From: a virus
Lineage: Duplodnaviria; Caudoviricetes
DNA length: 28,829 bases
Direction: 5' to 3' (one strand)
IMG/VR virus record: IMGVR_UViG_3300011339_000177
Location: 1 to 28,829 of that record
Shown here: in pieces, positions 1 to 28,829 of the stretch
How the letters are laid out: each line of letters starts with the position of its first letter
Numbering within the stretch: position 1 is the stretch's first letter
Translations under genes and position numbers: made by a program
Notes under the pieces: generated by a model
The model's input: only the letters and a program-made list of their open reading frames with translations
The model's database searches: none
What the model was told of the DNA's origin: nothing

Positions 1-425
1 GCCTAACCTTTCCCGCTGGTGGCCTTGGCAACCCAGCCGGTGCGGTGGTGGGTACTACCGACACGCAGACGCTCACAAATAAGACGCTGACAACGCCAAA
101 CATTGATTCGGCTCAGTTTGCTACTGTATCTGGCACTGCACCTATTTACCCTTGCCGTGCTTGGGTGAACTTCACCGGCACTGGCACTGTGGCTATTAAT
201 GCAAGTGGAAATGTATCAAGTATTACGGATAACGGTGTGGGCGATTACACAGTCAACTTTACTACTGCGATGCCTGATACAAACTATTCGATTGGCGGTA
301 TAAATGGTAGTTGGGTGCAAAATTACACCACCAGAGCAACTTCAAGTATTCGTGTAATTACGTTTAACTCAACCACAGGAGCCAACGTAGATGTTGCAAA
401 CGCTTCTATACATATCTTCCGTTGA
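1..425 (+). CDS. Tail fibre / tail-associated protein, C-terminal part (5'-truncated by window)
   Basis: Frame is open from position 3 (LTFPAGGLGNPAGAVVGTTDTQTLTNKTLT...). TQTLTNKTLT repeat and CRAWVNFTGTGTVAINASGNVSSITDNGVGDYTVNF are typical phage tail-fibre C-terminal motifs. Confidence 0.75.
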   Translation, partial: LTFPAGGLGNPAGAVVGTTDTQTLTNKTLTTPNIDSAQFATVSGTAPIYPCRAWVNFTGTGTVAINASGNVSSITDNGVGDYTVNFTTAMPDTNYSIGGINGSWVQNYTTRATSSIRVITFNSTTGANVDVANASIHIFR

Positions 426-434
426 AAGAAAACT

Positions 435-608
435 ATGCAACGAATAATTTACAAAACCACAGACGGCGGCGTGGCAGTCATCATCCCCGCAGACACCATA
501 GAAGCCTGCATGAAGGACATTCCAGAAGGCGTTGAGTACGCCATTGTGGATGCAGCAGACATCCCAGAAGACCGTACATTTCGAGGAGCATGGACATGGG
601 AATCGTAA
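435..608 (+). CDS. Small tail-fibre-associated hypothetical protein, 57 aa (absent from ORF track)
   Basis: ATG at 435, TAA at 606-608; MQRIIYKTTDGGVAVIIPADTIEACMKDIPEGVEYAIVDAADIPEDRTFRGAWTWES; fills the gap between flanking genes. Confidence 0.75.
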   Translation: MQRIIYKTTDGGVAVIIPADTIEACMKDIPEGVEYAIVDAADIPEDRTFRGAWTWES

Positions 609-820
609 TCAACATTGACAAGGCCAAGACCATTGCTCACGACATACGCCGTGCGGCTCGGTCTGCTGAGTTTGCTCCGCTAGACATTAAAGCAACCATT
701 CCATCTGAAGCAGCAGCGGCTGAAGCTGCAAGGCAAGTAATTCGGGACAAGTACGCCGTCATGCAGACAGCAATTGATGCAGCATCAACTACCGACGAGA
801 TTAAGGCTGCGATGCCATGA
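596..820 (+). CDS. Small helical tail-fibre-associated (assembly-like) protein
   Basis: GAGGAG at 583-588 favours ATG 596 (MGIVINIDKAKTIAHDIRRAARSAEFAPLD...); ATGA overlap with next gene. Confidence 0.7.
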   Translation: MGIVINIDKAKTIAHDIRRAARSAEFAPLDIKATIPSEAAAAEAARQVIRDKYAVMQTAIDAASTTDEIKAAMP

Positions 821-1050
821 ACCAGCCCGAAATTGATCCCGTAAAGTACGGGGCTTTGTACCAGAAAGTCCAAGACTACGAAAGACGGTTTGACGAGATG
901 AGCGCCAAGATTGACAAGATGGAGTCATCTATCGACAAGCTGGTCGCACTCGCAAACCAAGGCCGTGGAGGTTTTTGGATGGGCATGATCTTTGTATCTG
1001 CTTTCAGCAGCATGATGGGCTATATAAGCCACTGGCTAAATAAAAGTTGA
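817..1050 (+). CDS. Coiled-coil protein with C-terminal transmembrane helix (holin-like candidate)
   Basis: Heptad-like N-half, then QGRGGFWMGMIFVSAFSSMMGYISHWL hydrophobic stretch; coupled by ATGA overlap. Confidence 0.65.
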   Translation: MNQPEIDPVKYGALYQKVQDYERRFDEMSAKIDKMESSIDKLVALANQGRGGFWMGMIFVSAFSSMMGYISHWLNKS

Positions 1051-1172
1051 AATGGGTGATTGCTGCTATCTTGATTGCCGTACCCGCAAAGTTTGTTTGC
1101 GTAAGGTGGGCATGGACGGGGGATGTATTCGAGCGTAGGGTGTACTGTCTGGAGTGGAAAAAGGTTGAATAA
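1047..1172 (+). CDS. 41-aa small protein with hydrophobic N-terminus and Cys pair (absent from ORF track)
   Basis: TTG at 1047 overlaps upstream TGA; TAA 1170-1172 overlaps next ATG (TAATG); MKWVIAAILIAVPAKFVCVRWAWTGDVFERRVYCLEWKKVE. Confidence 0.6.
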   Translation: MKWVIAAILIAVPAKFVCVRWAWTGDVFERRVYCLEWKKVE

Positions 1173-1642
1173 TGATAGACCCGATTACAGCCTTTGCCAC
1201 AGCCCAGGCCGCTATCAAGGGGGTGCAGGCGGCGATTAAGATGGGTAAGGACATCCACGCCATTGGCGGTGAGATGATGAAGTTCTTTGAGGCCAAGGAT
1301 GTAGTCCAAAAGGCAGCGTCTAAGCCTAAGTCTAGTTTTGCACAGTCGGATACAGCGCAGGCATTTGAGGTAGTTATGCAGGCCAAGATACTTGCTGATG
1401 CTGAGAGGGAATTGAACAACTACATGGTGATGTCTGGAAATGCTGACCTTTGGCAGCAGTTGATGGTAGAGCGTAATAGGATTATCCAGCAGCGAAAGGT
1501 AGAGGAAATATTGGCAGAGAATCACGCTAGAAAGCACAAGGAAGAAGTTGAGGATTTATTAACATGGTTAGCGGCTGGTGCATTAGTAATACTCTTATTA
1601 GTTTTAATTTTTTGGTGGTTAACTATATTAATGGATAAATAA
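1172..1642 (+). CDS. Hypothetical membrane-anchored protein
   Basis: 156 aa, MIDPITAFATAQAAIKG N-terminus, strong C-terminal TM helix LLTWLAAGALVILLLVLIFWWLTILM. Confidence 0.75.
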   Translation: MIDPITAFATAQAAIKGVQAAIKMGKDIHAIGGEMMKFFEAKDVVQKAASKPKSSFAQSDTAQAFEVVMQAKILADAERELNNYMVMSGNADLWQQLMVERNRIIQQRKVEEILAENHARKHKEEVEDLLTWLAAGALVILLLVLIFWWLTILMDK

Positions 1643-1643
1643 T

Positions 1644-1883
1644 ATGACTCCTGAGTTGCAGAGATACTATGAGGACAGGTTTGATCTGTTCTCTACGCCT
1701 GGCTGGATTGACTTGATGGATGATGCCAATAGGATGTTTGAGGCACTTAACAATGTGTCTACCATAGCGGACGAAAAAAGTCTACAATTCCGCAAAGGCG
1801 AGATTTCCATCCTAACTTGGCTGATAACCTTGAAAGAGATCAGCGAACGAGCATACGAGGATTTGAATGAAAAGAATGTATGA
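1644..1883 (+). CDS. Conserved phage hypothetical protein (head gene region)
   Basis: 79 aa ORF in tight operon; ...LQFRKGEISIL... resembles small pre-scaffold proteins of podoviruses. Confidence 0.7.
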   Translation: MTPELQRYYEDRFDLFSTPGWIDLMDDANRMFEALNNVSTIADEKSLQFRKGEISILTWLITLKEISERAYEDLNEKNV

Positions 1884-2094
1884 TTTTGCCTGTGAAAACG
1901 GGCATAAGACCGAAAGATTCTGTGATTATGAGGAGCAGAGTTTTAGGTGCGAGTGCGGTGGGCTTGCTCGCCGTGTAATAAGTGCTCCGTCATTTAACCT
2001 TGAAGGTTGGTCTGGTAGCTTTCCGTCCGCTTATGGACGGTTTGAACACCGGCATACTGAGAAGTTAAAAGCGGAGCAAAAAGCCAACTCATAA
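1867..2094 (+). CDS. FmdB-family-like zinc-ribbon protein
   Basis: MYDFACENGH...CECGGLARRVISAP fits the YxYxCxxxH...CxCG...RxxSxP zinc-ribbon pattern. Confidence 0.65.
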   Translation: MKRMYDFACENGHKTERFCDYEEQSFRCECGGLARRVISAPSFNLEGWSGSFPSAYGRFEHRHTEKLKAEQKANS

Positions 2095-2137
2095 GCATTA
2101 TGCCGAGTTGAATTATCCTACAACCATTTTGGCAGGA
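2085..2137 (+). promoter_or_regulatory. Two-hairpin leader upstream of scaffold gene; second hairpin pairs the RBS
   Basis: CAACTC(2085-2090)/GAGTTG(2105-2110); TCCT(2116-2119)/AGGA(2134-2137) with inner CCA/TGG; AGGA is the likely SD for ATG 2145. Confidence 0.4.
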
Positions 2138-2144
2138 AACCGAT

Positions 2145-2876
2145 ATGTTGATTGATGAACCCACAGAGCCGCTAGGCGAACTCGAAATAGAAGAAACTAA
2201 GACTGAACTTCCTGAGAAATACAGGGCCAAAAGTTTGGAGGAAGTTGTACGAATGCACCAGGAGGCCGAAAGGCTTATCGGTAAGCAGGCCCAAGAGGTC
2301 GGCGAAGTTCGTAAGTTAGCTGACGAGTTAATCAAGCAAAACCTTAATGGGAAGTCGCAACTTATTAAAGAGGAAGAGCCTGAAGTTGACTTTTTTGAGA
2401 ATCCTCAAAAGGCAGTTCAAGGGCAGATTGATAGGCATCCTGATGTGTTAGCGGCTAGACAAGCTGGCATGGATTTCAGACGGATGCAGATTCAGCAGAA
2501 GCTGGCGCAGGATCATCCTGACTACTCCCAGGTGGTCAATGATTCGGAGTTCCATAACTGGGTGAAATCCTCACCTGTGCGATTGGGACTCTACGCAAAG
2601 GCAGATGCAGAATTTGACTATGACTCAGCGAATGAATTGTTGTCCACCTTCAAGCAACTGCGCGGCATTAAGGCTAAACAGTCAGATCAGCAAAATGATG
2701 CTATCAGGACTAAAAGTATGAAAGCGGCGCAAGTTGATGTTGGTGGTTCTGGAGAGAGTTCCAAGCGCGTCTATCGAAGGGCCGATCTGATTCGTCTGAA
2801 AATGACTGATCCACAGCGATATGAAACACTGAGCGATGAAATCATGCAGGCATACGCTGATGGTCGTGTACGATAA
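2145..2876 (+). CDS. Capsid scaffolding protein
   Basis: Directly upstream of major capsid; acidic N-terminus, PEKYRAKS..E motif, helical/coiled-coil, C-terminal AYADGRVR. Confidence 0.75.
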   Translation: MLIDEPTEPLGELEIEETKTELPEKYRAKSLEEVVRMHQEAERLIGKQAQEVGEVRKLADELIKQNLNGKSQLIKEEEPEVDFFENPQKAVQGQIDRHPDVLAARQAGMDFRRMQIQQKLAQDHPDYSQVVNDSEFHNWVKSSPVRLGLYAKADAEFDYDSANELLSTFKQLRGIKAKQSDQQNDAIRTKSMKAAQVDVGGSGESSKRVYRRADLIRLKMTDPQRYETLSDEIMQAYADGRVR

Positions 2877-2896
2877 TTTAATTTTGGAGTTTTAAC

Positions 2897-3871
2897 ATGG
2901 CAAACACTGCTTTTTCCCCTACCAACGCGGTAACCGTAACGTCAGCAGCTAACTTCATTCCAGAAATTTGGAGTGATGAAATTGTTGCTGCCTATAAGAA
3001 GAACCTTGTCCTGGCCAATTTGGTCAAGAAAATGTCATTCAAAGGCAAAAAAGGCGATACCGTTAACATCCCCAGCCCTGCCCGTGGCAATGCTTCTGCA
3101 AAGGCTGCAACCGATGCCGTTACTCTGATTGCAGAGAGCGACACCAACATTCAAGTGCTTATCAACAAGCATTATGAGTACAGCCGTTTGATCGAGGACA
3201 TTGTTGAGGTGCAAGCCCTGACTAGCCTGCGTTCTTTCTATACGGAAGATGCCGGTTATGCCTTGGCAAAGCGCATTGACACTGACCTGGTTCAATTGGG
3301 CCGTGCGTTCAATGGCGCTACCGTTGGCACTGATGACTACGCAACTGCTGCTTCTAGCACCAAAGCGTTTGTTGGCTCTGATGGAACTACTGCTTACAAC
3401 AGTTCCACTTCCAATGCAGCCTCGCTGACCGATTCAGCCATTCGCCGTACTATTCAGCGTCTGGATGACAACGACATTGCTATGGACGGACGTTTCTTCC
3501 TGATTCCTCCTTCCAGCCGCAACACGTTGATGGGTCTGGCCCGTTACACCGAGCAAGCGTTTGTTGGTAACGGTGACGCTATCCGCAATGGTGAAATTGG
3601 TCAACTGTACGGCATGGCAGTATTCGCTACTTCCCAGGCTGATACTGGTGCTGGTTCTAGCACTACTGACCGTATTTGCTTGATGGGCCACCGCGATGCG
3701 ATGGTTCTGATTGAGCAGACCGGCATCCGTTCGCAGACCCAGTACAAGCAAGAGTACCTTGGCACGTTGTTCACCGCTGATACCATTTATGGTGTCAAGG
3801 CACTGCGTACCTCGGCAACCAGCACAGCGTCTAACGCTTCTGCTGCTTTTGCTTTGGCAGTACCAGCCTAA
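2897..3871 (+). CDS. Major capsid protein (HK97 fold, P22/T7-like coat)
   Basis: 324 aa; FIPEIWSDEI, GDTVNIP, GYALAKRIDTDL, NGEIGQLYGMAV, DTIYGVKALR motifs typical of podoviral coat proteins; GGAG SD. Confidence 0.9.
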   Translation: MANTAFSPTNAVTVTSAANFIPEIWSDEIVAAYKKNLVLANLVKKMSFKGKKGDTVNIPSPARGNASAKAATDAVTLIAESDTNIQVLINKHYEYSRLIEDIVEVQALTSLRSFYTEDAGYALAKRIDTDLVQLGRAFNGATVGTDDYATAASSTKAFVGSDGTTAYNSSTSNAASLTDSAIRRTIQRLDDNDIAMDGRFFLIPPSSRNTLMGLARYTEQAFVGNGDAIRNGEIGQLYGMAVFATSQADTGAGSSTTDRICLMGHRDAMVLIEQTGIRSQTQYKQEYLGTLFTADTIYGVKALRTSATSTASNASAAFALAVPA

Positions 3872-3878
3872 TAGCATT

Positions 3879-3907
3879 CCCTCCCTCTAACAAGGGGGGG
3901 TACTTTT
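3879..3907 (+). terminator. Rho-independent terminator-like hairpin after capsid gene
   Basis: CCCTCCCT-ctaaca-AGGGGGGG stem (one G-U pair) followed by TACTTTT. Confidence 0.55.
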
Positions 3908-3928
3908 AAACTTTAGGAGGTATTTATT

Positions 3929-4252
3929 ATGGCAGCAGCAACGGCAGTAACCTCTCGCAGGGGTAATGACCAATTTCGTGGTCTGTTCTCTGATACATGG
4001 TCGGTTTCGGCAACTCTAAACGCATCATCTCTTGCTGATGGCGTTGGCGAAACTAACACCATTGCAGTACCAGGTGTGAAGCTAGGTGACATTGTGATGA
4101 ACATAAGCATGGGTGTAGATGTTTCTGGCATCAGCATTACGCCTTATGTGAGTGCAGCTGATGTAGTTTCAATTCGTTTTCAAAACGAGTCTGGCGGTAC
4201 ATTAGATTTGGCAAGCACCACTGTAAAGTGCGTGGTTGTTCGGACAGTGTAA
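3929..4252 (+). CDS. Putative capsid decoration / minor structural protein
   Basis: AGGAGG SD; beta-rich 107 aa (TIAVPGVKLGDIV..., NESGGTLDLASTT) right after the capsid gene. Confidence 0.65.
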   Translation: MAAATAVTSRRGNDQFRGLFSDTWSVSATLNASSLADGVGETNTIAVPGVKLGDIVMNISMGVDVSGISITPYVSAADVVSIRFQNESGGTLDLASTTVKCVVVRTV

Positions 4253-4254
4253 TT

Positions 4255-4283
4255 AAAGAGGGGCTAATAACCCCTCTTTTTTT
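4255..4283 (+). terminator. Rho-independent terminator
   Basis: AAAGAGGGG-ctaataa-CCCCTCTTT followed by a T tract. Confidence 0.75.
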
Positions 4284-4294
4284 GGAGTTCTAGT

Positions 4295-4507
4295 ATGGCA
4301 ATCTTTAGATGTTTACAAAGCGGGAATACCGTTACCTTTACCTACCAGCACGATATTGACTCTATGCGCGGTCATAGCGGCTATGTCCTGGTTGATGATA
4401 AGGGTGAAGATGTAAGGGTTGAGGCTCAAAATAAGGTGCTTCCAATGACTGCACCAGTTCAAGTTAAGCGTATGGGCAGGCCACCAAAAGCTAGGATGGC
4501 AGCATGA
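4295..4507 (+). CDS. Hypothetical protein with basic KRMGRPPK tail
   Basis: GGAG SD, 70 aa, AT-hook-like GRP motif at C-terminus; ATGA overlap with next gene. Confidence 0.7.
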   Translation: MAIFRCLQSGNTVTFTYQHDIDSMRGHSGYVLVDDKGEDVRVEAQNKVLPMTAPVQVKRMGRPPKARMAA

Positions 4508-4911
4508 AAGAAGGTCTTTTATCTGGTGTCGTATGCCCTATCGCTACGCAAGATGTTTCGGTTAATCTGAAAAACCGCAACCATGCGTTTGCAGATTACG
4601 GTTATGGACCACCAAATCCTGACGAGCCTAACGAGGCATTTTGGCTAAAGAAGGCCAAGATGTACAACGCTCCAACATCCACTATCAAGTCAATGCGCTG
4701 CGGTAACTGTGCAGCGTTTATCCAAACACCAAAGATGATGCAGTGCATATCTGATGGTCTGGAAAAGGACGAGGGTAAGGGAGAGTTGTCCTATGACAAG
4801 CAGTTTATTGAGGCTGCAAATCTGGGATACTGTGATCTATTCCAATTCACTTGTGCAGCGGCCCGTACTTGTGATGCGTGGAAATCTGGTGGGCCTATCA
4901 CTAAGGATTAA
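4504..4911 (+). CDS. Cys-rich protein with HiPIP-like cysteine pattern
   Basis: CGNCAAF ... GYCDLF ... AARTCDAW spacing resembles the four-Cys HiPIP motif; coding status is well supported, function tentative. Confidence 0.65.
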   Translation: MKEGLLSGVVCPIATQDVSVNLKNRNHAFADYGYGPPNPDEPNEAFWLKKAKMYNAPTSTIKSMRCGNCAAFIQTPKMMQCISDGLEKDEGKGELSYDKQFIEAANLGYCDLFQFTCAAARTCDAWKSGGPITKD

Positions 4912-4914
4912 ATC

Positions 4915-5082
4915 ATGTACGGAAAAGCACCAAAAATGGCTAATTCAAAGATGCCAAAGACAATGAAACAAAAAGCTATGCCCATGACTATCATGGTTGC
5001 CGTTAGCAAGCCAAAGAATTTGCCGGTTAGAGGTGAGCGCACTGCCACCAACATGGCAACGAAAGCCAAACGAGGAAAGTGA
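4915..5082 (+). CDS. Small Lys/Met-rich basic protein, 55 aa (absent from ORF track)
   Basis: ATG 4915, TGA 5080-5082; MYGKAPKMANSKMPKTMKQKAMPMTIMVAVSKPKNLPVRGERTATNMATKAKRGK. Confidence 0.65.
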   Translation: MYGKAPKMANSKMPKTMKQKAMPMTIMVAVSKPKNLPVRGERTATNMATKAKRGK

Positions 5083-5107
5083 TGTCAACCTCAATAAAAA
5101 AATTGGT

Positions 5108-5257
5108 ATGAAAACCAAGGCTGAAAAGAAAATTAGCAAGGTAATGCGCGAGTACAAGGCCGGTAGTTTACATTCTGGTAAGGGCGGCCCTGTAGTTAAA
5201 AATCCAAAACAGGCAGTTGCTATTGCGCTGTCACAGGCTAAGGTGAAAAAGAAATGA
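5108..5257 (+). CDS. DUF6496-like small basic protein
   Basis: MKTKAEKKISKVMREYKAGSLHSGKGGPVVKNPKQAVAIALSQAKVKKK; KVMxExKxGxLHSG..KQAxAIALS is the DUF6496-type signature; true start 5108, not 4997. Confidence 0.75.
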   Translation: MKTKAEKKISKVMREYKAGSLHSGKGGPVVKNPKQAVAIALSQAKVKKK

Positions 5258-5418
5258 AGCCTGGACTCTATGCCAACATCAATGCCAAACAAGCGCGTAT
5301 CGCGGCTGGCTCTGGTGAGAAGATGAATAAGGTTGGGTCTAAGGCCGCGCCTTCTGCTGCTGACTTTAAACAGGCCGCAAAAACTGCAAAGAAACCCAAA
5401 AAGGCGAAGGCAAAATGA
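5254..5418 (+). CDS. Small Lys/Ala-rich basic protein, 54 aa (absent from ORF track)
   Basis: ATGA overlaps at both ends; MKPGLYANINAKQARIAAGSGEKMNKVGSKAAPSAADFKQAAKTAKKPKKAKAK. Confidence 0.75.
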   Translation: MKPGLYANINAKQARIAAGSGEKMNKVGSKAAPSAADFKQAAKTAKKPKKAKAK

Positions 5419-5750
5419 GAGCATTATCGGTTGGCGTTAGTCCCACAGCGGCAGTAGATACCACAGTCTATACCTGCCCTACGGGTTATTACGCCAAATT
5501 TACTGTGATGTATATACACAATACAGGTGGCTCTACCAAGCATATTACTGTCCAATGGTTTGATGCAAGTGCCAATACCACCCTTGATATATTGACTGCC
5601 TATGACTTTACTTCAAAATCTTATTTGCAGTTTGATGAAAATGCCTACATCGTTTTAGAAGAAGGCGATAAGTTAAAAATTACAACACAAGCGGCAAGCA
5701 CATTCAGTTTTATAGCAACATTTGAAGAAGAAGGGTTGACTCGATCATGA
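5415..5750 (+). CDS. Hypothetical beta-rich structural protein
   Basis: 111 aa, TTVYTCPTG...IVLEEGDKLKI pattern common in phage virion proteins; ATGA overlaps. Confidence 0.7.
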   Translation: MRALSVGVSPTAAVDTTVYTCPTGYYAKFTVMYIHNTGGSTKHITVQWFDASANTTLDILTAYDFTSKSYLQFDENAYIVLEEGDKLKITTQAASTFSFIATFEEEGLTRS

Positions 5751-6394
5751 CCTATTTAGAACTGATTAACGATGTGTTGATTCGGTTGCGTGAAACTACC
5801 GTATCCACTAATGCAGAAACTACCTATTCAACGCTCATTGGCAAGTTTGTCAATGATGCCAAACGCCAGGTTGAGGATGCGTTTAGCTGGAACGTATTGG
5901 GTCAGAATATTACTTTGACAACGGTAGGAAATACCTACAGCTACAGCCTTACTGGTGCAGGCCAGAAGTTCCAAGTTATGGATGCCATCAACACTACGTC
6001 AAACGTAGGAATGCAAAACATCAGTTTTGTGCAGATGAATAGGTTTCAAAATCTTGTACCAGTTGCAACTGGAATCCCAGAATACTATGCGTTTGATGGA
6101 GTTGACGCTAATGGTGATACTAAGGTAAGCCTGTACTCGCGTCCTGATGGCGTTTACACAGTTATTTTCTCCCTGACTATCCCGCAGGCAACATTGGCAT
6201 CTGACGCGACATCAATCCTAGTGCCTGACTTCCTAGTGGCGCAGAACGCATACGCAAGGGCATTGGTTGAGCGTGGCGAGGATGGTGGTCTATCGTCCTC
6301 TGAAGCCTACCAACTCTACAAATCAATGCTGTCTGACTACATTGCCTTGGAGGGTACTCGATACCCCGAAAATCAGGAGTTTGTTGCGATATGA
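5747..6394 (+). CDS. Head-tail connector / tail tubular protein A-like
   Basis: MTYLELINDVLIRLRE N-terminal helix, FVNDAKRQVE..FSW, position before the hub gene. Confidence 0.7.
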   Translation: MTYLELINDVLIRLRETTVSTNAETTYSTLIGKFVNDAKRQVEDAFSWNVLGQNITLTTVGNTYSYSLTGAGQKFQVMDAINTTSNVGMQNISFVQMNRFQNLVPVATGIPEYYAFDGVDANGDTKVSLYSRPDGVYTVIFSLTIPQATLASDATSILVPDFLVAQNAYARALVERGEDGGLSSSEAYQLYKSMLSDYIALEGTRYPENQEFVAI

Positions 6395-7950
6395 GCCAAG
6401 CACTGCAAACTGCGAGTGTTCAAGCACCAGGCTTCTACGGGCTGAACACGCAAGACTCTCCACTGGACTTGTCTAGCGGGTTTGCTTTGGTTGCGACTAA
6501 CTGCGTGATTGACCAGTACGGACGTATTGGCGCTAGGAATGGCTGGTCCAGGATCAATGCTTCATCAGGAAACCTCGGCGCTAATGATGTTGGCGTTGTC
6601 CATGAGTTAGTGCAACCTGATGGGACCATCACTGTTCTATTTGCTGGCAACAACAAACTCTTCAAGTTAAGCAGCACCAACACGGTTACCGAGTTAACGT
6701 ATGGCGGTGGAGGCACTGGGCCTACGATTACCGCTAATAACTGGTCATGCGCCTCCCTTAACGGCATAACCTACTTCTTCCAAACTGGGTACGATCCATT
6801 GATCTATGACCCAGCAGTAAGTACAACAACCTATAGGCGTGTTAGTGAGAAAACCGGCTATGTTGGAACGGTCCCAAGTGGAGATATTGTTATCTCAGCG
6901 TTTGGACGTTTGTGGGTTGCTAATACCGCATCCATAAAGAGCACAGTCTATTTTTCTGATCTGTTGTCTGGTCATGTATGGTCAACAGGGACATCTGGCT
7001 CCTTGAACGTGGACAGGGTTTGGACTAATGGAGCCGATGAGATCACCGGCCTGGCAACGCATAACGGTTCGTTAATCATCTTTGGCAAGCGTCAAATCTT
7101 GGTGTACGCAAATGCAACAACACCATCAACAATGTCACTGACTGACGCTGTTGGAGGTATCGGCTGCACTGCAAGGGATACGATCCAATCTACGGGCAAA
7201 GACATCCTTTTCCTGTCTAATTCTGGCGTTAGATCGTTTGCTAGGACAATCATTGAGAAGTCAGCACCACTAGGCGATCTATCCAAGAATGTCCGCAATG
7301 ACCTGATGGCATCACTTGCAAGCGAAACACTTGCTAACGTCAAATCAGTGTATTCCGAAAAGGAAGCGTTCTATTTGCTTACACTGCCATCCACCAAGCA
7401 AGTCTATTGCTTTGATACGAGGGTGCAGTTGCAGGATGGATCGTTTAGGGTAACTGTCTGGGACTCGATTGAGCCTACCGCTTTGCTATATCGGCGCAAT
7501 GGTGACCTGGTTATAGGTAAGAACGGGTATTTGGGTAAGTACGAGAACTATCAGGACTACACCTCAACCTACCGATTGATGTATTACACCAATCATTCTG
7601 ACTTGGGCGCTCAAAATGCCACTTCAGTGTTGAAGAAGTTAAAGACTGTGGTGATTGGTGGGTCAAACCAGTTTGTCACCATGAAATGGGCGTTTGATTT
7701 CACGGCAAACTATTTGTCTAGTAATGTCTCAATTCCAACGCAAAGCGTTAGTGAATACGGGATTGCTGAATACGGAGCAAATGCCACGGTTGTCGCTAAA
7801 TATTCTGATGGTGTTGCTTTGCAAACTCTAGTCACGCAAGCCAGTGGCGCGGGTAAAATTGTCCAAACTGGATACGAATCAACCATAAATGGTAACCCGT
7901 TGTCAATTCAGAGGATAGAAATCCAATTCAAGGATGGGAAGCAAACATGA
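6391..7950 (+). CDS. Tail hub / packaged-DNA stabilisation protein (P22 gp10 / T7 gp12-like)
   Basis: 519 aa, PGFYGLNTQDSP start, beta-propeller-like repeats (GRLWVA, GSLIIFGK, GIGC, DILFLS). Confidence 0.75.
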   Translation: MSQALQTASVQAPGFYGLNTQDSPLDLSSGFALVATNCVIDQYGRIGARNGWSRINASSGNLGANDVGVVHELVQPDGTITVLFAGNNKLFKLSSTNTVTELTYGGGGTGPTITANNWSCASLNGITYFFQTGYDPLIYDPAVSTTTYRRVSEKTGYVGTVPSGDIVISAFGRLWVANTASIKSTVYFSDLLSGHVWSTGTSGSLNVDRVWTNGADEITGLATHNGSLIIFGKRQILVYANATTPSTMSLTDAVGGIGCTARDTIQSTGKDILFLSNSGVRSFARTIIEKSAPLGDLSKNVRNDLMASLASETLANVKSVYSEKEAFYLLTLPSTKQVYCFDTRVQLQDGSFRVTVWDSIEPTALLYRRNGDLVIGKNGYLGKYENYQDYTSTYRLMYYTNHSDLGAQNATSVLKKLKTVVIGGSNQFVTMKWAFDFTANYLSSNVSIPTQSVSEYGIAEYGANATVVAKYSDGVALQTLVTQASGAGKIVQTGYESTINGNPLSIQRIEIQFKDGKQT

Positions 7951-8480
7951 GCGCTCTTCGCTTGGTTTTGGCAACAAAAATTTGCAGTCAATGCAAGGAA
8001 GAAAAGTTGCCTACCGAATTTTCATTAAATAACGCAGCAAAAGATCGCTTGCAATATAAGTGCCGAACTTGCGATGTAAAGTACCAAGCGCAGCGCCGAA
8101 ATGCAAACAAGGATAAGTTTGCAATGTATTCACGGAATTATCAACGTGGTCGTCGGCAAGATTTTGATTACCGTTTGCAGATGTTGATAAACGCATCAAA
8201 GCAAAGATCAAAGTTAAATTACCGCGAACACGACATAAACGTAGAAGATATAAAATCCATCTACCCTATTGATGGTTGCTGCCCAATTTTTGGGATAAAA
8301 CTTGAGTTTAACGGCGCAGGATTTAGAGACAGTAGCCCCAGCATTGACAGAATAGACTCAACAAAAGGCTATACCCGCGACAACATTCAAGTTATTTCTT
8401 GGAAAGCTAATCGTATAAAAGGCGCTTCATCTTTGCAAGATTTAGAGATGATGGTTGCGTATCTGAAACAAGGAGATTGA
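7947..8480 (+). CDS. HNH/His-Me-finger-type endonuclease with N-terminal zinc finger (likely homing endonuclease)
   Basis: CSQC...CRTC zinc finger; CPIFG; SPSIDRIDSTKGYTRDNIQVISWKANRIK nuclease motif; inserted among tail genes. Confidence 0.75.
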   Translation: MSALRLVLATKICSQCKEEKLPTEFSLNNAAKDRLQYKCRTCDVKYQAQRRNANKDKFAMYSRNYQRGRRQDFDYRLQMLINASKQRSKLNYREHDINVEDIKSIYPIDGCCPIFGIKLEFNGAGFRDSSPSIDRIDSTKGYTRDNIQVISWKANRIKGASSLQDLEMMVAYLKQGD

Positions 8481-8481
8481 T

Positions 8482-9177
8482 TTGTCTAATTACACACAAA
8501 GCACTAATTTCGCCACAAAGGACGCGCTTACTTCTGGCGATCCTCTGAAGATTCTCAAAGGTACAGAGATCAATACCGAGTTTGCCAATATCGCTATCGC
8601 GGTAGCAACTAAGGCAGATTTGGCAAGCCCTGCGTTTACTGGTACTCCATCACTTCCAACTGGGACTACTGGAGTTACGCAGAGTTCATTGAATAGTAGT
8701 ACGGCATTGGCAACTACTGCCTTTGTGCAGGCAGCATTCCAGATACTGCATCCAGTTGGTTCGATCTACATTAATGCCACCAATGCAACCAATCCTGGTA
8801 CTTTGCTTGGATTTGGTACTTGGACAGCGTTTGGCGCTGGGCGCGTTCCTGTAGGTTTTGACTCTGGCAACGCTCTGTTTGATACCGCAGAGGAAACAGG
8901 TGGTAGTGCTGATGCAATTACTGTCAGCCATACGCATACTGCCACCTCAACAGATGCTGGTCATACTCACCCATTTACGCAAACACAAAGCACTAAATCT
9001 GGTGGAGGCCCGACAAATGTTGCTTCAAGTTCAGAAAACACTGGCGGCACTTGGAGCCAGACAACAAGCAGCGGTACTGCAAGTATTACAACAACAATAG
9101 CTTCTGCTGGATTAAGCGGAACAAACGCGAACTACCAGCCTTACATTACGGTTTATATGTGGAAACGCACGGCATGA
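8482..9177 (+). CDS. Tail protein with T4 gp10-C / tail-collar-like domain
   Basis: TTG start after GGAG; KADLASPAFTGTP, HPVGSIYINAT..NPGTLLGFGTW..FGAGRVPVG, SHTH, NYQPYITVYMWKRTA. Confidence 0.75.
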   Translation: MSNYTQSTNFATKDALTSGDPLKILKGTEINTEFANIAIAVATKADLASPAFTGTPSLPTGTTGVTQSSLNSSTALATTAFVQAAFQILHPVGSIYINATNATNPGTLLGFGTWTAFGAGRVPVGFDSGNALFDTAEETGGSADAITVSHTHTATSTDAGHTHPFTQTQSTKSGGGPTNVASSSENTGGTWSQTTSSGTASITTTIASAGLSGTNANYQPYITVYMWKRTA

Positions 9178-9207
9178 TTTGCATTATCTTGAAAGCAAGA
9201 GGTTAAT

Positions 9208-10353
9208 ATGGCAGACTTCACAAATCCAATATCTGGTGCAGCTAGCGGCGCTGCTGCTGGATCAACATTTGGTCCGATGGGTGCGCTTATTGGCGGTGGC
9301 CTTGGACTTCTTGGCGGTATATTTGGAGGCAATTCAGCAGCGGATGCCGCAAGGGAGCAGGCAGTTGCACAGCAAAAAGCTGCTGAATTGGCTGCTGCTG
9401 AAGCCCGTTTTCGGCCTGTAGGTGTCACAAATAGGTTTGGATCGTCACAGTTCCAAACGGACGCAAGTGGGCGTGTTATCGGGGCTGGATACAACCTATC
9501 TCCAGAGATGCGAGCCTATCAGGACCGTCTTATGGCGCTGTCAGGCCAAGGATTAACGCAAGCCGAGCAAGCGCAACAGCAGTTTGCACCGCTACAGCAA
9601 GCAGGCCAAGGTCTATTTGGGCTAGGTTCGCAGTACCTGGCTCAGTCGCCCCAACAGGCCGCGCAGCAGTACATGGCCTCACAGCAAGAATTGCTTGCCC
9701 CGAGCCGCGAGCGTCAAATGGCGCAGTTGCAGAACACTCTGTTCCAGCAAGGCCGAGGCGGGTTGAGCGTTGGCGCAACTGGTATGCGTCCTAGCGGTGC
9801 GGCTGGCCTTGGCGCTACCACTCCAGAGATGGAGGCGTACTACAACGCGATGGCGCAGCAGGATGCTGCATTGGCAGCACAGGCAGAGCAAGCAGGCCAG
9901 CAACGGGCAACCTTTGGCGCTGGGTTGATGGGTACTGGTGGCAACCTGATTACGCAAGGCTATCAAGGCCAGGCCGGTGCATTGACTCCTTACCAAGCGT
10001 ACCTACAAGGCGTTACTGGGTTAGAGTCACTAGGAGCGCAATCGTTTGAGCAAGGCATCAATATCGGCGCTAAAGGGATGAGTCCTTACGCAGCGAATGT
10101 CATGTACCAGGGTGGTTCTGGTGCTGCTGAAAGTAATGCTGCTGCTAACGCTTACAACCCGTTTGCAGCTGCTTTGGTTGGTGCATCTAGGAATCCTGCT
10201 TTAATGAATGCTGGTTCTAATCTATTTAGTGGTTCAAACTATGGGCCTGGAACTGGAAATTCTGCGTTTATGAATTACGTTAATACTGGTAATGAATTTG
10301 GTCTTTCGCCTCAGATGCAAAGAAGAATGTATTCCAATCCAGATTGGTCTTAA
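9208..10353 (+). CDS. Ejection / DNA-transfer (pilot) protein
   Basis: Gly/Ala/Gln-rich, hydrophobic Gly-rich N-terminus (GPMGALIGGGLGLLGGIFGG), first of three large genes after tail genes, like P22 gp7/gp20. Confidence 0.65.
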   Translation: MADFTNPISGAASGAAAGSTFGPMGALIGGGLGLLGGIFGGNSAADAAREQAVAQQKAAELAAAEARFRPVGVTNRFGSSQFQTDASGRVIGAGYNLSPEMRAYQDRLMALSGQGLTQAEQAQQQFAPLQQAGQGLFGLGSQYLAQSPQQAAQQYMASQQELLAPSRERQMAQLQNTLFQQGRGGLSVGATGMRPSGAAGLGATTPEMEAYYNAMAQQDAALAAQAEQAGQQRATFGAGLMGTGGNLITQGYQGQAGALTPYQAYLQGVTGLESLGAQSFEQGINIGAKGMSPYAANVMYQGGSGAAESNAAANAYNPFAAALVGASRNPALMNAGSNLFSGSNYGPGTGNSAFMNYVNTGNEFGLSPQMQRRMYSNPDWS

Positions 10354-10368
10354 AAAGGGGAAATTATC

Positions 10369-12306
10369 ATGGCTGGAGAAATAGTACAAACCCTTTTTGG
10401 TGTTAGCCCTGAGTCATACCAGCAGCAGCAATCTGCTTTGGCTGACCAGCAAGCATTGCAGTACGCTAGATTAAGCCCGTTTCAGCAGGCTAATTACGCT
10501 ATTGGTCGCGGTGCTTATCAAATTGCTGGTGCTTTAGGTGGTGAAGACCCTGAGTTGCAGTTAATTAGCGCACGGAACTCCATAGCTAAACAGATCAATT
10601 ATGCTGACCTTAATTCGATAGCACAGGGTGTGCAGATGTTAGGTAATGCTGGCGATACAGTTGGCGCTATGCAGTTGGCTGATGTTTATCGCAAAGCGCA
10701 AAGTGAAGCAGCATTAACAACGCAACGGCAAAGAGAAGCCCTTACCCCAGAGCAGCGTAATTCTGATGCTTATGCTAAACAGTTTGGAGCACCTGGTTCA
10801 CCAGAATATCAGACTGCATTTAAGCAAAAATTTGACGAGTTGACTTCTAAACCAGCTAAAGACATTTATGCCCCTATTGACCCATCTAAGTACACGCCAG
10901 CATCTCTATTGGCATTTGAAGCCAGCGGGAAACGTTCTGACTTAGTCGCTATAACTCCAAAAGAAAATGTATTCTCTCCTATTGATGTATCTAAATTTAC
11001 TCCGGAATCTTTAAAAGTGTTTAATGTTAGCAGGGATCGTTCTGACTTAGTTGCTATAACGCCAAAAGATAATTTATACGCGGCTATTGATCCATCTAAG
11101 TACACTCCAGAATCTCTCTTAGCATTTGAGAAAAGCGGAAAACGTTCTGACTTAGTCGCTATAACGCCAAAAGAGAATTTATATGCGGCTATTAACCCAA
11201 GTGACTACACACCAGCATCTCTCTTAGCATTTGAGGCCAGCGGTAAGCGTTCTGATTTAGTCGTAAGAGATAAACCATTTGCACCGCCTCCACCTGAAAG
11301 AGTTTTTGCAGCTATTAACCCAAGTGAATACACTCCAGCATCTATCGCGGCATTTGAGGCTAGTGGCAATCGCTCTGATTTAGTCGCAAGAGAGAAACCA
11401 GTTGCAGCAACACCTGATAGATTGTTTGCTCCTATTAATGTAAGTGACTTCACACCAGCATCTGTTGCGGCATTTGAGGCCAGTGGTAATCGAGCTGATT
11501 TAGTTGCAATACCTAAAACAAATAAACCAGAATCAACAATGGGCAAAGTTGATATCGATAAATTTACACCGGCTTCTTTAGCAAAATATGCTAAGAGCGG
11601 AGATTATCTTGACTTAGTGGCTATTCCTCCTAAACCTACTGGAGGAGGCGGCGGCGTTGATGCAGATAAAGTTCAATCAAGCAAAATGACACCTGATGGA
11701 ACAACCATCTTAGTCATGAAAAATGGAACAACTAGGGTTATTAGTGCTCTAGGTGACGAACTTAAAGGCCAAGCTAGAGCAGACGCAATTAGAGCGTCAG
11801 AGCAGTTTGGCGCAGAAACTCAAGGTACAAGAGCGCAATCAAGGGGCCTTGGAGAGTTGAGTTCAAAACAAGTTGGTACAGCATTCGCTGAAATTGCAAA
11901 AGTCAAGAAGAATATTGGCAACATTGACGATGCTATCGCTGCAATTGATGCTGGTGCAAATACAGGCGTAATTGCAAGCAAATTGCCAACCATAACAGCA
12001 GCATCAATACAACTTGCAAATGTAAGGCAGCAACTTGGTCTTGACGTGATTGGTTCAGTTACCTTCGGTGCTTTGTCAGAAGGTGAATTGAACCTTGCTT
12101 TGGATACCGCGCTGCCTACTAATTTGCAACCTAAAGACCTTAGAGTTTATTTGACAAACAAGAAAAATTCTCAAACAAAACTTGCTGGTTATTTAACAGA
12201 GCAAGCTACTTACTTAACAAAACCAGGGAATACTTTAGCTGGCTGGTTAGAAAAAGTTGAAAACAAAGCAGCATTGCCTGCTGGTGTAACAGTTAAGAGA
12301 AAATGA
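10369..12306 (+). CDS. Ejection / DNA-transfer protein with seven internal repeats
   Basis: 645 aa; Gln-rich N-terminus, repeat block, C-terminal FGALSEGEL motif region typical of podoviral injected proteins. Confidence 0.65.
   Translation: MAGEIVQTLFGVSPESYQQQQSALADQQALQYARLSPFQQANYAIGRGAYQIAGALGGEDPELQLISARNSIAKQINYADLNSIAQGVQMLGNAGDTVGAMQLADVYRKAQSEAALTTQRQREALTPEQRNSDAYAKQFGAPGSPEYQTAFKQKFDELTSKPAKDIYAPIDPSKYTPASLLAFEASGKRSDLVAITPKENVFSPIDVSKFTPESLKVFNVSRDRSDLVAITPKDNLYAAIDPSKYTPESLLAFEKSGKRSDLVAITPKENLYAAINPSDYTPASLLAFEASGKRSDLVVRDKPFAPPPPERVFAAINPSEYTPASIAAFEASGNRSDLVAREKPVAATPDRLFAPINVSDFTPASVAAFEASGNRADLVAIPKTNKPESTMGKVDIDKFTPASLAKYAKSGDYLDLVAIPPKPTGGGGGVDADKVQSSKMTPDGTTILVMKNGTTRVISALGDELKGQARADAIRASEQFGAETQGTRAQSRGLGELSSKQVGTAFAEIAKVKKNIGNIDDAIAAIDAGANTGVIASKLPTITAASIQLANVRQQLGLDVIGSVTFGALSEGELNLALDTALPTNLQPKDLRVYLTNKKNSQTKLAGYLTEQATYLTKPGNTLAGWLEKVENKAALPAGVTVKRK
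10864..11625 (+). repeat. Seven coding tandem repeats (35-41 aa; first units at 105-bp period)
   Basis: Unit starts at 10864, 10969, 11074, 11179, then longer units; consensus (I/L/V)(Y/F)A.I(D/N)PSx(Y/F)TP(A/E)S..AFEASG.RSDLV. Confidence 0.95.
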
Positions 12307-12316
12307 AGGGTTTGAT

Positions 12317-14122
12317 ATGGCTAAATTCACTTATGAAATAAAAATCCCAAACAGTGGGACTTATGAAGTTGAATCAGATCGTGAATTGACTGATGCACAA
12401 GCGTATCAATATGCTTTGCAACAAGCAGGTACAGAGCCTGCAACAGCAAAAGATCAACCCGCAGGATACAACCCGCTTACAACTGCCCGTAGACTAATTC
12501 CTAGCTTGTACCAAAACACAATTGGTGGATTGGTAGATTTAGTTTCAAGTCCATTGCAATCCGCGCAAGGTCTTGGTGACATTGTTGCTGGTGGCGCTTA
12601 CAACTTGATGCCAGAGCCGGTGCAAAAAGGATTGACCGCGATTGAGCAGTCCGAGTACAACCCGTTAGGCAACCCACAAGCATTGCGGCGAGCGCAGAAT
12701 GTGGCCGGCGTTGTTGGCCAAGATTACGCAAGAACGTATGGAACTGGGGCTGGATTTCAGCAGATGATGGAAGAAGACCCGTTCCGAGTTGTTGGTGACG
12801 TGTCCATGTTATTAGGCGCAGGCGGTGGCGGCTTAACAAACGCCGCTAACTTGGCGAGAGGCGTATCCGCTGGCACTCGAGCAGCGCCTATTGTTGGACA
12901 AATTGCCACCGCGGCAGCGCCAGCAGCCAACGCCTTGACTAGAGGCAGTCAACTTACTAACCCTATGAATTTGATCGCTAAACCGGCGGCGGCAATGATT
13001 AGACAACCAAATGTCGATCCTAATGTCAGGATGCTGATGGATGAAGGCGTAACACCTACTCCAGGGCAAATCCTTGGCGGTGCTTTTAAACGGGCTGAAG
13101 AAGGTTTGTCTAGCGTCCCTGTACTTGGTGATTTTGTCAAGTCAGCACAGATTAGAGCAGTTGAAGGGTTAAACCGCGCAGCTATAAACCGCGCATTAAA
13201 GCCAATTGGTGACGCACTGCCTGCTGATCTTAAAGGCCGTGATGCTATTAAATATGCCGAAAATGCGTTGGGTGACAAATACGACAATTTGCTACCGCAA
13301 ATGACAGTTGTCAAAGACGCGCTATTTCAAACCGAAATTTTTAATTTAAAGAACATGGTTGACAACGGAGCGATCAATCAAACATCAAAAGATTTTTTTA
13401 ATAAATGGTTGAATAACAATGTACTTGGTAAGTTCCAAGGCCAAGGTGCAATTACTGGCGAGACTTTAAAAGGCATACAAAGTGATTTTCGTACAACAAT
13501 CAATGACTTGTCTGCATCTACCAACTATGATGAACGGCTTATTGGCACTGCTTTAAAAGAAGCCCAAGAGCAATTGCGTCAATTGGTAACCAGAACTAAT
13601 CCTAAATTTTCAAAAGAATTGAAGGCAATTGACACTGGTTATGCCAATTTCAAACGGGTTGAAAAAGCGGCAGGATTAGTAGGCGCAGAAGAAGGTGTTT
13701 TCTCACCTGCTCAATTACAAAGTGCAATTCGCGCTTCTGATAAAAGCAAGGACAAGGGAAAATTTGCTACCGGCGATGCCTTAATGCAAGATTTATCGGA
13801 AGCAGGTAAGACTGTATTGGGCAACAAAGTTCCTGATTCTGGTACACCTTATAGAGGAATGTTGCCGTATTTCCTTGGTGGCGGTGCAGGAGTTGCTGGC
13901 TATCCAGCGATTACCGCTGGATTACTTACTGGCCCTATTTTGTATTCAGCGCCAGGTCAAAAATTAACTGCAACATTACTTACGAAAAGACCAGCTGGGG
14001 CTAATGCTTTGGCAGACCAATTTAGGGGAAATGAACGAGCCAAACTTGCAGCACTTATGGCAGCACAAGCTGGAAATCGTATCCCACGGGAAGACGGATT
14101 ATTCAGCGGACCAATCAGATAA
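12317..14122 (+). CDS. Large ejection / DNA-transfer protein
   Basis: 601 aa, third large gene before the lysis module; GVTPTPGQILGG, VPDSGTP motifs; Gly/Ala-rich hydrophobic segments. Confidence 0.65.
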   Translation: MAKFTYEIKIPNSGTYEVESDRELTDAQAYQYALQQAGTEPATAKDQPAGYNPLTTARRLIPSLYQNTIGGLVDLVSSPLQSAQGLGDIVAGGAYNLMPEPVQKGLTAIEQSEYNPLGNPQALRRAQNVAGVVGQDYARTYGTGAGFQQMMEEDPFRVVGDVSMLLGAGGGGLTNAANLARGVSAGTRAAPIVGQIATAAAPAANALTRGSQLTNPMNLIAKPAAAMIRQPNVDPNVRMLMDEGVTPTPGQILGGAFKRAEEGLSSVPVLGDFVKSAQIRAVEGLNRAAINRALKPIGDALPADLKGRDAIKYAENALGDKYDNLLPQMTVVKDALFQTEIFNLKNMVDNGAINQTSKDFFNKWLNNNVLGKFQGQGAITGETLKGIQSDFRTTINDLSASTNYDERLIGTALKEAQEQLRQLVTRTNPKFSKELKAIDTGYANFKRVEKAAGLVGAEEGVFSPAQLQSAIRASDKSKDKGKFATGDALMQDLSEAGKTVLGNKVPDSGTPYRGMLPYFLGGGAGVAGYPAITAGLLTGPILYSAPGQKLTATLLTKRPAGANALADQFRGNERAKLAALMAAQAGNRIPREDGLFSGPIR

Positions 14123-14146
14123 AAACCAACTAGAAAGAAATAAATT

Positions 14147-14422
14147 ATGTTTGACGTTACAGCGATAAGCCCCGAGGACAAAACCGCAAAGCATTTCATC
14201 TATTACTTTGCTTGGTTCTGGTCAATAGCCTCGGTTGTTTACTTCTTCTGCGTGACGTTTATCCATCTTCCAGAAGGAGGTAGGGACTTTGCTAACATCA
14301 TTCTGGGATTTCTGTTGGGTACAGCAGTTGCTACCATCATTTCGTTCTTCTATGGATCTAGCAAGTCGAGCAAGGATAAGACTGAAGCTATGATGAAGGT
14401 AGACGAGCCACCAAAACCATAA
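14147..14422 (+). CDS. Two-TM membrane protein (holin candidate)
   Basis: Two hydrophobic helices, IISFFYGSSKSSKDK tail typical of small phage holins; first gene of the lysis block. Confidence 0.65.
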   Translation: MFDVTAISPEDKTAKHFIYYFAWFWSIASVVYFFCVTFIHLPEGGRDFANIILGFLLGTAVATIISFFYGSSKSSKDKTEAMMKVDEPPKP

Positions 14423-14431
14423 GGAGTAGAC

Positions 14432-14674
14432 ATGGAACAGACACTACGGGGAAAACTAACCTACAGAGTAACCCTAATGGTTGCTTCAACATTGTGCGTT
14501 GTTGTGTGTAGCATGGTGTTTACTTTAATGTTTGGGTTGTTTGATGAAAAAGTGGATAACACAGAAATCTTCAAGCTCATTAGCCCCGCATTCCAAACTG
14601 TGGTTGGCGGGTTCATTGGATTGTTGGCTGGGATCAAGCTGTCCCATGATGATGAAGAAGTAACCAAGTCGTGA
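14432..14674 (+). CDS. Two-TM membrane protein (holin/antiholin candidate)
   Basis: AGGAG SD; two TM helices, PAFQTVVGGFIGLLAGIKL. Confidence 0.65.
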   Translation: MEQTLRGKLTYRVTLMVASTLCVVVCSMVFTLMFGLFDEKVDNTEIFKLISPAFQTVVGGFIGLLAGIKLSHDDEEVTKS

Positions 14675-15138
14675 GTTTGTTTAATCCTTGGGTGATTCTT
14701 GGCGTTTTACTTGCCCTGCTTGGCAGTTTTGGTAGCGGGTACTGGAAAGGTTCAAGTGACGAGAAAGCCCAACAGCAAATTGAGATTGCCCGTTTAAACG
14801 AGCAGGCGCGGGAAATAGAACAACGCATGGGTGAGGTTGCCCAGACGTATGCGGAAACTTTAAGGAAATCAAACGATGTTGCAAAAGCTAAAGAGAATAA
14901 GTTGCGTACTGATATTGCCACTGGTGAGCGCAAGTTGTTCATTGCTGTCAAAGCCCCCGCCTGCCCAGTACATACCCCCGCAGATACCACCGTTACCAGT
15001 GGAAATACAGAAACAAGAGCCGAACTTGACTCAGGAGTTGCTCAAGCTCTTGTCGATCTCACCAGCCGAGGAGATCAAGCCATCCGCAGCCTCAACACCT
15101 GCATTGACCAATACGAAAAAATGAGGGGTTCTAAATGA
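14671..15138 (+). CDS. Rz: Rz-like inner-membrane spanin
   Basis: N-terminal TM, coiled coil, LRTDIATGERKLFI, AELDSGVAQAL..LTSRGDQAIRSLNTCIDQY; beside endolysin. Confidence 0.8.
   Translation: MSLFNPWVILGVLLALLGSFGSGYWKGSSDEKAQQQIEIARLNEQAREIEQRMGEVAQTYAETLRKSNDVAKAKENKLRTDIATGERKLFIAVKAPACPVHTPADTTVTSGNTETRAELDSGVAQALVDLTSRGDQAIRSLNTCIDQYEKMRGSK
14876..15124 (+). CDS. Rz1: Rz1-like outer-membrane lipoprotein spanin embedded in Rz (+1 frame)
   Basis: AAGGA upstream; basic N-terminus, hydrophobic core, lipobox-like VSASC, then Pro-rich KPPPAQYIPPQIPPLP. Confidence 0.75.
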   Translation: MLQKLKRISCVLILPLVSASCSLLSKPPPAQYIPPQIPPLPVEIQKQEPNLTQELLKLLSISPAEEIKPSAASTPALTNTKK

Positions 15139-15560
15139 ACTTGACGCCTAATTTCACGCTGGCAGAATTAACTGTCACCGAACACCGAAGACTTAAAAAT
15201 GAACCTAACCCTAGTGAAATTGCAAATCTCCAGCGCTTGGCTGAACTGTTGGAGCAAGTTAAAGTCGCTATCGGCGGCAAGCCGGTCATGGTTAACTCAG
15301 CGTTTCGGAGCAAGCAAGTAAATGACGCAGTGGGCAGTAGAGACACTAGCCAGCACCGGATAGGCTGCGCTGCTGATATTCGTGTACCTGGCATGGTCCC
15401 AGATGCTGTAGTCAAAGCAATCATTGCAGCCAAACTGCCATTTGACCAATTGATCCGTGAGTTTGATCGCTGGACTCACATTAGCATATCCAATGACACC
15501 AAGGGTAAGCCTCGGGGCCAGGTGCTAATCATCGACAGCAAGGGTACTCGGCCTTACTGA
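15135..15560 (+). CDS. Endolysin, peptidase M15A family
   Basis: LTPNFTLAEL, VNSAFRS...N..VG...SQH..G.AADI, FDQLIREF..WTHIS zinc-peptidase motifs. Confidence 0.88.
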   Translation: MNLTPNFTLAELTVTEHRRLKNEPNPSEIANLQRLAELLEQVKVAIGGKPVMVNSAFRSKQVNDAVGSRDTSQHRIGCAADIRVPGMVPDAVVKAIIAAKLPFDQLIREFDRWTHISISNDTKGKPRGQVLIIDSKGTRPY

Positions 15561-15949
15561 ACTGGCTCTGTTTCTGTTTTGATGTAAGAGCCAAAGAAGG
15601 CCGTGGTGAACGGATCGCGCCGAGGCTTAATCTTTGAGGCGCGTTCCCGCGCCTTGCGAAACTCTTTATCCTCCGCTGTCTCCTCCTTACGTTGTCGTGC
15701 CTTGCGTTCCTTTTCAGTGGTTCGTGGTGGCTTTGGCGCATCAGTACCGATGCCGGCTGTAAACACGGCAGCAATCCCGTCTGGCTGCCTGCGCCATCCT
15801 GATCTGTAGACCAGCCCCTGCCTGCGTAGTCTTGCAAGCAGTTGCTGGGCTGCACGTTGGGTGCAGTGGACCAGGACGCATAACTCAGATGTAGACATAT
15901 CCTTACGCGAAAGAATGTCAAGTATTCTTGATTCGCGTACCGATTTCAT
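15554..15949 (-). CDS. Winged-HTH DNA-binding protein
   Basis: ILDILSRKDMSTSELCVLVHCTQRAAQQLLARLRRQGLVYRSGW; basic C-terminus; last gene of the leftward operon. Confidence 0.7.
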   Translation of the reverse strand: MKSVRESRILDILSRKDMSTSELCVLVHCTQRAAQQLLARLRRQGLVYRSGWRRQPDGIAAVFTAGIGTDAPKPPRTTEKERKARQRKEETAEDKEFRKARERASKIKPRRDPFTTAFFGSYIKTETEPVQ

Positions 15950-16155
15950 CTTCCCCTGCTCCTGATTTGGAGGTGATCGTTAGCACCAGGGCGTGGCGTA
16001 TCCATTTGCTGGGGCTTGTACACGGGCTGTTTCCAAATTGATATTGTTGAAGGCTCTGCCTCATTTGGTAGCTTTTGCCTGCGCTCCCACTCGCCAGCAA
16101 GGCCGAGGACTCGGCGCTTAGAGTCGCTGCCATTTGCAAATCTTCCGATAGTCAT
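15946..16155 (-). CDS. Hypothetical protein
   Basis: 69 aa, ATGA overlaps at both ends; ..PRPGANDHLQIRSRG C-terminus. Confidence 0.65.
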   Translation of the reverse strand: MTIGRFANGSDSKRRVLGLAGEWERRQKLPNEAEPSTISIWKQPVYKPQQMDTPRPGANDHLQIRSRGR

Positions 16156-16436
16156 ATGTTCTTATCCTTGAGTTTGGCTTCTGCCCATTCAGCGCCAGCA
16201 CGAAATTCTGTGTCGTATGGCGTGGAATTCCAATCATCGTTTGTCAGCCCTACCCACGGGCGCTGTGGTGGGGTGGTGTAAAGATTATGAATGCCGACTG
16301 GCAAATTCACTTCTAAAACATAGGCAACCTTGCCCACAGGAGCGTGCTCCCGAACTGCTATCGTAACCACAGGCTCCTGCGCTGCCTGTGCCAACTTGTC
16401 CTGCGCCATAGCCTTTTTACTTTCGTAGCCTGTCAT
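16152..16436 (-). CDS. Hypothetical early protein with MTGYESKKA leader
   Basis: AQEPV...LYTTPPQRPWVGLT...AEAKLKDKN modular motifs; GGAG SD, ATGA overlaps. Confidence 0.75.
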   Translation of the reverse strand: MTGYESKKAMAQDKLAQAAQEPVVTIAVREHAPVGKVAYVLEVNLPVGIHNLYTTPPQRPWVGLTNDDWNSTPYDTEFRAGAEWAEAKLKDKNI

Positions 16437-16738
16437 TTCTGCTCCATTATTTTTTCAATACGCTTGATTTCTTCATCGGCTTTGACCCACTTTGCACCGG
16501 ATTTTCCCCAAGCTTCTTTAGCTTTTTCCAACTCTGCACCGGTTTTTTCCCAAGCTGCTTTAGCTTTTACAAACTCTCCATAAACTTTGTTGCAATTTGC
16601 ATGAGCTTTGTCTAACTGCTCTTGCAGGGTAGGCTGTGCCACCATGTTGAGGACAACCTCACTATGGTCTGTCTGATGCACAAGGTAAATCCCTTCTTCA
16701 TCTAAGGCCGCTGCCTTTTTACTTTCGTAGCCTGTCAT
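16433..16738 (-). CDS. Hypothetical coiled-coil protein with MTGYESKKA leader
   Basis: Start at 16738 (GGAG SD, ATGA overlap) rather than 16783; internal 14-aa duplication. Confidence 0.7.
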   Translation of the reverse strand: MTGYESKKAAALDEEGIYLVHQTDHSEVVLNMVAQPTLQEQLDKAHANCNKVYGEFVKAKAAWEKTGAELEKAKEAWGKSGAKWVKADEEIKRIEKIMEQK

Positions 16739-16887
16739 GGTTTCTCCAATACGATTGCTTCCAACTTCTTTACCGCTACACACAGATCATCGTGCAGGTA
16801 ATCGGGCAGCATATTTTTTGTACTGAATACCCACGACTCAAGGGCCGACAGCAGCTTGATGATGGTTAAGGCTTCTTGTTTAGTCAT
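16735..16887 (-). CDS. 50-aa hypothetical protein (absent from ORF track)
   Basis: MTKQEALTIIKLLSALESWVFSTKNMLPDYLHDDLCVAVKKLEAIVLEKP; ATGA overlaps at both ends, GGAG SD. Confidence 0.7.
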   Translation of the reverse strand: MTKQEALTIIKLLSALESWVFSTKNMLPDYLHDDLCVAVKKLEAIVLEKP

Positions 16888-17138
16888 GTTTGTTTCTCCG
16901 TAAAACCGCGCCAGTATTTGTTTTGGTCAGCGGCAAAATTTGAGTGGAAACGTCCCATTTCTTCGTAACGCGCAACCCGTGACCATGCCGAGCCGTTCCA
17001 TGCTGCATACATATAACTTTCGTGTTCACCTTTTGGTGTGAACTTCACCTCATACACACCCTTATGCACGGGTTTAATGTGCGGCGGAAACCACGGTGTC
17101 ATCTCGGTCATAGCGCGTTTTGATTCGTAGCCTGTCAT
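16884..17138 (-). CDS. Hypothetical protein with MTGYESKRA leader, paralog of 17135-17377
   Basis: Start at 17138 (AGGAG SD, ATGA overlap); WF..HIKPVHKGVYEVK...WRGFT. Confidence 0.7.
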   Translation of the reverse strand: MTGYESKRAMTEMTPWFPPHIKPVHKGVYEVKFTPKGEHESYMYAAWNGSAWSRVARYEEMGRFHSNFAADQNKYWRGFTEKQT

Positions 17139-17377
17139 GTCTGCTCCTTTGTAAATCCGCGCCATTTTGAGCCAACAAGCACCATGCTTGAGCGCATAAA
17201 GTATGAGGTGTAGTGCTTTTCTTGTTCAGCGTAATCTATTCGCTCACTACATAGCCGCCATCCACGATGGTCGTAATAGCAATATTTATTTCCCTTGCTA
17301 TTGGGTGTTTTGACTTCATACACGCCTTTATGCACAGGTTTGATATGCGATGAAAACCAGCCTGTCATCTTGCTCAT
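17135..17377 (-). CDS. Hypothetical protein, paralog of 16884-17138
   Basis: MSKMTGWFSSHIKPVHKGVYEVK...WRGFTKEQT. Confidence 0.7.
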   Translation of the reverse strand: MSKMTGWFSSHIKPVHKGVYEVKTPNSKGNKYCYYDHRGWRLCSERIDYAEQEKHYTSYFMRSSMVLVGSKWRGFTKEQT

Positions 17378-17577
17378 ACATTGTTCCTTGGTACTTCTAC
17401 GTTAATGCAAGTGCCTTCAATCAAGGTAATCTTGCCCTGTGAAACTTCATTCATGTGCGCCTTCTGCATCTCAATAGATGCCCTGCAACCGGCTTCCGTT
17501 TTGTGCAGCGTTTGACCTTGCATGAAGTTGCAGACTTCGGCTACACAAACAAACATGATGGGGATGTAGATTGTCAT
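17374..17577 (-). CDS. Small Cys-containing hypothetical protein
   Basis: MTIYIPIMFVCVAEVCNFMQ...C...GTC; start 17577 by ATGA overlap. Confidence 0.65.
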   Translation of the reverse strand: MTIYIPIMFVCVAEVCNFMQGQTLHKTEAGCRASIEMQKAHMNEVSQGKITLIEGTCINVEVPRNNV

Positions 17578-17735
17578 AGCTTCCCCCACAGCACATAGGA
17601 CAGCAGCGTCACGGCAATGCATACTGCGAGAACAACGATCAACGCTTTGAATGTCCCGTAAACATCATCGTATGGATTGGGGTCATGCACCTCGGGCATT
17701 TCCTTGTTCATATATGCTTTGTCTACTTCGTTCAT
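17574..17735 (-). CDS. Small membrane protein
   Basis: Start 17735 (AGGAG SD, ATGA overlap); C-terminal TM ALIVVLAVCIAVTLLSYVLW. Confidence 0.65.
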   Translation of the reverse strand: MNEVDKAYMNKEMPEVHDPNPYDDVYGTFKALIVVLAVCIAVTLLSYVLWGKL

Positions 17736-17923
17736 TTGTACTCTCCTAAACGGGCTTTCAAGCGCTCTATACGGGCTAGGCTTAGATCGTGGCACGCCTT
17801 TGCGTATTCACACGCCGATTCAGCCTCTAGCCGGTCTAAATGGGCCTGTGCCAACTCACGCTGGATGACCTCGGCTGGGGTCAGTTCGCGGTAATAGTCC
17901 TTCAAAAACTTTAAAAATTTCAT
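17732..17923 (-). CDS. Hypothetical helical protein
   Basis: TPAEVIQRELAQAHLDRLEAESACEYAKA...RIERLK; GGAG SD; ATGA overlaps. Confidence 0.7.
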   Translation of the reverse strand: MKFLKFLKDYYRELTPAEVIQRELAQAHLDRLEAESACEYAKACHDLSLARIERLKARLGEYK

Positions 17924-18171
17924 CGTTTTAACTCCATGATTTCAAGTTCAAGCTGCTTGCAGTGCTGGGCCAGGTTGTCGTAGTCCTGCTTGTATCTGCT
18001 GCTTGTCAATCTTTCTGCGCCAGCCCAGCCGATTAACGTTCCCTTGGTGACCGCCATCCTAAGATGGGACACCATCTCATGCGTGGTCAGGATGCCGAGG
18101 CTGCCTGGTTTGGGTGACAGCTCTGCCACCACCTCATCAATTTGCGTTTGCATGGATTCACTCATATTCAT
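17920..18171 (-). CDS. Hypothetical protein
   Basis: Start 18171 (ATGA overlap) or 18165; MNMSESMQTQIDEVVAELSPKPG... Confidence 0.6.
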   Translation of the reverse strand: MNMSESMQTQIDEVVAELSPKPGSLGILTTHEMVSHLRMAVTKGTLIGWAGAERLTSSRYKQDYDNLAQHCKQLELEIMELKR

Positions 18172-18275
18172 ACTCCCATAAAGAAGAAAAAGGCCAGACC
18201 CACTCCAATAGCCACTGCCAGGGCAATGTCTGCCCACTTGCGGGTTGTCGGTTGGATGGTGTAGTGTTCGCGCAT
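18168..18275 (-). CDS. 35-aa small membrane protein
   Basis: MREHYTIQPTTRKWADIALAVAIGVGLAFFFFMGV; single TM helix. Confidence 0.6.
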   Translation of the reverse strand: MREHYTIQPTTRKWADIALAVAIGVGLAFFFFMGV

Positions 18276-18282
18276 GATGGAC

Positions 18283-18483
18283 TCAAAGGCCGCCGCCAAT
18301 ACGCGCCGACTCTGCCGATTTGGCAGCGTAACGCTCATACTTTGCCGCCTCAGCGGCGGCGAAACGGCATTCCTCCGCATCCGCTTCGGGGTCGGCCATG
18401 ACGGCCCGCGCGGCAATCCAGCGCGGCTCGGTTTTATATCCCTCTCTAATAGAGAGGTATTGTGTGTGTTGCTGTTCGTTCAT
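18283..18483 (-). CDS. First gene of leftward operon, hypothetical
   Basis: AGGAGT SD upstream of ATG 18483; MNEQQHTQYLSIREGYKTEPRW... Confidence 0.65.
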   Translation of the reverse strand: MNEQQHTQYLSIREGYKTEPRWIAARAVMADPEADAEECRFAAAEAAKYERYAAKSAESARIGGGL

Positions 18484-18529
18484 GGTGCTTACTCCTAGTT
18501 TGTGCCTTACGGCGGTTGATGATGGCTGA

Positions 18530-18559
18530 ATCATAATGCCTAATTGACTACTTCGTCAA
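18530..18559 (-). promoter_or_regulatory. Sigma70-type leftward promoter
   Basis: Minus strand TTGACG (18559-18554), 18 bp spacer, TATGAT (18535-18530), upstream of the leftward operon. Confidence 0.65.
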
Positions 18560-18645
18560 CTATTTATCTAGGTGTTTACCCTTAGTTACGCAAAATAATT
18601 GCGTTTCTAGTCAAAAACAGAGTCTAGAATGGACGCATTCGTCAA
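18544..18645. promoter_or_regulatory. Three operator-like dyads TTGAC-N6-GTCAA in the divergent control region
   Basis: TTGAC-tacttc-GTCAA (18544-18559), TTGCG-tttcta-GTCAA (18599-18614), TGGAC-gcattc-GTCAA (18630-18645). Confidence 0.6.
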
Positions 18646-18663
18646 TTAAAGGGTACAGGCACA

Positions 18664-18870
18664 ATGATTACACCGACTGAACAAGCAATCGAGGCAATAC
18701 GCCTCAGAGCAAAGAAAGCAGGGTTCAAGATGAACGACATAGCGCAGGCTGCAGGCGTAGACCCTGCCCAGCTATCGCGCTGGAGCACCGGCAAGACTGT
18801 CCCGCTGTACTCGAACATCTCCAAGCTGGAGCAGGCAGTGGACGCGCTGATAGCGGCGAAACAACCATGA
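18664..18870 (+). CDS. Cro/XRE-family HTH regulator
   Basis: MNDIAQAAGVDPAQLSRWSTGKTVP helix-turn-helix; 68 aa; first gene of the rightward operon. Confidence 0.85.
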   Translation: MITPTEQAIEAIRLRAKKAGFKMNDIAQAAGVDPAQLSRWSTGKTVPLYSNISKLEQAVDALIAAKQP

Positions 18871-19337
18871 TCGTTATGTCCATTGACCCAGGACTGAGTG
18901 GCGCGATTGCCGTGTTTATTGATGACGTTTTGATTGACGTTGTGGATATGCCCACTCACGAACTCACCCGCAACGGCAAAGCGAAGCGGCAGATTTCAGC
19001 GTCTGCGCTGGCAGGCATATTCACTCAGCATGACCCACGCCACGTAGTAGTCGAGCGCGTCTCTGCAATGCCAGGTCAAGGCGTGACAAGTATGTTTAGC
19101 TTCGGGCGCTCTTTTGGCATTATTGAGGGCATCTTAGCCGCCTACAACATACCCGCTACCTTTGTTATGCCTAGCGTCTGGACAAAGGGCATAGGCCGTG
19201 GAGCAGGCAAGGATGCATCACGCGCCAGAGCCTGCGAACTCTATCCCCAGCACCAGCAAAAGTTTGCACGGGTCAAGGATGACGGGCGCGCCGATGCCGT
19301 GCTGATTGGAGCCTGGTACTTGAAGGCGAACAAATGA
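18867..19337 (+). CDS. RuvC-like Holliday junction resolvase
   Basis: SIDPGLSGAIA, VVVERV..MPGQGVTSMFSFG, DGRADAVLIG acidic catalytic motifs. Confidence 0.85.
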   Translation: MIVMSIDPGLSGAIAVFIDDVLIDVVDMPTHELTRNGKAKRQISASALAGIFTQHDPRHVVVERVSAMPGQGVTSMFSFGRSFGIIEGILAAYNIPATFVMPSVWTKGIGRGAGKDASRARACELYPQHQQKFARVKDDGRADAVLIGAWYLKANK

Positions 19338-19525
19338 GCCTGCAAGACCTACGAACCCTACGCGAACACGCCGTGTACCTTGCCACGCAGCTGGAGAACG
19401 AGCGCAATCAATCACGCGCCAAGACCGAGTTCTTGAAACGATTGGTATCAGCAGAAGACCTTGGTCACGCAGTCAGGCCCGAGGTACGCAACCTAGCGTA
19501 TCAACTTTTAATCAACGAACAATGA
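19334..19525 (+). CDS. Hypothetical protein
   Basis: 63 aa, ATGA overlaps at both ends. Confidence 0.65.
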   Translation: MSLQDLRTLREHAVYLATQLENERNQSRAKTEFLKRLVSAEDLGHAVRPEVRNLAYQLLINEQ

Positions 19526-20625
19526 AACGATATATGAAGCAACTCTTACTCCGTCCATCATCAGCATCCCGCTGGATCGCTTGCCCTGCGTCAGCACGAC
19601 TGTCCCTGCAAGTACCCAAAGAGGAGTCAGGGGAAGCTGCCCAGATAGGCACTGCCATCCACTCGCTGGCAGAGACTTGCTGGCAGTTGGATCAGGACCC
19701 GATGGACTTTGTTGGCAAGACGATTGAGGGCATTGTCATCACGAAAGAGAATGCTGAATTTGCTCTCGCGCACGTTCGCATGGTGGCTGGGTTGGAGGCC
19801 GAACTAGGCACAGTTAAGGTGGAGCAGTATGGGGTTGCGTATGAGACAACGCTAGCAAAGGTAGGCGGTACTGCGGACGTAGTGGCCTACAACCTGGACA
19901 AGTCTGTTCTGGTGATTGCAGACTTGAAAACAGGTCGGGGCTGGGTGGACGCTGACAGCGATCAGATGCGGATATATGCGCTTGGCGTGATGCAGAAACT
20001 GGTCAAGGTTTTTGACAAGGTAGGCTTAACCATTGTTCAGCCACAGACAGGCGAAAACCGCCATCACGAGATGACGGGTGATGAGTTGCTTAAGTGGAAG
20101 GCCGATGTCCTTATTCCTGCGGTGGTGGCTGCAGCCGATGGACGCAGTGAACCAACGCCAAGCAAGGAAGCCTGCCAATGGTGTCCAGCTAAGATGATCT
20201 GCCCCGCGCAGACAAAGGCATTGGCAGAAGTACCCGTTACCGCTGACATTGCAACGCTGACCCCTGACCAGGTATCCGACTTGCTGGACAAAGCGGAACT
20301 GGTGGAGGACTTCATTGCTGCGCTGCGTAAGCAGGCCACTAAGACGCTGACAGAGGGTGGCGTACTGCGCGGCTGGCAGATGGCCCCTAAACGCGCTACC
20401 AGGGCATGGTCTAAGGAAGCGGATGCCGTGAAGGTGCTGCTGGAGGCCGGCATACCCGAAACACAAATTTATGAGACATCAATTATTTCCCCTGCCGCTG
20501 CCGACAAGTTACTTGGCAAGGACAGGAAACAAGTTTTGGATAGCGTGACCACTAAAGTAAGCAGTGGTTTAACTCTATCTAAATCCCGTGGGTTAGGCGA
20601 AAGCACAACCCTACTTCAACTCTGA
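19522..20625 (+). CDS. Cas4-like PD-(D/E)XK exonuclease (DUF2800-type)
   Basis: PSSASRWIACPAS, GTAIH, GGTADV, DLKTG, QMRIYALG, CQWCPAKMIC (four Cys, Fe-S type). Confidence 0.85.
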   Translation: MKRYMKQLLLRPSSASRWIACPASARLSLQVPKEESGEAAQIGTAIHSLAETCWQLDQDPMDFVGKTIEGIVITKENAEFALAHVRMVAGLEAELGTVKVEQYGVAYETTLAKVGGTADVVAYNLDKSVLVIADLKTGRGWVDADSDQMRIYALGVMQKLVKVFDKVGLTIVQPQTGENRHHEMTGDELLKWKADVLIPAVVAAADGRSEPTPSKEACQWCPAKMICPAQTKALAEVPVTADIATLTPDQVSDLLDKAELVEDFIAALRKQATKTLTEGGVLRGWQMAPKRATRAWSKEADAVKVLLEAGIPETQIYETSIISPAAADKLLGKDRKQVLDSVTTKVSSGLTLSKSRGLGESTTLLQL

Positions 20626-20638
20626 AAGCTAAACTCAA

Positions 20639-21220
20639 ATGCTAAATCTATCTTCTTCTAGCGGCTCTGGTAACTACATCCGCTTTTCGCCCCAAGCTAA
20701 CGCCTGGACTAACAACAACAACGAGGAGATTACCTTGAAAAAGGTTGTCTTTGACATTGACAACATCAAGACAGGCTGGCTCTTGCTGGGTGTCGGTGTA
20801 CGCGATTGGGTGCAAGATGATGCAGTCGGGAAGAAGGGGCCGCAGCCCAGCCCCGAGCACAAGCGCGGTTTCCAAGTTGTCTTGTACAACAAAGATATCG
20901 GTGCAGCCGAGTGGTCATCTAACGGCGTAGGCCCGAACATGGGATTGGAACTCATGTACAAGGCTTGCGCTGCCGAGCGTGCTGCTAACCCTGGTAAGTT
21001 GCCCGTGCTTGAGTACGGGCCCTCTAAGGCCGAGAAGATCGGTAAGGGTACGACTCGCATTCCCATTTTTGTATTGAAGGGTTGGGTTGCCCGTCCAGCG
21101 GGGCTGGATGCCGATTCTCAGGAGTTTGAGGCAGAGCCTGCTGCCATTGTCCCGCTGCCGGTGCGTAAGCAAGCACCAGTTAAGGCTGCGGTGGTTGAGG
21201 AAGATGACGAAATGTTTTAA
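20639..21220 (+). CDS. Putative single-stranded DNA-binding protein
   Basis: Follows the exonuclease; beta-rich core and acidic-aromatic tail EEDDEMF as in SSBs. Confidence 0.55.
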   Translation: MLNLSSSSGSGNYIRFSPQANAWTNNNNEEITLKKVVFDIDNIKTGWLLLGVGVRDWVQDDAVGKKGPQPSPEHKRGFQVVLYNKDIGAAEWSSNGVGPNMGLELMYKACAAERAANPGKLPVLEYGPSKAEKIGKGTTRIPIFVLKGWVARPAGLDADSQEFEAEPAAIVPLPVRKQAPVKAAVVEEDDEMF

Positions 21221-21236
21221 GCGTTAGACTGAACGC

Positions 21237-21268
21237 GCCGGTGGGTTGATCTCCACCGGCTTTTTTTT
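21237..21268 (+). terminator. Rho-independent terminator
   Basis: GCCGGTGG-gttgatct-CCACCGGC followed by T8. Confidence 0.85.
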
Positions 21269-21286
21269 CCTCTAAATAAAACAAGT

Positions 21287-21901
21287 ATGAAAATCTTAAT
21301 AGCTTGCGAATACAGCGGTGCAGTTAGAGATGCTTTTATCGCTAAAGGGCATGATGCTATGAGTTGCGACCTGTTACCTACAGATGTACCAGGGCCACAT
21401 TATCAAGGCGATGTCTTTGATGTAATCAACGACGGCTGGGATTTGATGGTTGCCCATCCACCATGCACTTATCTCAGCGTAAGCGGTATGCACTGGACAA
21501 CACGAGGTCTGCGGGACCCGCAGTTAACGGAAGATGCGCTGGCCTTTGTTCAGCTACTAATGAACGCGCCAATCAAAAAAATTGCAATTGAGAACCCCGT
21601 TAGCGTCATAAGCAGCCGTATCCGTAAACCAGATCAAATTATTAGTCCGTACCAATTTGGACATGATGCTAGTAAAAAGACTTGTTTATGGCTAAAGAAT
21701 TTGCCTTTGCTTACGCACACCCAAATAATTGAGCCTCGCATCGTCATAACGCCTAGCGGGAAACCGGCAAAACGTTGGGGTAATCAATGCGATAACTATG
21801 GGCAGGACAAACTACCCCCAAGCGCCGACAGGTGGAAACTTCGCAGCGCAACATATCAAGGCATTGCAAATGCTATGGCACAACAATGGGGCTGCACATA
21901 A
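21287..21901 (+). CDS. Short DNA cytosine-5 methyltransferase-like protein
   Basis: ILIACEYSG (motif I variant), AHPPC (catalytic PC), IENPV (motif VI), C-terminal GIANAMAQQWG. Confidence 0.75.
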   Translation: MKILIACEYSGAVRDAFIAKGHDAMSCDLLPTDVPGPHYQGDVFDVINDGWDLMVAHPPCTYLSVSGMHWTTRGLRDPQLTEDALAFVQLLMNAPIKKIAIENPVSVISSRIRKPDQIISPYQFGHDASKKTCLWLKNLPLLTHTQIIEPRIVITPSGKPAKRWGNQCDNYGQDKLPPSADRWKLRSATYQGIANAMAQQWGCT

Positions 21902-23874
21902 TGGACACAGAAACAATAGCCAAGACGCTAGGCAACGCCAAGCAAGTCAACGGGCAGTGGCTTGCTAGTTGCCCTGTTGCTAGTCACGGCAGGGGTAATG
22001 GGGACAAGAACCCCAGCCTATCGATTACGGAATCCGAGGGCAAGGTCTTGTTCCACTGCCACGGCGGGTGCGACCAGCGCGAAGTGTTTGATGCGGTCAG
22101 GGAGCGCAACCTGTTGCAGTCAAGCCCTAAACGTGAGGAGATTAGCTTTACGCAGCATCAGCAGCCCGTACTGGAGAAGGAATGGGTGTACAGGTCAGAG
22201 GATGGCACGGAACTGTTTACCAAGCGCCGGTACAAGACAAGTGACGCAAAGGGTAAGACGTACTCTATCCACAGGGTTGACGCTAGTGGTAAGCGGATAG
22301 CGGGACTCAAGGACACAAGAATAGTCCCGCTGAATCTGCCTGAGTTACTAGCCGCCAAGCAAGCAGGCAAAGCGATCTACTTGGTGGAGGGTGAGAAGGC
22401 AGCGGACGCATTGGCATCAATAGGCGCAGTTGCCACCACCAGCCACACAGGTGCAGGATCATGGCCTACGGAGATCACGCAATACTTTACCGGCGCAAAT
22501 GTCGTAGTAATTCCAGATCACGATGAACCAGGCCGCAGTTACGCCAAACGTGCAATTGCTCATCTGTTACCAGTTGCCAAGTCAGTGCGCTACCTTGACC
22601 TTAATCTAATGATGGAGGGCGATGATGCCTACGAGTGGGTTTATCACGCCAAAGGCACTAGAAAGGAACTCGCGGAACTGGCTAAGAATGCCGAGGTAAT
22701 CACGAATCAAGTAGCTGTCACGGATAGCGAAGAGTTACCGGAAGTGTTTAATCCTGTTGCTCAATTGCTAAATATCGAGCCTTGGGACAACATCAAGGAC
22801 GAGCCGGTCAGTTGGATCATTAAGGATGTGCTCCCAAGCAAAGGATTTGCAGCCCTGTACGGGCCACCAGGCTCCTACAAGTCATTCATTGCGCTGGACA
22901 TTGCCGAGGCTATCGCCACTGGCAGGCCATGGATGGGTAACGAGGTCACGAACCCTGGTGCAGTCTTATATATAGCTGGTGAAGGCCACGGCGGTATCGG
23001 TGCAAGGATTATGGCCTGCAAGATAAACCACAATACAAAGGACGGTGCTGAGATATTCGTAATCAGACACCAGTTAAACCTGAGATCAAGCGCAGATGAC
23101 TTTAATATATTAATGGAATCTATTGATGAGTTAATACAGCGAACAGGAATAGATTTAAGGTTAATCCAGATAGATACCCTAGCAAGGGCATTTGGAGGCG
23201 GCAACGAGAACGATTCTCAGGACATGGGCGCATTCATCCATAACTGCGGACGGATGCAACGCAAGCTGGACTGCGCCCTGATGCCATTGCATCACAGTGG
23301 CAAGGATTCCACCAAAGGATTGCGCGGTCACAGTAGCTTGCTTGGTGCAGTGGATACCCAGCTAGAACTACAAAAGATGCAGATGGACGAGCCAAAGGAT
23401 GGCGTGGCAGGCCGAGGGATCATCACCATAAGTAAGCAAAAGGACGGGCAGGACAACCTCAAATTTGGCTTTGAGATGGTCCACATTGACATCAGCGAAG
23501 GTCTAAACCTGGGCGAGTCAACCTCGCTAGGTGTCAGGGAATATCAGGAAATGATTGACGAGCAGCACAAGAAAACAAGGACACCACCACCAAGATCAGG
23601 CGCTGGTGGGGTCCAAAAGGTGGCCTTGGATGCCTTACACAAGGCGATTGCGGAGCACGGAGAGATGCGGTTAGTTGACGGAAAGCGCAATAAAGCGGTT
23701 CACGTTGAGCAGTGGATGGAGGCTTTTTCAGCCGCCCAGACCGACAAAGTAGGCATTAAAAAGCGGTTTACAAGGTGCGTACAGAGCCTCCAGAACGCCA
23801 AAAAGGTCGAGGTTTTCGATCCGTTTGTGTGGGTTATTTGGGGTGATGATGACCAAAATGATAGCGACTTTTAG
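21901..23874 (+). CDS. Primase-helicase (Zn finger + TOPRIM + RepA/AAA_25-type helicase)
   Basis: CPVASH...CHGGC; VEGEKAAD and PDHDEPG TOPRIM; Walker A GPPGSYKS; IQIDTLAR Walker B; HHSGKD, LRGHSSL; start ATG 21901 overlaps the MTase stop (TAATG). Confidence 0.9.
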   Translation: MDTETIAKTLGNAKQVNGQWLASCPVASHGRGNGDKNPSLSITESEGKVLFHCHGGCDQREVFDAVRERNLLQSSPKREEISFTQHQQPVLEKEWVYRSEDGTELFTKRRYKTSDAKGKTYSIHRVDASGKRIAGLKDTRIVPLNLPELLAAKQAGKAIYLVEGEKAADALASIGAVATTSHTGAGSWPTEITQYFTGANVVVIPDHDEPGRSYAKRAIAHLLPVAKSVRYLDLNLMMEGDDAYEWVYHAKGTRKELAELAKNAEVITNQVAVTDSEELPEVFNPVAQLLNIEPWDNIKDEPVSWIIKDVLPSKGFAALYGPPGSYKSFIALDIAEAIATGRPWMGNEVTNPGAVLYIAGEGHGGIGARIMACKINHNTKDGAEIFVIRHQLNLRSSADDFNILMESIDELIQRTGIDLRLIQIDTLARAFGGGNENDSQDMGAFIHNCGRMQRKLDCALMPLHHSGKDSTKGLRGHSSLLGAVDTQLELQKMQMDEPKDGVAGRGIITISKQKDGQDNLKFGFEMVHIDISEGLNLGESTSLGVREYQEMIDEQHKKTRTPPPRSGAGGVQKVALDALHKAIAEHGEMRLVDGKRNKAVHVEQWMEAFSAAQTDKVGIKKRFTRCVQSLQNAKKVEVFDPFVWVIWGDDDQNDSDF

Positions 23875-23903
23875 GGCGTTTTATTGCTTACGTATTTGGA
23901 GAC

Positions 23904-24104
23904 GGACAAATGGGACAAATGGTGGGACAAATGGACGGATGAGAGGGAAAACACGAAAACGGGACAAATGGACAAATGGGACAAATGGAGGACAAATGGT
24001 GGACAAATGGTGGGACAAATGGACAAAATGGCTGGTAAGCATCAATTTGGCGAGAATGGGACAAATGGGAGAGCGTATTCTTAATATACGCTCCCATTTG
24101 TCCC
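23904..24104 (+). repeat. Iteron-like GGACAAATGG array ending in a long hairpin (candidate phage origin)
   Basis: Direct copies start at 23904, 23913, 23925, 23962, 23970, 23979, 23990, 24001, 24013, 24059; variant at 24021; inverted copy 24094-24103; hairpin 24058-24104. Confidence 0.9.
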
Positions 24105-24133
24105 GTTTCCAAATGCCCGGATAGGAGAACCAA

Positions 24134-24772
24134 GTGGCAACAAATAAACGTAAAACCTTGATGGTGGAAACGCCAGCAATGCCTAGCTTTCCAGCGGATA
24201 AGTTCGAGGTGTTCAAAAACGCTGTGATGGTGGAACTGACAAACCGAAAGAATACCCATGATGCTGTGTGGGGTATTGATAGATTGATTTGGATGGTGGA
24301 TAGCGAGTTGCGGGAAAAGGTCTGGGCGCAACTGGAACGGGTGTACCAGGCACAGGAGTCCAGGGACGATCAGAAGCTGGACAAAGCAGTCAAGGGAATG
24401 TGCAAGGCGTACCAAGCGATGGAGGATTGGGCAACGGCTAACGGAGTCAGCGAACTGCCTGACGTTCGACAGATCGAGCACCAGCAACCCGATGGGACAG
24501 TTTTCGTTGTCGTGCCAGATGAACGAGCCAAACGCTTGTACCTCCAGCAGTGGCCTGGTACAACGGACAGGGTTGTCTGGACAATGGCAGAGATTGCCCT
24601 AATCATGGGCCAGCAGGCACAGGGACAGATCAACGAGATCAAGCGGCTGTGGCCCGATAGTCAAGTGGTCAAGGTCGGTGGGCCATCAGGGTTTGACGAT
24701 ATGGTCAATGATCTGGATATGCGGCCCAATACCCTGCCCAAATTGTTCGATACCAAAGCGTTTGTGAGGTAG
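24134..24772 (+). CDS. Conserved phage hypothetical protein
   Basis: GTG start after AGGAG; 212 aa; WGIDRLIWMVDSELREK motif. Confidence 0.75.
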   Translation: MATNKRKTLMVETPAMPSFPADKFEVFKNAVMVELTNRKNTHDAVWGIDRLIWMVDSELREKVWAQLERVYQAQESRDDQKLDKAVKGMCKAYQAMEDWATANGVSELPDVRQIEHQQPDGTVFVVVPDERAKRLYLQQWPGTTDRVVWTMAEIALIMGQQAQGQINEIKRLWPDSQVVKVGGPSGFDDMVNDLDMRPNTLPKLFDTKAFVR

Positions 24773-24775
24773 CGT

Positions 24776-25030
24776 ATGGTGCGTCCAGCTAGTCCCAATA
24801 CCAGGTACTTCCAGCGGCAACTGCAACCCCAGGAGAAGAAGATTCTGCTGGCTGCTGGTCAAGGCGATATGTCAGCAGGCTTCTTGGAAGTGATGAGCGC
24901 CTACCAGCATTTTTACAATTTGGGACTTAGGCCAGATATGCCGCTTCAGAGCGTTAGGCTAGTCCTACCATCACCCAACAAATTCCCTCTTGAAATGGGC
25001 CTATCTGATGGCCTTAACGGGCACTCCTGA
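24776..25030 (+). CDS. Hypothetical protein
   Basis: GAGGT SD; 84 aa; FQRQL...EKKILLAAGQGDMSAGF. Confidence 0.65.
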   Translation: MVRPASPNTRYFQRQLQPQEKKILLAAGQGDMSAGFLEVMSAYQHFYNLGLRPDMPLQSVRLVLPSPNKFPLEMGLSDGLNGHS

Positions 25031-25396
25031 TGGCTGTGCTTTGGCGATGTTCTTTAAGAACTGGTTTTAGTAACAAACTATCGGTTTGCTTGGCATGATA
25101 GGCGTAGGCTATAGGTTCCTAGCCTTTGCTTGGCAGCGGCTAGGCTGTGCTTAGTAGCGGCTAGATTGTCGCTTCGTGCCACGTTCAGCGACATTGTCAT
25201 CCTTGGCTAGGTATGACGACAAAGCACCATCCAACCCTTTCTCACTTTTTCTTTCCCCGCGCCGCGCCGCCGCGCTCGCTGGCCCGAGTTATCCACAATC
25301 CCAGATGCCAGTTGCCAGGTTCTATCCACAATTTCCTGTGGACAACTCGATTCTGTGCAATTTGCCTGTGGATATCCTGTGGATAAGCAAGCGATA

Positions 25397-25424
25397 ACTT
25401 AACATAATGGACACTGTATAAAGT
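25397..25424 (-). other. dif-like XerC/XerD recombination site (11-6-11)
   Basis: Minus strand ACTTTATACAG-TGTCCA-TTATGTTAAGT; XerD arm 10/11 to E. coli TTATGTTAAAT, spacer 4/6 to TGTATA, XerC arm degenerate; outer ACTT/AAGT dyad. Confidence 0.7.
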
Positions 25425-25458
25425 AGACTTTTGTTGCTAAAAAACAAATGTTCAATGA

Positions 25459-25471
25459 TATCAATGACTTA
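25459..25471 (+). promoter_or_regulatory. IHF binding site
   Basis: TATCAATGACTTA matches WATCAANNNNTTR exactly, with an upstream A-tract (about 25439-25448). Confidence 0.65.
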
Positions 25472-25526
25472 CAAACGTTATCCACAGTATCCACAGCTGC
25501 CTGTGGATAACTAGGCGGCTGGCGAC

Positions 25527-25583
25527 ATGGGGGGGAGGGGGTCGGCCTCGGCTGTTGAAATTGTGGGTGCTTCCTCCCCCCAT
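25527..25583. repeat. G/C-run inverted repeat upstream of terS
   Basis: ATGGGGGGGAGG (25527-25538) ... CCTCCCCCCAT (25573-25583). Confidence 0.6.
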
Positions 25584-25603
25584 AAAAAGGGAAACTGACT
25601 AAA

Positions 25604-26032
25604 ATGCCCGACAACCGACTTCCCGAAAGGAAAAAAGTGGAAAACGAAACTTTCGCCGCAGCCCTTGACCCTGTACCCGAAACCAGCGCAACGCAGACCA
25701 AACCCAGACGCGGCAGACCCAAAGGTTCGGGAAAGATGACGATCCAGAAGTACGCTGCCAATCCCCCGAGCCTGCCCAAGACCGATTACCAGCGGATCAA
25801 GGAGCTGCGGGAGTTGATGATCCACAGTGGCGGGAAGGACGTAGCGAACAAGGTTATTCAGATTGCGCTCAATGACGAGCACCCTGGACAGATGGCGGCG
25901 CTGAAGATGTGCTTGGACCGGACGCTGCCGGTGAGTATGTTTGAGAAGGACAAGCACCAAAGGAGTGCGGTGACGATCAATATAACTGGATTGGGGCAGG
26001 AGCCTACGGTGCTGGAGGCCATTGATGTCTAA
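25604..26032 (+). CDS. terS: Putative terminase small subunit
   Basis: Directly upstream of and overlapping terL; RRGRPKGS basic motif, helical core, AVTINITGL C-terminal strand; start uncertain. Confidence 0.65.
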   Translation: MPDNRLPERKKVENETFAAALDPVPETSATQTKPRRGRPKGSGKMTIQKYAANPPSLPKTDYQRIKELRELMIHSGGKDVANKVIQIALNDEHPGQMAALKMCLDRTLPVSMFEKDKHQRSAVTINITGLGQEPTVLEAIDV

Positions 26033-27281
26033 CTTGAACTTCAGCCTCTTGCCGTGGCAGCAGGAGGTGTTTACCGATACAACCAGGTTCAAGGTTATCG
26101 CTGCTGGCAGGCGGTGCGGCAAGAGTAGGCTGGCAGCGACTACATTGATTATTGAGGGATTAAGGTGTCCACCTGGCTCGGCGGTGTTGTATGTGAGTCC
26201 GACTATGGGGCAGTCGCGGCAGATTATCTGGGATTTATTATTAGAGTTAGGCCGCGAGGTAATACAGGGTTCGCACGTTAATAATTTAGATATTACGTTG
26301 ATTAATGGTGCGCGGATATATGTACGCGGTGCGGATAGACCTGATACTTTGCGCGGAGTTAGTTTGACGTATGCGGTATTAGACGAGGTGGCAGATATTA
26401 AACCTGGTACTTGGGAGCAGGTTATTCGTGCGAGTTTGAGCGATAAGAAGGGTCGCTGCATGATGATTGGTACTCCGAAGGGAAGAAACTGGTTTTATGA
26501 TTTATATAACTTAGGGCAGGATGGTACTGATCCCGAGTGGAAGTCTTGGCACTTTACAACGGCAGATAACCCGTTGATTGACCCAGATGAGATTGAGAGC
26601 GCTAAGAAGACCTTATCCACGTTTTCGTTTAAGCAAGAGTACATGGCTAGCTTTTCCAATGCTGGCGCGGACGTGTTTAAGGAGGAATGGATTAAGTACG
26701 GGGTGGAGCCTGAATACGGGAGTTACTTTGTAGCGATTGACTTAGCGGGGTTTGAGGAAGTTGCCAAGCAAGCGGCGAATAGTAAGAAGCGGCTGGATGA
26801 ATCTGCCATTTGCGTGGTGAAGGTGACCGATGACGGGAAGTGGTTTGTTAAGGAGATCGAGCACGGGCGCTGGGATATTCGGGAAACGGCGGCTAAGATA
26901 CTGATGAAGATGAGGGATTACCGGCCTTTGAGCGTGGGGATCGAGCGCGGGGCGCTAAAGAATGCGGTTTTGCCGTATTTATCGGACCTGATGCGTAAGA
27001 ACAATGTGTACTCGCACATTGTGGATTTGACTCACGGTAATAGGAAGAAAACCGATAGAATCATCTGGTCGTTACAGGGACGCTTTGAGCACGGGCGGGT
27101 TATCCTTAATTCGGAGGAGAAGTGGGATGACTTTGTTGACCAGTTACTGATGTTCCCGTCCCATGGCGTACACGATGACCTTCCCGATGCGCTTTCCTAC
27201 ATGGACCAGTTGGCGGTGACCAGCTACTTTGAGGAGGCCGATGACGAGTGGGAGCCGATGGACATAATTGCGGGGATTTAG
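26025..27281 (+). CDS. terL: Terminase large subunit
   Basis: Walker A AAGRRCGKS, Walker B AVLDEVA, IGTPKGRNWFY, nuclease AIDLAG and HDDLPDALSY; GGAGG SD favours ATG 26025. Confidence 0.95.
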   Translation: MSNLNFSLLPWQQEVFTDTTRFKVIAAGRRCGKSRLAATTLIIEGLRCPPGSAVLYVSPTMGQSRQIIWDLLLELGREVIQGSHVNNLDITLINGARIYVRGADRPDTLRGVSLTYAVLDEVADIKPGTWEQVIRASLSDKKGRCMMIGTPKGRNWFYDLYNLGQDGTDPEWKSWHFTTADNPLIDPDEIESAKKTLSTFSFKQEYMASFSNAGADVFKEEWIKYGVEPEYGSYFVAIDLAGFEEVAKQAANSKKRLDESAICVVKVTDDGKWFVKEIEHGRWDIRETAAKILMKMRDYRPLSVGIERGALKNAVLPYLSDLMRKNNVYSHIVDLTHGNRKKTDRIIWSLQGRFEHGRVILNSEEKWDDFVDQLLMFPSHGVHDDLPDALSYMDQLAVTSYFEEADDEWEPMDIIAGI

Positions 27282-27283
27282 AT

Positions 27284-28597
27284 ATGGGATTATTTGATCG
27301 GTTGATGCAGCCCCAAGCACCAAGGCGTAATCTTATGGATACGCAGATGGTGCGCCGCCCCAGCGAGTCTTATCTGCGCCAGGATTACCCTACCGTTTAT
27401 GGCGCACTTGGCGGTTTGCTTGGCACTGCGCCCGATGAGATGGCTGGCAGCGTACTCGATCCCAATACCGCAGCCGTGCGCCGAGGCGCTGAGTACGGGT
27501 TCCCTGTTGGCACTGCGCTTGGGATGCTGCCTGCGGCAAGATTCACCAAGGGTTTGCCTGTAGGGATGGGGATTAAGGATGTTAGTAAAAAGAACATTGA
27601 TGTCAGTCTAAATAATTTAAGCAACTTTTTGTCTGCCAAATCTGAATTTGGGCAAGTTGGAGGAACAATACGTCCTGCGGATAAATTTTCAGACAAGCCA
27701 TATTTGCAAATCAATTATGCTGAAGTTGAAAAGGAAAGTCGAGGAATGGGAAAGGGCAAAGAGCTTTATCAATCACTTATTGATGACGCTCAAGCTAGAG
27801 GTCTAAGGGTTTTTAGTGATTCCACAGTGGAAAAACCAGCAGTCAATGTTTACAAGTCTCTTGGAAAAAAAGATTATGAGTTGAGGGACATGACAAAGGG
27901 AAGTTTGGAGGATGGTTCAGTTTATGGTGCTGGTGCTAAAAATCCAGCATTTGAAATTTTGCCAAGACAATCACCCTACCCACAACAAGCCGCCTTAGAC
28001 CTTGCCCAGCAACGGGCTGCATTGCCTGTTAGTAAATCTCTATTAATGTCAATACCATCTGGATTAACGAGAACAGAGCAAGCTAATTTAATTAAAAATC
28101 ATGCGGAAAATTTTGCGGCCAAAGCAAAAGAAATGGGGTTGTCTGCTTCTGTAGAGCATAGTGGTAGTAAAGCTGGCCCAAGTTCGTATGTAACTGTTTT
28201 AGACCCAATTACTGGGGCAAAATTTGAGTCACCATTTAGATTCTCTGGTCACAGTAAAGGGCCAAAAGAAAATCAATTTGTGTATAACGTAGGTGATGAT
28301 TTTTCTAATGAGTTAGGCGCATTAGAAAAAATGGCATTATCTATCCCAAAAGCTGAACGTGATGCTATTCAAAGCGCAAGGCAAGCAAAAATGATTAAAG
28401 ATTTGGCTTTGCAAGAAAAAGAGCGTATTTTTTCTCAAGGTAGGCCAGCAGTTCAAAGCGCAATGCAGGAAGCAAATTTGCAGCAAACGCCATACACAAA
28501 AGCGTTTAGCAATAGCGGCAAATACATTGGCGCCAATGAGTTAGACTACCCCAGCAACCCCATGTATACAGACCCTTTGGGGTATTCGATAAGGTAA
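27284..28597 (+). CDS. Multidomain (polyvalent-like) protein containing a GNAT acetyltransferase domain
   Basis: ATG 27284 three bases after the terL stop; LQINYAEVEKESRGMGKGKELYQSLID...AVNVYKSL matches GNAT motif A (RGxGxG) and downstream helix. Confidence 0.7.
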   Translation: MGLFDRLMQPQAPRRNLMDTQMVRRPSESYLRQDYPTVYGALGGLLGTAPDEMAGSVLDPNTAAVRRGAEYGFPVGTALGMLPAARFTKGLPVGMGIKDVSKKNIDVSLNNLSNFLSAKSEFGQVGGTIRPADKFSDKPYLQINYAEVEKESRGMGKGKELYQSLIDDAQARGLRVFSDSTVEKPAVNVYKSLGKKDYELRDMTKGSLEDGSVYGAGAKNPAFEILPRQSPYPQQAALDLAQQRAALPVSKSLLMSIPSGLTRTEQANLIKNHAENFAAKAKEMGLSASVEHSGSKAGPSSYVTVLDPITGAKFESPFRFSGHSKGPKENQFVYNVGDDFSNELGALEKMALSIPKAERDAIQSARQAKMIKDLALQEKERIFSQGRPAVQSAMQEANLQQTPYTKAFSNSGKYIGANELDYPSNPMYTDPLGYSIR

Positions 28598-28600
28598 ATC

Positions 28601-28829
28601 ATGGACATTTTAAAATCAAGCGAGTTTGACGAGCCAACGGAGAATGACAAAGAGTTAACTGCCTTTGTTGTTGACCACTGTGACCGTTGGCGCGACTACC
28701 GCAACACCAATTTTTTGGTTAGTTATCTGGAATACGAGCGCATATTCCGATGCGAGTGGGCTGCGGAGGACAAAACCCGCGATTCCGAGCGTTCGAGGAT
28801 TGTTACACCGGCAACCCAGCAGGCCGTGG
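28601..28829 (+). CDS. Portal protein, N-terminal part (3'-truncated; absent from ORF track)
   Basis: ATG 28601 after AAGG; MDILKSSEFDEPTENDKELTAFVVDHCDRWRDYRNTNF...YERIFRCEWAAEDKTRDSERSRIVTPATQQAV, typical podoviral portal start; open to window end. Confidence 0.75.
   Translation, partial: MDILKSSEFDEPTENDKELTAFVVDHCDRWRDYRNTNFLVSYLEYERIFRCEWAAEDKTRDSERSRIVTPATQQAV

Follow-up and report, generated by a model that had tools for sequence, protein, structure and literature searches.

Many uncultured aquatic phages bear an Xer/dif-like site together with DnaA boxes at fixed spacing beside their packaging genes, a layout that we found in hundreds of IMG/VR phage contigs. Judged from sequence, the explanation that we prefer, and to which we give a little less than an even chance, is that this module is a site of self-resolution by the host XerCD recombinase at which DnaA, and sometimes IHF, would act as accessory proteins. 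The Xer core is very probably a true XerCD site, and self-recombination is probably its job; that DnaA may control the reaction is a less assured part of the reading. The module is real, widespread and phased, and by the features examined it falls outside the cer/psi, IMEX, oriC and DARS families. With it, the phages likely have their circular DNA recombined by the host enzyme, and DnaA may control this use.

The module was noticed in the window, by which we mean the entire stretch of DNA analysed, a whole virus record of 28.8 kb (28,829 nucleotides) with an estimated completeness of 85%. The runs containing the window for which a habitat is stated are of river, lake, estuary and sea water. 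Gene calls, for which 48 of the 148 ORFs were scanned, typify a small tailed phage and include capsid, tail, Rz, endolysin, RuvC-like resolvase and exonuclease genes as well as a small HTH gene that starts the divergent early region; neither an integrase nor a polymerase was found among the 48 scanned ORFs. The genes and the repeat array referred to below are as follows:

18867..19337, plus strand: RuvC-like Holliday junction resolvase (phrog_1770, E 1.5e-34)
21832..23874, plus strand: RepA-type primase-helicase (AAA_25, weak Toprim)
23902..24108, unstranded: iteron-like array of GGACAAATGG repeats and an inverted copy, directly behind the primase gene
25604..26032, plus strand: probable terminase small subunit (terS), by its position, which is kept before terL in relatives
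26022..27281, plus strand: terminase large subunit (terL; phrog_2, E 7e-46, Terminase_6N)

A profile search with the terS product gave no family match, and the RuvC-like resolvase could complete half an Xer reaction. No close cultured relative of the window was found by TerL or primase, and the search for primase homologs returned no host name. The window further contains a methyltransferase-like gene (phrog_757, 21287-21901) that is missing in an abundant relative, the contigs of which join 21276 to 21900, a GNAT-domain ORF (27248-28597) between terL and the probable portal gene, and an endonuclease VII-like gene (7947-8480) inside the tail cluster. In relatives, the inserts near terS and terL vary.

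For the 222-bp element, the original prediction had given the order of five DnaA boxes, a 28-bp dif-like site, an IHF consensus and three further DnaA boxes. With a DnaA box defined as TTATCCACA at no more than one mismatch, both the order and the counts were confirmed:

25289..25297, plus strand: perfect DnaA box at -108 from the Xer core start (-109/-108 in 16/131 clusters)
25322..25345, unstranded: head-to-head box pair (> 6 bp <) at -75 and -60, the conserved core of the left cluster
25367..25375, minus strand: DnaA box at -30 with one mismatch, lineage-specific (5/131 clusters)
25378..25386, minus strand: perfect DnaA box at -19, ending 10 bp before the XerD arm, the most fixed of all
25397..25424, minus strand: 28-bp Xer core with Comamonadaceae-type arms and a non-dif centre
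25459..25471, plus strand: IHF consensus at +62 on the XerC side, optional
25478..25510, unstranded: right box cluster (> > 6 bp <), 19/28/43 bp past the IHF site, which it accompanies
25530..25581, unstranded: G-run/C-run inverted repeat ahead of terS, outside the module

The left boxes start at 25289 (plus strand, no mismatch), 25322 (plus, one), 25337 (minus, one), 25367 (minus, one) and 25378 (minus, none), the right ones at 25478 (plus, none), 25487 (plus, one) and 25502 (minus, none). All four perfect DnaA boxes of the 28.8-kb window lie inside the element, and its eight boxes compare with at most three in the densest 222 bp of 200 order-2 Markov simulations. Read on the minus strand, the Xer core is ACTTTATACAG TGTCCA TTATGTTAAGT, that is, XerC arm (25414-25424), centre (25408-25413) and XerD arm (25397-25407): two 11-bp pseudo-palindromic arms that resemble host XerC/XerD arms flank a centre within the range of 6-8 bp. 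The sequence at 25459-25471 is presumably an IHF site. The consensus by itself is unremarkable, with six matches in the window, and the site carries weight because its phasing is conserved in relatives. No GATC site occurs in the element. The G-run/C-run inverted repeat is found family-wide across TerL relatives, module-less ones included; many contigs start at or near it, and it is a candidate packaging signal or assembly breaker. A promoter role was rejected on the basis of two weak sigma-70 matches against 0.7 expected and of the inversion of the module relative to transcription in relatives, and a structured RNA because the single Rfam match was far under threshold and located at the iteron hairpin.

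The element is phage DNA. One Logan unitig, from a run that is possibly the source sample, covers 22377-25660 with no difference to the window, a unitig of a diverged strain covers 24200-25804, and two IMG/VR contigs (L001 and L003) have the same layout. A chimeric piece of host DNA, an outcome of read mapping that the original prediction had allowed for, is thus excluded by unitigs that bridge the element from primase to terS and by the repeated layout in other contigs. Unitig depth over the element was 1.5-1.8x that of the flanks in two runs and flat in a third, and was not usable.

Three scans of IMG/VR approached the spacing from different sides. The first searched for a box, 3-30 bp and an XerD arm, and matched an estimated ~390 stored stretches; among the matches listed (120 loci), the spacer was exactly 12 in 88/122. 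When boxes alone were searched, the XerD arm followed at exactly 10 bp in 112/119 evaluable matches, two at contig edges being dropped. A core-only scan that was blind to boxes recovered the -19 box in 57/110 (10 at edges dropped); most of its matches without that box showed others at related positions in phase. Boxes were absent altogether from 15, mostly chance matches with a few real cores. Over 131 clusters at 90% identity, boxes lie at -109, -99/98, -85 and -75 in forward and at -60, -30 and -19 in reverse orientation, with a box at -75 in 86/131 and at -60 in 81/131 of a set that was partly collected using these boxes. These counts refer to related contigs or clusters, not to independent events, and 59 clusters remain at 70% identity. 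In the 484 boxes, mismatches fall mainly on position 3 (95 A>G) and position 5 (60 C>G), at which the DnaA consensus TT(A/T)TNCACA itself varies.

The expected co-conservation at fixed spacing therefore holds for the boxes and the Xer core, and for the IHF site and the right cluster in a subset. Both were present in 2/75 loci found with the box-XerD pattern. The IHF consensus occurs on the XerC side in 17/117 box-bearing clusters versus 0.2 expected after shuffling; 16 of these 17 have boxes behind the IHF site, and a single cluster has two right boxes without IHF. Within a scan that allowed +55 to +75, the consensus was located at +61-63 or +71-72 in 28/29 Xer-like cores and never at +64-70. 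Because the two positions differ by one helical turn, this add-on is phased to the core; IHF and the second box cluster are an optional, helically phased addition.

Several sites depart from the common layout. Five contigs (L004, L030, L209, L223 and L285) have an Xer core or XerD arm next to terS that lacks DnaA boxes, in opposite orientation in L004 and L030, and two others (L026 and L031) have lone XerD-arm-like words ~530-800 bp upstream of terL with neither an XerC arm nor boxes, possibly decayed modules. Conversely, dense DnaA-box clusters without an Xer core at the usual place occur in six phage contigs (L373, L390, L414, L418, L431 and L432). In three viral contigs (L570, L577 and L580, match ~1501), a dif-like site has a centre resembling that of hosts and is followed by an IHF consensus at +58 or +61, in L580 with additional boxes at -80, +21 and +33; these are possibly further Xer modules. 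A chromosomal dif-like site beside priA in a Gammaproteobacteria MAG (L201:9003-9050) is likewise accompanied by a perfect DnaA box, oriented as in the module and 10 bp from the XerD arm; such a site with a box was found in 1/21 genomes of that MAG's family. Comparison of the element with phages and plasmids by blastn gave short chance matches only, and the module is absent from DSL-LC05, DU_RP_II and parts of two Manatee Spring records, which have the Sf6-type TerL in common.

The arms of the core point to a host. The phage arm consensus, RCTTHATACAA and TTATGTTAAGT, fits the dif sites of Rhodoferax (ACTTGATACGA TGTATA TTATGTTAAGT, as given in the available part of PMC2731167) and of Acidovorax, Polaromonas and Variovorax, the arms of which end in AC(G/A)A, but not those of Polynucleobacter or Methylotenera, which end in ATAA (according to the portion of PMC3025954 available to us). 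The host is thus probably a Comamonadaceae bacterium, the evidence being that of the arm sequences, and such arms may serve as a Comamonadaceae-type host tag for uncultured phages. Two overlapping samples of Gammaproteobacteria (301 and 401 genomes) contained no usable Comamonadaceae.

For the centre, we used 101 distinct contexts from scans that left it unspecified. Positions 5 and 6 are C and A in 100/101 each, and the psi centre, read from pSC101 as GATCCA, likewise ends in CA. XerC-arm letters outside any search pattern are also conserved, A8 and C9 in 100/101 contexts. The start of the centre varies, with TGT in 12/101 and C in 52/101. The element is not a chromosomal dif, as the centre TGTATA was found in 0/101 contexts and phage genes flank both sides. 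Because the centre drifts on the XerC side and never becomes TGTATA, we infer that it need not match the chromosome, as in a site that recombines with itself. One hint of recombination may be seen between the window and its relative with 98% TerL identity (L002): the two are near-identical until two bases into the centre, and then ~50 bp differ, as if a patch had been exchanged from within it. A systematic breakpoint test of 281 pairs was swamped by indels and gave this one clear case. KOPS-like octamers, inspected by eye, did not point consistently toward the site.

We then considered the setting of the module in 139 distinct contexts, 27 of which have it upstream of a window-type terS. In two further layouts (B and C) it lies downstream of an Sf6-like terS (PF20901), in one orientation in 84/139 and in the other in 26/139, with two contexts unassigned. 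The module thus occurs by terS in two unrelated terminase systems and in both orientations. The box geometry stays constant relative to the core even though the module flips with respect to transcription and changes the side of terS, and because it is fixed across three layouts, it follows the core and not a promoter or one terminase.

The module accompanies host-polymerase-dependent replication genes. Of the TerL relatives, 49 extend 1 kb or more upstream; by rule, a core was present in 16 of these and absent in 33. In the 30 that reach 4.5 kb or more upstream, the site was present in 8/8 that encode a RepA-type primase-helicase, in three in which no RepA-type gene was in view and in 0/7 with polymerase/VapE loci, and 19 lacked both site and RepA-type gene; O-like initiators were present both with and without the site. 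Each of the 14 near-complete records that bear the module carries a RepA-type gene, which belongs to one of three subtypes. A tyrosine recombinase was found in 0/18 near-complete records (14 of them module-bearing), and a serine resolvase, PolA and ParA (AAA_31) in 0/15 records each, and controls for these searches were positive in 10-14 of 14 genomes. A blastn search of PLSDB gave no plasmid record matching the element. With no partition gene found and no plasmid or prophage record, these do not appear to be phage-plasmids, and a stable plasmid state in need of dimer resolution is without support, although the phages may have a multicopy carrier state.

If the module is a self-resolution site for host XerCD, the genome would circularise after entry and replicate from the iteron array, and the phage exonuclease and resolvase would produce dimers and multimers. 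Host XerC and XerD, acting at two directly repeated copies, would then interconvert monomers and multimers, and the non-host centre would prevent recombination with chromosomal dif. XerCD is controlled by FtsK at chromosomes, by PepA with ArgR or ArcA at plasmids and by XafT in TLC. In the phages, DnaA one helical turn from XerD would substitute for PepA/ArgR or FtsK and set timing and direction, IHF would in this lineage act as a second accessory that shapes the synapse with DnaA, and the balance of monomers and multimers would track the DnaA state of the host. The strongest form of this proposal, in which a widespread group of tailed freshwater phages has phased DnaA boxes by XerD that replace PepA/ArgR, FtsK or XafT and the choice between monomer circle and packageable multimer reads host replication, is possible but on the whole doubtful.

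Some observations count against the self-resolution reading. The boxes of most constant spacing flank XerD, not XerC, a stable plasmid state that would call for dimer resolution finds no support, and the many relatives without the site (33/49) include several whose O-like initiators likewise depend on the host replisome. Because such host-replisome users lack it, the site must be dispensable, and because cores without boxes occur (L004, L209 and L223), DnaA is not required for the site to exist. The enrichment of TGT starts at IHF-bearing sites also fits integration. The original interpretation is therefore partly supported: an Xer site with DnaA and IHF as accessory factors is favoured in its multimer-resolution form and is without support in its integration form, for which no junctions were found; the centre also drifts freely on the XerC side. 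To call the boxes an origin-type signal was an overstatement, as they appear to behave like accessory sequences tied to a recombination site.

A different function of an Xer site beside packaging genes, which we consider unlikely, is circularisation on entry: P1 circularises its injected genome by Cre at loxP, and the phage site could likewise lie in a terminal redundancy near the packaging start, where host XerCD would join two copies. The module has terS or terL alongside it in 137/139 contexts, and in layouts B and C it follows the Sf6-like terS, a gene within which the pac site resides. Contigs of layout B end on the terS side, 16/20 ends being less than 500 bp from the core, and across the family contigs end within 1 kb upstream of terL in 31/80 cases versus 8/80 downstream. 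However, this pile-up, which is seen throughout the family and frequently coincides with the G-run hairpin, may stem from assembly; the window layout places the site upstream of terS, the module tracks replication genes and not terminase type, and exonuclease/annealing genes of the phages could do the same job. One record (G454) with a 2.86-kb, 97%-identical end overlap containing two module copies was set aside as a likely assembly overlap; other 'linear' records overlap imperfectly elsewhere.

Integration in the manner of VGJ, in which XerC swaps one strand pair with host dif, replication completes the process and IHF and DnaA would gate integration or excision, is rather unlikely as well. 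The window centre TGTCCA agrees with dif in its XerC-side half but not in its XerD-side half, which is the VGJ pattern as far as the available text of PMC5357621 describes it, and TGT starts are found in 15/22 IHF-bearing clusters versus 17/64 clusters. The phages lack an integrase, and a divergent early region begins with the small HTH gene. Prophages of this kind can be scarce in genomes, gokushoviruses being an example (in the part of PMC7062461 consulted). The described attP sites of this class (VGJphi, CTXphi, TLCphi and gokushovirus) are, like the phage module, dif-like sites borne without an integrase, but those covered by the accessible sections of PMC5357621 and PMC7062461 belong to filamentous, ssDNA or satellite elements and have no DnaA boxes. 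Against integration, the XerC-side triplet drifts, TGT being rarer than C at the start of the centre, and a relative with 98% TerL identity has the centre GGTTCA. Furthermore, no junction was detected among 7 matches in 185,579 species genomes (a misbinned phage contig, L205, the chromosomal dif-like site of L201 and five chance matches) or among 4 matches in a metagenome scan, the pattern of which also admitted the phage's own centre and all of which were free-phage contigs. A box cluster or these terminases accompanied 0/28 evaluable host-type dif sites in IMG/VR, and TGTATA was the centre of 0/29 IHF-linked cores. Because the patterns of all these searches were narrow, the negatives carry modest weight. 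Separately, 30 short viral contigs (L452-L481) with canonical TGTATA dif and AC(G/A)A arms are probably small proviruses at dif.

An improbable reading, close to the mini-oriC that had originally been proposed for an extrachromosomal prophage, assigns the boxes to the origin, either as a mini-oriC or as a distant enhancer of the iteron array, with the Xer core as an adjacent, independent resolution site. DnaA boxes and an IHF site, both parts of origins, are present in the element, the module co-occurs with RepA-type replication, and because DnaA boxes flank the iteron array in layout-B phages too, these appear to use DnaA at their likely origin. The iteron-like array is likely the phage's own origin, an arrangement adjoining the primase-helicase that recalls phage P4, and the module ~1.2 kb away is probably not an origin. 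The most repetitive stretch lies at the same position behind the primase in 7/14 complete relatives, and in three further relatives inspection by eye revealed comparable repeats accompanied by DnaA boxes. The spacing of the boxes is tied to the Xer core and not to the iterons, GATC sites are missing, and no conserved AT-rich unwinding stretch was seen by eye, the region from core to IHF being AT-rich in the window but not in relatives. The unit of the array differs by lineage (window 23902-24108; L494:17750-18100; L503:15550-15900) and could be matched to the primase C-terminus.

A very improbable option is a T5-like anchor for packaging or injection, at which the end of the genome would be held in place or bent by host proteins and XerCD would do no more than bind. 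The module resembles the T5 injection-stop region in having phased DnaA-box clusters in non-coding DNA that is not thought to be an origin (Davison, bioRxiv 10.1101/866236). The terminal repeat of T5-like phages retains eight DnaA boxes with constant phasing, the role of which is hypothetical there too, and the consulted portions of this preprint make no mention of Xer. The position beside terS would suit an anchor. Palindromes AATGAGAATCATTCTCA, which we take to resemble Fur boxes, occur near terS in some relatives (L027, L038, L026 and L031, ~650-1250 bp upstream of terL) and in T5 (L490:9550-9720). Our scan of T5, in contrast, gave no convincing Xer core beside the boxes, and T5 box pairs, unlike those of the phage module, are 3 bp apart. 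Both arms, the 6-bp spacing and the bias of the centre are kept as in an active site, and either orientation is tolerated.

Least probable of all is a DnaA sink, or a DARS/datA mimic that alters host DnaA-ATP with an incidental Xer core, which shares with E. coli DARS1/DARS2 and datA a head-to-head DnaA pair (oriented as DARS boxes I-II) and a nearby IHF site, as in datA and DARS2, but DARS1 and DARS2 cores read > 5 bp < 3 bp <, a spacing described as highly conserved (PMC6868365, PMC4585315), in contrast to > 6 bp < in the phages, where the third box follows after 0-1 bp, and the base-exact phasing to the Xer core, needless for a sink, is left unexplained by this third of the original readings.

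As a self-resolution site, the module is comparable to psi of pSC101 and cer of ColE1, which likewise provide a 28-bp core for host XerCD on a replicon without its own recombinase and a protein-binding flank of ~100-200 bp at fixed distances, the flank in the phages being predicted from motifs (PMC5357621 and bioRxiv 10.1101/2024.04.05.588136, as far as available). The phage centre shares the final CCA with psi. In cer and psi, the accessory sequence adjoins the XerC arm (same sources, in the parts consulted), whereas the most fixed boxes of the phage module are on the XerD side, with IHF and the right cluster on the XerC side in the subset described above; the module also differs in being carried by tailed phages, in a flank of DnaA boxes and IHF and in its Comamonadaceae-type arms. 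An Arg box, which in cer lies ~98 bp from the XerC arm, was not found near the element at up to three mismatches, with four chance-level matches elsewhere. P1 offers a tailed-phage recombination site that keeps circles monomeric, but, unlike these phages, P1 encodes Cre and a partition system, and loxP needs no accessory flank (PMC2409434, in the text available).

In the full-text literature searched, subscription papers and bioRxiv supplements aside, no description of DnaA boxes coupled to a phage Xer site was found. If our reading is true, a DnaA-gated Xer site would be a new mode of control that links the initiator to the terminus machinery, and tailed phages would exploit host Xer on their own DNA without integrating. 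The hundreds of natural variants, with a 10-bp shift of IHF, boxes on one or both sides and a drifting centre, amount to ready phasing mutants.
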